64,000 nt of DNA, from contig CAVSMN010000020.1 of NCBI GenBank assembly GCA_963729045.1, positions 64,001 to 128,000 of the forward strand, written 5' to 3'. Source of the stretch: an uncultured Nitrososphaeraceae archaeon (lineage in GTDB: Archaea; Thermoproteota; Nitrososphaeria; Nitrososphaerales; Nitrososphaeraceae). The notes under the pieces are model-generated. The model saw nothing but the letters and a program-made list of their open reading frames with translations, searched no databases and was not told where the DNA came from. Of the stretch, positions 1-64,000 are shown in pieces; the stretch's first letter is position 1, and every line of letters starts with the position of its first letter. The translations under genes were made by a program, and so were the position numbers.

Positions 1-103
1 ATTCCAGAAACAGCTATCAAATAATGATAATGAAATTAATAGAGATGCTTAGTTGTGAGCTACGGATAATAATAATCCTGTCAATATTGGACTTTTTCTA
101 CTA

Positions 104-1366
104 TTATTCTATCACATTAAATAACCCCATCCATCCTAAATCTGAAAATTCATTAATATGCGAATGGAACATGTATTTTCCAGGATAATGATAATTGAAT
201 TCCAATATGCCTCTGTCACCTTGACCTAGTGTCACTATGTCGTTTTCAAAAGAAGGTTCTTTAGAAGTTCCACTGGGGTAGTATTTGTACATATTTCCAT
301 GCAAATGAAATGAATTGACTTGGTCAAACTCTAACATATTAATCAGGTAGATACGATAGTTCGTGTTCATGTTAATAGGAATTGGGTTTTCCACATAATC
401 AAATGCTTTACCATTAGCTGTATAGACTTCATTTCCGTGTTCAAATTCTTGTGGCATATAGTCTTCTATTACTTCTTGAGGAGTTGGAATACGGCTGGGA
501 CCAATTCCTTCTTTTTCATAGTCTAAATCATATCCGTTCATCATCATTACCATCTCAGTCATATTTTGTCTGGGTGTCTTTGGATCAATAATAAAGGCAC
601 CATACAAACCTTTGTTGATATGCTGATCAATTGGAGAAACATGACAGTGATATGGATAAACACCATATGGCTGGGCTGTAAAGACATAGGTAAAGTTTTG
701 ACCGGGTTTAATATATCCCCCAGGTCCATCTATTCCATCCATATTAGAAGGATGTGTGGAATGTAAATGCAGTGAATGCGTATGGTTGTTTTCTTTACTG
801 TTTATTACATTTATTTTCACTAAATCGCCTTCTGTTACCCGCATAGTGGGACCAGGTATCGTACCATTAAAAGTCCATGCATCAAAAAATGTTAAACCAT
901 TACTTGCAATCGGTATGGATTGATTTTCCTCTATAATCAAAGTAAATTCCCTAACTGTTTGATTGATTCTGTTATCATCAGTTGTAATACTATTTGACTT
1001 TACATGACCACAGTTAAAAAAAGTCAAATATTCTATTGAAGATGGTTTCTTATCGGTATCAGGACTACAATTCTTAATCTTGTCATACTCCTCAGTAGAG
1101 AGTAAATTCTTGCTGGTACTACTACTGCTATTATTATTGGAGGCAACAAGAGAACTGTCGTTAACCAAATTACTTTGTAAACCTGAAAGAGAATTAGGAT
1201 TTAAAGTAGAATTTATCTGTGAATTCTCATTGATTGGACCTTGAAAAGTCGTCAAATTATTATTAGTTGCCATTATAGGATGAAGCGAATAAGATAAAAA
1301 AGATATAGCAATGAAAGCTACTAACAATAGGATAAGATTCATTGTCAAAAAATTTGGATTTCGCAT
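104..1366 (-). CDS. Secreted two-domain multicopper oxidase (T1 site in domain 1, type C-like)
   Basis: N-terminal hydrophobic signal; WTFNGTIPGPTMRVTEGD; HSLHLH; YHCHV..HINKGL (T1 Cys/His, Leu axial); second domain HLHG and FHSH without Cys. Confidence 0.9.
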   Translation of the reverse strand: MRNPNFLTMNLILLLVAFIAISFLSYSLHPIMATNNNLTTFQGPINENSQINSTLNPNSLSGLQSNLVNDSSLVASNNNSSSSTSKNLLSTEEYDKIKNCSPDTDKKPSSIEYLTFFNCGHVKSNSITTDDNRINQTVREFTLIIEENQSIPIASNGLTFFDAWTFNGTIPGPTMRVTEGDLVKINVINSKENNHTHSLHLHSTHPSNMDGIDGPGGYIKPGQNFTYVFTAQPYGVYPYHCHVSPIDQHINKGLYGAFIIDPKTPRQNMTEMVMMMNGYDLDYEKEGIGPSRIPTPQEVIEDYMPQEFEHGNEVYTANGKAFDYVENPIPINMNTNYRIYLINMLEFDQVNSFHLHGNMYKYYPSGTSKEPSFENDIVTLGQGDRGILEFNYHYPGKYMFHSHINEFSDLGWMGLFNVIE

Positions 1367-1421
1367 AAATAAAACCTTTGATTTATTGCGACATCATATC
1401 ATTATTTCATATCATATCTTA

Positions 1422-2335
1422 CTACTTATATGGCAACTTTTCACCTATATCTTTTAATGCCGAAATTGCAGTATCAACGGTCATGCTTGGACCTGCTGTC
1501 CATACCAACAGTGTCTGTTCTGAACCCGTATCTCTGGCTAATCCACGAAGATCCTTAAAAGAATATGTGCTGTCTATTGAAAACCCATTACTTTTAAAAT
1601 CCTGAACATATTCATCGATATCTTTTGTTGGAACCATAAAGACTCCAACGGTTTCTATGTTGGTATCGGATGCAGTCGTGATGATGATGGAGTATTAGTG
1701 GCCTGAGTCTGTGTTTCTTCATTTGACGGAGTAATAGGGGCACTGGTACTAGATCCAATAACAGTGTTATTTGCATTTGAATTTAAGACATTGGGTTGGT
1801 CTACTACTTTAATATCGCCCTTCATTACAAATCCTTTTTGTACTGCTTCTTGGTCAATATCTGGACTCATATATCCAAAATCCCCTACTGTATTGAAAAC
1901 CATTGGGTTAGATGCAGTAAACTCTGGTAACGTTCCACTATCAAATAAACTTTGATCATCATTTAGTATAATGCTATGTTCGTGGCTTACGTCACCGCTA
2001 AACCAAATAACCTGGGTTCCTTTATTTATTATTGCTGTTTGGGGTAGAAAAGATTGCTCAATGAATCTGTTTTCTTTGGCTTCTCCGTTACCATGATGGG
2101 CTTCATCAGGTATCAATATTATTAAATTCTTGACATTATTTCCTAATACAGCAGTTCCCGTATCGTAAATGGATTTAGCATCTATATTCGGTTGAGTTTG
2201 GGTATTATTTAATGTTGTAGCAAATGCATTAATGTCATCAGTGGAATCATAATTTAAACTAGTTAATGCCACTGTCAAGATAAATACAAAAATTCCAGAC
2301 AAAGCTATCGTTTTATTTCCTTCACCTAAGGTCAT
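1422..2335 (-). CDS. Secreted cupredoxin-like protein, split by a 1-nt frameshift near 1680
   Basis: ORF 1655..2392 (likely start ATG 2335) has the cupredoxin signature FLPQTAIINKGTQVIWFSGDVSHEH; the adjacent frame reads TASDTNIETVGVFMVPTKD continuously into ORF 1422..1637. Confidence 0.7.
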
Positions 2336-3433
2336 AATTTTCTTATACATTTGTTTACTTAAATAATGAGTATTATAATATACATCCAACAAATTACGTT
2401 TCCCTAATTATAACTTCATTCTACTAAAGTAAGTTTCTATAAATTATTATGTAACAATATATCGATCATAATCTAAAGGATAACCAGAGAAAGACAGATA
2501 ATAATTTTGAATCAGAATAAAAATCCTATCTTTATAGATTCAATCCAAGATTAAATGTCGACCGTAGATTAGAGTGTACTTTAACATATATAATCACCAT
2601 TATTTTTGAATAAATATTTAAAGATAAACAGTATTACGATTAGTAATATGCGAGTTAATAATATAAGATCCGATTATCAATAACCATTTCTAAAATATTG
2701 AATTTTCAAATACAGAGATGATTATGGTGGAACCCGCATTAAATGACTGATATAATCCCAAAGTCCAACAGGTTCATTGAAATATCATTAATGCATGACT
2801 AGATTCAATTAAAGATAATTATTCTGAAATTGACTATCCCTAATTTTTCAAAATTTTTTTTCTCTTTGCATCGAGTTGTGAGTCATATTGTTTATCAAGA
2901 CATTTTGATACTTTTAGATCGTTTTCAACTTCATTTTTTTCCGCCATGAGCTCCTAAATATCCGTCTGTAGATCTTCAAGTTCCTTAATTTTTTCATGAT
3001 GATGTGGATTTTCTACTAGATATTGAACTAAGTCGATTATCGTAGCCATGTCTTTTTGATTTATTAATTAACTGACAATTTTTCCTATATTTACTAAATC
3101 CAAACATTTTTCTTGGATTTTTATAACCTAAAATAAAAAAAATATTAGCTATTACTAATATCCTATCTAATAGCTCGATACTACTGTTATTTTCTTTAGA
3201 GCTATGTTGTTTAAGCCGAAAAACAACATGGCTTTAGGTTTATTTATAATTTCAAAACTATTCAAAGATAGATGAATTGTAAAGATAGGAAACATAGAAG
3301 TATTATTGGTTGCTTGCTAATTCTTTTTCTTGTGTAAAGACAGAGATAAAATGCCAGGACATGTTTGTGTCATGTTTCAACTGTTTTGCCTGTTAGATAA
3401 GATTATTAATAAATATCATAAAATATAACCCAA

Positions 3434-3454
3434 GGATTCGAAGCCCATCGGGTC
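3434..3454 (+). repeat. tRNA 3'-end-like fragment, degenerate copy
   Basis: GGATTCGAAGCCCATCGGGTC matches the minus-strand fragment at 14225..14250 at 19 of 21 positions. Confidence 0.45.
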
Positions 3455-3509
3455 GATTAAGTAATAGGCTATACTAGATCAAGTTTTAAAAATATAGTCA
3501 TTTTAACCA

Positions 3510-4262
3510 CTACTGTTTTAAAGTGAGATTAAATGCCATTTGTAAATTTGGGTGTACTTTCCCATGAACGATTTCCATAATTTTCGAAGGTTGTGAAATG
3601 TTCTCAATATTTTCTCTCAGCTCATGCAACGATTTTTTGAGAAAGGGAACTGTGTTATTATCTACGAATGTTGTATCTTCAGGCTCTAGTTCTTTTTCAT
3701 AAATTTCAATCATCCTTAATGAGGTTTCCAAGGCATTATTATATTGAGATTTGTCTTTAACAAGTACAACATGTTGATTTTCTAAATCTGGTGAATCGTG
3801 ACTAGAGTGATTAGCAGTATCTACCACTTGACTACTATTCATTTCTAACCCGTTGGCTAATGAGAAATTCATATTAAGCATAATGTTTGAAGGTATCCCA
3901 AATGCATAACCATATTTTCTAAGAACTTCATCTCCTAAATTGGCCATCATAGTTGCGATTATGGTGTTGTTATAGAACTGATCACTATCAACAAGAAGAG
4001 AATCCTCGCTTACGAGGATATCATCAATTATCTCATTAATGTTATCCACATGGTCATTTGACAATGATTCGCTTTCATTATTTGAACCATCTACCAAGCT
4101 ATTGTTTATGAGTCGGTTTTCAATCAATATCATGTTTATGAATGTAAGAAAAGTTGAATTGTCATCTGTATCAAAGTTATGAGCAGTAACAATAATTCCA
4201 AATACATTTACAAATAACAAAGACAAAATTAAGAAAAGTGAAAAAAGTAAGTGGATTTTCAT
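3510..4262 (-). CDS. Secreted hypothetical protein (HNF...HxxxHPNL family, paralog of 44831..45901)
   Basis: Signal peptide ending VTA|HNF; DEVLRKYG and IVHGKVHPNL motifs shared with 44831..45901. Confidence 0.75.
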   Translation of the reverse strand: MKIHLLFSLFLILSLLFVNVFGIIVTAHNFDTDDNSTFLTFINMILIENRLINNSLVDGSNNESESLSNDHVDNINEIIDDILVSEDSLLVDSDQFYNNTIIATMMANLGDEVLRKYGYAFGIPSNIMLNMNFSLANGLEMNSSQVVDTANHSSHDSPDLENQHVVLVKDKSQYNNALETSLRMIEIYEKELEPEDTTFVDNNTVPFLKKSLHELRENIENISQPSKIMEIVHGKVHPNLQMAFNLTLKQ

Positions 4263-4343
4263 TTATGGAACACACTTATATCCTGAATGTAAGATCAAGA
4301 TAGTCATTCAAAGACATTTATAAAAAAAATAAGATTAAGATTG

Positions 4344-5402
4344 CTAATTAGGCTTGAATACGACTATACGTGAGTTACCTGTATCAGCAATATACACCGT
4401 CCCAGAGTCTTTATCAACACCTACGCCTTCGGGATCAAGTAATTTCCCCTCATCCTCATTGGGTCCACCAAATTGTGTAATGTATTGGCCATCACTTGTA
4501 AACACTTGAACTCTGTTATTATTCTTGTCAGTAACGTAAATATTATCGTTACTATCTATAGATAATCCAGAAGGCCCTTGAAATTCACCATTGGCTACAC
4601 CTTTTGTGCCCCATTGAGAAAGGTAGGTACCATCGTTACTAAACTTCTGTATCCTGTTGTTGCCATAATCAGCTATATACACATTCCCATTGGAATCTAC
4701 TATAGAACTTTCAGGATTTGAAAGCTGGCCATCACCCTCACCTTCAGAACCCCATCTATTTAGAAATTCACCATTTGTTGAAAATACTTGGACACTTGGG
4801 TGGTCCCTGTCTGTTACAAACAGCTGACCTTGTGCATCATTTGCTGGAACATGTGGATGTAAGAATTGGCCATCACCCTCACCTTCAGAGCCCCATTTTG
4901 TTAGAAAGGTACCATTATTATCAAATTTTTGTACCCTAAAATTGAATTGGTCTGCCACATAAATATTACCTTCGGAATCCATTGACAATGCAGATGCTTT
5001 ATGAAATTGGCCATCACCCTCACCGCCTTCTCCAAATTTAGCTAAGAAATTGCCTTCAGGATCAAATATTTGGATTCTATGGTTTGCATAATCTGGAACA
5101 AATACCCTTCCATCAAAATAGTCAACATCATTCTGACCACTAAATTGGCCATCACCCTCACCTTCAGAGCCCCAATTAGTATAATAAGTAAAGGATAGAT
5201 TCTGAGGTTGAGATATAGATTGTCCAAAAGCCATCGGAGAATAGAAATCCAATGTAGTCATCATTGTAATACCAAATAAGGCTAATGCCATGGGCATGAA
5301 ACATCCCGATACCCATTTACCTTCATTGACATTAAACAAATTCAACATTTGTTCATTTCCATAACTTTTCATACCAGTTATATTCTTTTTATCAGACGAC
5401 AT
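4344..5402 (-). CDS. NHL-repeat six-bladed beta-propeller protein, probably secreted
   Basis: Repeated WGSEGEGDGQF..P...DS.GNIYVAD..N.RIQKF units; hydrophobic N-terminal segment. Confidence 0.9.
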   Translation of the reverse strand: MSSDKKNITGMKSYGNEQMLNLFNVNEGKWVSGCFMPMALALFGITMMTTLDFYSPMAFGQSISQPQNLSFTYYTNWGSEGEGDGQFSGQNDVDYFDGRVFVPDYANHRIQIFDPEGNFLAKFGEGGEGDGQFHKASALSMDSEGNIYVADQFNFRVQKFDNNGTFLTKWGSEGEGDGQFLHPHVPANDAQGQLFVTDRDHPSVQVFSTNGEFLNRWGSEGEGDGQLSNPESSIVDSNGNVYIADYGNNRIQKFSNDGTYLSQWGTKGVANGEFQGPSGLSIDSNDNIYVTDKNNNRVQVFTSDGQYITQFGGPNEDEGKLLDPEGVGVDKDSGTVYIADTGNSRIVVFKPN

Positions 5403-5684
5403 ATTTTTACGCTGAATGAATGTTACTATTGGTACTATAAGTATTTTTCCTTGATTCTCATTGTTACTATTGTGAAGTATATATTCAATATATTTAACAT
5501 AAGTAATAATTTATCATGTATTTTAGAAATCAAAACTTAATGGACTATGAGGTTGATCACATGTAATCGATCCTTGAGCCATCGCGATGATATCAATGCA
5601 AATAAATTGTAAATAGTATTACAGATACAAAAATCAAATAATTCATTACTTTTTATGATAGTAGAACTGTTTTCATGATCTGAA

Positions 5685-5870
5685 TTAAGATTCATAATTA
5701 TCAACACTCTCGCTAGACAAGGACAAAATCTTGTAGGATATATTTGAGTATAAATCATTTTCACTACTTTCTGCGAAATTGTTTCCTTTAGTTAGATAAA
5801 TAGTAATAAAAAAGCCAAGAGAAATAACAAAACCAAGTAGTGCAAGTAGTAACAGATCATTACCCTTCAT
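5685..5870 (-). CDS. Small membrane-anchored hypothetical protein
   Basis: ATG start, one strong hydrophobic helix followed by a polar tail. Confidence 0.4.
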   Translation of the reverse strand: MKGNDLLLLALLGFVISLGFFITIYLTKGNNFAESSENDLYSNISYKILSLSSESVDNYES

Positions 5871-6086
5871 GGAACCAACCCTTTATGTGGTCAATATATC
5901 CTTTACTAAATTTGATATTTACATTCTCTAAACATTTCAAAAACTATTAGACTGGTTTGTTAAAAGTATTAAAAATTTTTAATAATCGAGTAGAAAAGAC
6001 TCAACCATGGCAAATGATCATTACCCAATTCTATCCAGAAATCATTTTATGCAAATAACAATAATAGTTATGGTTATGTTTTTATT

Positions 6087-6236
6087 TTAATCTGTGATGG
6101 TAGCAGAATGATAAGGGGCTCCACATTTAGGACACATTGCGTGATCACAAAGACATTCTTTGCAGTAATCATTACTTGCCTCAAATTCAGTTTTATCTCC
6201 TTTATAATAACATATCTCGCATACTAATTCCACCAT
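6087..6236 (-). CDS. 49-aa Cys-rich metal-binding microprotein (not in ORF track)
   Basis: Manual translation MVELVCEICYYKGDKTEFEASNDYCKECLCDHAMCPKCGAPYHSATITD; three CxxC motifs, 7 Cys, 2 His; AT-rich TATA-like sequence upstream. Confidence 0.75.
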   Translation of the reverse strand: MVELVCEICYYKGDKTEFEASNDYCKECLCDHAMCPKCGAPYHSATITD

Positions 6237-6607
6237 TATTATAAAGTTAAGTTGTCGCAACTTAATAATTTATTCATGATTTACATAGAAGGAAGGTCAT
6301 TGACAATTAACTTTTCTTGATATAATACCTCCTATGGTCATTATTGACTATAAGAAAAGATAATTGAAATTGTATATTCTCAGCGGGATATAGGTTGTTG
6401 ACAGATTAATGATCTTGTATTTTTATTTGCTAATTAATTGTATTTTCTATTACTCTATTATCTTAATGTCTTGATTTATTGCATTATTAATTAGATCACC
6501 GAAAAAACACTTCAACTAAACAATAAAAGAAAGGAATAGATCTCATAAATCAGTGGATTAGGAACCGGTGTTTCTTATGTCACATATTTTTGCTAAAGTG
6601 TTGCTTG

Positions 6608-7168
6608 TCAGTGTAGTTTCTTGACTAAAAATAAAATAGCTCCTATTGGTATGAAAAGAACAAAAAGTAGTAACAAATAAGGAGTATCTTCCGTATATAA
6701 GTGGCTCGAAACTAAAAGTATTCCGTAGATATTAATCACTATTGAAGGGGCAACTAGTGCTACTATTAATAATTCATAATACTTTGTAATCACAGATGAT
6801 TTACTCGTTGGAGATCCTTGATCTGATACCGCTATTGTTTTAGCTGCACTCTGAATTCTTAATCCCAAAATAAAAGACGATGTTCCTATCAGGAAAGAAA
6901 CTGCAGTAAGAATATTACCAGTAAGTCCAGGAACAATAGCTAGCGGCGCGCCTGTCCTTGTTTGTGATTGTGATTGTATTTGTTGTTGTGCTTTTACAAT
7001 ATATTCATCGTCAAACGATAGTAAAGAGAGGAATATAAGTAGAAATGTAAATGTCAACAAAGAAAAAAACATTAAGTTCATTAAATGACTAGCCAACAAC
7101 ATTATCGACATACTCACAAATTTATTCATTCTGAAAGTTCGGTAGAAAATGAATGTAGAATTATCCAT
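6608..7168 (-). CDS. Hypothetical membrane protein (signal plus about 3 TM helices); true start probably downstream of 7168
   Basis: Hydrophobic segments in the translation. Confidence 0.6.
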   Translation of the reverse strand: MDNSTFIFYRTFRMNKFVSMSIMLLASHLMNLMFFSLLTFTFLLIFLSLLSFDDEYIVKAQQQIQSQSQTRTGAPLAIVPGLTGNILTAVSFLIGTSSFILGLRIQSAAKTIAVSDQGSPTSKSSVITKYYELLIVALVAPSIVINIYGILLVSSHLYTEDTPYLLLLFVLFIPIGAILFLVKKLH

Positions 7169-7547
7169 AATTATTCAAAATGTGTGATTATATTGCTAAT
7201 TCAGCAAATTGATGGAATAATAGGTTTTTAGAATGTTTATAACTTTAACATCCTAACTATGACCCCTCAGGAATTATTATTTATCTAACTTCTTTTCTAA
7301 TTTGAATTGCAAAAAAAATTAATTTATGCCAAAAGTTTTATCTAATATTTTGTCTGTTACCGGTATCTACCATAAATCACTTTTTCACCTTAATTGAAAA
7401 ATAACAAATCAGTATCATCCAATAAGGTCTGTGGCAGGATCAATGTCAAAAATTATTTACCGAAGGAAAAAGTGTAATCTATGTTAGATCAGAAAAAACA
7501 TCATTATTTCATATTGGTGAAATTTAAATACCAATGCTTCTAGAGGA

Positions 7548-8093
7548 ATGATAATGAAAACCATTTATAAAATGATTCCAGCAATTTTTTTGCTGGCAGT
7601 TTCTGTTTCTATGATTGCAACATTTAATTTGAATCAGGTTCTTGCTCAAAATCCTTCTAATCTTGACCCTACTGTCTTGAAGGGAGCCATCTCGGGCCAC
7701 TCAAATAACGGCAACACAACAGAACCAGCATGGATAATGAGCGGAGTGTATAAATTTGCTGATGTTAATGCATCTAATCCTACATTAAACGCTACTTTCT
7801 ATATGATCAGGCTTGACGGTACAGCAGAGCATACTCATTCAATATACGATTTGAAGTTATCTGGAGATCCAGTTATTGACAGCGATTCCAACTCTACGAC
7901 ATATAATGGAACTACTACAGTCACATTAAAGGATGGACCAGTTTCTAATGTACCAACACAAATAAGTTTACTAGATGATAGTGCGATAGTCATTACTGTT
8001 GATAGTAATTTAACCAATAAGCACTTTGGAAGTACTCCGATTTATGGAACTCAGCATCTCATCTGTGTAGAAGTTCCAGACCTGTGTAAATAA
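7548..8093 (+). CDS. Secreted hypothetical protein, W/M/HxH/HF family copy 1
   Basis: Signal peptide ending VLA|Q; MIRLDGTAEHTH and KHFGSTPIYG; paralogous to 18316, 26936 and 48495. Confidence 0.8.
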   Translation: MIMKTIYKMIPAIFLLAVSVSMIATFNLNQVLAQNPSNLDPTVLKGAISGHSNNGNTTEPAWIMSGVYKFADVNASNPTLNATFYMIRLDGTAEHTHSIYDLKLSGDPVIDSDSNSTTYNGTTTVTLKDGPVSNVPTQISLLDDSAIVITVDSNLTNKHFGSTPIYGTQHLICVEVPDLCK

Positions 8094-8117
8094 ACCTATA
8101 AGGTTTATTACTTTTTT
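8089..8117 (+). terminator. Putative terminator: 9-bp hairpin plus T-tract
   Basis: AATAAACCT-ATA-AGGTTTATT overlapping the stop of 7548..8093, followed by CTTTTTT. Confidence 0.4.
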
Positions 8118-8552
8118 GTGCTAATCGATTAACAATTTCAGTTCAGCATTTTCTCTTTATTTTCAACCTACGATAATAGCCTGATCAGTGGGGCATTTGA
8201 CCGAACATCTTTAGTCTATATAACAGGAGTAGGTGATAACCTAGTGATGCATGGTTTACAGGACAATGACTATAATCATAATTTTTAAGCATAATATCAT
8301 TCAAATACCAGTAAAGGATCAGAACCGCTCAATTTAGAAAACAAACCGTCCCTCGACGACAGTATGTCAGTAATGTCCTAATTAATCCTTTTAATAGTGA
8401 AAATATCTTAACACAGGACTATGCTAGATATGGCAGTAAGATGCTTCTAATTTATCAAGATTTTGTCAAATTGAACTATTTTTTACATTTTATGAAAATA
8501 AATGTACAAATAATATTACATTATTAAATCATTATTAAGTTGTAGTTAACCG

Positions 8553-10340
8553 TTATTGAATTATCAAATCGACTATTTTTGATATTGCTATGTCACCTCC
8601 ATATCTTGCAGTAATTGTTAAGGTATAATTTCCCGGTGTAACGTCTCCTTCAGTGGGTTTAACTTCCAAAGAGATTTTGTACAGTGTAGAGGGTCCTATT
8701 TGAGGACTATTTGATGATACTGATCCTAAATCTTCAATAGGTACACTATCTTGACTAAAATTACTTGTAAGATTACCAAGCTTTCCATCTTTAGATATAG
8801 AAGAGGTTATCGACAAAGTAATATTTACAGGTTCAATTAACCCTTTATCACTACTGCTTCCATTAGCATTACCAGTTGTAGGATCCATGATCTTGGAGGT
8901 GTTAAGGATATTTTTGTTTATGAATATATCAATTGCATCACCAGTCTTGTTTTTACCATCAATGGTCATTTTGTCTTTGGAAACTGATAGTGTAATTGGA
9001 ATTTGATCTAATTTTTCTTTAGGAATGACACCGAGCTTGTTCTCGGTCCATTCTGTAAACCAAACAGAACCGTTATGGTCAAGAATAAATCTTAATGGAT
9101 TTGAAGAATTAACCCATAATGGATTTTTGGATGGAATATAATATTCAACAAGAGTCCTATCTTGGGGATTGTATGAAGCTATGGCATTTCCATAATGTTC
9201 ATTAAACCATACTTTTCCATCTCTATAGGTATTAACATACGGCAATGTGGTCAAATTGCCTGATTTGGATGGGTTTGATGTAGCATATTGCATGACTGCC
9301 CCTGTTTTGGGATCTAAAGATAGGAAAAGATTTGCTACATGGCTATTAAACCAAAGAAGTCCATTTTCATCTTCAGCAATACTGAATGGAACACTATGAG
9401 TATGATTTACATCATGAATAGTTAGTGCTCCATTTGGTATATCATATTTAATTAACTGTCCTCCTACAGGAAAAATAGAAGTCGAAAACCATAGTGTTTC
9501 ATTGACATTGCTGTTACTATTATTTTCCATTTCATTAGGATGAGGGAATCCAATTCCATTGGATATAGGACCCATCGTTTGAAAGTTGATCTGTTTAGAC
9601 ATATCCAGTTCTGAAATGCCCTCTGTTGTATTGTTAATAACCTTTGAGGGCTCCAGAAATCCAAGTCTTTGGCCAAAGACCTGTGTAAACCATACGTTAT
9701 TGTCAGAATCAAATGCTATTGATAAAGGATATCCCCCTTCTTGAAGTAACCTATAGTTTTCAAACTTTCCTTCTTTAACAAAATATTTCCATATGGAATT
9801 GCTTAATTCGTCGGTAAACCACAAGTCACCGTTTCGATCAAACTTCATTTCCCAAATCATAGAACCTAAGTTTCTTTCCTGCTTTGGCCAATTAGGTATC
9901 TTTATTATTTTGTCAAACTTTTGGGTTTGAGTATTAAAAATGAGGAGATTTCCTGATTTTCCAGATGCTATCCAGATATTGTTATCCTTATCTACGGCCA
10001 ATCCAACGGGTTGGCTACAAAGAATCGGAGTAATAAACTCGTTAAAGTAAAAGTTAGAGTTTTGAACATTATCTCCACATAGCAATGGCTTGTCTTTTTC
10101 TGTCAGTGTTTTTATAACATCGGTATTAACATTAGTAGAGTTAGAATAAGGGTTATTATTGATTGCTGATTGATTGATATTTGTTAAAGGATTTGAATTA
10201 GAAGAATTTGAGGTTGCATATGCATTTACGAATTCAAATAACTTGGGATTCTCATTATTTACAAGGAAATGACTTATTCCGATGATCATTATAATGCTAA
10301 AGAGAAAAACCCCAAGAATCTTACGTAGGCAACAATACAT
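8553..10340 (-). CDS. Secreted virginiamycin B lyase (Vgb)-like beta-propeller protein with C-terminal beta-rich domain
   Basis: Repeats P.GLAVD..NNIW, GDLWFTD, NNVWFTQ, VWFNEH.GNAI, GSVWFTEWTENKLG. Confidence 0.8.
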   Translation of the reverse strand: MYCCLRKILGVFLFSIIMIIGISHFLVNNENPKLFEFVNAYATSNSSNSNPLTNINQSAINNNPYSNSTNVNTDVIKTLTEKDKPLLCGDNVQNSNFYFNEFITPILCSQPVGLAVDKDNNIWIASGKSGNLLIFNTQTQKFDKIIKIPNWPKQERNLGSMIWEMKFDRNGDLWFTDELSNSIWKYFVKEGKFENYRLLQEGGYPLSIAFDSDNNVWFTQVFGQRLGFLEPSKVINNTTEGISELDMSKQINFQTMGPISNGIGFPHPNEMENNSNSNVNETLWFSTSIFPVGGQLIKYDIPNGALTIHDVNHTHSVPFSIAEDENGLLWFNSHVANLFLSLDPKTGAVMQYATSNPSKSGNLTTLPYVNTYRDGKVWFNEHYGNAIASYNPQDRTLVEYYIPSKNPLWVNSSNPLRFILDHNGSVWFTEWTENKLGVIPKEKLDQIPITLSVSKDKMTIDGKNKTGDAIDIFINKNILNTSKIMDPTTGNANGSSSDKGLIEPVNITLSITSSISKDGKLGNLTSNFSQDSVPIEDLGSVSSNSPQIGPSTLYKISLEVKPTEGDVTPGNYTLTITARYGGDIAISKIVDLIIQ

Positions 10341-10618
10341 TATGATATAGTAAGATGTTATATAGAGTTAATATCTGTTATTGTACAACTACAGTATTAC
10401 GAAATTACGTTTAACATAGTCATACGGATAAAAATTATAATATGTTTTAAATACAAAAATATTATCAACTTTATCTAGTTTCAATCATTTCCAGGAGATA
10501 TAGTTAGACGTAATAACAGAATTCAGGTCTTGAAGCAATCTGGGCCGTTTGCTATAATCGCTCTTTATGGTCTAGATTATTAATAAGATGTAAACATGAC
10601 AGCATTGGATTAGATGAT

Positions 10619-12112
10619 CTATCCACTCTTTGCTCTTTGAGTAGTAGAAAGGGACGCTACTTCATAAATTTGCTTTTGATTCTTCCTAAAATTTATTATG
10701 CCAAAGATTGATATAATTATTGACAAAAATATTACAACGTATAGAAGAGTCAAATTTGATGCAAATATATCATTTGAACTATGGACATTCAGGGTACTTT
10801 GATTCAAATTTTGGTCCATCGATTCTAAAGAGGGTGGAGAAGTTACTGTTAAAAATGACGCAGCGACAAGGACCAGTATCCCTAACACGGATTCTATTTT
10901 TAAGGATTTATTAATTTTTCTCAAGAATACCCCACTGTTTGACTTTAATTCCGAATCTTGATAGGCTGCTGAATTGCGTTTAATATTGGCGTTACTAGTT
11001 GAAATTAGTTTTGCATAATCGTATATCTTGACTTGGTTATAACGACCGATAAATATCATTGGAAAAGCCAATGAAAGTTTTATTACAAGTATTAGACCGT
11101 AAACGGAAGTAAACAAGGATGACAAATTTTGCAAGTGTACGAAGGCCAAGTACAATCCGGTTATACCTATTACACTGATAGCAGTAACAGCGATAAAAGA
11201 GAAATACATCAAACCTTGAGTCATTTGTTCTAAAACTCTCTTTTCTGAGCTAGGCGGTACAACATTTGAATCAATATTATTGTTGCCATCCGCAGGTTTA
11301 GAATGCCTCTTTACAAATAAGACTGTAAGGTAGAATAATCCACCTATCCAAATAGATACAGACATGAAATGAATCCAATCTACCGAAACTGCTAAAGATG
11401 AAAATGAATCTAATGAGTTACTATGACTTATCATACTATTAGAATAAAGATTGAACGAACCCAATACAAGAATGGAAAACAAAAGTATCCGATCCAATTT
11501 ACCGTAGCTAGGGGCAATTTGGTTCGGGTCTAGATCTTTCCCTTGATTCAATCTATTTTTCTTGTTGATCTTTTTCCTTATCTTGATGTGATATGATATT
11601 AAGATGGCAATTATTATAAAAGAAGTAACAATCCTCAACATCCACACATCTCCAACAGGAGTTGAATAAATAATCCAAAACGCTGATGACAAATCAAGTT
11701 CCAAATTTTGTGCTAATTCATAAGACGAAAGTAGCATTATTCCTGTAGAAAATACGATAATTGATATGCAGCAAATCAGAAGAAAGACCACCAACTTGCC
11801 CGACGTATGATAGAAAGAAGTAGAAACGAATTGAACTACACTATTTTCTTGAGCTTTCTTATTATTACGAAGAGTTCTTTGTAAAATGAGATGATTAAAT
11901 ATTAATCCAATAAGTGCAACCTGTGAAATAATTAGCATAGCCTTTAACACTGCGTCATAGGTAGAAGTTACCGATTCGGTTGATGCATCAGAAGTAAAAG
12001 TGTCATCCAATACCTCTTGTGCTAGAGCAACGGGTGATACAAATGATAATGTATATAGTACGGAAATAATTAGAAAAAAAGAAACAAAAGATTTCATTGA
12101 AATCACAATCAA
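10619..12112 (-). CDS. copD: CopD-family copper uptake/resistance membrane protein
   Basis: SHS..DWIHFMSVSIWIGGL, TGLYLA, YGLILVIKL, IESVLGILVL motifs; multiple TM helices. Confidence 0.8.
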   Translation of the reverse strand: MIVISMKSFVSFFLIISVLYTLSFVSPVALAQEVLDDTFTSDASTESVTSTYDAVLKAMLIISQVALIGLIFNHLILQRTLRNNKKAQENSVVQFVSTSFYHTSGKLVVFLLICCISIIVFSTGIMLLSSYELAQNLELDLSSAFWIIYSTPVGDVWMLRIVTSFIIIAILISYHIKIRKKINKKNRLNQGKDLDPNQIAPSYGKLDRILLFSILVLGSFNLYSNSMISHSNSLDSFSSLAVSVDWIHFMSVSIWIGGLFYLTVLFVKRHSKPADGNNNIDSNVVPPSSEKRVLEQMTQGLMYFSFIAVTAISVIGITGLYLAFVHLQNLSSLFTSVYGLILVIKLSLAFPMIFIGRYNQVKIYDYAKLISTSNANIKRNSAAYQDSELKSNSGVFLRKINKSLKIESVLGILVLVAASFLTVTSPPSLESMDQNLNQSTLNVHSSNDIFASNLTLLYVVIFLSIIISIFGIINFRKNQKQIYEVASLSTTQRAKSG

Positions 12113-12525
12113 ATCCCTCTAAATTCATGTATGAGAAAAAATAATGTAGGTTCCAATTCTGAAGCAAGAGTATTTTTCTCAGCCAAAGTGTCTACCTTTA
12201 ATGAATTTTCAAGTCCTGTAACTGGTTGTGTGGTATCTGCTTCTGTACTTATCAGATCTATCATATTTGGTAAGACAACTGTTAATTCTACGTTAGTCCT
12301 ATCATCAACAGCCACCTGTTCGTTGGCCCACTTCACATTCATCAGATGATTTTTTCCATCAAAAGAATACAAAGGTATCTGTCGTCCAAATAAGAATTGT
12401 GAATTAGGTAAATTGAACAAAAGTGTTAAAATCCCAAAACAAAGGACCATATTCCTTAGAATTTGATGGATCAACGTTATGTCTAATGTGTACAAAAAAG
12501 TATATAACCAATCTAGTTCAATCAT
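12109..12525 (-). pseudogene. Probable degenerate or truncated secreted protein directly upstream of copD
   Basis: Protein-like core (LYSFDGKNHL...VAVDDRTNVEL...QPVTGLENSLKVD) with an implausible N-terminus and an abrupt end overlapping the copD start. Confidence 0.35.
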
Positions 12526-13701
12526 CGAAGTCGATTTTTGACGATAAAAGGAAATTAAATCAAAATTTTTTTAGAAACAGAACAGGCAATTTGTTTGCAT
12601 TAGCAGCAATAGGCACAGATTTATTTTTATGTCTAAAAGTAATTTGCGGACTGTTGATCGACAAAATATGACTAATACGCCTAAGAATATGATGTATCAG
12701 CGGGTCAATTTATTGATTTGGGAGTTCTTGATGCAGGCGAATATGGTAGTTATCGAATCAATTGATTCCTAATTTATCTTGATCCGATTTGTAATACATT
12801 CGTTGAATGTACAAGAAGTCATATTAATTATGAATTTGAATAAAGATATGACCTTGACCTAGTCATAGAAACAAACAACAAAGCAAAGATACAAATGTCT
12901 CTTCGTGGTAGTAAATAATGGCAATAAATCTACGCAATCTTTGTCATTATTTACTATCTTGCTGCAATTAATCGAAAATGATCCTATAATAAACATTTTC
13001 CAAATAGATAAAAATGAAGGCGTTTCATCAGTAACGTCTATACACCAAGGAATATATAAATAGATACTGTTAGAGAAGAACTTTACAATCAATTTTAGAA
13101 AAATAAACCATTGTATAGAATGGAGGATGGCAATCGATCACAGGTATTTCCTAATATTCAATGGCTGTTATTCAACTTTCTTTTTCAAGTAACTTGTTAT
13201 CATTATGTTTGTCAACTGAAGTGTGGCAAAATATGATGATCCAATTATTATAAATCTCCCGATTTCATTTAATTGCAATTACTATTTTATAGTAAATATT
13301 TTAATTGAGTATCTGTTGGTTAATATTTATGAAACAAATTATGAATATGATGACAAATCCACTGTAAGATCACCAGTAGCAATTTATTGAAAATTAAATG
13401 TAGGAACAAAAGATTTCTGATTAAAAATATCCTGGAATTCTTGTCTATTTAATATCTGTAAATTCGTCTATTTATGGATGGCTTATATTGAAAGGAATAT
13501 GCCCGACATTAATTCATGTCAATTATCATAATATTATGTCCCCCGAATGTCGAAATTATTTCGTCCTATTATATGAAAATAATCTATATGTTAGAACAAC
13601 ATACTTTAACAATATAAGAATTCAAACTAGGGGATTGATGCAGTTGAAGTTCCCGGTAATGTAAAAATTGGGCCTAGTGTATAACATTTCTCGTTTGTTC
13701 T

Positions 13702-13878
13702 TTATAGACGTACTCCAGAAGAATACCAATTTCCATGCGAAGCTTCTGTAAAAAGTACTATAACTTCTTCTTTGCCAACCTTCAATATTTTAACTAAATC
13801 TTCAGTAATTGCTTCTGCTAATCTATCCTTTTCTCTCTGAGTTCTCCCACTATACATTTGTATATTAACTATGGGCAT
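13702..13878 (-). CDS. 4-oxalocrotonate tautomerase family protein (58 aa, not in ORF track)
   Basis: Manual translation MPIVNIQMYSGRTQREKDRLAEAITEDLVKILKVGKEEVIVLFTEASHGNWYSSGVRL: catalytic Pro1, GRT..EK..L...IT motif, NW..G. Confidence 0.9.
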   Translation of the reverse strand: MPIVNIQMYSGRTQREKDRLAEAITEDLVKILKVGKEEVIVLFTEASHGNWYSSGVRL

Positions 13879-14224
13879 GATAATTAATCATCATCGATAC
13901 TAATAAGATTTCAGCTGAGGCAGAGTCTAGCGCTACACCCTCATGTAATAAAATACTTGAACAAAAAAGAGAAAATGGTCTTTAATCAACAATGTATTAA
14001 GTCAGCCCAGGTAATTCAAATTATAATCAATCCAAACTACAAGGACAGTTCACAGACCAGAATAGCAACGTTGTTTCCTGATGTCCTTTTTTCATTTAAA
14101 ATGCAGAAAACCTGACAGAATATTAAAATTTTTTACTTCAAATGAACCAATACTATACTTTTTTGGTAATCCAAAGATTCAATATCGTATATATTGTCTA
14201 TCAATAAATTGCTACTAAAACAAA

Positions 14225-14250
14225 TGGCGGGCCCGGTGGGCTTCGAATCC
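14225..14250 (-). other. Isolated tRNA 3'-end fragment (T-loop, acceptor strand, CCA); possible att-site relic
   Basis: Minus strand GGATTCGAAGCCCACCGGGCCCGCCA, GC-rich in an AT-rich context; no matching 5' half upstream. Confidence 0.65.
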
Positions 14251-14623
14251 AGGAGGTAGTTGAGAACTGATGTTTTATTTATTGTTTGGATACCATCAAT
14301 ACAATATTACTAATTCACTTAAAGAATTGTTGTTACAATAGGTCCTGTTCGTTAAGTGTAGACATGTTTCGTGGAGTTAGCCAAACTACTAATGCTTTGA
14401 TTACAATAATAAGATGACAATTTGATTGGGTGATTTCTAACTCACACGAATCTCAGCATTACTTACTATAAAATATATGTTCTAAATTGATTTTCTAACA
14501 CATTTATTTCAATATCTCGACTACCTTCCTAGCTAATGCTTTCCAAATTAAAAAATTTTGGTTGGAAGTCTGCAGATGTTTTGGTAAATGATGCACCTTA
14601 AATTTGTATATGATAATAATATC

Positions 14624-14725
14624 TTGATCTACTAGGTATTGACACCTAATCAAATGTTTGATACTTTGATCTACTAGGTATTGATACCTAATCAAATGTT
14701 TGATACTTTGATCTACTAGGTATTG
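14624..14725. repeat. 42-bp tandem repeat, about 2.4 copies
   Basis: TTGATCTACTAGGTATTGA(C/T)ACCTAATCAAATGTTTGATACT starting at 14624, 14666 and 14708 (partial). Confidence 0.9.
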
Positions 14726-15599
14726 CCTTCGATATTCTATCCCGAGGATACAAAGGCTACCATATTGTCTGGTGCAGATGGATCAACAGGAAATGCTTAT
14801 GAGGACCTCTATATTGCGGAAGAAGAAAACGCTACAATCACGTCAGGATCGAATCAAACAACGAATACAAATAATACTAAAATAAAATAGTAACGATAAA
14901 ATCTATTCTCTATTACTCAATGTAATTTATTATTTTTGAGAATCAGCCATAGAACATCATAACCACTTTTCTATTATCCTCATTATTCATGGTATGAATA
15001 TGGTGTATGGTCGAGGGAGAGTAAATGGTAGTATTATTACCTAATGACAATCTGTTGTAGTTGATCTGGTATAAAATCCCCATTATTGAGCAGCCCGTGG
15101 GGACTAACGACAAATTTGAATGGACTTGAATTCTTATCGAATAAACTGATAAAATAGAATAAAAGTTAAAAGGAAATAGACCACGTTAACAAGAATCACC
15201 ATCGAGTCATAGTTGAACTATTTTTAGAACTGACATGGTGTAGACTTAGAGGTTTCGAATGTATATGATATTTAAGCTTTAAAATTTTCACAAAAATTTA
15301 CTCTAAAAAAGGAAGATAATTTGGAAATTTTGCTACAAGAATTTTTTAGAAAAGTTGCATAGACTTTTATCTTGATAATAAAAATATTGTTTATGGATAC
15401 CAAGTTTTAATTGAACTATTTTAGGGTTGAAATACACCAATCACTTTGATGTAAGGTTGATAAAATAAGAAAAGGATTATCAATTATTTGGAAACAGATA
15501 CTCCCTCAGCAAGATTGATAAAAAGTTCTTTAGGAATATGTCCTTTTTGATTTGTGACTTGTTCGCGACAACTTTTTCTGTCGTATCCTTATTGAAAAT

Positions 15600-16781
15600 T
15601 CATTCATTTTCTTTTTTTCTCTTTGCTTTATCAAACATCTGTCTAGCAAATGCACCCACAAACGCACCTGCAAAAATGCCGATGAACTGTCCATATGTCC
15701 CCCAGAAGTCTTTAAATTGATCATCGATACCCTTGGGTGGAATTACTGTTACTGTCAAGTTTACTGGCTTTGTTAAATAGCCTACAGTTGGATATTTTTT
15801 GGATAATTCAAACTTCGGATCTACCGTCCCACCTAGTGGCGCGTTAAATGTTGGTTTTGTTGTTGTGGCCATGGATGGCTCCCTTATTGTAACAACCAAA
15901 GGAATCGTGTAAATGCCAACAGGAGTTTGTTGAGGAACATCTATATTAATTAAAGGAGGTTGATTTCTTTGGATAGTCACATGAAGTTCACTTGAATTAA
16001 AACCGGATCGAATATTGTAATCATTAATTTTGCTGTTAAAACTGCTAGTATCACCCAAGGTTATATTAATGACATCATTAGAAAAACCAGAAGTGGATTT
16101 TATCCGAGCTGGAATTAACTGTTCTTCACCTTGCCTAATAGTTATATCACTTGGTGAAGTGGATATTTCCAGGCTAGGAGGAGGTATAGTCACCCAGTTA
16201 GTAAATTGTCTAACTTCATTGGGTCCGATTGACTCTGCTGAATAGAATAATAAATTATATTCAACGGGTGAGTTTATAGAACTCAGATCCAAATTTATCC
16301 TAACATAACCAGGACCTACAGATGATTCGGTATGGGATTGAGTAAAGTTCGTTTTAGATCCTATTAACATATAACCACCGGTCGAGGACAATTGGTAAAG
16401 ATATCCACTTAATTTTCCATCCACTGATTCGATATAAAAATCATAATCTGCACCGTTATATCCTGTTTTTGTGTTGGCGTCTGCATCAATAAGCATGCCG
16501 TAACTTAATTTTCTAGAAGATTGATTATCAGTAGAATTAAAAGTAGAAGAATAATTGCCAAAACCAGAATTCAACCAAATAGTAGTGTTTAAAATCTGTC
16601 CATCGCTAATATAATTGACTGCCAGTATGTCGGTATAGCTTGATTTTAAATATGCATTACTGTTGCCATATGTTTGAACCCAGTTACGATTTTCATTTAT
16701 TAGTTCTTGAAGCTCAAAAGCGGGTGACAAAGCCATAGCTACATTATGCAAAAAATCTTTGCTCAAAAATGATAATAACAA
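15600..16781 (-). CDS. Surface-exposed hypothetical protein with C-terminal membrane anchor
   Basis: Beta-rich Ser/Thr/Asn body; C-terminal hydrophobic helix followed by KAKRKKENE. Confidence 0.75.
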   Translation of the reverse strand: MLLSFLSKDFLHNVAMALSPAFELQELINENRNWVQTYGNSNAYLKSSYTDILAVNYISDGQILNTTIWLNSGFGNYSSTFNSTDNQSSRKLSYGMLIDADANTKTGYNGADYDFYIESVDGKLSGYLYQLSSTGGYMLIGSKTNFTQSHTESSVGPGYVRINLDLSSINSPVEYNLLFYSAESIGPNEVRQFTNWVTIPPPSLEISTSPSDITIRQGEEQLIPARIKSTSGFSNDVINITLGDTSSFNSKINDYNIRSGFNSSELHVTIQRNQPPLINIDVPQQTPVGIYTIPLVVTIREPSMATTTKPTFNAPLGGTVDPKFELSKKYPTVGYLTKPVNLTVTVIPPKGIDDQFKDFWGTYGQFIGIFAGAFVGAFARQMFDKAKRKKENE

Positions 16782-17289
16782 AAAGAAAGAAATAACTGCA
16801 ATTGAACTAAGAAGATCGTATTTATTAAACTGTATTTACCCCTAACGTTGTAAATTGTATTATAGGGGACTAAAAACTTTTTCTTATGAGGATTTCTTGA
16901 ACAAGGATAAAATTCTTATCCGGTCTTTTCCCATATCCATTTTATCATAGATTATTTAAGGTTCCTAATTATCTATCAAATCTAATAGCATTAATTTTGA
17001 TACAATTTTAATCAATTAGCTATAGACACCATATGTCCACAAAATGAAAAAGAGTGTGTCAAATCATGAAGACTTGCAAGTGTAGTTACAACCGTTTCTA
17101 TTTTCCATCTGTTCGGGTGGAATTAGTCAACCTGATGTTGTTCCGTTGGTTTTGACTTTTATGGACAGCATTTTTTAATGTAGGTAGAATAAATATTTAT
17201 GAATCTACAAAATGTAAAAAGTTTTTCATAATAATATTTATTGAAGATTATTTATAGTATCAAAAGGCAATACCAAAAAATAAAAACTG

Positions 17290-17908
17290 TTAGTGTTTGA
17301 ATTTGTGTCTTATATAAATACTCAAGGGAATTATAATCAACCAAAAATATTGCGCGATATTTAAGTTGACAAAAGAAACGATGACGGATAATAAAAATAC
17401 TAAAGGAAGAACTAACAGTTGGATAAACAAACCTTTCTTGAACAGGGGATGAAGGTTTTCACCTACGGCATTGATCCTTATTGCATACCACCAAATTACA
17501 ACAAGTGATGTACTTGCGGCAATAACCACTCCATAATAAATCAAATATGCGACCCGATATGAATCAAAAGTTATGACCAAAGATGTGGAGATGGATAAAA
17601 GGGTTATTAAGAGCAGAAAAAACAAGTTCAGATAAACCATAGAGAGATATGAATCCTTAATGTGATTGAATACCTGATGATATGAAACCCAGAACATGGC
17701 AATAATAAAGAAACTAAGAACGTAGCTTTCTACTTGGGAAGACATATCAAATAACTTTTCAATGAGTTGTGGTTCAGTAAGGTTTGAACTGAGATCCAGG
17801 AATATCAATTGTCAAGGCCATCAGAGTTATAGCGAATGCGAATACTGCATCACTAAATGATATAACGTGTTCTAATCTTATTCTGGGTGTGAATGCCTTT
17901 GTTGACAA
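17290..17908 (-). CDS. TMEM175/DUF1211-family potassium channel-like protein, frameshift near 17796
   Basis: Upstream frame reads LSTKAFTPRIRLEHVISFSDAVFAFAITLMALTIDIP (family FSD motif) and joins ORF 17290..17808 (SYVLSFFIIAMFWVSYHQVF) after one extra base. Confidence 0.85.
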
Positions 17909-18315
17909 ATTGAATAACTCAAATTAAAAAGATACCATTTTAAACTTTGTTCTATGCTTTTTGTATATTTCGTATCGAATCAATGTACGTACTTTTTTTG
18001 AATCTAATAAGCAATCACTTGCACTGTTCTTAGAGTTTAAATGAATTGATTTCAATAGTTTGAAAATGCTTTATTAATAAAAACTTTGTAACAGAGTTTC
18101 TAACGCAAATGTTGAAAGAATGAATGATGCTGTTGATTGGATTACGTGCTTTGGCATAATGGTTCCTCCCTCATGACTATACAATACTATTAGACTATTG
18201 GTTGTTTATCTGGATTAATAACAATAAGACAGGTAATATCGTATAATTACAATTATTTGCATCCGCTTGCATAAGATACGTCGTAATTAATACCAATGAA
18301 ATTGCTTTTTGTATT

Positions 18316-18879
18316 ATGCAGAATCTTAAACCATTAATATTTTTATTTGCTGTTATCATAGTTTCTAGTTTTGTTTTTATCGGATCCATCTCAAATCCTG
18401 TAATGGCTATTCCTCCACAATTAATCGATGACCAGTTTGTTTTTGGTCCAATTGCTGGACTTTCAGAAAATGAAAGTGGTGCTGTTGATTGGATTATGAT
18501 AGGAAACTGGAGATTAAACATAGCAAATGATACGGATATTCAGAATAATCAATCCTCAGATGTCTTTAATGCTGCTATTGAAATGATAAAACCTGATGGC
18601 ACAGCAAGACATACACATACCCTAACAGATTTTGTTGTTTTAAATGTGTCTCATCCAGACAACAACTCTACGCTATATAATGGAACATCGACGATAAGTT
18701 TGCAAGCTGGTCCCGCAACCGATATTCCTACCTCTATACAAAAATCAAATGACAAAGTAATAATCATAAATATCGATCCGGAAAGTGTGGATAATCATTT
18801 TGGTAAGTTACCTATTTACGGTATTCGATCTGATCCCCAATTTATGCATAATTCACCCATGTCAAAACTAGTCAAGTGA
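18316..18879 (+). CDS. Secreted hypothetical protein, W/M/HxH/HF family copy 2
   Basis: Signal peptide; WIMIGNW, MIKPDGTARHTH, NHFGKLPIYG. Confidence 0.8.
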   Translation: MQNLKPLIFLFAVIIVSSFVFIGSISNPVMAIPPQLIDDQFVFGPIAGLSENESGAVDWIMIGNWRLNIANDTDIQNNQSSDVFNAAIEMIKPDGTARHTHTLTDFVVLNVSHPDNNSTLYNGTSTISLQAGPATDIPTSIQKSNDKVIIINIDPESVDNHFGKLPIYGIRSDPQFMHNSPMSKLVK

Positions 18880-19520
18880 ATTGGGTATCGAGTTTTCCAT
18901 CAGTATTCTGCCCTCCCTTTCCTAGTTTGGATTTCTCGATAAGTCGAATAGTCACAATATTGTTATTACTATTTGAAATTTAGAGTATCAGATTGGAGAT
19001 TATTGGCAATCTATAAATAACCGATGAATCATCTATTATATACCTACCAATTCATGGAAGAGGATCACTCTTTCAATTGAACGAATACCTACCAGTGTGG
19101 AGTAATAAAGGCTACATTCATGTGATAAGTATGATGAAAAAAAAGTCAGTAATGACCTTGTTTATCAAAATACAAAAACGTGGAGGGTTACGAGACACCT
19201 ATTGATGCCTTTATTACTCCGCAGTTTTTATCATCACTTTTAACCAGTAATTCATGTTCTTTGTTATCAGAATTTTAATTGAGTGATAGTATTTCTCAAA
19301 ACTGAGGATAATAATAATGACAATAGTAAGTATGTGTATGTAAAATATTTCTGCAACCAAAATTGACAATATTCACACCCAAGTCCTATAGATTCGTTAG
19401 ATTTTGAAAAGTCAATAAATTTGAATACCCATTTCATATAATCGATCATCAATGATCAGATTTTTAAATTGATAATACTATAATCGTTCCTTTCAACCAT
19501 AAGAAAAGAATTATTCCAGG

Positions 19521-19694
19521 CTAATTGGCTTTTTTGTGCCTAATAAAATAACTAATAGAGTTTTTCTGATGCCATATTTTATCATGCATTTTTAGATCTG
19601 CTTCTGTCCATATACTCAATCCACCATGGCATAAATTACATGTAACCATGGAATTTCTATCCCCCTTTCTCCCCTTTAGATTCATCGTGTACAT
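19521..19694 (-). CDS. Small C2H2-like zinc-finger ORF, possibly the remnant of a two-finger gene
   Basis: CNLC..12 aa..LKMHDKIWH; a broken second finger (CSLCNQCY...EH..NVH) lies just upstream in other frames. Confidence 0.4.
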   Translation of the reverse strand: MYTMNLKGRKGDRNSMVTCNLCHGGLSIWTEADLKMHDKIWHQKNSISYFIRHKKAN

Positions 19695-19878
19695 TAAGCA
19701 TGCTCAGTGTTAAGCATTGCTATCATAACATTGGTTGCATAGCGAACAGTTTAGATCTAATTGAACTTTCTGAAATATTATTTTTCCCTCAAAGATTCAA
19801 AGATTTGTATACTATGTCTTGAAAGTGGCATTGGTTGTGATTTCGTGAATGGTATACAAAAATCTATTTAAAAAATAT

Positions 19879-20103
19879 TCAAAATGGTCCTTTCCACCAT
19901 CTTACTTCCTTCTTAAAACATGTTGGGCAACGTAATCTTACAGTATCTAGGTGAATATTTCCAGACGCTTCATAAAAGGATGTGCTCCATGAACAACTGT
20001 CACATTTTATAAAGTACTTAAAAAGGACGTCTTGATCTGATTGATCCTCTTTATTCATTGGTTGTTGGATGGCATTTTCTTGCTCACGGATCATCTTAAT
20101 CAA
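19879..20103 (-). CDS. Small zinc-ribbon protein
   Basis: CDSC and CPTC pairs 24 residues apart. Confidence 0.65.
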   Translation of the reverse strand: MIKMIREQENAIQQPMNKEDQSDQDVLFKYFIKCDSCSWSTSFYEASGNIHLDTVRLRCPTCFKKEVRWWKGPF

Positions 20104-20813
20104 ACATACTCTATCATTCGAACAATAAAAATAATGTCAAACATTAGAAGATGAAAATGTATATGCTAAATATTCATACTATATGCTGAGGAAGAAAGCA
20201 ATCTATAATTCATTCTCAATAACATATTTTACATTATTGTATAATCACATGAATAACACCAGATTAGTAATATCTTGTTGCCACGAGTATTAAGAGATTC
20301 TAAATTTCCATCAGGTTCTAAGTGAACAGTCTTTGTATTTTTGTATAATTATATCTCATAGAAAGACCCGTCTGTTGAAAACATAGCCAGGTAGATGTAC
20401 GTTACTAATGTTCATTATGAACAGACAAATGCCATTGTTCTTTTTTTGAAAACATCATACAATTGCGTGTGAATCAATATGTGAATCTAGAAAAAGAATG
20501 TTTTCTATTATTGTTACAGTTATGAAGCATTAAGAGAAAAACAAATGTTAAGATAATTAATATAAATAATAAATGCCTCTTCCGGATAGTGCATGGTTGG
20601 AGTTTGAACTAAATCACAGGTTCCACCCACAATTTCAATTTTAGATAATGTCATCTCATATTTTTATGAAAGCGATATTATGGTATGACAAATAAGTCAT
20701 TAACTAACAAAACATCCCCTATAGATGTGAGAAAAGAAAGATAATTTCAATCATTGAATTTCAGTAAACAATACAAGAGTAGTTTTCCATACTGCTATGA
20801 ATATTTACAACAT

Positions 20814-21821
20814 TTATCTAAAAATATAGTTAAAAACTACGAAAACTAAGGCAGCAACAGCAGCGCTAGCAGGTATGGTTATTATCCATGCATAAATAAT
20901 TCTCCTGCCTACACCCCATCGCACGGCGGAAAGCCTCCGAGTCGCTCCCACTCCCATTATTGCTCCAGAAATAGCATGTGTTGTGCTGACAGGTATCCCC
21001 AGCCATGCCATGGCTGCAAGAATCACTCCACCCCCAGTTTCTGCGCAGAATCCCTGATAGGGTTTTAGATCTGTAAGCTTAAATGCCATCGTTTTTACAA
21101 TTCGCCATCCACCGAAAAAGGTACCTAATCCCATCGCAATTGCTGCACTTAATATCACCCAAAGAGGAACAACGAATTCATTTGACTGCAAAAACCCTCC
21201 TGCTATCAACAATGCCGTTATTATACCCATCGTTTTTTGTCCGTCGTTAGCACCATGGGTCAGTGAAAAAAAAATTGATGAGCATATTTGTAGTTTGCCA
21301 AACACTCTATTGATTGATCGTGGTTTTTTTCTTTTTAGAAAATACACCAATAGTGTAGCAAAAATAAATGCCAGTAAAAATCCCAAGGCCGGTGAGGCAA
21401 TCATGAAAATAATGGTTTTTTCTACCCCTTCAAATACTATAGTTTGAATCCCACCTGAAATTAATGCGGAGCCAATTAAACCTCCAATCAATGCATGGCT
21501 GCTGGAAGAAGGCAATCCAAAATACCAAGTAATCAAATTCCATACAATAGCTCCAATTAAACCAGCCAATATCACTTCAGTGGTTGCAAATTCTGGCTGA
21601 ATTATTCCTTTTCCAACAGTTGCGGCTACAGCAGTTCCGAAAATAAACGGCCCTATAAAATTTGTAATAGATGCCATGGTCACTGCGTGTAATGGTTTAA
21701 GAGTTCTAGTTCCAACCACTGTTGCAATTGCATTTGCTGAATCATGAAAGCCATTTACGAAATCAAACAAAAGGGCTAAAGATATAGTCCCAATGGTGAT
21801 ATATAACAAACTCTCCTCCAT
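20814..21821 (-). CDS. pit: PiT-family inorganic phosphate transporter
   Basis: GFHDSANAIAT, GLPSSSSHALIG, HGANDGQK, GIPVSTTH signatures. Confidence 0.95.
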   Translation of the reverse strand: MEESLLYITIGTISLALLFDFVNGFHDSANAIATVVGTRTLKPLHAVTMASITNFIGPFIFGTAVAATVGKGIIQPEFATTEVILAGLIGAIVWNLITWYFGLPSSSSHALIGGLIGSALISGGIQTIVFEGVEKTIIFMIASPALGFLLAFIFATLLVYFLKRKKPRSINRVFGKLQICSSIFFSLTHGANDGQKTMGIITALLIAGGFLQSNEFVVPLWVILSAAIAMGLGTFFGGWRIVKTMAFKLTDLKPYQGFCAETGGGVILAAMAWLGIPVSTTHAISGAIMGVGATRRLSAVRWGVGRRIIYAWIITIPASAAVAALVFVVFNYIFR

Positions 21822-21915
21822 GGTTAAATATTCAAATTATTAAAGAGACTATATCTTTCTATCCAACAATTACACTATTCTAAATATCACCTGAAATAAC
21901 ATACAGAGAAATACA

Positions 21916-22611
21916 TTATCCATATTTAAGGACAATATCTTCTATTATATCAGCTACATCTTGACATTTATCTAATGAAGACTCAAAATTCTCGTATATT
22001 TCTTTTAATTTTATTACTTCAATGGCATCTGTGTTGGTTTCAAATAATTCAGCAATTGCTCTTCTGTACAATTTATCCGCTTGTTGCTCATAATTCTTAA
22101 TATTATTACAATGAGGCAGCAATTCAAAAGCATTCTTCATATTATATAGTGCTTTGGTAACAAAATGTATTTCCTGGGTTGCGCCAAGTAGAATCTTAGA
22201 AAGGTCGATCATAATAGAAGTAGGTCTTTCAATGTTAAACAGCAAAAACCTATCTGCTATCCCATCTGTATAATCCAACACTTCATCTATCGCACTAGCG
22301 AGTCCAGCGATATCCTCCCGATCCAAGGGAGTTACAAACGTTTGAGATAAAGTAGTAAATAAATTATGAGTTATATTATCACCTTCGTGTTCCAAATCCT
22401 TGATTTTCGATATCTTCCCTTTACTAATGTTTTTTTCCTGACTTTCTAGTATGATTTCAACCAAAGATGTTGTTGCATTTACTAAATTAGCAGATTGTTT
22501 TTCCAACATTTCGATTATTACTTTATCATTGCCTTTCAACCATGAGAGCCATTTTTTAGAAACCACGTATGATTCATGAACGTAATTTCTTCTTTTATCT
22601 TTATCGACCAA
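21916..22611 (-). CDS. DUF47 (PhoU-like) phosphate transport regulator
   Basis: LEHEGDNI, TFVTPLDREDI, EQQADKLYR, IKLKEIYE; directly upstream of pit. Confidence 0.9.
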   Translation of the reverse strand: MVDKDKRRNYVHESYVVSKKWLSWLKGNDKVIIEMLEKQSANLVNATTSLVEIILESQEKNISKGKISKIKDLEHEGDNITHNLFTTLSQTFVTPLDREDIAGLASAIDEVLDYTDGIADRFLLFNIERPTSIMIDLSKILLGATQEIHFVTKALYNMKNAFELLPHCNNIKNYEQQADKLYRRAIAELFETNTDAIEVIKLKEIYENFESSLDKCQDVADIIEDIVLKYG

Positions 22612-22756
22612 ATAAATGCATTAATCCTGTTCTATATATTCGAGGTTGCTTGGTTTGGGTTGAAGAATTAATGGGTTCAATTTGAATTTATTATTATCAT
22701 TTGAGACAGTTTACATATAAAAAAAGTGGGTTTGTGATTAATTTGGAGGTAATTAT

Positions 22757-23974
22757 CTAGTTGTTATCACCATCATCGTTACTACCATTGTCTTCATTGC
22801 TATCTGTGTTATCATCGTCATTGCTTCCATCGCCATCGTCAGTATCTTCTCCAGTGTTATCTCCTGAAGAGTCGGAGTTAGATGGGGGACCTTGATCCTT
22901 TTCTGAAGAATCTTCATCTTCCCCCTCACTTTGTTCTTCATTTTCTGCATCCTGGCATTCAGACGAATTTCCTCCAGAAGAGCCGGATTCCTCATTACAA
23001 TTTTCGTCATTATAATATGGATTCCCATTATCATCTGTTTTCTTTTCTCCGCGCTGATTATCATCATTGTCATTATTATTTTGATCATCATTATCAGAAT
23101 CACTTCTAGTATTGCTTGAATCATTGTTACTGTTATCTATACTTGACAATCCAACTCCACTATTTGACGATGAAATATTACTCAAAGCACCAACACTATT
23201 TAAAGACTCTCCAGTTGAAACAAATGATGATTTTGAACTAAAAGGTAAACCCATAGAGCTTTGATCAGATTCAACATTTAGTGAATAGAATGCAGCTTGG
23301 GATTTAGTTTTATTGTCTGTAATGGTGATATCAAATGGAGCCATTTGATTCTGAGACAAATTAGCAACATTTAGTCCAAAACTTTGAGTTCCAACTATAC
23401 CAAGACTTGAATTGTCATAAAATGTTGCAACAAGATTTAAGAATTGTTCTGGGAATTGTCCTTGGTTTATTATATTACCTGTGATATGAGGATTACCAAC
23501 ATTGTCAAAGAAGGCACTGCTGCCGTTGATAATTAGGTTTGCAGGTTTTTCTATTGCAGGTTGAGAACTTGTAGCGAATTCAATAAAGTTAAACTTGCCT
23601 AATATTTGAGGGTCCTGTATCAATATATCAAATGGGGAGGATTCACCATGTCTCAGGGTTCCTATTGATGAGAAAGCAGAATGATTGCCTACTATAGTAT
23701 TGTTTGTTGTATTGGATAAAATTGTTGTAATTACAATATTTGTTTGAGGATCAAATGCAGTGTTATTTACTTCACCTATGACATGAAAATTTCCCATATC
23801 ATCTATGAAAGTCGAAGTACTAAGAATCTGGATGGTGTTAGAATCAAGATTTTGAGCAAATCCCAAATTGGCTCTTAACGAAGGGTCAGATCCGGCAAAA
23901 GTAAAAATGAAAGAGAGTGACGCTATCAAAGTAGTTAGTAGAAATATGCTTGTAGTTTTTTTCGACCTTAACAA
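22757..23974 (-). CDS. Secreted protein with two FxLYD-like Ig domains and an acidic Asp/Asn/Ser-rich tail
   Basis: Duplicated FIDDMGNFHVIGEVNN / FFDNVGNPHITGNIIN, ATFYD, SPFDI / APFDI; low-complexity C-terminus. Confidence 0.8.
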   Translation of the reverse strand: MLRSKKTTSIFLLTTLIASLSFIFTFAGSDPSLRANLGFAQNLDSNTIQILSTSTFIDDMGNFHVIGEVNNTAFDPQTNIVITTILSNTTNNTIVGNHSAFSSIGTLRHGESSPFDILIQDPQILGKFNFIEFATSSQPAIEKPANLIINGSSAFFDNVGNPHITGNIINQGQFPEQFLNLVATFYDNSSLGIVGTQSFGLNVANLSQNQMAPFDITITDNKTKSQAAFYSLNVESDQSSMGLPFSSKSSFVSTGESLNSVGALSNISSSNSGVGLSSIDNSNNDSSNTRSDSDNDDQNNNDNDDNQRGEKKTDDNGNPYYNDENCNEESGSSGGNSSECQDAENEEQSEGEDEDSSEKDQGPPSNSDSSGDNTGEDTDDGDGSNDDDNTDSNEDNGSNDDGDNN

Positions 23975-23979
23975 ATTAA

Positions 23980-24036
23980 TTGTTAATTATTTAACAAAAA
24001 CAATTATTAAAATAATTTGTTAACATGGTTAACAAA
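23980..24036. promoter_or_regulatory. Pair of related inverted repeats upstream of the FxLYD gene
   Basis: TTGTTAA-TTAT-TTAACAA (23980..23997) and TTTGTTAAC-ATG-GTTAACAAA (24016..24036). Confidence 0.4.
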
Positions 24037-24547
24037 AATAATACTACTCGTTAATTTTAGAACAATCATATAGAATAATTGTGATTTATTATTTAATTTG
24101 TTTGCCTTATTTTTGAGATTGATTAATACTATTTACTTTAATTGCGGTCTTAAAATTAAAAATCATTTAATTTATGGGTTCATGAAAAATTGTCTGTTGA
24201 TAAATCACAAGATAGCTAAATGGATTATCACAAATATGCAAATCCTTTTTCCTAATAGTAGATGTTAATAGCAGAATTTAATCTAGTTACTGGTACGCCA
24301 TTTCTTATTCTAATTTGCTCAATTGGCATTGCGTCAAACAACAACCATTAAAAAACATCATAAAATCACCGGAGAAAAGGCATTCAGTGGAACTATACTC
24401 ACCCCAAAAATCTTTTAAAATGATTATCAATGGTCAAGGACCAATTACAGCCATCCTAGGAAATATCGGACTAGTTATACAATCAATTGTTAGATAGGGA
24501 TTGTAAAGACCTGTACTCTTTTTAATATGGTAATACAAACATAATTT

Positions 24548-25045
24548 ATGAAATTTACATCTAAATTGTTTTTACTACCATTTTTATCCGTATTAATGAC
24601 TTCTCTTGTAACATTGACCTGTTTTGGTTCAGAATTAGATTCAAAATTAAGAAATGACACCTCCACTGGGGCCAATTTCAGCAAGACCAATCCCAATCAA
24701 ATCGATCTGGAAAGTAAACGTAGCACTGATAACTCATCATCAGCCTTGGGGACAGCGGAGAATAAAGGAGTAATGATAGTGAAAGTAACCACATTAAATG
24801 GAGAAAATGGAAGGAATGTCTCTTCTGATTTCACAGTGAATATTCATGCCAACGACCCAATCCCTGATACCTTTAAAGGAAATGCTTCTGGAACTACGGT
24901 AAAATTATCAATGGGAATGTACAGTGTTACTATATCATCTATTCCTAACTACAATTCTTCCTTCTCCAGTGACTGTAACGGTGGAATAATGAAAGTAGAG
25001 ACAAAGGATTGCAACATTGTAATGACATATATTAAATCTGATTAA
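24548..25045 (+). CDS. Secreted hypothetical protein with small beta-sandwich domain
   Basis: Signal peptide; DFTVNIH...YSVT...NYNSSFSSDCNGGI...C pattern. Confidence 0.7.
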   Translation: MKFTSKLFLLPFLSVLMTSLVTLTCFGSELDSKLRNDTSTGANFSKTNPNQIDLESKRSTDNSSSALGTAENKGVMIVKVTTLNGENGRNVSSDFTVNIHANDPIPDTFKGNASGTTVKLSMGMYSVTISSIPNYNSSFSSDCNGGIMKVETKDCNIVMTYIKSD

Positions 25046-25434
25046 GTGATGCATTGTTTATACGTATGGATTCTTAAACATCACAGTATCGCTATGATTT
25101 TTAGATACCACTATACAATCTTTATATCTCATCATGACAGTCGACAAACCCATTGAACCAGTTAACTTTGTGTTATAGATTAGATCACGATTATTAAATG
25201 CAGAAAATGATGGATTTAGTGATTCAGGATCTGGATTAGTTTCTCAAGTCAACTTGATTAATTTCAAGATGCATGTTCATGGAGGTCTTTTCAGTAACAG
25301 TCCTTACGGATCAAGTTGTGACAAAACGTTCTCATATTATCCTTTTCTAACATTGGTCGTTTTGAATCAATCTTTAGAATCCAACTGATGATTATGAGAT
25401 TGAATTAAACTATTAATATCCAGAAAAAAACACA

Positions 25435-26095
25435 TCAAATTTTGAACTTGACAAGTCGTTCAATCATCTTATGAGCACTAGTTACTAAAAGTGCCGCTCC
25501 ACTTCCCAATAGAATACCGCCTATTAGATCAGTAGGATAATGAACTCCAAGGTATAAACGGGATAAACAAACTAATCCTGCTTCGATTACAAGAAGAGAG
25601 GATATCAATTTCTGCCTAGGACATTTTCTTAACAATAATAAAGCTGCTAATGCACCAGCTGATACCATACTGGCATGACCAGAAGGATAGGATTCATCTA
25701 CCGGTAATTTATTGACAGAAGTTTCGTAATAAACAAGCGGTCTATCCCTGTCAACCAAATCTTTCACCAAAGTAGTCAAAGGAATAACAAGTATAAATGA
25801 AATCAAGATAATTATGGCAACTATTCTACCATCAATTCCTCCAAATACAAACAACAGGATAGGAACAATAATCCAAAAATACTCTCGACCAAAATCGGAC
25901 AAAATATTCATAAATTCGGTTACGACAGGGGAAAAGAAATAGCTTCGAGCCTGTAACACACCAGTATCAAATTCATAAAAGAAACTGCCCTCAGATGAAT
26001 TATCATGCAATTCAATAACATCATTATAAACTACAAAGTGTAAAGACTATGAAAATTCCAAATACGATAATAGAGGAAACTAAATATTTATTCAT
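25435..26095 (-). CDS. PAP2-family membrane phosphatase, frameshift near 26035
   Basis: KDLVDRDRP, YPSGH, SRLYLGVHYPTD motifs; upstream frame MNKYLVSSIIVFGIFIVFTL (start 26095) supplies the N-terminal helix. Confidence 0.9.
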
Positions 26096-26935
26096 AACAT
26101 CTTACTGATTGATTGAATAGGAATGATATCAATTTTTATCCGCAGTGGTAGAATCATTTGTTAAACATCACCATTCATTTGCTCTATAGTTTCTCTCAAA
26201 TTTAATTGTAAGAGCAAAAGAAGCCTTCAGTTATTATTCGCTTTCACTTCACATTAATGTAAATGAAAATCCATTAAAAAATACTATCCAAGACCCAATT
26301 ATGTGTGAATGAGGAATCCGTATCAAAATCTTTTTTTCCTGAATCCGTAGTAACTCTATGTCAAAACGAATTAGTCAATATTTACAAGAGGAGAGCCCCT
26401 GGATCTAATATTCATGGCTATTCATTTTTACCCCATGGATTTGGTTTTGATGAAGATGCAAATCTAATCAACTAAGGTCATATTATGTAAGATCTATAAT
26501 CAATATGCCAAACATAGTAATTTTTTTTCATTACTTTTGAAATGTCCGGGCTTTTGTATATAATAGGAGATTAATACCCCGTGGCAACAGCCATTAGTTT
26601 CTACAACGGGATTAGATGGTAATTGAAATGCTACTCATTCATTGTATGCTTAGTAATGGTTACCATCTCAGTAACAATAGCCTAAAATTCTCTATGGCTA
26701 TGAAAATCTAGACCAAGTAAAAGAAATACAAAACATTTTTTTGTAATCTGTCCTATTGGATTTACAGACTTTTTCAAGACAAAGTAGCAAAACCCTACAA
26801 AATAATTTATTGATAGTATTTAGACTTAGTTTACATTAAGGCATGATCACAATAAACATTGATAGGAAACATTTTGGGTAGGAAATACGATCCCCTTACG
26901 AAAAAAATTTATGTATTAATTTAATACATTCTCTA

Positions 26936-27683
26936 GTGAGCATATTTTTTTCCATATCAAAATATAATATATCAATCATCCTATCCCTTGTAATAATTTT
27001 GTTAGCCACTTCCGTCGGAATAGCACTTACGATTTTGGATCCCATACAGCAGAAACCGTACATGATAAAGGCGCATGCACAAATGATTTCCGAGCCAGTT
27101 CCCAATCCTACAGCCAGTTTTACTCGGGGCCATGATAACAATAACCTCACTATGAGTGGACAAAATGAGCCAATGTCTAGTATTGGCATCAGGACACTTC
27201 GCAAATAACCAGATGGAAAATGGCATAGTAACTTGGATTCAAGGGGGATTATGGAATTTGGAAATCAAAGATTCTAGCGACAAAAATATGAAAAATTCAA
27301 ACATGAGTGCAACTTTTAATGCTAATTTTACCATGATAAAACCCGATGGAAGCCTTTCCCATAATCATCTGATTAATAATTTTACCTCAAATAACGTTAT
27401 TTTTGCTGGAAATGACATCGTAGTTACAGGGTTATCAAGCATACATTCCGATAATGGAACCCAATACGCACAGGTGCCAATTACTATTCACCTTATGGGC
27501 AAAAAGGTTTTGGGTTTAATGATTGATGTTAACAAAACTGGAGGTCATTTTTCTAGTTCTAAGGAAATGTTTGGTACTCTAATCAGCGGAATAGGATTGG
27601 ATGGTTCTAATACCAACAATACTACTAATCCTAATCCCAGAGTTAATTCTACAAATTTGAATCACTCACACGCCTTGGATTAA
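26936..27683 (+). CDS. Secreted hypothetical protein, W/M/HxH/HF family copy 3, frameshift near 27175
   Basis: Signal-bearing ORF 26936..27208 overlaps ORF 27156..27683 carrying WIQGGLW, MIKPDGSLSHNH, GHF. Confidence 0.7.
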
Positions 27684-27959
27684 GTGACCAGTACTATAAA
27701 CTAAACATAAAATTTTACATCTCTAGTAAAATATCTTGACAGGCATAGGCAACGTACCTTGGTCTACATGTTTAAAACTATCTTTAACATGTCGTATCAA
27801 GTATATGATGCTAATTCAGTTAAAAGTGCCAGAATTTTGTTGCCAACGCAATTATTGAACGGCAATTCGGCATAAATTTTCTAGTAATAGCTATTAGACA
27901 GATAAGTCTATAGTATTTGGAAGTTCGAAGATCGTAAATAAGATAACGGTATTTATAGC

Positions 27960-29130
27960 ATGATTTCGTATAATTATATAAAATTGAAAAATTATAGAAT
28001 AAATGATATTTATTCTTTTAAGCAAAATACTAAATTCTTGATTTCAATATCTTTAATGTTTTCTATTTGTTTTCTTATTTCAGGCTCATTTGGTTCGGCC
28101 GAGGCACATTTCAGCCACTCTGCTCACTATAATAATGGAGATACAGGAATTGGGGATAAGTACATGGTTCTTCAACAAATAGAGCCAGAATATACCAAAC
28201 CAAATGAATTATCGCAGATCCAATTTAGCATTCAAGATAAGCAAGGTAAAGACACGAGCAATTTGGTAGGGATGGTTGAAATTTATTCAACACTTACCAA
28301 TGAACGGTTGTCTGCTTATCCTTGGACAAGGCTAGCAGTAGGCGATTTCCAAGTTCCATACATATTTCCAAAGGTAGGAAATTATCAAATTGTTCTAAGC
28401 ATACTAGATGATAATTCCAATAATTCTACTGATGATATCATCAATACAATTCCTCCTGCACGTACAATATTAGGTGATAATTCAAATTGCAACTGTGAAA
28501 GAGCCGTATTTAATGTCTCTATAACTGAATCGTTTGGCTTCATTTTTACTACAGTGATTTATGGTTCAGCTGTAGGCGTTATCTTGATTGTCGGATTAGT
28601 TTTAAGCTGGATGTTTCTAAGCAGAAGAAAAAGCAAAACAAATCCGATATCGAATGATGAATTTATTAAATATTCAGTCTTGTTTTTAGCACTTGGTGCG
28701 GCCATAGTTCACCTTGCAGTATATTCGGGTCACGCAACGTTAAGGTATGAATATAGCATATTTCTAATATCCGCCGCAGGTGGACAACTTTTCTATGGGA
28801 TTTCATATATCTTGCTAATTTTCTCTGATGATAAACTAACGGTCAAAAAAACTGACAAAAAGTATATTTCAAAAGAGTATTACAAAAAATCTTTAATCTT
28901 AAACTGGATTGGATTAGTAGGGTCTTTGGTTCTAATAGTCTTATACTTGTTACTCAGTCATTTTCCCCCCTCCCCTTTCACCAAATTCAACTCCCGAAGA
29001 TGTCGATCTTGCCGGAATTATGGCCAAGGCATTAGAGATAGTATTAGTAATTGGAATCATTTATTTAATGCGAACAGAAAAGAAGAGATATTTATACAGT
29101 ATTCAGACATACGATGAGAAAAGTACATGA
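27960..29130 (+). CDS. Membrane protein with extracellular His-tipped Ig-like domain and about 5 TM helices, frameshift near 28950
   Basis: Signal ending AEA|HFSHSAHY; YIFPKVGNYQIVL; HLAVYSGH; alternative frame YSVIFPPPLSPNSTPEDVDLAGIMAKALEIVLVIGIIYLM to stop at 29130. Confidence 0.7.
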
Positions 29131-29409
29131 TTTTTTATGTAAAAATACTTGTCGATCCACATATCGAATAGATACTAAAATCGAGTGATATCATCTAAGG
29201 AACGATTTGATTGATACAGGATAAGACTTTACTCAAGAAGGAAGCACTCAGTAGCCCTGGAAATATTTTTTTGTCCTATGATTTATTACGATTTATCGAT
29301 CAATAAAACGCTAAATTCTAAATTCATCTTGCAATTCAGACGAGAAAATAAGTAGAGGAGATATGATTTCTATCATCACAAAGGTTACCCATATTGTAGT
29401 TGTCGAATT

Positions 29410-30051
29410 TTAGTCGTCATCGTCGTTAGTACCATCTGGGTCATCCTCATTGTTTGAGTCTATAAATCTGAAGGAACTCAATATGTGTCCTATTGTTTCT
29501 TGACTTTGCTTTGAATCAAATTCATCCACGGTATTTTGGTAAGTAAGAATATACAAAATATCATCATGTATCAATAGAATTCTTTCCAAACCTTTGTCAG
29601 GAATATTAGTCAATCCCTCCATTGCAGTTAGCACTGACACGGTATCTGAACCATCTATCGCATACCTGTTCTCCTCTATATCTCCTACTACCCTTTCTTC
29701 TGGTGGCAAAATTATTTCCACTACTTCCTTTAATCCTCCTAGTTTCTCTGCCATTACTGCATCGGAATTTGATTGAGATTTCATGATTTTGAATGAATTA
29801 TTACCATTATACACTAGTACATCGGAATATTTTGAAAACCGATTAATTTTCTCCTCAACGTTCCAGTCAGAAGGATATTCAAAACTGATTCCCAACCGAT
29901 CATCAGAGTAGATAGTATAATTCAAATTGTTTTCAGTGGAATTATTTGATGCCAACGAACCATAGACATTACCGTATTCATAATATGTTAGAGTTATTAA
30001 CCCAAAACAGAAAACAACACTAAAAAGTACCAATACTTTAAGACCATACAT
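29410..30051 (-). CDS. PsbP-related (Mog1/PsbP fold) secreted protein
   Basis: YSDDRLGISFEYPSDW, LYILTY, ILSSFRF motifs; N-terminal signal. Confidence 0.75.
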   Translation of the reverse strand: MYGLKVLVLFSVVFCFGLITLTYYEYGNVYGSLASNNSTENNLNYTIYSDDRLGISFEYPSDWNVEEKINRFSKYSDVLVYNGNNSFKIMKSQSNSDAVMAEKLGGLKEVVEIILPPEERVVGDIEENRYAIDGSDTVSVLTAMEGLTNIPDKGLERILLIHDDILYILTYQNTVDEFDSKQSQETIGHILSSFRFIDSNNEDDPDGTNDDDD

Positions 30052-30479
30052 CTCATAAATACTATAGACATTAATTTAAAAATGATAACGCAAGATTGTT
30101 CATAACATTTTTCTATACAGAAAATACAGTAGCTCCGTCAATGGATCTCACTTTTCATATCAACAATTTAGTCTAACCACCTGATCGGGATTTTGCAATT
30201 ACCATATTCTACATACAAGGATTTTTTACCAATTAATTTTAGACTATTTTTATGGTGAGATGGGCTTTAAGACTTCAAATCGACCGTCATAGTATTATTT
30301 ATTTGTCACTGAAACTTCAACAAAGCTTTACCTTTTCTTCTATTCTAACCATTCATATATTACTTACAAAGTGATTATCAATCAATTCGAAAAATAGATA
30401 AGAATAGTTCAAACTATTTGAAAGAGGCAAAATTAAATCTATATCAAAGGTTAGCCCCATATCACGATGAAGCGATAAA

Positions 30480-30995
30480 ATGGACATTGTTGCGTCATTT
30501 TCAGAATATTTGAATACCGCATTGAGTTTTGAACCTGCATTAGTATTATCCATAATCATGAGGACTTTGATTGTATCTGGAATTCTTCTTTTTGTGATAA
30601 AATGGATTGGAAGTAAAGGAGTCAGTCAATTAACCATTTATCAATTAATCATAATATTGAGTCTTGGAAACATAGTGGCAGAACCTATGATCAATAGTGA
30701 CACACCTATACTATCTATGGTTACTGTCGTCGTCATCATCATCGTAGTATTCAAGCTGTTAGATTATGTAAGTGCCAAAAACAAAAGGATGGAGAAAATA
30801 ATAAATCCAGAAGTCATAGAATTGGTCAAGGATGGGCAGATGGATAAGGAGGGAATGATAAAAGCTAGAATAGGCATAAAAGAATATCAATCATTCATGC
30901 GATTGGCGGGAATAAGAGACATAAATGAGATAGAAATATCAAATTTAGAGATAAATGGTCAAATAAGTTTCATTAAAAAAGAACGACATGGTTGA
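30480..30995 (+). CDS. DUF421 (YetF-like) membrane protein
   Basis: GSKGVSQLTIYQLIIILSLGNIVAEP, LVKDG, RLAGI, LEINGQISF. Confidence 0.85.
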   Translation: MDIVASFSEYLNTALSFEPALVLSIIMRTLIVSGILLFVIKWIGSKGVSQLTIYQLIIILSLGNIVAEPMINSDTPILSMVTVVVIIIVVFKLLDYVSAKNKRMEKIINPEVIELVKDGQMDKEGMIKARIGIKEYQSFMRLAGIRDINEIEISNLEINGQISFIKKERHG

Positions 30996-33478
30996 CGCAC
31001 AACCAAGGTCATATCTGATAGATTGATAACTAGATCTTTTCATTATAATGACAACACAGCAAGATCATTTGAATAAAGTATGAATGTATTATTATAATAT
31101 GATATCAATAATTTCAGAAAGAACTTGTTTGATATGATTCATTTTGGGATATACCCTTTGACCCTGACCCCATCTTCATGCTAATACCATGACAGCATTT
31201 TTTAACACTTAACTTAAGAAAAATAGGGAAAGAAAGGTCATGTAAATTGTTGGCACTTACATAAAAGACACCTATGATCGTAAAATTTTGGACCATTAGG
31301 TTCATCCCTGTGTTCTTTCTTTGAATGTGTACAATTTTTACATATTAATAATTGAAAACTAGCATCATTCATTACTTATTATTCGCCCTACAAATATATT
31401 AATGGTTGGAAAATTACTAGACAATAGTAATTTCTGGCTATAGATAAAGACCTCTAGATCCACTAGAATTTGAAAAAGTCCTCTCAAAATGCGTTGCTGT
31501 TTTACCCCATAAAGGTGACAAGTTATGATTCAAACGTATGTCAAGAATATAGACAATTATGTAGACTATATCGTAAAATCCAGTCTACGAGATCAGGATA
31601 GGAAATTCAGTGTATATCGATCGACACGCAATAATTGATTGATTTTTGGATGTGCTGGACTCTGGATTGATAGTAATTCCATCGAGAGACTTCATTTACA
31701 AACCACGTTTGCTTCCTGCACAAGATAAAAAAAGTGAACTCTAGTAAAAATATCATCAGCCTGTTGAATTATAGGCCAATCAACCCAAAAATACATTGAC
31801 TTCTGAAAATACCTCAAATTCCAAAAAAGATAAGATCAACATTTGAATTTGAATTTGATGAAAAATTCTATCGCCAAGTGATTGCAGAAGGCCTTCCCGT
31901 TAGATTGCCTTTCAAAATAACGAATTTCCCATGGAAACTAGAACCTAATATAATCTTATATAAGATGAATCCGAATAGTAATTGATGTCATATAGCAAGA
32001 ATGATGATGAAGCAACAATTGCAAACGTGCCAAAGCGTACTAAAGGTAATAATCACATGTATTTCCAAAATGAAAATTTCCAAAATGAAAATACTCAAAA
32101 GAAGAATAATACTGATTGAAATTAAACAAAGATAAGACGGTACCTTTCTTACCTCATGAATAAAAAGAAGCATGAGAACATAACAATAGTGTTTTAGATC
32201 CATAAAGAAGGATAAAGGATCTTTTATGTCAAATCATCTAAGAACACAAATCAATATTTTACCAAATGAAATAAAGTCATGATCGAAAATAAACGATTGA
32301 TGATATAAGTACCGATAACTAAGAATTTTCAATAATCTGGTAGAATAATTTGTAATAAGCAAGGGCAATAAAAGATCAATGCGGATAGAAAACTTACATT
32401 ATTGTAACTGGATCATATTATGCTCCTTTCTGAGAGGTAGTTGCGAATTCATTTACAAGTGCAATAAGTAGCGTATTATACAGGTCAGAGCCAGGTGATA
32501 TTTCACTCTAAAGAATGAAATTTTACTTTATGTAGGTACAATCATGCTATGATTAGTCAAAAAAACCCCAATTTACTATTCCAAAGTAAAATTTGATTTG
32601 TTATCAATGTTTTATACGTTCTTATATGATGAAATGTATATATAAATATGAGAAAACTTATTGAGGTCATTAATAGGAGAAATCAGCTTAATAACCCTAA
32701 GAATGGAAACACGAGAATAAGAAACAATACTGAAGGGGTTAGATTCATTGAAACATTTCATAACGGCAGTTGGAGATATTCACGTACATATTAGATAACT
32801 AAATTTAAACTAAAAATAAGATCTCTTGTCAATGGATTTGCTTACTATTGTCGCAAATCCATTCCCGCTAAAAAACCTTTAATAGTTCATCCAAATCCGT
32901 GACACATTATTCGTTTATTTCAAAGGCGTTAAATGCAAAGTCAATTCATTACTCTGATTAGTAATCATAAATACACACAATGGCAACTGAGCGGTCTAGT
33001 CCATCTGTATGAAAATAATAAGTAGAATTATCAAAAGATTGTATAGAAGATCTGTTTTTGTTGAAATGCATGATTACCAGAATGAATAAATCATCTAAAT
33101 CATAACAAGAAAAAATATCCTTAATCGGTGAATACACTATGTATAGATATCATAAAGTTTTTGTGCCCCAACAACTTTTGGAGACACCAGGTATTCTGCC
33201 ATGAGGACATAAATTACGATTTTATCTTTTAAATCAACTAAATAGATATTTTTACCTTCAAAAAGTACAAAAGTATAATTTTTAAGGAGTATGAAAAACG
33301 ACATTTAAATCTAAATTAAAGTAAATATACACAAATATTTGGAAGTTTATGCTTGAATAGTAACCGATCTTGTCAGATTATCGATTATCATTTTGATTTT
33401 GACTATCGATTTTCCAGAATTATGTAAGGATAATAACAAGTTCAACGTATTGAGAACGTCGAGGATGAAGGAATAAAG

Positions 33479-33652
33479 ATGCCAATGCTTATGTTAAAAT
33501 GTAAAACTTGTGGTATTATTTTTAGTGGAGTATATACAGACAACATGAATGAATTTAGAAATGAGTCTGAGAAGAATCCAAATTCAACATTCAAATGTTC
33601 AAAAGGGCATTTAAATAATTATGTGCTTGAGGATTATGTGGACCTGTCATAA
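33479..33652 (+). CDS. 57-aa zinc-ribbon microprotein (not in ORF track)
   Basis: MPMLMLKCKTCGIIFSGVYTDNMNEFRNESEKNPNSTFKCSKGHLNNYVLEDYVDLS: CxxCG...CxxGH. Confidence 0.65.
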   Translation: MPMLMLKCKTCGIIFSGVYTDNMNEFRNESEKNPNSTFKCSKGHLNNYVLEDYVDLS

Positions 33653-34139
33653 ATTCAGAATATTTAACTGATCTATCTTAATGATGTTTTTTTTGTCTCG
33701 GACCAAAATATCAAATAACAATGAAAGATGACCAGTAATAAAACATGGTATTAACAATCTTAAACTAACAATAATTATAGTTACACTAGTTCCAATTTGT
33801 ACGATGAACCTCATTTTTTATTCCATTTAAAGATGATACACATGTCTGTTAAGGCCGCAAAACTCTGAAGTCAAAAACAAGTTCCAATATCTCTCCAGCA
33901 GGATATGACATTCAACAACAGTATTCGATCGTCTAGCAATTGTGAAATCATTTTCATAAATTATTATAGGTAAAATTGACTTTGCAAATTCCATTTCAGC
34001 TATTTGCTTTATTTCTCGAAATACTACTAATTAATCCAAAACATCTTTTTTCAGAACATGTACCTGATGGTAGAAATATTATGAAGAAACAGTATTGATG
34101 TTTCCTAGTGTCAATAAATACATATATACTTTTTAGGTC

Positions 34140-34508
34140 TTAACCACTGGATTTTGCTTTATATTTTTTATTATTTAATGCCAGCTCATTCACTAATTCA
34201 TCTATTTGCGCATCAGTATGAGAGACATCGAGTCCTCTTTGTTTGATTTCATTGATTACATCTCCAATAACAATATTGTCTATTTGGATATATCGTTCTA
34301 AGATCCTTAAAACCAAGAATGTAGGATGAGGAGCATTCTTAAACAATGGAGAAAATTTACTATAATGATAGTGAAGTGCATCTATTTCAGCGATAGATAG
34401 ATTATCACATTGTGATGCATCAGATACCTTTTTCTTAGCTTTTTTTAATATTTCTATTTTAGCTGATGGTTTATCTTGTTTATCTTGTTTAACTTGTTTA
34501 TTCGGCAT
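34140..34508 (-). CDS. Hypothetical protein
   Basis: 122-aa ATG-started ORF with normal composition; TATA-like element upstream. Confidence 0.6.
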   Translation of the reverse strand: MPNKQVKQDKQDKPSAKIEILKKAKKKVSDASQCDNLSIAEIDALHYHYSKFSPLFKNAPHPTFLVLRILERYIQIDNIVIGDVINEIKQRGLDVSHTDAQIDELVNELALNNKKYKAKSSG

Positions 34509-35514
34509 TTTATTATTGACGCTCGATGTTATAAGTTATTTTCTTCATTTTATTATTTTCTTAAAGCATCTATTGAATATAAGTTTGTTTTTTACTTGGC
34601 TTAAAACTTTAATCCTTAATTCATTTGCATATTACATGAATGCAATTATTGGAAAGATATGGTCGTCAAATCTACTTGTAGTATTTTCTAAAATTTATTA
34701 AATTCACGATTGGAGAAAAAAATCCAGGATGATTCTCCTAAATCATTTTTCAAGATTTCGGAGGAGCAAATAAACACGTACTATACCTAACGAAATATCT
34801 GTCGCATTAATAAGAATTCAAATTGACAATAAATGTCTCTTTATGATGGTAGGACTATTCTTTCTTATGTGTTGATAATGTCAGTAGTGTATTCCTTCAA
34901 ACAGACGGTTTCAAACTCAGTTCATCTTTATTTACCAGGTTCTTTTCGGCTATTGCTTTGTGTAAATAAGCCAAAGACATCATTATACCACTATAATTAC
35001 CAGTACCTTTCATAGGTTAGATATATAATTTGTTCCTATTAAGTATATCAAGATGGATTCCGCACTTGATGCCTTGCAATCGTTCATATAAATTGAAATA
35101 TAGGATTTTTTGGGCCATTACCTAAGATAGGTCAATAACATATAAGGATCGATAAGCCTTAATTGCTGAAATTAGTCCAATTTACTATCCAGAAATAAGT
35201 TTACTAGCAAGTCAAATCCATTCCATTTCATTCCATAAGACAATCTAATATCGTAGATAAATTGAAATTTTCTTATTTCTATTCTATCATGTCAGAATAT
35301 GGGTGGACCAAAATCCAATCGACGGTATTTATGTCGGAAATAGATTTTGTAATCAAACTATGTAATGCATGATATATTGTATGCTATCATAAAGAAAACA
35401 AAATTAGCGGGTATGGAGGATAAAATGTCTTTAACCCAATCATTGATACGAGAAAAATAGGATCAGATAGCGAAAAGGTGATGTCTATATATTCAAAAAA
35501 TCATGTTATAATGA

Positions 35515-35985
35515 ATGAATAATAATAAATCTAATATTTTAGTTCCATTTGATGCAACTGAGCTGTCAATAAAGGCATTAGATAAAGCAAAAGATCTTGC
35601 AGCAAGCCAGAGTTCTACCATAATCGTTATGTATGTTATTGATGATACAAGCTTCTATCCCAAAGAAATTGCAAAATATATTTCAAATATGGATGATTTG
35701 GACAAAACTAGGCACTATTTTGAAAAGACAATTAGAGAGGGAGCCAAGATAATGATTGGAAAGGAGGTAGATAGATTAATCCATGAAGGTGTTGCAGCCA
35801 AGTCAATAATTCGGGTAGGTCATCCTGCAGATGAGATCCTTACTGTATCTAAGGAAGAGAATGCAAGCATGATAGTAATGGGTAGTAGTGGATCATTAAA
35901 GAAAAGACATGATAGAAAAGGTATAGGAAGTATTTCTAGATGGATTTCAGAAGTAGCAACGTGTCCAGTAGTTTTGGTAAGATAA
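35515..35985 (+). CDS. Universal stress protein (UspA family)
   Basis: ILVPFD..ELSIKAL, GHPADEIL, MIVMGSSG, GSISRWI...ATCPVVLVR. Confidence 0.95.
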   Translation: MNNNKSNILVPFDATELSIKALDKAKDLAASQSSTIIVMYVIDDTSFYPKEIAKYISNMDDLDKTRHYFEKTIREGAKIMIGKEVDRLIHEGVAAKSIIRVGHPADEILTVSKEENASMIVMGSSGSLKKRHDRKGIGSISRWISEVATCPVVLVR

Positions 35986-36088
35986 CCAAAATATAGTAAA
36001 TACCGGTAAAAAATGTGTAAATATCGATGAATTTATAGCGTTATTACATTTGCTTATATGTCTTGGTTGTTATATACAATCTATTATT

Positions 36089-37405
36089 ATGATGTCTTAT
36101 AAGTTAGATAAATATGATAAATTTCCGTTAAAAATTCTAATGGTTTCCACCGAATATCCACCCATTCCCGGAGGCGTTGGGAGATATGCAAAGAATCTCA
36201 CAGAGGGATTAAAAAGATCAGGTATGAAAGTTTCTGTTTTATGCAACGAGAAGGGAAAAGGAGATTATATGGGTATTGATCCTGAAAATAGCAATAATTC
36301 AAAAATAATACTAGATGTAATTGATGAGTATGTCCCTGATCTTGTGCACATCCAATTAGAACATGGACTTTATGGACTAAAAATGGACGCCATCAATCCA
36401 AGTAAATTAAGTACCAACATAGATGAATTTTATAAAGAATGTAAAATACCCATAATCACTACATTTCATTCTGCATATCCATTACGACAATGGATTGGGC
36501 TATCAAAACACCCTAATCTTTTAGATAAAAACATGATTACTTTTCCAATTAATTTGAGCAAGCAAATAATAGCCTATTGGAAACGCTTTATAAACTACCG
36601 ATCTTTTAATACAGCAAACAAGCAAAAAATGCAAATGAGTCAGGCCAGTATTGTTTTTTCAAATTATTTGGCCAAATTAATAGCCGAAAATGATGAAAAA
36701 TCATTGAAAAATTTTACTGTCATATATCATGGTGCAGAGTCAAATTTGAATATGCCTTTAAAGAAAAAGGAGGCAAGAGAAGCATACTCCTTACCACTAA
36801 ATCGTAAAATAGCTCTATTCTTTGGATTCATGACGCATACAAAAGGCTGGGACATATTAAATAATTTGGATATTCCAGATGATTGGGCGATGGTAATTAA
36901 TCAGTCGGAAAATTTATTCAATACGATAAAGCCGTCTTCAATTGATGGTAATGATAACCAGAAAAGAGTTCTTCACACAGAAAGGAAAGATACACGATAT
37001 AGTAAAATAATTAATTTGAATCGAGGATTCTTAACAGATAAAGAACTTTCAATTCTTTTTTATGCATGTGACATAATCATCCTTCCCTATACTGTAACTT
37101 CAGGTTCAGGGGTAATGTTTGATGCACTGGCTCACGGGTTACCATTCATAGCAACTGATTTAGGTTTCTTTAGAGAATTTGCAAATAAAGGACTTGGAAT
37201 AGTGGTAAAAAGAAGACCAAATGAATTTGCTAAAGCAATAAAGAAACTCGGAGCGAATTACTCTCATTATACTAAAAGAATTGAGGAATTCAATAAGGAA
37301 TTAACGTGGGATAATGTTGCGTTGCAGCATTATGCACTTTATACCACTGTTTTGGGTGAGAACAAGGGAATCAAAAACAACCTAGTCCCTTATGTCAGCC
37401 CATAA
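36089..37405 (+). CDS. Glycosyltransferase family 4 (GT-B)
   Basis: KILMVSTEYPPIPGGVGRY, TTFHS, IYHG, CDIIILPY...SGSGVMFDALAHGLPFIATD. Confidence 0.9.
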   Translation: MMSYKLDKYDKFPLKILMVSTEYPPIPGGVGRYAKNLTEGLKRSGMKVSVLCNEKGKGDYMGIDPENSNNSKIILDVIDEYVPDLVHIQLEHGLYGLKMDAINPSKLSTNIDEFYKECKIPIITTFHSAYPLRQWIGLSKHPNLLDKNMITFPINLSKQIIAYWKRFINYRSFNTANKQKMQMSQASIVFSNYLAKLIAENDEKSLKNFTVIYHGAESNLNMPLKKKEAREAYSLPLNRKIALFFGFMTHTKGWDILNNLDIPDDWAMVINQSENLFNTIKPSSIDGNDNQKRVLHTERKDTRYSKIINLNRGFLTDKELSILFYACDIIILPYTVTSGSGVMFDALAHGLPFIATDLGFFREFANKGLGIVVKRRPNEFAKAIKKLGANYSHYTKRIEEFNKELTWDNVALQHYALYTTVLGENKGIKNNLVPYVSP

Positions 37406-37741
37406 TAGAAATTTAATAGTTTCATGATTTATTATGACCGACACTTAGGTTATATGCTCAATGGATTCATACATTAAAGAAGAGATTATTTTTTTAATCT
37501 CTGATAAGAACATGAAAAGACATGGTTCTGAATTTGTTTTCACTGCTTACTATAGTATTTAATAGTTAATGTAAAAGGTAATGATTTGAAGATTTTCTAA
37601 ATTACATTTTATGGAACAATGAAATAATATAATATATGATGATAGTCAGTGAAATTGTCGCTCCATTTTTATTAAATCTTACTATAATAAACAGTTTTCT
37701 TAATCCTACACTATTTCAATGAGTTAACGACCCATGGTAGA

Positions 37742-38725
37742 TTAACTATTTTGAAAAATATAATCTACAAGATCGCTTATCTTGGCAGTGGCAACGCAAC
37801 ACACCTTGTCCGCACCACCATAATAAACAAAAAGTTCTCCATTGATAATGCAAGCACCTGTAGGAAAGACCACATTGTTTACATCACCATATTTCTCATA
37901 TTGTGTAGTAGGCACTAGAATGGGTTCTTTGCTTCTACAAATTATTTTATATGGATCTTCTAAATCCAGAAGTGCAGCACCAGCACTATAGGTTCTGTCT
38001 GCGCTCACACCATGATATATCACTAACCACCCATATTTTGTTCTAATAGGCGGAGAACCAGCACCGATCTTTAATTCTTCCCATTTTTGTTCCGGCTTCA
38101 TGAGCAAAGTATGCGTTTCAAAACTTGTCAATGTAGTTCCCTCTCCAATCCATATACTGGGTTTATCAATTCCGTATGCGTCACCTACCCATGAACTTGG
38201 CCTATGCAAGCAGAAATACGCCATCTTTTCACTATTGATGGTATTTTTAGAGGGTAATTTGGTTGGAAAAAGAACCACATCTTTGTTATCCATCCCTTCA
38301 TTCGTAATAATGCCCAGTCTTTCAAATTTGGAATAATCTCTAGTAGTTGCTAATGCGGTTGATACCATTGGACCTTTTTTTGGACGATCAGGTAATACTA
38401 CATAAGTAATGTAAACTTGACTGTCAATTTCGGACAATCTGGGATCTTCGATACCGTATTTTTCGTAGTCCAATGTCGGATTAAACGCAATTCCATCACG
38501 CCTGCTAAAGAGGTAACCATCATCACTGGATGCATATCCTATTCTTGAAAGGTAGTGTTCATATTCTCCGATCGCACGATAAAGCATGTGAATTTTTTTT
38601 CCATCATTTAATATGGCACAGTTAAAAACAGCTTCTGATTCCCACCAGTTATTCTTATTGGGAATAAGTATAGGATTATTTGAATATCTCTTTAGGATTT
38701 CGGGGTTCAATTGGACGGAGTTCAA
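37742..38725 (-). CDS. GH130-family beta-mannoside phosphorylase/glycosidase
   Basis: NNPIL, VFNCA, LYRA, GIEDPR, NKDVVLFP, HRP, KIGAGSPP, WLVIYHGV, NVVFPTG, YYGGAD. Confidence 0.9.
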   Translation of the reverse strand: MNSVQLNPEILKRYSNNPILIPNKNNWWESEAVFNCAILNDGKKIHMLYRAIGEYEHYLSRIGYASSDDGYLFSRRDGIAFNPTLDYEKYGIEDPRLSEIDSQVYITYVVLPDRPKKGPMVSTALATTRDYSKFERLGIITNEGMDNKDVVLFPTKLPSKNTINSEKMAYFCLHRPSSWVGDAYGIDKPSIWIGEGTTLTSFETHTLLMKPEQKWEELKIGAGSPPIRTKYGWLVIYHGVSADRTYSAGAALLDLEDPYKIICRSKEPILVPTTQYEKYGDVNNVVFPTGACIINGELFVYYGGADKVCCVATAKISDLVDYIFQNS

Positions 38726-39076
38726 TTGGATAAATCGCTAACACAGAATTTATCTTTTGAGATGATGTTGCTCAGAATTGGTATAAACATTGAATACGGT
38801 TGTTTCCGAGGTATTTAAATAGCATACTAAAAGCAATGTTTTACTGGATGTTTGTTTGAGATGGGCTTATTACATATTGATATATAGATGATCTGTCGAT
38901 TTTAATTAATAACAAGATAATTGCTATTCTAGTTTCATGTAGAAAATTGCGAAGAAAATGGCAATAATGATGAGTAGTATGAATCAGAAATATCAGAGAA
39001 ATGCACTATTGTACAACTAGAAGCAGGCACTCACGTCATTAAATGAGAATAACGGAAATGAAACAAAAAAATAACT

Positions 39077-39214
39077 TTATGTGAATTGCTGGCACTTACA
39101 AAATAAACAGCGATGATCATAAAATCTTGGGCCACTGGGTTGTTGTCTATGCTCATCCTTTGAATGGGTACAATTCTTACACATTAACAATTGAATGTTA
39201 TCCATGTTACTCAT
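39077..39214 (-). CDS. 45-aa Cys/His-rich microprotein (not in ORF track)
   Basis: MSNMDNIQLLMCKNCTHSKDEHRQQPSGPRFYDHRCLFCKCQQFT: CxxCxHx4H...CxxCxCxxF. Confidence 0.7.
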   Translation of the reverse strand: MSNMDNIQLLMCKNCTHSKDEHRQQPSGPRFYDHRCLFCKCQQFT

Positions 39215-39788
39215 AACTTAAGATATACATGATACATATTAAGGATTATCAAAATAATACTAAATAGCATATATAATAAGATAAAAACCAGACATAAAGT
39301 AATTGCAATAGAACCCAACAAAGCTTTCTTTCATTATCTAACCATCATCTCATCCAACAATTCTCGAAGATTTGGTGATCGCTGCTAATGGTAATATATT
39401 ACAAGTAGAGGTTAATCAGAGCGAAAATCCTTTCTTTTTGACTTTTGGGTATATTTAGTTAAACTTTAGCCTTTATTTCGAATAAATATTATTAGAACAT
39501 ATTTTACCAATTCAAATTTTGATAGTCATTATTTTTATACAAGTGTATGAATCACAAGATCAAATAAAAAGTGATGCCATCAGGGTTGATGAGAGTTTCA
39601 AAACATGTTTAGAAACACCCACTAACGTATCTTTGCTATAAGCAAGGCTAGATCATATTGATATGATGACCAAAATACGAATAAACACCCCTAACATGAA
39701 GTACAATTCTATAAACTGGTAAAAACTTTATTTTTTGGAGATAAAACGATATAAAAATTATGATATTATGTGAGGTAGTGAAGGAGAT

Positions 39789-40148
39789 CTAGTTTGCACG
39801 TATCTCTGGAGTTTCATAAAATCTCCTGCTAAATTCCTTAGAGATTTCTTCTTCTTTTATAATCTCTCCTCTTCGTCCAGGAGTTCGCATCATTTGCTGT
39901 CTAACACTTCTTCTTTCGTCGTCTAACTCATCAAATCCTCTTTCTATATCATATATTTGCTGTTTCTTAGTTCTTAATTCTTGAGAATATCTTTGGCGAA
40001 AAGATGTTTCCACATTTTCATTTGATTGTTCTTCAGCAATGACAACAATACTTTCATTTTTTGTCTGATTGATCACAGTGCTTTTATGAAGAGAATCTAA
40101 TGACATGAAGGGAAGGTGATTATTATTATAACTTTTTTCTATTACCAT
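39789..40148 (-). CDS. Hypothetical charged helical protein
   Basis: 119-aa ORF with coiled-coil-like E/R/K-rich C-terminal half. Confidence 0.6.
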   Translation of the reverse strand: MVIEKSYNNNHLPFMSLDSLHKSTVINQTKNESIVVIAEEQSNENVETSFRQRYSQELRTKKQQIYDIERGFDELDDERRSVRQQMMRTPGRRGEIIKEEEISKEFSRRFYETPEIRAN

Positions 40149-40926
40149 ATTACTATATACATACCATGTCTCTTAAGTATATTATGATGGATATCGTTTT
40201 CAGTTCATGTTAATCATCATTTCAATATCTATTAAAAATGATTCCTTCACATGAACCATTAATTCAATAGCAAACAGCATGATCTGGAACTAGAATAACG
40301 AATAGAATAATTAGGTCATAATTGACCATTTTTGTGTTAATCTTTTCAAGGCAATATCTCAGTTTACCGCACCTGATAACATACATAGCACTATTAAGAG
40401 TGCATAAAAGAAATTCCATTTTTTATGGACATTACTCAATTGATGGAAAATGGATTAGGATTTGTTTGGGGAATGCTTTAGAAAAATACTATGATAAAAC
40501 TTCAGAGAGAGAAACAAACAGTATTGTAGCAGGTCATAGTTTCTTGCAATTTTAGAACAACTTATTTAAATCCAAATTACTCCATAGGATATTATAGAAA
40601 TAGAATACGGAAATAATATAGATATTTTATGTTATCGATGACCAGGTACATTGGATGAAATCCTGAATTTGAACTAACCCTACTAGTACAAGTAGAAGTA
40701 ATGAGGAGAAATGACAAATCTTGAACATGAAAATACTTGTATGTCATTTATGATCAAATTGTCCAAATACTCCTTTTACGACATTCTAATTGAATTGGAC
40801 ATTAATCATAGAAAAGAGAAGATGGAAAGTTTAACCTTATCCAAAAGAGTGCAGATCCACTAAAGAATATGTCTAAATACGCGTATTATTAATATACTTT
40901 GGAATCTATATTATCTATGATTACTA

Positions 40927-41895
40927 TTGGTAGATCTTGTATACGGTATGGGTATAACCGATATAATAAAAGACGCTCCTACAATTTTTAGTATCCTAAG
41001 TAAATATATGTCTATAAAGTTTTTTAAATCTAAACCATTTATCTATGGTTCTGCAGACATTATCAACGTCTGTAATTTACATTGTTCCCATTGTTACTGG
41101 TGGAAAACTAGAAGAAATGAACTAGACGAGTTGAGTCCCGGGGACTGGAAAGAAATAATAAAACAGACCTTTAAAAAACATCATGTTTATGTAGTTACAC
41201 TCGTTGGAGGCGAGCCGATGATGCGTCAAGATATTATAAAGGTTTTTTGTGATGAGATGCCTAGAAGAATATGTGTAGTAACAAACGGTACTTATCCTTT
41301 AGTAAGATTTGACAAGCTTTACTTTTACTGGGTATCACTTGATGGTACAGAACAAGTACATGATAGCATTAGAGGAAAAGGCGCTTATGCGAAAACCAAA
41401 AAGAATATTTTAGACTATATCTCCGGGCCCGCTCGCAACGGAAAACCAGCTTGGAAGGACATTTGGATCACAATGACTATAAATTCTCTGAATTATACCA
41501 CCATAGAAGATCTAATTGATGAATGGAAAGATACGATAAATAAAATAGGGTTTCAATTTCATACACCCTTTGCAGATAATGATCCACTTTGGTTACCATT
41601 CGGTGATACAAGAACTGATATAATTAATAATATTCAAAGATTAAGAACTAAATATCCAGATTTTATCATGAACACAGAAAAACAACTAGAATTAATGAAA
41701 GGCAACTGGGGAGGGATTAAAACTACTCCCGTGGACTGTCCTTCGTGGGCAATATTATCGTTAGATCACAAAGGAATGTCAAAACAGCCTTGTTGTATTG
41801 GAAGCTCCGACAGTAAAGCAATGAAGCCAATATGTGAAAAATGTGGACTGGGATGTTATTCGATACTAGTTGCTCAAGGATTGAAAAATAATTGA
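40927..41895 (+). CDS. Radical SAM protein with C-terminal auxiliary Cys cluster (start probably ATG 40948)
   Basis: CNLHCSHC, GGEP, TNGT, VSLDG...HDSIRGKG; C-terminal C...PCC...CEKCGLGC. Confidence 0.9.
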   Translation: MVDLVYGMGITDIIKDAPTIFSILSKYMSIKFFKSKPFIYGSADIINVCNLHCSHCYWWKTRRNELDELSPGDWKEIIKQTFKKHHVYVVTLVGGEPMMRQDIIKVFCDEMPRRICVVTNGTYPLVRFDKLYFYWVSLDGTEQVHDSIRGKGAYAKTKKNILDYISGPARNGKPAWKDIWITMTINSLNYTTIEDLIDEWKDTINKIGFQFHTPFADNDPLWLPFGDTRTDIINNIQRLRTKYPDFIMNTEKQLELMKGNWGGIKTTPVDCPSWAILSLDHKGMSKQPCCIGSSDSKAMKPICEKCGLGCYSILVAQGLKNN

Positions 41896-42523
41896 CAATG
41901 ATTTGCTTTTTGGCTGACATTCTCTTAAAGAATTAACGGATCTCGAATAACAATGTTCATAAATGTTAACCACTATTAGACACATTATTAGACGTCTTTT
42001 GATAGCATCATCATTCATACGTGCATTATGTATCACATCAAAAAAGAGGAATATCTGTTTAAACTTCGTAAATGTCATTCTGCGGCTAGCAAATAAATTC
42101 AGATAATCTCAAACCACATATACATAGAGACCAAACACTTGGAAGGAAAATATCCATGGATTATCTATTTTATTATGACAGCAACATCAAGATAAAGTAT
42201 GATGAATAAAATCTATATTACCATTTTCTGATTTCTAAATTATGAATTTTTTAAATAGTATATTATTAATGTGTGGATTAGTTTTTATAATTTTAACTAT
42301 TCCTTATAGTCCCGATCTGTTAAGTTTCTTAAGAGAGAAATTAGCGATGTCGATATCTCTGACAAAGGAAATGCGAAGATATCGGACTGAAAGTAACAAG
42401 AAGTAAAAAGAAAATAAATAGATTAATAGAATGCCAAGAAGATGAGAAAATACAAATTCAGCTCAATAAACAAGACCTTAATGATATCTTTATTATAATA
42501 CGATTTGACTAATTCAATATATC

Positions 42524-42835
42524 ATGGAAAAGAGTCAAAAGATCATCATAGTTTTATCTATACCAATAATCATCATAACTGCAGTAGTAGTAGGATTATT
42601 TGCCCCATTCGCTTTTGAAGAACAATGTAAACAAAAGGCCAGTGAAATAATAAATAATTTATTTGCACTGGAAGGAAATAAGGAAAATTTTCTTGCATCT
42701 TATGAAAAAGGGACTATATCAAATCGATCTCAGGCGGAATTACAAAAATTAGATATGGTACTTAGCAATTGTCCTGAGTTAAAATCCATATCTACAAAAG
42801 AATCAGAATATGATATTTCTTTTCTACGGAGATAA
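42524..42835 (+). CDS. Membrane-anchored hypothetical protein
   Basis: N-terminal TM helix; two Cys in the soluble part. Confidence 0.6.
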   Translation: MEKSQKIIIVLSIPIIIITAVVVGLFAPFAFEEQCKQKASEIINNLFALEGNKENFLASYEKGTISNRSQAELQKLDMVLSNCPELKSISTKESEYDISFLRR

Positions 42836-43365
42836 CTTTCCCTCTTCATTATTGATATTTGCGAGGAGTATGGAAAAGATTTGAACTAGAGGGCAGGACC
42901 AATATTAACAGGATCTTACACCAATCTGATGATGAAAATCGATTAACTTTTGGATATACTCTCATTTTCCCCAACAAATCGAATCTCAGGATGGAATTTT
43001 TTCTAAAATATTAATGGTTAATAGAGATAAACTGCGTATGAATAAGTTAAACAATGTGGAAATGGCCGTATTTCTAACCAATGACTTGTCAAAACTATCA
43101 ATACAAAGGCTTCAGTCGACCTATGTCTTCTGAAAATCGTGTTCTAGTATGTGGCAATAAACTTCAGAATAGATAAAATATTCAAAATCCTGTCTTTTCA
43201 ATATTACAAGAGTATTCAAAAATCCTTGAATGGTGTTTTATTTGTGGATAACTTGAAAATGGCCAAAATATTTTATGCTGCTCGTAGACCCAATTACAAT
43301 ATTATTGTTATATTATTGCCAATAGATACCAATATCTATAAATATCTGAGGCGCATAAATACTCT

Positions 43366-43527
43366 ATGAATAAAACAATTAAAGAAGTGGCAAAAATGAT
43401 GGACAACAAGATAAATATGGATTCCAATTCAATACAATCGGACAGGTTAACCAAAGAACAGGTACAAATAGTTGAAGAATTCGTAAATGCTTTTAACAAG
43501 AGAATATCCATGTTCCTTGTCTCCTAG
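43366..43527 (+). CDS. 53-aa hypothetical protein (not in ORF track)
   Basis: MNKTIKEVAKMMDNKINMDSNSIQSDRLTKEQVQIVEEFVNAFNKRISMFLVS; TATAAATA about 28 nt upstream. Confidence 0.5.
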   Translation: MNKTIKEVAKMMDNKINMDSNSIQSDRLTKEQVQIVEEFVNAFNKRISMFLVS

Positions 43528-43621
43528 CATATCGTGAAAATTAAGTATTTTGATATTATTGGTAGTATCTTTATATGAAAATGGACATATCGCTTTAATA
43601 TAAGCATTCTTAATATTTCAG

Positions 43622-44246
43622 ATGCAAAAAAACCATGTATCAACCAAGTTATTTATTGCAATTGCATGGATTATGACTCTTGGAATTTTTGCCAGTGCTT
43701 TTTCAAATCCGGACTCAAATGGTCTAGATTCAGAACCTAATAACAAGGATAATTTATTATGGCAAGATTCAAATAATTCAAATACAACTACAGTGAATGC
43801 AAAACAGATTTATTTTAGTCATGGCAATATCACAAATCAAACAATAATTGAGAGCGGAATAAATGGGACAAAGGTTCAGGTTTCTTACGAAGGTATTGGA
43901 CAATTTGCTGGCGGGGGACCCAGGGTTACTGAATACTGGATTTATATGAACAACCATAGATCCGATGGTGTAATTCAAGGAGAAGGAAATGGCAAATTAG
44001 TTCTACATTGAGAACAATGATACCAATTCAAAGTACGATTCTGTCAAAATGAAAGGATACGGTCGCGGGTTTACAGATTCAAATGGCAATATCATGTTTT
44101 ATCCTACTGCACAACTATACGATACACCGTTAAATGATAACGGTTCGCTTACATTTCTCAATAAAGTTATCGGCATAGCAGATTGGGATATAGATAATGA
44201 ACTAAATACTTACAATTATACAATGTGGAACCTAGAAGTCAACTGA
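43622..44246 (+). CDS. Secreted beta-rich hypothetical protein, frameshift near 44000
   Basis: ORF 43622..44011 continues in the next frame FYIENNDTNSKYDSVKMKGYG into ORF 44049..44246. Confidence 0.7.
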
Positions 44247-44830
44247 TTTTTTTTGTATATTTGGATCAAGGAAATATTCAAGGTGGTCTGGCAATAGCAC
44301 ATCCAATAACAGAATAGAAATTCTGTGATATGCATGATGTGAAGTTGGATAAGAAAATGAGAAATGACAGCATTTCGAACAGTTTTTGGTAAAATCGAGG
44401 ACTAGATCCTATGGGGAGAAGTTTCTATTATATTACCTATGCTAGTCTCTCGCGTCTCTCTCTACTATATCTATCGTATGCAATATTCGGTGATCTATTT
44501 TTAGTCAAACATTTAACATTGTGCCGTGGAGAAATAGACGAATGGAGTTTCTTGTATTATTCTCTGCTGGATACCTGAATTATAAGAAGAATAACATATA
44601 TTTTCCCTGAATAATGATTGTCATATTATCGCCATAAAGTTATTGCTGAATGAGGAAAAATTCTGAAGTTACTGTTAGAATAAAAAACAATTGATCTTTT
44701 TTGTATCTTGGTTTAATATAGATAAATTAAAGCATTTATGATATCAACAAATGATTTGCCATTAAACTATAGATTGTTAATCGTAATCAAGCGAAGTATT
44801 ATTATAACATTTAAACATAATTTTACTATT

Positions 44831-45901
44831 GTGAATCAGAAAAATACCCTATCTGTTCTATTAGTGTTAGGTATTTTATTTAGCATAATAATCCATAGTA
44901 ATACAAGTATTAGTCCTGATTCTACTTTTTTCCAAAATGCGTATGGTCACAATTTTCCTCCAAATAATTATGCTTCATTTATCGCATCTTTAGATCAATT
45001 TCAGACAGAATCGAATCTTGTCCAGTCAAATCTTCTAAATAATAATATAACTTTGGCTCAAAAACATGCAGATGAAGCTGTTAGTATTTTTTACTGGGAC
45101 TTGTTGGTAGAAATAGTTAAACAGGATAAAAAAATTGGAGATGATCTTAAATTAGCAGTAGAAAATTTGCGCAACCTGACGTCTTCATTTTCAAATACCC
45201 CTTCATCAGTTCAAGGTGAAAAACAAAAACTAGAACAATCAAATCAATTAGTTGCGAGTATCAATACGAATGTAGACAAAGTCATAACCCTAACGGAAAC
45301 CAAAAAACAATCAGAAGATTCTAACTTTCTAAATCAAGTTACTACGTTCATATCAAATATATTTAGTCCAAAAAAGGATAACAACAGTGGCTCAATCCAT
45401 CCTATGAGATTTGCTGATGGGGTAGACGAGGTACTAAGGAATTATGGTGATGCTTATAGTGTTGACTTTGATATGACCGATATGGGAAATATGGGAAATA
45501 TGGGAAATACAAACAAAGGGTCTATGGTTGAAAATAGTAATAGTTATAATTCTAATAACAATAGCAACATGGATATGAACAAGATGATGGATATGCCACC
45601 ATCAATGAAGGATTCGGATACCAAAATGAATACAAATAAACCCATAGTAAATATGGCAAATTATCAAAGTGCAAAAGGCATGGCTGAAAAACTATTGGAT
45701 ATCTTTAATAAAGAACTTAAACCCATCATATCCCAAAATGGGACTTCCACGTATGGTACGAATCTGGAAAGTGGTATTATGCAACTTGTAAATTCGATAG
45801 AATCCAAAGTTCCACCAATGGATATAATGATGATCGTTCATACACAGATTCATCCTAATTTGATAAAAGCTTTTGACTTGCAGATTCTTTCAAGTACGTA
45901 A
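44831..45901 (+). CDS. Secreted Met-rich hypothetical protein (HNF...HxxxHPNL family, paralog of 3510..4262)
   Basis: Likely GTG start 44831; signal ending AYG|HNF; DEVLRNYG; MTDMGNMGNMGN and MDMNKMMDM; IVHTQIHPNL. Confidence 0.8.
   Translation: MNQKNTLSVLLVLGILFSIIIHSNTSISPDSTFFQNAYGHNFPPNNYASFIASLDQFQTESNLVQSNLLNNNITLAQKHADEAVSIFYWDLLVEIVKQDKKIGDDLKLAVENLRNLTSSFSNTPSSVQGEKQKLEQSNQLVASINTNVDKVITLTETKKQSEDSNFLNQVTTFISNIFSPKKDNNSGSIHPMRFADGVDEVLRNYGDAYSVDFDMTDMGNMGNMGNTNKGSMVENSNSYNSNNNSNMDMNKMMDMPPSMKDSDTKMNTNKPIVNMANYQSAKGMAEKLLDIFNKELKPIISQNGTSTYGTNLESGIMQLVNSIESKVPPMDIMMIVHTQIHPNLIKAFDLQILSST
45482..45508 (+). repeat. In-frame 9-bp tandem repeat (ATGGGAAAT x3) encoding MGN
   Basis: Read directly from the sequence. 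Confidence 0.9.
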
Positions 45902-46498
45902 TAATCAGAGGAAAATTTTTATTTTTATGTGATTTGGAATAGGCCACTAGATCATTCGCAGTCGCCTTGTTTGACCTATAATTAGCCATGTTGGTGTCTA
46001 TCAATGGTTAAGATGAGATGAATAAAATTTTGGTGTTTAGTAGGTATGTCAAGTTGGCGTGTAAGTAGGATGTCAATCTTGCTGTTCACAGTAGTATTTT
46101 GCATATCACATCATGAAAATTAGCATTTAATATCTTAACTTTTTAAGGTGTGTGAACATAGGACGCACCAACTAACAACTAACCAAGCATATTTACTTAT
46201 ACTGTATTAGAAAAGGCAGACAATATTCAATATTGGTAAATAACTAAATGATCTGTTTGGTGATTTGATTTTTTTCATAAAATACTTTCCTAGAAATCAG
46301 TACGCAACTGATCAGGATAATCACTCTATCAAAACAAAAAAAGGAACGTTCACAAGTGAAAAAAATAGACATAGTTTCTATTAACGAACCTTTTGTAAAA
46401 TAATTGGATTCATTGATGCTAAAAAATATCTAAGGTATTATGAGAAGATGAAAAAATAAAAGTTCTGTAGGCATATAGATGTAATCCTATGTATGAGC

Positions 46499-46765
46499 CT
46501 AAGAATCTTGGGGATCAACCCAATTACTGATTGGTTGTGGATAACCACTATCCATCGTTGCACCCTGGCCCACGTAAAATGTAAGGCGAACGTATTGGTC
46601 GCCTTTTAGAAGATATAACTTATTATCCTCTTCACTGAGAAAGGAAGCATCGATATCCGAGGTAAAATTTTGAGCTAATGATTCTTTTATCGGTACATTG
46701 AATGGCAATATTAATGACATGACAACAAGAAATGATAGGAATAAAAAGTATTTTTGATACCTCAT
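46499..46765 (-). CDS. Small secreted protein with a single hemopexin-like repeat
   Basis: Signal peptide then IDASF...NKLYLLKGDQYVR...MDSGYPQPISNW, matching the hemopexin repeat consensus. Confidence 0.7.
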   Translation of the reverse strand: MRYQKYFLFLSFLVVMSLILPFNVPIKESLAQNFTSDIDASFLSEEDNKLYLLKGDQYVRLTFYVGQGATMDSGYPQPISNWVDPQDS

Positions 46766-47213
46766 ATGACTACTTTATAAATAAAATAAATAAAGTTTAT
46801 GGAATGATATTCTGAGCATTTAGGAAACTTGGGATTGTACCTTACAATTCTGCTTGGATTATACGTTGTCATCTGAAGTAGCACGAATGTTTCTATTGAT
46901 AGAAACTCCATACAAAATCAGCCATCTAAGAATCAGATTTAATCCGTTTTGAAACGCCTTATTAATTTTTCAAATCAATGGCTGTTCTCAGTACTCAAAA
47001 TGAAATTTTATTAATCATATTTAATTTTTAATCACATTAGTAACAAATGGATAATCATACCGTTCCTCTTCAGAAACTCGATTTCGATCTGATCCGAGAT
47101 ATCAATAAACCTAAACGCTACCCAAAAGCAATTGCAGTATCCAAATAACACTTACTCAGGAATAATTCAATACATCTTTTGAACCAAAATTCAGATTCCT
47201 GTATTCAGCGATC

Positions 47214-47534
47214 TCATTCTATATCTTGTTTCAACTTTGCAAGCAAGTCTATGGCATCCACCGAAAATTTGGTTATCCAGCGATCATGTAATTCTCGAAT
47301 AGGAAGAAGATTAATGTAATTCCATCGGTATTTTCCACTATGTTTAACTATAATCAAATCAGCCTTTTCTAAGACGTTCAAATGTTGCATTACCGTACAT
47401 CTATCCATTTTTTTTAAGATTAGACACAATTCTGAGGTAGTATGTGGTTTATCCTTAATCAAATCAAGGATTTCACGTCTGCCAGCATGACCCAGTGCCT
47501 TAAGAATGTGGTCATACTCACTCTCTGAATACAT
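47214..47534 (-). CDS. ArsR/SmtB-family transcriptional regulator
   Basis: LKALGHAGRREILDLI...P.TTSEL...RCTVMQHLNVLEKADLI...GKYRWNYIN; likely start ATG 47534. Confidence 0.9.
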   Translation of the reverse strand: MYSESEYDHILKALGHAGRREILDLIKDKPHTTSELCLILKKMDRCTVMQHLNVLEKADLIIVKHSGKYRWNYINLLPIRELHDRWITKFSVDAIDLLAKLKQDIE

Positions 47535-47552
47535 GTTACATTTATATAACAT
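47533..47552. promoter_or_regulatory. Putative ArsR operator between divergent arsR-like and SRPBCC genes
   Basis: Inverted repeat ATGTTACA-TTTA-TATAACAT (7 of 8 paired). Confidence 0.55.
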
Positions 47553-47586
47553 ATACTACTAATAAACCTTATAACGGCGTATATTT

Positions 47587-48030
47587 ATGAATTTGAAATT
47601 TAGAGTGCAAGCCAAGATAAAAAAGCCTGTCGAGGAAGTATATGACGCAGTCTACGATCCAAAGAAATTAAGCAAATATTTTACTACAGGTGGAGCAAGT
47701 GGACCACTCGATGAAGGAATGGAGGTCATGTGGGATTTTCATGATTATCCTGGTGCTTTTTCAGTATATGTAAAACAGACAATTAAGAACCAGAAAATCG
47801 TTTTTGAATGGGCCAGTGCAGTAGAATCTAATCGCTTGACAGTAGAGATGGACTTTGAACGACTTGGAGATGACATGACGCTAGTAACGATTTCAGAGGC
47901 AGGCTGGATAAATGAAGACCAGCCATCATTAGATGAATCATATAGTAACTGCCAAGGTTGGACTCAAATGGTTTGTTGCTTAAAGGTATATTTGGAATAT
48001 AATAAGAATTTAAGGGAGTTCTTTTATTGA
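47587..48030 (+). CDS. SRPBCC/AHSA1 (START-like) domain protein
   Basis: IKKPVEEVYDAVYDPKKLSKYF, KIVFEW, TLVTISEAGW, GWTQMVCCLKVYLE. Confidence 0.9.
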   Translation: MNLKFRVQAKIKKPVEEVYDAVYDPKKLSKYFTTGGASGPLDEGMEVMWDFHDYPGAFSVYVKQTIKNQKIVFEWASAVESNRLTVEMDFERLGDDMTLVTISEAGWINEDQPSLDESYSNCQGWTQMVCCLKVYLEYNKNLREFFY

Positions 48031-48494
48031 TATTTACTGAGTTTCCATGCAAAGTAGTATCTTATTTCCTATTTTTATGATTAATCTAAAGACAAAAAAC
48101 TGCAAGTAATATAAAATAGAACATTCTTAATTTGAAGAGAAGTAGGATGTGAACTTATCAATATTTAACCTGTACAAAGGTAACTATCTCCATAAAATAA
48201 TTAGTTCATTTTATAAGAAAGAGAGCAGAATCTTGACTTCAGTGGTATGCATATTAAGAACGGGTAACACATTATAAACTGCATTAATAATAGTCAATAT
48301 GACGTCTACTATTTAACACTAACTTGTTAGAGTTATATGCACAACTTCAAAATCAAACAAGATCCCAAGATATAGAAGGATTCAAGGAATGAATTTTAGT
48401 CGTTAGAAAAATTACCAGTTATAGAAGTTATTAAGATTATTGAAATATCAAATAAAAGAAGATATATTTATTACTTATCGAAAGTTTGATGTAC

Positions 48495-49007
48495 TCAATT
48501 CGCTATTCCTGAGATTGACTGATTCTCAAAATGATTATTTATATTCTCAGGATCAAAGTAAATGTCAATTTTTTCCTGTGATAAGGCAATTACTGTGGGT
48601 TCATTTGTAACCGGACCGTCCCTCATGGTTATAGTTGAGGTACCATTAAGGTGGATCGTTTGGTTTTCAATAACTGGTGATCCTACTAATTTGAAATCAT
48701 TTATTTCATGTTCGTGTCCTGCGCTTCCATTTGGTTTGGCCATTTCTATAATGGCAGTCAAGCTGGGAGATGATGAATTTATTCCAGTCATTGACCAGTT
48801 ACCAGAATTTATCCAGGTTGTGTTTCCTGAAGAATCGGTCTGAGTATGATTGAATACACCGGCTTTAGTATCCCCTACCTGTCCATATGCAACAGAAGCA
48901 GTACTAGTCAAAATAACTATTCCAGCCACTAAAAAAATAGTTAAACTAAATGAAAAGATAATTCTTCTTTCAAGTCTTGTTGCGGTAAAATTCTGATCAA
49001 GATCCAT
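48495..49007 (-). CDS. Secreted hypothetical protein, W/M/HxH/HF family copy 4
   Basis: Signal ending AYG|Q; WINSGNW, MAKPNGSAGHEH, NHF. Confidence 0.8.
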   Translation of the reverse strand: MDLDQNFTATRLERRIIFSFSLTIFLVAGIVILTSTASVAYGQVGDTKAGVFNHTQTDSSGNTTWINSGNWSMTGINSSSPSLTAIIEMAKPNGSAGHEHEINDFKLVGSPVIENQTIHLNGTSTITMRDGPVTNEPTVIALSQEKIDIYFDPENINNHFENQSISGIAN

Positions 49008-49533
49008 TTTTTAAATTAGTACATACTAATATAAATTCCTTACCGATTTGTTAATTCACCTAGTTACTATATACTAGTATTGATTATTACCAAATTTAAA
49101 TTTTTTAGTAATAATCATTGTAAGCACAAAAATTTTCTACCAGAGAGATCAATAAATGGAGATATACAGTTACGAAAAGTCTTTTCCTCAGTAACAAGGT
49201 TTACCGCATGTAAATACATTGAAAAACATTATGACTTTATGAAACTCATGAATAATTTTAGGTCAATGATTAAATTGAAATACCTGATTAATTCCATTCA
49301 TTAATTAGATCTAGAGGGTTCTGTAAATCCGTTAGTAAATACAAAGGGATTAATAAAATGTAAGTGGAAACCAAACAACGCTCTATTACTTAATTTGCAC
49401 TTACTTTTTGTACCTTAATCATTTTTATCCTATATTTTCAGTACTATGAAAATGAGCCAAAAAACTTGATTATGACAAATGGATAAAAAGTCTATGAAAT
49501 AAGTATTTAAGCGGATTAATCAATATATAGCAT

Positions 49534-50510
49534 ATGGAATTGAGGAAAGAATTATCCATTAATGAAATAAAATTTATGTCTGGGAAAATTTCTACATCAA
49601 CTCTTGTAAAATTATCTCCGTATCTAGGCAATGGGTTGAACTAAAATTGCAAATGACAAAGTTATTGTTACCACAATATGAATCTAACAACTATGGGAAC
49701 CTTCAAAACTATGCGGAACTTCTTCACTCCGGTCATAAAATTCAAGAAGAGACAACTAATTTAAAAATATGTTATAATTACTTTTCATTAAATTCAAAAC
49801 AGAAAACGGACCCTCATATAGATAATGAGAAGATTACGATAGCTATCAATGATATTCGTAATAACGATAAGAAAATTCTATCATTGCTACGAAAAGAAAT
49901 GTGGTCAACATATTCATTTAAAGCTCTCGAGAGAAAACTTGATATTCATCAACAAAGTCTTTCAAGGGCTTTAAAGAGACTTTTGGACTTGAACCTAATT
50001 GAGAAAACATCATCAGGGTACAAGTTGGTTGAAAGAAATGGGTATAACTTCAATCCAATATTAGAAGATAATCTTTTAAATGAAGAGCCAGAAAAAGATA
50101 AATCAAAAATACATAGAAAATATAATCAATTAATCCAGATCTATATGCATGTAAAGGGTAACATCGAACCCATAGTGGATCATTTAACCGGAAAATGGTT
50201 TGGCAATTTAAGATGGTTCGGCTTGATAAAAAAAGAAACAGGTTTTAGACTTCAATGGATAGTAGTAGATAAACACAGCAACAATAAAATATTTCAGATT
50301 AATGTAAGTATTTTATCAGAATATATTATTGTAGAGTCCAATGCCTTTTCTGAAAGTGAGAAGGTGGAAGCTATGTATTACTCAAATAGGATAATTGAGG
50401 AAATAATAAAAATTCTGCAAGAGAACTTACTTGAAAAAGTTATACCAGAAAAGGAATACACTCCTGTTTACACTAATGACATAAAATTTTCGCATAATAG
50501 GAATAATTGA
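49534..50510 (+). CDS. Winged-helix (MarR/ArsR-like) domain protein; N-terminus probably frameshifted near 49635
   Basis: DKKILSLL...YSFKALERKLDIHQQSLSRALKRLLDLNLIEKTSSGYKL; upstream short frame from ATG 49534 with TATTTAAG about 30 nt before it. Confidence 0.7.
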
Positions 50511-50718
50511 CGAAATATCAAACTCATTCTGTTAGGACTTTCACCTAAACTGGGAATTAAGAATATTGTAACATACAAGATTTCAAATAATCAATCTATT
50601 TTTCCGCGCGTTATGGACTTATAGGATTTGGAATAAAATAGTAAAAAAAAATTGTGCTTTGGAATCATTGCCATATACAATGAATTGTTTGATAGCAGGG
50701 TATCATCATCACATTATG

Positions 50719-51411
50719 TTAGAGTTCCTGTCTTAATTTTGTAAATCCTTGTGACGTAACTATCCCCGACTCAACCACCGGTTTTTCTCCGATTGCTTTT
50801 TCTATAGCTTCATTTGACAATTTCAAAGCCTGTTCAATATTCATATTTGTGTCATAGCCTTTTTGAATCACATCTAGTGCCACATCGGAAGAGTGACCTA
50901 TTGCAAACCCACCTCCTTTCAAATAAGTTCCACTGGGGTCAACTCGGTACAAATGTATTCCATTTTCATCTACTCCAGCAATGATTATTGAAGCCGCTTG
51001 CGGTCTTACAGCATAAATTGTGTAATTGTGTAAATAGGTACTTAGATGTTTTGTGATAGATCTTATGTCGATAGAGCTATCATATGAAATGCGATGTTTC
51101 TGTCCTTGCAACCTTATTTCTTCTATTAAATGTTCTATATCTGCAATATAGCCTGCTCCAGTCGCTCCTATGTGCTTATCAATTACAAATATTTTTTCAT
51201 TAGGATCTACTAAGGGCAAAGTGGGTTTGATATGACTTGAAATGAGGGCGAATTCTGGAGTTTTTAACCCAATAGTTGTTGAACCCTTATTTACCGCCTC
51301 TAGAGCATTATCTACTAACACCAGGCGACCACCTTGTCCATAGTAGTATGGATATCTACTGTTATTCCCAAAACTATAAGGAGAACCTGCAGAATTATTA
51401 TCTTCAGACAT
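50719..51411 (-). CDS. psmA: Proteasome alpha-type subunit, divergent
   Basis: GRL..V..ALEAVNKGSTTIG, EKIFVIDKHIG, G.IAD, VRP, AGVD..G.HLYRVDPSG, AIG. Confidence 0.9.
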   Translation of the reverse strand: MSEDNNSAGSPYSFGNNSRYPYYYGQGGRLVLVDNALEAVNKGSTTIGLKTPEFALISSHIKPTLPLVDPNEKIFVIDKHIGATGAGYIADIEHLIEEIRLQGQKHRISYDSSIDIRSITKHLSTYLHNYTIYAVRPQAASIIIAGVDENGIHLYRVDPSGTYLKGGGFAIGHSSDVALDVIQKGYDTNMNIEQALKLSNEAIEKAIGEKPVVESGIVTSQGFTKLRQEL

Positions 51412-51432
51412 TTTCTGTTATCTTCCTACCCC

Positions 51433-52014
51433 TTATACTACAACCCGTTCGGCTGCTACCAATTTTGGTATGACTAGGACATCTATTCCATTGCCAGAAC
51501 CTGGGTCCCGTTCCATAGCCGCTGCAACAGCTTTTTTAGCAATTTCCTTTGCTTCGTCGTTTGTGATATCAAAATGGTAAAGGCTTTCAAGCACTCCATA
51601 AGCTATGGGGGCTCCCGAACCTGATGCAGCATAATCTTCATTTGTAATCGCACCACTCATATCTGCAACATTTACATGTGATCCGCTGGTATCTACACCT
51701 GCTACTAGTAACTCGACGTAATATGGTTGGTAATTCTTTAGCCCCGAGTAGGCGAGATTTGCGATTAGTCTTGAAGATTCTTTTACACTCAATGGAAATC
51801 CCCTCCTTAGTTCTATCAATTTTCTCTCCGCTGCAGTAACTTTGATTAAATGTTCTGCATCGGATAACTGTCCTGCAATAGCAATTGCAAGAGTATCATC
51901 TATTTTGGAAATCTTTTGTACTATCTTGGATCCTATAAAGAAACCCTTACTGGCTCGTTTATCGGATGCAAGTACCACTCCCTCGGTTGTTTTAATTCCT
52001 ATTATGGTAGTCAT
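51433..52014 (-). CDS. psmB: Proteasome beta-type subunit with intact catalytic residues, apparently without propeptide
   Basis: MTTIIGIKTTEGVVLASDKRAS...QKI: Thr1, Asp17, Lys33; SGSG; RDPGSG; ATG at 52014. Confidence 0.93.
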   Translation of the reverse strand: MTTIIGIKTTEGVVLASDKRASKGFFIGSKIVQKISKIDDTLAIAIAGQLSDAEHLIKVTAAERKLIELRRGFPLSVKESSRLIANLAYSGLKNYQPYYVELLVAGVDTSGSHVNVADMSGAITNEDYAASGSGAPIAYGVLESLYHFDITNDEAKEIAKKAVAAAMERDPGSGNGIDVLVIPKLVAAERVVV

Positions 52015-52402
52015 TTTGTTATAGTAATATAGAGTATGGTCGAATTTATTGACCAAGTTCAGTTCAAATTAGTCACACTTTGACTTTATTTGTTATCAAG
52101 ATTTACTGAAAAGAACTGTAAGATTGAATTTATTGTATATCACACACCAGATACCTAAAAGGGCATCATTAGAGCTTATCAACAAATGTTTTTTCAAGCC
52201 ATTAACCATAATTTAGCAATTTATGCGTCATACCCGCCTATCAAACTAACAAATGTCTCCTGATGATGGACTAAGGAACACAATGTGTTAATATAATTAA
52301 ATAAAATACCAAAATACTGCAACGGGATTAACGAAAACCATTAAATGATAAATATTTCACAACAGGAAAAAAAATTAAGAGCGGATAGGATGGGTAGAAT
52401 AT

Positions 52403-52840
52403 TTAACACATTCTACCGGGTTTGCAATTACTGGGATCAAAGATATGATGTTTTTCGGTCCAGCTCTGATGATGACTGTGATGATCCGCATGATGAGGAT
52501 GAGTATGGGTCACGGTATGGGTATGGCCGTTGTGAGTAAAGAAGTGAGTATGTTCATCTAAATATTGACCATCGTTCTCTGTTGTAGTTTTACCGAGAAT
52601 ATCAGAAAGTTCCCCTATTATTGTAGTCAGTTGAGCGGTTGCGACTGTTGAATTACTACTTGATACAGTATTTTGTGCTTGGGTTAAATTTGCGATCAAT
52701 TCAGCAAGTACCTGGCTATTTTCTTGATTATTAGTTTGAGCAGAAACTTCATTGTTTAATGTCCACCCTCCAAAAGTTATGCCAAATGTTACAAAAAGCG
52801 CAGATATGATTGCTGATTTCAGGAAGATAATGTTCTTCAT
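52403..52840 (-). CDS. Secreted protein with His-rich C-terminal tail
   Basis: Signal ending VSA|Q; DEHTHFFTHNGHTHTVTHTHPHHADHHSHHQSWTEKHH; terminal CKPGRMC. Confidence 0.8.
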   Translation of the reverse strand: MKNIIFLKSAIISALFVTFGITFGGWTLNNEVSAQTNNQENSQVLAELIANLTQAQNTVSSSNSTVATAQLTTIIGELSDILGKTTTENDGQYLDEHTHFFTHNGHTHTVTHTHPHHADHHSHHQSWTEKHHIFDPSNCKPGRMC

Positions 52841-53081
52841 TTCAATCTAAATACTATATAGGTCATATTTAAAGAAAATTACGATTATTGTATCAAATAA
52901 TATACAGGTATACAAAAAATTCAAATGATTTAACACTTTTGTATAAAACGTTAATTTATGGGATTCTATAGTCAATGGCAATTACAAAGGTAAACTACGA
53001 TATTCTGGTTCATCGATACTGATTTATATCATGTTTTAAAAATGGTGGAATGTTATAAACATTGTTACTTAGGATCTTTTA

Positions 53082-53303
53082 ATGAACAACATTCTTACAA
53101 TTGCAGTCATAGGCGTATTGGCCGCATCAATTTTATTAATAGGAGCAAGCACGCCAGTATTTGCCCAAGAAAACATGACAATGAATACTTCTTCTTCTAC
53201 GCCGGTTGAAAATACAACAGACTTGTCAGATACTGGGATGGGAATGGACGCTAATACCATGATGGGCAATAGCACATCAGACAATAGCACAACAACACAA
53301 TAA
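53082..53303 (+). CDS. Small secreted Met/Ser/Thr-rich protein
   Basis: Signal ending VFA|Q; NMTMN and GMGMDANTMMG. Confidence 0.7.
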   Translation: MNNILTIAVIGVLAASILLIGASTPVFAQENMTMNTSSSTPVENTTDLSDTGMGMDANTMMGNSTSDNSTTTQ

Positions 53304-53766
53304 ATAGCAAATCAAATAACATCATCCCTATACAACCAATTTCCTTTTTTTTATGATTTGAAAACATAAAATAAGATATCAAGATTTCTTCTCAACGTAA
53401 TTCGTGATTTTATGGCATATGGTGTGAAACGAAGAGCATAAATGTAATATACTTATCACAACAGGCAAAAATGAAGCAATAATCATCATCATGCAAGATT
53501 AATCACTCTTTTATTGTGCTGTCATAGTTATCAGAGGGAATTAACGATTAATCTATAACCAAGCTGATTTATCAATTGACGAGAGGAAGAGAAAACTAAA
53601 CGCATCTTACAAAGATCCGAAAACCTAAAAATGAAATTTATTTGTGTGTCTAACTATTCACAGTATATAACAGCAAATTCTATAGGGTATAGAAAAATAT
53701 GGGGTAAATCCATATTAGTAGAAAGATGAGCCCCCGCTTTTATAGGATGTTAATCAGATAAATTTA

Positions 53767-54148
53767 ATGAACACAACTAAGAAAATAACTGTTACCATGG
53801 TAATTGCGATAGCATCATTGTTTGCTGCATCCGGCATAACAAGTAGTCCCGTATTTGCTCAATCTAACGGCGAAGATGACGAGACAGGAAAAAATAATTA
53901 TGAAGAATTTGTTAATTGTCTGGCTCAATCAGAAGGCGAAAAGGGATTTGCATCTGAAAGCGATATAAGAGATTGTTTTAGACCAATTTATGATCCAGAG
54001 GCAGGTACTACCACAGCATCCAGTGATAATACTGACGATAGTAGTAGTAGCGATAGTAGCGAGAGTAGCGATAGTAGCGATAGTAGCGATAGTAGCGAGT
54101 AGTAGCGATAACATTGCCCCAAACTCAAGTAGCGATTCAAATAATTAG
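53767..54148 (+). CDS. Small secreted acidic protein with SSD repeats; probable 1-nt insertion near 54099
   Basis: Signal ending VFA|Q; two Cys; the AGTAGCGAT repeat continues past the stop as SSDNIAPNSSSDSNN to 54148. Confidence 0.65.
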
Positions 54149-54223
54149 CCCTACGTTGAGTGCTGGGCTACGAATACACGCCTTATAACATATCGATAAG
54201 CCATAGACAAAATAAAGAATACG

Positions 54224-54265
54224 TTACCATGTCATTCATTCAATAGTGAATGAATGACATGATAA
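54224..54265. repeat. Long inverted repeat (15-bp perfect stem, 4-nt loop) between convergent genes
   Basis: CATGTCATTCATTCA-ATAG-TGAATGAATGACATG, extendable by TTA/TAA after one mismatch. Confidence 0.85.
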
Positions 54266-54504
54266 ATTATTTTATTTAGTACATAATAAAAATAGAGAAG
54301 AAACTAATTTGTATATACTCATAGATCGTAATAACAGTATGTTAACGTTAAAGAAATAATAGGCATCACGAGAATATGATCAATTTCACGATGAATCATA
54401 CTGTTTTCTTTTGCTTTATGGTTATAAATATAGAATTTTCTAGGGTTGAGAATACTAAAAAATGAATAACTATTATTGCTTGATTGAAGAATAGTTGTAT
54501 CTGG

Positions 54505-54882
54505 TCATTTGTTAATAATATTTAGAATATTACCATCGGGATCTTTAAACCATGCTACTTTCATGTCACCATCAAAATGAATATCATCTTTTAATGTCGT
54601 ATTAGGCATGTCATAATGTTCAAACTGTACACCTTTAGATTTAAGTTCCTTTACCAAGGCATCCATATCCTCACCCACTATCCAAGTTGCGCTAGTAGCT
54701 TTATTAGTTCCAGCGTATTGTGATTGATATACTATGATGGCAGAGTTACCACATCTATAAACCACTACTTCCTCTCCAACAGAGTCTATTTCCTCCAGTC
54801 CCAAAATATTTTCATAAAACTTTCTCGAAATTTCCAGATTCTTAACGGCTATATTTGCTAGTGCACTCTTATTACTCAACAT
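54505..54882 (-). CDS. VOC/glyoxalase family protein
   Basis: IAVKNLEISRKFYENILGL, LKSKGVQFE, AWFKDPDGNIL. Confidence 0.92.
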   Translation of the reverse strand: MLSNKSALANIAVKNLEISRKFYENILGLEEIDSVGEEVVVYRCGNSAIIVYQSQYAGTNKATSATWIVGEDMDALVKELKSKGVQFEHYDMPNTTLKDDIHFDGDMKVAWFKDPDGNILNIINK

Positions 54883-55093
54883 AATAAATCCCCCATCGTG
54901 AATTAGACATGTCAACATTTCTATGAAAACATAGGTTCAAAAAAAAGTCAGGTAGTAGTTGTAGTTTTTGAGCAGGGATCAATTGTTTCATAGGTGAATA
55001 TGCTCTACATGTTATAAAAATGGGTAGGGGAGTGAAAGTATAGTTAGTTATTTTGGTAAGAGTTGCTTGAGAAATCCAAGTGGATCCATATTT

Positions 55094-56853
55094 TCAATTA
55101 TCCTCATCTTCTTCATCTGACTCTTCATCCAGGGAATCCTCTGATGTAGATGAAGATGTATCTGGTCCATTCACTATTACTTCGCCAACCATAGTGGGAT
55201 GATATATACAATAATAATCGAATTCTCCAGGACTGTCAAATGTCAGACTATAAGACTGATTTGGAATTATAGCATCAGAATCAAATAGATTGCCCTCATC
55301 CAAGTCACCATCCTGCCCAGAGGTTACCGTATGAGATATGGTATCTCCATTAAACCACGTTACTGTTTGTCCAGATTCAATCTCGATTGGTTCTGGCGAA
55401 TAGGAATCATCACCATCTATTCCCAAAATAACTGCCGAAACGGACTTGGATGCTAAAGTACCATTTTGAGGAGTGGAGCTTGGAGGGGAGCTTGGAGGTG
55501 GAGCTTGGCTGAGATTTTGGAACAATGCTATCAGATATAGGTAATATTCTATAAATTGATCCCGTGTAGCTTAAAATATACAAGTAACCATCTGGACCTA
55601 CCTGAATATCGGTTATTCCCCCGAAACCTTGTCCAAAGATCAGAGGTTGATTTTCTTTAGGCTCATCTACTTCATTATCTTCCAATAATTCCGTATTACC
55701 AACATAAGTATCATTTATAAAAATAGCGTCTCGTTCTTCGTTCAGTGTAAATCTATACAACAAGCCATTATTGATATCACCTACAAACATATTGTTTGCA
55801 AATTGATCTCCAAGTCTATGTGAATTTAAGAATTTAAGGGCTGTTACACCTATTGTCGTATCCCACACAAACTTTGGATCAGCATATTGGCCTTTTCCAA
55901 AATATACCAAATCTGCTTCTGTTGTACCATGTTCTAGTAAATCCTTGTCTACATAGCCCTGGACTTGAAACCAACCACTATTAAAACCAGGAAAAACAAG
56001 ATTAATTTCATCGCCTGCTACTGGTCCATTTTCTGTATCCCATAAGTTCCCTGTCAATGGATCGAAATCTATACCAAAACTATTTCGAATACCCATTGCA
56101 TAATATACATTAAGAGGCAACCCTTCACCAAATATTGGATCGCCGGGATCTACTATACCACCGTCTTGAGTGATTCGAAGTACGCCTCCTAGACCATTCG
56201 GGGCCGGCCCATCTATTATATTTTGGGCCTGGGTTCTGTGGCCCCCAACTTCCCCTATCAAATAGTAGACATTATTATCAGGACCAATTCGAATTTTACC
56301 ACCATTGTGCTCACCCCTACCATTTATTGGAATTGCGGTTAAATCCAATAATAACACTGGATTTATCAATCTACCATCAACAAATTCATAACGATATAAT
56401 CGATTTCCTAATGGATCAACAAGAGCATCAACATCACTGCCATCTACACCATTGCCTGATTCAGTATAAGATAGAAAAACATAAGTTTTTCCGTCAGGTT
56501 GTTTTGAAACAGCTATTCCTAGCAAGCCGCGTTCTATTGCACTTGCTACTGGTACATCAAGTACAGGTTGAGGCAACACAAAACCGTTTGTAACTCGCAT
56601 CACTTTACCCGTAGTTTTCTCAGTGACTAGAATATCATTAGGACCCAGAAACGCCATACTGGTAGGAAAATCCAAACCATCGGCTGATTTTTTCAACCGT
56701 AAGGGTATCATCGTTAACTGTGGGTCCAGCTGGGGATAAAGGGGCTTTAGCATAAGCCCCATAAGAAACCTGAACAAATGAAGAAGTAATGGTGGAAAGT
56801 AAAATCAGAGATATAGCGAAAAAAGAAATCAATAGTTTTGGTCTATAAAACAT
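55094..56853 (-). CDS. Secreted PQQ-dependent glucose/sorbosone dehydrogenase-like protein fused to a C-terminal blue-copper domain; frameshifts near 56690 and 55499
   Basis: Signal ORF 56638..56853; GLDFPTSMAF, ERGLLGIA, HNGG, GIRNSFG, ENG..DEIN, GPDGYLY; then PSS linker and SHTVTSG...YYCIYHPTM. Confidence 0.85.
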
Positions 56854-57179
56854 AGGTAAGTCTAATAATATAGAGAAATATTATAATTTAATTAAGGTTT
56901 CGTAATAATCCATCAAGGTTCATACCTATAGTTATTTCAACAAACCATACAAAACACTAATATTATGAGCAATTTTGAATTCTTAAGAATATAATGGAAT
57001 AGTAGTGAAATTCAAAGATTTATCCAATGGAAATAGGGGTCTATCCAACACATAACAATGAGTAAAAGTATCTTAGCTCCTCTCCTGTCCCTACAAGTAT
57101 ATCCTTATTTCGATATTCGGATAACCTCAATGTCCCAGTAAAAATTTTGAAAGGTATCAGATAAGAATCAAATACTAGA

Positions 57180-58174
57180 TTAGTCTTGACTCAAATAATA
57201 GATCTCATTCTTGGTCGAAACAGTTAATCCAGTATGTGGACCACCTCCTATTGCATATATCTTATCATCATATGAAGCGACACCTAATCCGTGTCGAGCA
57301 GTGGGCATAGGCAATTCTTCACTCCAAGTATCAGTAGCCGGATCATAACGTTCATTATTATTAAACGTTCCTTGATTTTGCTCACCTCCCAATACATAAA
57401 TTGATCCATTTACTGATGTGGCCGCAATACCACTCCTTTTTGACGGCATGGGTTCGAGATCAGTAGTCCATTGATCCAAAACAGGATCATATTTCTCGTT
57501 TACATCTACGTTTACTAAAGAACCAGTAAGTCTACCCCCCATCACATAAATATTTCCATCAACTACTGCAGAAGCAGCATTATGCCGAGCAGTTGGCATA
57601 GGGGCAAGTAAGGTCCATTGTTCAGTTAGTTGGTCGTACCCCTCAACATTACGAGAGAATGATCGTAACTATCCCCTCCAATTACATACAATATTCCATT
57701 AACGAAGTTTGCATTTGGCGAACCTCTGGTGTAGGCATAGGATTACCAAAAGTCCAATTGTTGGTAGCAGGATCATAAATTAACAGGTTGTTACTAGGGA
57801 TCCAATTCCCTGTATATCCCCCAACCAAATAAATCTTACCCCCATAGAGGGCTGCAGAAGCATGGTGAAGAGGTAAAGGTAACGACTTTATGTTTTGAAC
57901 CCAGGTATTATCAGTGGAATTGTACATTTCGACAATGTCTGTAATTTTACCGTCTAAAGTAAAACCACCTATCACATAAACTGCCTCTTCCAAATTAGCC
58001 GCTATTACCTCGGTTCTTGGATTTGGTAAAGCTGCACCCTCCATCCAAATAGATTCTACAGAGGGAGCCGGTGCTGCGAAAGAGGCATTGAATATACAAA
58101 ACCAAAAAAACTGCGACAAAAAAGATCGACAAGATATAAACAGAACGTAGAATAGGTGTAAGAAAAAGTTTCAT
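57180..58174 (-). CDS. Secreted Kelch-repeat protein, about 3 frameshifts (near 58110, 57725, 57650)
   Basis: Repeated YVIGG/YLVGG/YVMGG/YVLGG/YAIGG and YDP...W...PMPT.R; linking frame RGSPNANFVNGILYVIGGDSY; ATG 58174. Confidence 0.85.
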
Positions 58175-58785
58175 ATCCGTAGTTTAACCATAATAAATAT
58201 AAGATTGACGGTAATCCTCAAATATGATAACATCCTGATTTGTGACAATAAGGAGTTTGTAGAAATATAGATATCAATAGACCAATTCGACAGTATTTCG
58301 TCAACTACAATAACAATTAGGCAATTCGTCTCAATTTGTTCAATCATTTTCCTAATGACGGATACTAAAAGGTAATACTCAGTGATACATTATCAGCACT
58401 GAATTCTGAATTTACTACCAAGGTAAAGAGATCTATGCTCCAGAGTATATCATTTAATCTTTATCATAGAACAGTCAAGCATTTAATACCACTATTTGCA
58501 ATTACCATGATCACTTGGATAAATATGGATAAAGTAACAAATAAGTAAACAAAGGATATTGAAGTTAACCAAGGTAAGTGAACTAAATATGGTTATAATA
58601 ATTAGATTAGAATTCTCATCCCTATTTGGATTAGGATTGATCTGGAAGTCTAAAGAACATCTAAATCATTTTGAAGGACTAATCCCAATAGTAAAAGTTA
58701 AATATTTGAACCCCAAGGAAACGTGGAATGAATTTTTAGAATATATCATATTATTAAATATTTATATACATACGCCTTAGGATAA

Positions 58786-60004
58786 ATGAGGTTAGATTTT
58801 CCACCTAAATATACTGAAACTATAGGTGCTGTAAAGATTCACTCACTTCAAAAAATATATGAAATAGATTCCGGGTATAATTTTGGTACCACTTCGCAGG
58901 AACTTTAACAGGTCGACCATAGCATTTGACAGTAACACATTATCAAAGATATTTCAAGCCATGGCAGTAGTGATTCCAGTTAAGGATGAAAAATTGAGTC
59001 TTTTGGAAGGTGTTTTAAGCGGTATTCCTAACGAATGTCTAATAATCATAGTATCAAACAGTCAAAGACATCCCGTTGATAGATATGCTATGGAAGTAGA
59101 AATGGTTAAGCAGTATTCTCTGTTTTCAAATAAAAGGATTATCACAATACATCAAACGGATCCCAACCTTAGTAGAATTTTCCACAAGATTAATTACCCT
59201 TCAATTTTGGATCACAATAACCAAGTTCGTCAAGGCAAAGCAGAAGGAATGATAATTGGGATTTTGTTATCCAAATTGCTTAAGAAAGAGTATGTAGGGT
59301 TTGTAGACAGTGACAATTATTTTCCCGGAGCAGTAAATGAGTACATCAAGATTTTTGCATCGGGTTTTGCTATGTCGAATTCTCCTTTGTGTAATGTAAG
59401 AATATGCTGGCATTCTAAACCAAAAATAGCAAACAACAAAGTATATTTTCCGAAATGGGGAAGAATATCTGAACACAGTAACAAATACCTAAATGACTTG
59501 ATCTCATATATTACCGGATATGAGAGAGATATTATTACTACAGGAAATGCTGGAGAACACTCACTTTCTATGTCGCTTGCAGAAAACTTAGAATTCTCTA
59601 GTGGATATTCAGTAGAACCATATGAACTAATTAATATTTTAGAAAAATATGGAGGCATTATTTCCAATAAATCATTTGACATCGGACAGCATGGCGTAGA
59701 AATATTTCAGGTTGAAACAAGAAACCCCCACTTCCATGAAAATAAAGGAAATGAACATATTCAAGGAATGCTTCAAGAGTCCCTTAATGTAATTAATAAT
59801 AGTAAAATTTGCAATACTGAAATTACTACAGATATAAAAAATCATTTACTCATGTTACAGCAAAAAGATAGTCTTAGTAATATCAAATCAAATAATCAAA
59901 TTATCTTGATGGATCCGATTAAGACTATTGAGATAGATAAATTTCATGATCTTGTTGTAGATAGTCCGAGGTTATTACAACAATTTAACATTGATGAAAA
60001 ATAG
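58786..60004 (+). CDS. mpgS: Mannosyl-3-phosphoglycerate synthase, frameshift near 58905
   Basis: Upstream frame MRLDFPPKYTETIGAVKIHSLQKIYEIDSG; VIPVKDE...LEGVLSGIP, GKAEGM, GFVDSDNYFPGAVNEY, KWGRISE, TGNAGEH, ETRNPHFHE. Confidence 0.92.
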
Positions 60005-60189
60005 GACGGTCTAATTATATCAGGTAATTCAGTTCTAAACTTTAATAGGAAATAACCAATTCATGGTTTAGAATAACCATAAGATTCATTTCTCATTTTA
60101 GTTTTCTGGTATCGCAGTGAATTTGCTTGACTATTGACATTATTTATGTATTTATGGACAGGCACTAGTGATCACAATTCCCTCAATTG

Positions 60190-60789
60190 TACATGGCTAA
60201 GAAGTAAGGAACGGTTTTGGGCTTGCCATTGATCCAATATCAAACAAACTTTGGATACGGAAAATGGTACAGGTTATGGGATGAAATCAATTTGGTTGAG
60301 CCAGGGTTCAATAGCGGTTGGTTAAGATTTACAAGGCTGGTGGCCTGTTGAGAATGCACAACGCTACTCCCTGAGAGAGGTTATTTTGAAGACAAGATGG
60401 TAACAATACCGAATAACTTAAGAGACGTTTGCTAGATAAAGGAAAATACAGTAGTCAAGAATTTACTTGGAATATGTCTGTAGGAGTAACTGCTCTAGAA
60501 TTTCTTAAAAATGATACGTTAGGGAATCAATATCAAAATGACATGTTCGCTGCTGATTATAATAATGATTACTTGTATGATTTTGATCTAACTGAAGACA
60601 GAACACGCCTGGATCTAAATGGGAATCTAGCAGATAAAGTAGCTAACAATAACCAAGAACTTGATGATATCGTATTTGGACAAGGATTTGGTATTGCCAC
60701 TGACATTAAGGAAGGACTCAGACGGATATCTTTATGTTCTTTCTCATATACATGGCAATCTCTATAGAATAGTTCCTAATTCAGATTAA
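60190..60789 (+). pseudogene. C-terminal half of a second PQQ-dependent sugar dehydrogenase, multiply frameshifted
   Basis: VRNGFGLAIDP..KLW/TENG/EINLVEPGFNSGW, VGVTALEFL, FGQGFGIATDI, DGYLYVLS...LYRIVP; no N-terminal half upstream. Confidence 0.75.
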
Positions 60790-61163
60790 GATCTAATCTT
60801 TTTTCTTGATTCATGAGGTTTTGAAATCGAATTAATACACTTTTTTTATTTATTCTTTAATAAATCATAAAAATCACCAATCAAAACAACAAATTAGCAA
60901 AATTAGTCAAGATTTCTCAATCATGAAAAGATAATCAATCACAAATAATATATCCAAAAAAAGATGATCAAAAAATAAAGATCATTTAATAATAATTAGG
61001 AATCCATTACTAAAACATATCATAGTAAAAGTGAAAATTACAGAATCAAATTTTAAATGGAAACCAAATTTTGAATCTAACAAACCTATCCTTATATTAG
61101 AAAACAATCGCATGTATTATATAGTATTTTAATAAACTAAGGGTGTGAGATGAGGGATTACCA

Positions 61164-62392
61164 ATGACAATGCTAAATGTAAGTGATACCATACCAAAAA
61201 CCACAGAATATAAAAAATTTGTATCCATCATTATACCTACTTTTAACGAATCTAGGAATATTAAGAATTACTTAATCAAATTCAATCAAATATACCTTCA
61301 GGAACGAATGTAGAAATCATAATAGTAGACGATAACTCTCCTGACGGGACTGGTCTAATAGTCGAAAAATATATTGAATCTAACATGGGCACTTTACCTA
61401 GAGACAAATCAGTACAAGACATCTCAATTAAGGTAGTTCATAGAAAAGAAAAGACGGGCTTGATCTCGGCCCTTGTGAACGGAATCAGTACAAGTGAGGG
61501 ACAAAATGTCCTAATCATGGACGCAGATTTTTCACATCCTCCAGAGGTAATAAATAGAATGATATCAGAGTTAAAGAAGGAACCTAATTGCATCATCATT
61601 GGTTCTAGATATATTACAGGTGGGGCTATCAAGGGGATGCCCTTTAAGAGATTCTTGCTTAGTGCTGGAGCAAATTTTATTGCTAGACATGGATTGTGTT
61701 TAAAAAACATTTATGATCCGATGTCAGGCTTTTTTGCCTTTCCAAAGCATACACTTCACGACATAGAATTTAATACTGACGGGTTTAAGATACTGTTAGA
61801 AATTTTAATAAAGAAAAAAAACACTATCAAGGTAAAAGAGATACCCTATACCTTTAAGGATCGAAAATACGGACAGAGTAAACTTAGCTTTCCAATAATT
61901 TTAGATTATATTAAGGCAGTTTGGAAACTCTATCGATATGGAAGGAAATCTAAGAAACAAAACACTCAATTAGAAAAGAGAAAATCGGTTCGATTTATTT
62001 CAAAGGCGGCCAGGTTCTATACGGTAGGAGTTAGCGGCTTTGTTTTGAATTATTTGGTATCAATTCTTTTATCAAATGGAATCTTGGGAAGCTTTGGATA
62101 TTTACAAGCCACTGCAGTAGGGATAGCAGTTTCAGTAACCACAAATTTCTTATTAAACAAATTCTGGACTTTTGAAGACAAAAATGTCAATTTGACCCGA
62201 TTTATTAGACAATACGGAATGTTCGTTGGATGTAGTTCATTAGGCATCCTAATACAGTTTTTGTCAATTTATATGCTTAGAGAATCAGGTGTTCCATATG
62301 ATGTTTCACTCTTAATAGGAGTCACAATAGCATCAGTTAGCAATTTCTTATTTAATAAAAAATGGACTTTCAAGGAAAATATATGGGAATAA
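61164..62392 (+). CDS. Dolichol/polyprenol-phosphate mannosyltransferase-like GT2 with C-terminal GtrA domain, frameshift near 61263
   Basis: VSIIIPTFNESRNI then (shift) EIIIVDDNSPDGTG; MDADFSHPP, GSRY, DPMSGFF, GFKILLE; GtrA motifs NFLLNKFWTF, NFLFNKKWTF. Confidence 0.9.
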
Positions 62393-62428
62393 CAAATTGT
62401 GTAACTGAATCCATTTAGTTTCTAAAGT

Positions 62429-62581
62429 GTAATCGAACTGAGTTGATACCTGTATAATTTTAATTCAATAAGTGTTGGACTACAAATTATCTCTTCCATA
62501 AAGGTAATCAAACTGAGTTGATATCTATATAATCTTATTTCAACAGGTGTTCAACTACAAAGTTATCTTTTAGTGAAAGGT
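62429..62581. repeat. Imperfect 75-bp direct tandem repeat, 2 copies, intergenic
   Basis: GTAATC(G/A)AACTGAGTTGATA.CT.TATAAT...TTCAA.A.GTGTT..ACTACAAA.TTATCT...AAAGGT at 62429 and 62504. Confidence 0.8.
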
Positions 62582-62770
62582 TTGACACGAAATCTATATC
62601 AGAGAAGGTATGAATCATATACTAACAAAGATTCTAAAATAAAATAACGAAGAATCAAAAAAATCTCCCCATGATAGGACAACCCAAAGATGTCTAGTAC
62701 AAAGTTTCTGCCATATAACCATTAATAACTATATTAATTAATAAGCAAATATGAGAGGTATAGATAATTA

Positions 62771-63721
62771 ATGAATTCTATGTCTTCATCATTATCAGGT
62801 AGTAGTGAAACTGCGACCACAACTCCGATTACGACAAAAATTATCACTATTGCAGACTTAAATAACTTAAAAAAAGACCGAACAATTCTTATTGCTGGAT
62901 TTCCAGGGCCTGGACTAGTCGGTTCAATTAGTACAAGCTATATAATTGACAAATTAGAAATGTATCAGATTGCATTTGTAGAATCCCATTATATATCTCC
63001 CGGAGTAATATTTATTGATGGTAAGTTAAGGCATCCATTTAGGCTATATGCAAACAAAGAAGGAAATGTTTGCGTTTTGGTATGCGAAGCGCCTATAATG
63101 ATGGATGGTATACATTTTGTTCTAGATGCAGTAATGGATTGGGCGATGAAAAATTCAATAGAAGAAGTGATGGTTTTAGATGGAATTCCTGTTCAAGGCA
63201 TACCTGATTCTGATAGAAAAACAGTGATTTTGGCAAGCGAGAATATGGAACAGAATACAAATAAAGAAATTGAAGATACAGATAATGAAGTAAAAAAAGA
63301 CAAGGGAAGTGAAACCGAATATGCCTTGGATGATGGATCTAACCCGCAAAGTAATTTCAATCGAAAAGCGATTGAAGATTCAACTAAGAAGTATACTACA
63401 TTCATAGGAGGTATTGCAGGCGGATTGTTGTCTGCTTGTTTATCTAATCAAATTCCATGCGCTGCAATTCTCATTCCATCTTCGAGCGGAATTCCTGATC
63501 CTGAAGGCGCCTCCCTATTGATTGAATCCTTTAATAATTTCATAAAAGACAATAAACTAAAGATTGAGACAAGTCAATTGAGAGAACAAGGACAAAAATT
63601 GAAGAAACAATTAGAACAAATTATCAAAGCTGAACAGGAACAGCGTGCTGCTGGAGTAGGAGGAGGAGGAGGAGGACCAGAAGATGGGAACGTTCCAAGT
63701 CATCGATTGATGTATGGGTAA
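62771..63721 (+). CDS. PAC2/Pba-family proteasome assembly chaperone with C-terminal HbYX motif
   Basis: LIAGFPGPGLVGSISTSYIID, HPFRLY, IGGIAGGLL, PDPEGA; ends LMYG. Confidence 0.9.
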   Translation: MNSMSSSLSGSSETATTTPITTKIITIADLNNLKKDRTILIAGFPGPGLVGSISTSYIIDKLEMYQIAFVESHYISPGVIFIDGKLRHPFRLYANKEGNVCVLVCEAPIMMDGIHFVLDAVMDWAMKNSIEEVMVLDGIPVQGIPDSDRKTVILASENMEQNTNKEIEDTDNEVKKDKGSETEYALDDGSNPQSNFNRKAIEDSTKKYTTFIGGIAGGLLSACLSNQIPCAAILIPSSSGIPDPEGASLLIESFNNFIKDNKLKIETSQLREQGQKLKKQLEQIIKAEQEQRAAGVGGGGGGPEDGNVPSHRLMYG

Positions 63722-64000
63722 AGATTAAATCTTTTTCATAGAAATACAACATATATTTGAACACCTTGACTAAGCATATCAGAATTATCTTATCTACCCA
63801 CAATTATCAAATTATTCCAGAATGATATGATCCACCAGAGACAAAGAAATAATCTCGAGATGTCGGATGATTAGATATTTGAAATCACAATGGCAAATAA
63901 CAAGATTTCCTTAATTGTTTGATTGTTTGATTGTCTAATAAATATAGATATTAAATATTAGTATTACAACTAGATTCATACTAAGGAAATATTTTCCATT

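Follow-up and report, generated by a model that had tools for sequence, protein, structure and literature searches.

We analysed a 64,000-nt stretch of DNA (the window) from a genome of Ca. Nitrosocosmicus, in which an operon encoding a proteasome β subunit (β′) followed by an α subunit (α′) is converged upon by a gene for a winged-helix protein (Table 1). As originally predicted, β′ starts with the codons ATG-ACT-ACC, that is, Met-Thr-Thr, and α′ follows it after 21 nt; from the ORF coordinates, the β′ stop codon lies at 51433 and the α′ ATG at 51411. Existing annotation treats the two genes as those of ordinary proteasome subunits (psmA2 and psmB3 in N. viennensis). In the full-text literature we found no description of the pair's special features, the query for psmB3/psmA2 being swamped by human genes.

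Table 1. Features of the proteasome-type locus, in window coordinates.
Feature	Positions	Strand	Basis
β′, proteasome β subunit without propeptide, 193 aa, M-T-T start	51433..52014	-	PF00227
α′, divergent proteasome α subunit, 230 aa, N-terminus SRYPYYYGQGGRLVLVDNA	50719..51411	-	PF00227
Winged-helix protein, 287 aa, candidate dedicated regulator with C-terminal α/β domain	49647..50510	+	MarR_2, HVO_A0261_N
Promoter-region element GTGAC-N18-GTCAA, candidate operator	52049..52076	-	Conservation upstream of β′
AT-rich box AATAAATT, possible TATA box	52043..52050	-	Sequence reading
β′-α′ spacer, 21 nt, G-rich, GGGGTAGGAAG	51412..51432	-	Sequence reading

β′ clearly belongs to the proteasome family (161 bits against PF00227; cut-off 22.4). 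With the archaeal β model arc_protsome_B (NCBIfam equivalog TIGR03634) it scored 205.7 bits, below the cut-off of 224, but the two canonical β subunits of its own genome likewise fell just under this cut-off (218.5 and 217.6 bits), so that the miss is weak evidence against membership. The 20S_bact_beta model gave 71.5 bits, and the HslV models TIGR03692 (cut-off 157.75) and NF003964 (cut-off 137) gave 21 bits. Alignment with the genome's own canonical β subunits showed that β′ retains the equivalents of Thr1, Asp17, Arg19, Lys33, Gly47, Asp166 and Ser169 together with the GSG loop, in keeping with the prediction of an intact Thr1/Asp17/Lys33 centre; Ser129, too, has its equivalent, completing the catalytic residues of an archaeal-type β subunit. 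None of T1, D17, R19, K33, G47 and the D/S loop varies among the 25 β′ orthologues aligned; overall, β′ is 55-89% identical across three classes.

The absence of a propeptide, proposed from this one locus, was borne out in the orthologues: a start codon stands directly before Thr-Thr in all 77 readable loci (72 ATG, 3 TTG and 2 GTG). No other in-frame upstream start exists in 48 of these loci, and in 15 a stop codon lies at most three codons upstream of the β′ start. The Gly-1/Thr1 junction of autolytic propeptides is missing from β′; its residue -1 is never Gly, whereas the propeptide-bearing β subunit of the same genome has Gly at this position. By sequence, therefore, β′ is an archaeal-type proteasome β subunit without a propeptide. 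A small second residue generally permits removal of the initiator Met.

α′ is more divergent, being about 36% identical to the canonical α. It scored 136.7 bits against PF00227 and 147.6 bits against arc_protsome_A (NCBIfam equivalog TIGR03633), below the cut-off of 287.35, as compared with 290.4 bits for the canonical α of the same genome. Where the two are aligned, α′ reads NSRYPYYYGQGGRLVLVDNA. In what we take to be the Thermoplasma numbering, the changes are Tyr8 to Asn, Asp9 to Ser, Pro17 to Gln, Tyr26 to Asn and RPFG to RPQA, while Arg10, Gly19 and EKIF, with the Lys66 equivalent, are unchanged. The Tyr8-Asp9-Arg10 gate motif is thus replaced by Asn-Ser-Arg, with Arg alone retained, and the Pro17/Gly19/Tyr26 open-gate cluster by Gln, Gly and Asn. 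This agrees with the predicted loss of the Asp9 and Tyr26 equivalents, retention of EKIF and change of RPFG, but the loss of Pro17, noted along with these, is restricted to Nitrosocosmicus; most α′ orthologues have Pro. Passages of one paper name Pro17 and Gly19 as conserved across archaeal α subunits (PMC3493965).

At the Tyr26 position the ammonia oxidisers consistently have Ser or Asn and Caldarchaeum has Arg, and in both groups a conserved Arg and aromatic cluster, R-Y/F-P-Y/F-Y-Y-G, replaces the Tyr-Asp gate motif. The Methanomethylicaceae α′ of the same clade still has GYDR and VEYA, which indicates that gate-residue loss is derived within the α′ family. All 24 aligned α′ sequences have the Lys66 equivalent, in the pocket for activator C-termini. 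A structural model of α′ (pLDDT 83.7) predicts an α fold with the N-terminal helix H0 (residues 29-42) before the first strand, residues 1-21 being unstructured. Its best structural matches were the α chains 1yau_A and 1pma_A (TM 0.83-0.87), with TM 0.84/0.87 and an r.m.s.d. of 2.3 Å for 1yau_A.

We found that the pair is additional to the housekeeping proteasome, as had been suggested: the genome has a canonical α on contig C12 and canonical β subunits on C1 and C14, all unlinked. Exactly this complement (one canonical α, two canonical β and the operon pair) recurs in each of five complete genomes: one of Nitrososphaera, one of a Nitrosotalea-like genus, one of Caldarchaeum and two of Methanomethylicaceae. 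The genome under study yielded five Cdc48-type ATPases but no PAN, and PAN assays are therefore unsuited as a test of the pair. Two of these Cdc48 paralogues have C-termini with an HbYX-type motif (PYYR on C1 and IFYG on C11). Another contig, C22, 23.7 kb long, runs collinear with C20:102952-126617 (87-97% nucleotide identity); it represents a co-binned variant strain, and a true second copy was rejected.

The genes for β′, α′ and the winged-helix protein co-occur in soil ammonia oxidisers, Ca. Caldarchaeum and Methanomethylicaceae. α′ and β′ adjoin each other in 65 of 68 loci; three further loci are cut inside α′. The presence of the two genes agrees across the genomes searched with both queries. 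In trees each forms its own clade (support 95/91 for α′ and 100/99 for β′), the internal order of which mirrors that of the species; in a quick tree, α′ falls outside the clade of canonical α subunits from the sampled Thermoproteota genomes. Searches did not find the module in Nitrosocosmicus G197 (97% complete) or three further Nitrososphaeraceae genera, nor in 100 of the 114 Nitrosopumilaceae genomes sampled, where, as in all our counts, related genomes are not independent samples. The module is dispensable and its distribution patchy. The unit comprises three genes and a promoter element of its own, occurs in three archaeal classes, and is old and vertically inherited.

The third gene had been noted as converging on the pair, which it does; it is a conserved part of the unit rather than an incidental neighbour. 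Linkage to the pair was seen in 34 of 68, 10 of 10 and 7 of 7 loci in three locus sets; in the other 34 of the 68 it is absent from the fetched flanks, which are full in about a dozen. An orthologue is present in 24 of 24 α′-positive genomes as compared with 8 of 177 α′-negative ones. The protein scored 27.4 bits with MarR_2 (cut-off 27), and across its family HVO_A0261_N matched 19 of 20 members and MarR_2 17 of 20. Residues 64-150 of its model resemble MarR/ArsR regulators (Z about 10, range 9-11). Phr (PDB 2P4W) is in the fold list with Z 9.1 but an r.m.s.d. of 11.9 Å. Profiles and model together predict a winged-helix domain that would bind DNA. For the C-terminal domain, Foldseek gave no clear match in the PDB (best E 2e-3, TM about 0.2) and the ESM Atlas no usable one, and the matches listed by a wide VIA-align search with the model span essentially the winged-helix part. 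Paralogues of the gene adjoin genes for HtrA-like proteases in 5 of 8 loci examined.

Upstream of β′ we noted a conserved element. The strict 28-nt form, GTGAC-N18-GTC, lies within 120 nt of β′ in 64 of 77 loci from the three classes and a looser pattern in 68 of 77; in Ca. Caldarchaeum and Methanosuratincola the element takes the forms GTGAC-N18-GTCGC and GTCTA. Elements of this type precede two kinds of protease gene, the proteasome pair and those of HtrA-like proteases; none was found upstream of the HtrA orthologue of this genome. In the 2.85-Mb genome the strict pattern has three matches, two of which are this site and its strain variant. This is the chance level (1-5 matches per spacing for spacings of 12-25), and no wider regulon is visible by the strict pattern in this genome. 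The element is a candidate operator for the winged-helix protein. The stretch with which it overlaps could also be an ordinary promoter. The AT-rich box, about 30-37 nt upstream of the β′ ATG, is a possible TATA box of a short-leader transcript; its position fits the archaeal TATA box, which lies ~26 nt upstream of the transcription start.

N. viennensis is the only cultured relative with expression data, and expression of the pair there is low. In the supplement to PMC7785015, transcripts of the orthologues psmA2 and psmB3 (the latter assigned to β′ by sequence cluster) are about 12- to 44-fold below those of the housekeeping subunits, with log2 RPKM of 7.39 and 5.22, respectively, against 10.5-11.0 for psmA1, psmB1 and psmB2. 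Copper limitation raises the transcripts of psmA2 (log2FC +0.51, adjusted p 2.8e-8) and psmB3 (+0.85, 1.5e-6) while lowering those of psmB1 and psmB2 (PMC7785015). The response of the pair is small. One peptide of PsmB3 was detected, and PsmA2 is absent among the proteome rows that a word search of this source returned (PMC7785015). Contigs assembled from four soil RNA libraries, which show presence only and not strand, level or ends, cover β′, α′ and the winged-helix gene, and one of them (run X2, record 9, 936 nt) bridges the β′-α′ junction from 51065 to 52000.

The pair shares with the canonical archaeal 20S proteasome (PsmA/PsmB; Thermoplasma acidophilum 1PMA, 1YAU) the PF00227 fold, the Thr1/Asp17/Lys33 centre and an α subunit with the N-terminal helix and the Lys66 equivalent. 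It differs in that β′ has no propeptide; in that α′ is without the equivalents of Tyr8, Asp9 and Tyr26, has RPQA for RPFG and, in Nitrosocosmicus, has also lost Pro17; in the joining of β′ and then α′ in an operon that has a dedicated winged-helix gene and promoter element; and in the coexistence of this pair with a complete canonical set. With some reserve, we think it probable that this ancient proteolysis module provides a separately regulated, specialised second 20S-type core beside the housekeeping proteasome, in which the pair would assemble into a particle of its own. The original prediction is confirmed as a sequence observation and partly supported in its interpretation; neither of the two objections raised in advance, that these are the genome's only α and β genes or that the upstream TTG gives a propeptide, holds.

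Paralogous subunits need not imply a second particle. In the vertebrate immunoproteasome and thymoproteasome and in the α1/α2 isoforms of Haloferax volcanii, paralogues replace single subunits within one particle. These, too, stand beside a housekeeping set and are apparently under separate control. Likewise α′, β′ or both might replace canonical subunits in the housekeeping 20S and give mixed isoforms. Mixed rings are stoichiometrically plausible, given the large excess of canonical subunits in N. viennensis; moreover, β′ scores near the canonical β subunits on the archaeal model, and α′ keeps the fold and the Lys66 equivalent. We nevertheless regard such replacement as rather unlikely, because α′ and β′ always form one operon, are gained and lost together and belong to long-separated clades, and because common ring interfaces would be less likely at the low identity of α′ to the canonical α. 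Unlike the immunoproteasome and Haloferax isoforms, the unit here comprises a whole α and β pair together with a dedicated regulator, and this points to a complete second core.

A second core of 20S type is also not the only assembly that the fold could build. The M-T-T start without propeptide is the state of HslV (bacterial ClpQ), where Thr1 is exposed by Met removal, and of Anbu, according to the passages of PMC5666114 that deal with it. Parts of the Connectase paper provide a precedent for proteasome homologues that are ligases (PMC7980362). The remodelled N-terminus of α′ would fit a smaller or open assembly, or one devoted to ligation or specific processing, rather than a 20S-type degradation machine. 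We consider this improbable: β′ has every residue of the proteolytic centre, scores as an archaeal β and not as HslV, and has a dedicated α partner that models as a normal α subunit. The order of β before α in one operon is also that of the actinobacterial prcB-prcA, but there the bacterial β has a long propeptide, whereas β′ has none and the pair is archaeal by sequence.

The patchy distribution and low expression might alternatively mark a redundant duplicate that has no distinct role and is drifting toward loss, as might two possible disruptions, namely an in-frame TAG in α′ of the complete genome G120 and two 1-nt insertions in β′ of C22 (the latter may be sequencing errors or decay). Four close pairs (dS 0.21-0.30) gave dN/dS of 0.009-0.124; a fifth pair, nearly identical, differed too little to inform, and the close pairs were used because more distant ones were saturated (dS above 2 or undefined). 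This strong purifying selection, active-site residues invariant across three classes, and the conservation of the promoter element and partner gene make drift toward loss very improbable. Least probable of all is that β′ is an ordinary β with a 14-residue propeptide begun at the in-frame upstream TTG (52054-52056) that several Nitrosocosmicus loci conserve, since this TTG falls within the GTGAC-N18-GTCAA element, whose conservation as DNA explains that of the TTG, it is missing from the close relative L014, in other genera only 0-3 codons separate a stop from the ATG, residue -1 is always the start codon (TTG and GTG included) and, as a weak hint, no contig assembled from the four soil metatranscriptome runs extends upstream of 52000 to reach it.

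A second 20S-type core could arise and be controlled as follows. β′ would be made as Met-Thr-Thr, and, going by its sequence and the general rule for Met removal, methionine aminopeptidase would expose Thr1 in one step, as happens in HslV, and maturation would need no autocatalytic cleavage of a propeptide. α′ and β′ would then assemble together, and gating of the α′ ring would presumably be altered; a complex prediction for α′, β′ and winged-helix residues 65-287 scored 0.01 (mark 0.32), which speaks neither for nor against binding among these proteins. Transcription would start from the β′ gene's own promoter, where GTGAC-N18-GTC overlaps the presumed TATA region. This element is most likely bound by the co-inherited winged-helix protein, which would hold expression low in unstressed cells, so that stress would induce the pair. 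The pair would thereby join a small protein-quality-control regulon, which in related genera would include HtrA-like proteases. Phr, the Pyrococcus heat-shock regulator, and yeast Rpn4 offer a working analogy only, as regulator-type proteins tied to protease genes; the winged helix is the only sequence family in common.

A bolder version, possible but in our view doubtful, makes the trio an autonomous stress proteasome under transcriptional gating, older than the divergence of ammonia oxidisers, Caldarchaeales and Methanomethylicia. It would be active without a propeptide checkpoint, with an aromatic R-Y-P-Y-Y-Y plug closing or opening the pore in place of the universal Tyr-Asp gate, and might act on unfolded or damaged proteins without an ATPase, while the winged-helix protein, as repressor or activator, would sense proteotoxic stress through its C-terminal domain and HtrA would be under common control.

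The archaeal proteasome is the textbook minimal model, with one α, one or two β subunits, propeptide autolysis, a Tyr-Asp-Arg gate and HbYX-driven opening. The module is a conserved natural variant that breaks two of these rules, having neither a propeptide nor the Tyr-Asp/Tyr26 gate cluster. It thus allows one to ask whether safe assembly in vivo needs any propeptide, and bears on pore gating where the canonical motif is missing. It bears also on archaeal control of proteolysis genes, for which, to our knowledge, few dedicated regulators have been described. The organisms concerned are abundant soil nitrifiers, in which the module may mark a stress response missing in their marine relatives. 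If the autonomous stress proteasome proved true, specialised and separately regulated proteasomes would be an archaeal invention that predates the immuno- and thymoproteasomes of eukaryotes.

The adjacent genes beta' and alpha', which encode a proteasome beta and a proteasome alpha subunit, both carried the PF00227 proteasome domain (161 and 136.7 bits, respectively). Against the NCBI curated archaeal models, beta' scored 205.7 bits, below the cut-off of 224, and alpha' 147.6 bits, far under the cut-off of 287. The canonical proteins of the same genome scored 290.4 bits (alpha) and 218.5 and 217.6 bits (the two betas), indicating that the overall sequence of beta' is only mildly unusual and that alpha' has strongly diverged. 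When aligned with the genome's own betas, beta' was found to possess Thr1, Asp17, Arg19, Lys33, Gly47, the GSG loop and the active-site Asp/Ser pair. Alignment of alpha' with the genome's canonical alpha revealed Asn in place of Tyr8, Ser in place of Asp9, Gln in place of Pro17 and Asn in place of Tyr26 in the gate region, with Arg10 and Gly19 kept (Thermoplasma residue numbering); the RPFG of the canonical alpha is changed to RPQA, and the Lys66 equivalent is retained within EKIF. This lysine, which receives the C-termini of activators, was invariant in the alpha' family (24/24 sequences). The alignments thus confirm the intact catalytic residues of beta' and the lost gate residues of alpha' described in the original prediction.

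Features of the proteasome operon and proteasome-fold genes of the assembly (positions without a contig name are those of the window; C, contig; L, fetched locus)
Feature	Location	Strand	Remarks
beta' ORF	51433-52014	-	starts ATG-ACT-ACC (M-T-T)
alpha' ORF	50719-51411	-	21-nt spacer separates it from the preceding beta'
winged-helix ORF	49647-50510	+	287 codons; convergent with the beta'-alpha' pair
promoter element	52049-52076		TTG 52054-52056 lies inside
canonical alpha	C12		PF00227 match
canonical beta	C1		PF00227 match; 18-residue propeptide ending in Gly before Thr-Thr-Thr
second canonical beta	C14:63178-63777	-	PF00227 match
beta'/alpha' pair	C20 (window)		PF00227 matches
near-identical pair	C22		PF00227 matches
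third proteasome-fold protein, 258 aa	C10:130933-131706 (= L008:1498-2271)	+	weak PF00227 match, 61 bits; outside the window

The beta' subunit had been proposed to lack a propeptide. Indeed, in all 77 loci (of 85 examined) that contained the beta' N-terminus, the start codon immediately preceded Thr-Thr (72 ATG, 3 TTG and 2 GTG). In 48 of the 77, the stretch back to the preceding in-frame stop contained no alternative start, and in 15 a stop codon lay at most three codons upstream of it. The upstream TTG at 52056, use of which would give a propeptide, is kept in only part of Nitrosocosmicus, and this partial conservation is explained by its position inside a conserved promoter element. N. viennensis PsmB3 is annotated as MKKM-TTIVG.., a species-specific three-codon extension.

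The assembly (2.85 Mb, 22 contigs, 87% complete) contained eight PF00227 matches, among them a canonical alpha and two canonical betas, so that beta' and alpha' are not its only alpha and beta genes and the pair is, as predicted, additional to a housekeeping set. Similarly, five complete genomes from the Caldarchaeum, Methanomethylicaceae and ammonia-oxidiser lineages each encoded the operon pair alongside precisely one canonical alpha and two canonical betas. We considered and rejected a true duplication as the source of the second pair on C22: the whole 23.7 kb of this contig is collinear with C20:102952-126617 at 87-97% nucleotide identity, identifying it as a co-binned strain variant, and its beta' carries two 1-nt insertions. 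The proteasome-fold protein on C10 starts M-T-T-V, has insertions and a C-terminal extension, and keeps the Asp17, Lys33 and GSG equivalents; among the other genomes searched, it was found in 11 of 18 from Nitrosocosmicus and none of 12 from other genera. One of the two housekeeping betas (on C14, with counterparts in five other genomes) reads ..P-G-A-T-A/T-V-G-I, and the alignment places Ala at the Thr1 nucleophile position in ammonia oxidisers, Caldarchaeum and Methanomethylicaceae; this beta is probably structural and catalytically inactive. Sulfolobus has an inactive structural beta. Nitrosopumilaceae without the pair (genomes G004, G012 and G008; loci L117, L118 and L126) have instead two alpha genes of canonical type (56-64% identity to the canonical alpha of the present genome), one with the N-terminus GYDMTPTMYSPDGRIYQVEYA.

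The closest relatives of the pair (93-99% identity) came from Ca. Nitrosocosmicus, except for two assigned no further than Nitrososphaeraceae and one labelled Nitrosopumilus. Orthologues at greater distance occurred in Nitrososphaera, Nitrosopolaris and other members of the Nitrososphaeraceae. Alpha' directly followed beta' in 65 of 68 loci, the remaining three being cut inside alpha'. Across 201 genomes of the class Nitrososphaeria, alpha' matches were sharply bimodal: 24 genomes, including its own, had an orthologue (E <1e-85, at least 58% identity), and the remaining matches were canonical alphas, with identities of about 36-39% and E values near 1e-38. Positive genomes comprised five of the six others of the genus, two further genera of the family, both genomes of a third family, and two genera of the neighbouring family (2/2 and 11/12, the latter including the unpublished G132); N. 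gargensis, Nitrosotalea-like soil lineages, other Nitrosopumilaceae and Nitrosomirales are represented. A search of 61 Thermoproteota genomes with canonical alpha found extra alphas in two other families, those of Ca. Caldarchaeum and Methanomethylicaceae/Methanosuratincola, where a beta starting M/V/L-T-T and 58-66% identical to beta' is immediately followed by an alpha' relative. With beta' as query against 251 genomes of the phylum, orthologues were found in 29 genomes including its own (Methanomethylicaceae family 17/22, Caldarchaeum family 9/10, Nitrosopumilaceae 2/34) and in none of about 40 other families. In the complete single-contig Nitrosocosmicus genome G120 (C1:1750354-1751895), the alpha' orthologue contains an in-frame TAG, which could reflect a pseudogene, a sequencing error or read-through.

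A careful maximum-likelihood tree of 32 subunits placed alpha' and beta' in clades of their own (support 95/91 and 100/99), and the branching order of Methanomethylicia, Caldarchaeum and the ammonia oxidisers inside each matched that of the canonical clades. In a quick tree with wider sampling (69 rows), the alpha' clade (95) fell outside the group that contains the canonical alphas of the sampled Thermoproteota genomes, its exact position being unsure given long branches. From these sequence comparisons the module, that is, the pair and its winged-helix partner, is older than the ammonia oxidisers, the simplest reading being an old duplication, vertical inheritance and many losses.

Both genes are under constraint: dN/dS between this genome and four relatives (dS 0.21-0.30) was 0.009-0.052 for beta' and 0.063-0.124 for alpha', a fifth, near-identical pair (dS about 0.02) having too few changes to be informative. 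RNA-library contigs from four soil studies covered all three genes of the module (90-99% identity) and, being assembled contigs, document presence only; one of 936 nt crosses the beta'-alpha' junction, and none reaches upstream of 52000. For cultured N. viennensis, published data cover five subunit genes (psmA1, psmB1, psmB2 and, next to each other, psmA2 and psmB3, NVIE_022230/022240), with log2 RPKM values of 10.97, 10.69, 10.50, 7.39 and 5.22, respectively, and a modest increase of the last two under copper limitation (log2FC +0.51 for psmA2 and +0.85 for psmB3) (PMC7785015). The corresponding proteome lists 30 peptides for PsmA1, 11 for PsmB1, 18 for PsmB2 and one for PsmB3, with no row for PsmA2 among the matches returned from the supplement, and the available main text does not discuss psmA2/psmB3 (PMC7785015). 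The identification of PsmB3 (A0A060HIS9) as beta' rests on sequence, namely a 90%-identity cluster shared with beta' of two Nitrososphaera loci. The gene next to psmB3, NVIE_022250, carries only the annotation of a conserved protein with unknown function; judging by gene order, it is probably the winged-helix homologue.

Start-codon-anchored comparison of 22 loci revealed, in otherwise unalignable upstream DNA, a conserved element consisting of GTGAC, exactly 18 nt, GTCAA and then an AT-rich box. Of 77 loci, 64 carried its strict form no more than 120 nt upstream of beta', and 68 matched when the pattern was relaxed slightly. The Caldarchaeum and Methanosuratincola versions (GTGAC-N18-GTCGC and GTGAC-N18-GTCTA, respectively) occupy the short intergenic stretch that separates beta' from the winged-helix gene. 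The whole Nitrosocosmicus genome held only three strict hits (the window site, its C22 variant and one other), equal to the chance level of other spacings, and thus the element is here specific to the beta' promoter rather than a widespread motif. Eight Nitrososphaera/Nitrosopolaris-type loci had a second strict copy about 2 kb upstream of beta'. In all four inspected, this copy lies in front of a gene whose product is HtrA-like, a trypsin-like peptidase carrying a PDZ domain.

Immediately upstream of the operon promoter region, 52403-52840 (-) encodes a protein of 145 aa that is predicted to be secreted and whose tail is rich in His (..HTHFFTHNGHTHTVTHTHPHHADHHSHH..), for which no Pfam family was found and which may be metal-binding. 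Further away, the adjacent short ORFs 57180-57599 (-) and 57682-58119 (-), of 139 and 145 aa, both contain Kelch repeats and have the appearance of a single beta-propeller gene broken by a frameshift or assembly error.

The winged-helix protein matched MarR_2 (27.4 bits), and residues 64-150 of its model matched MarR/ArsR regulators (Z ~10); fold searches gave no clear match for its C-terminal alpha/beta domain. An orthologue was present in 24/24 alpha'-positive versus 8/177 alpha'-negative genomes of the class sample, counts that describe an association rather than statistics since related genomes are not independent. Linkage to the pair is frequent, not universal: a family member lay within the fetched flanks of 34 of 68 pair loci and was not nearby in about a dozen full-length Nitrososphaeraceae loci. 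In other ammonia-oxidiser genera the gene was found in 10/10 fetched loci, upstream co-directional or downstream convergent, and in Caldarchaeum and Methanomethylicaceae directly upstream and co-directional in 7/7 (E 1e-9 to 1e-16). A metallo-beta-lactamase-fold gene adjoins the unit downstream in Caldarchaeum (L119:3975-4631) and divergently upstream in Methanomethylicaceae (L121:5041-6018, L123:4934-5929), and was absent from the ammonia-oxidiser loci examined. Away from proteasome pairs, family members were adjacent to and co-directional with an HtrA-like protease gene in five of eight loci examined (three in other families of the class, one a second N. gargensis copy and one in a pair-less genus), and in N. 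gargensis the element lies just upstream of this two-gene unit. In Nitrososphaera loci a 97-aa SUI1-type translation-factor gene (L046:2301-2591, counterpart in L070) lies between the HtrA-like and winged-helix genes. The family is thus consistently associated with protease genes, though the HtrA orthologue of the present genome lacks the element; a dedicated protein-quality-control regulator therefore fits the winged-helix protein better than a chance neighbour does.

The only matches to a PAN model in the genome were AAA domains in five Cdc48-type proteins, each scoring under the cut-off, in agreement with the stated absence of PAN from Thaumarchaeota (PMC3493965). Two of the five end in ..PYYR and ..IFYG, fitting the HbYX pattern given there. 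Because the Methanomethylicaceae alpha' has retained GYDR..VEYA, absence of the gate cluster is a derived condition of the branch comprising the ammonia oxidisers and Caldarchaeum. The replacement motif, R-Y/F-P-Y/F-Y-Y-G, is itself conserved, which argues for an alternative structure over decay.

Public records annotate these genes simply as proteasome subunits, and in openly accessible full-text literature we found no account of the missing beta' propeptide, the altered alpha' N-terminus, the operon with the winged-helix gene, the promoter element or the phyletic distribution. The above results show the alpha/beta couple to be real, under constraint and of long-standing separateness; it has a promoter element of its own, is co-inherited with a winged-helix partner, and is expressed at a low basal level in addition to a complete housekeeping set. 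As the main rival reading, alpha' and beta' might be incorporated into mixed particles, which we regard as unlikely. On balance, we lean towards the view that the pair forms a second, conditionally expressed 20S-type core.
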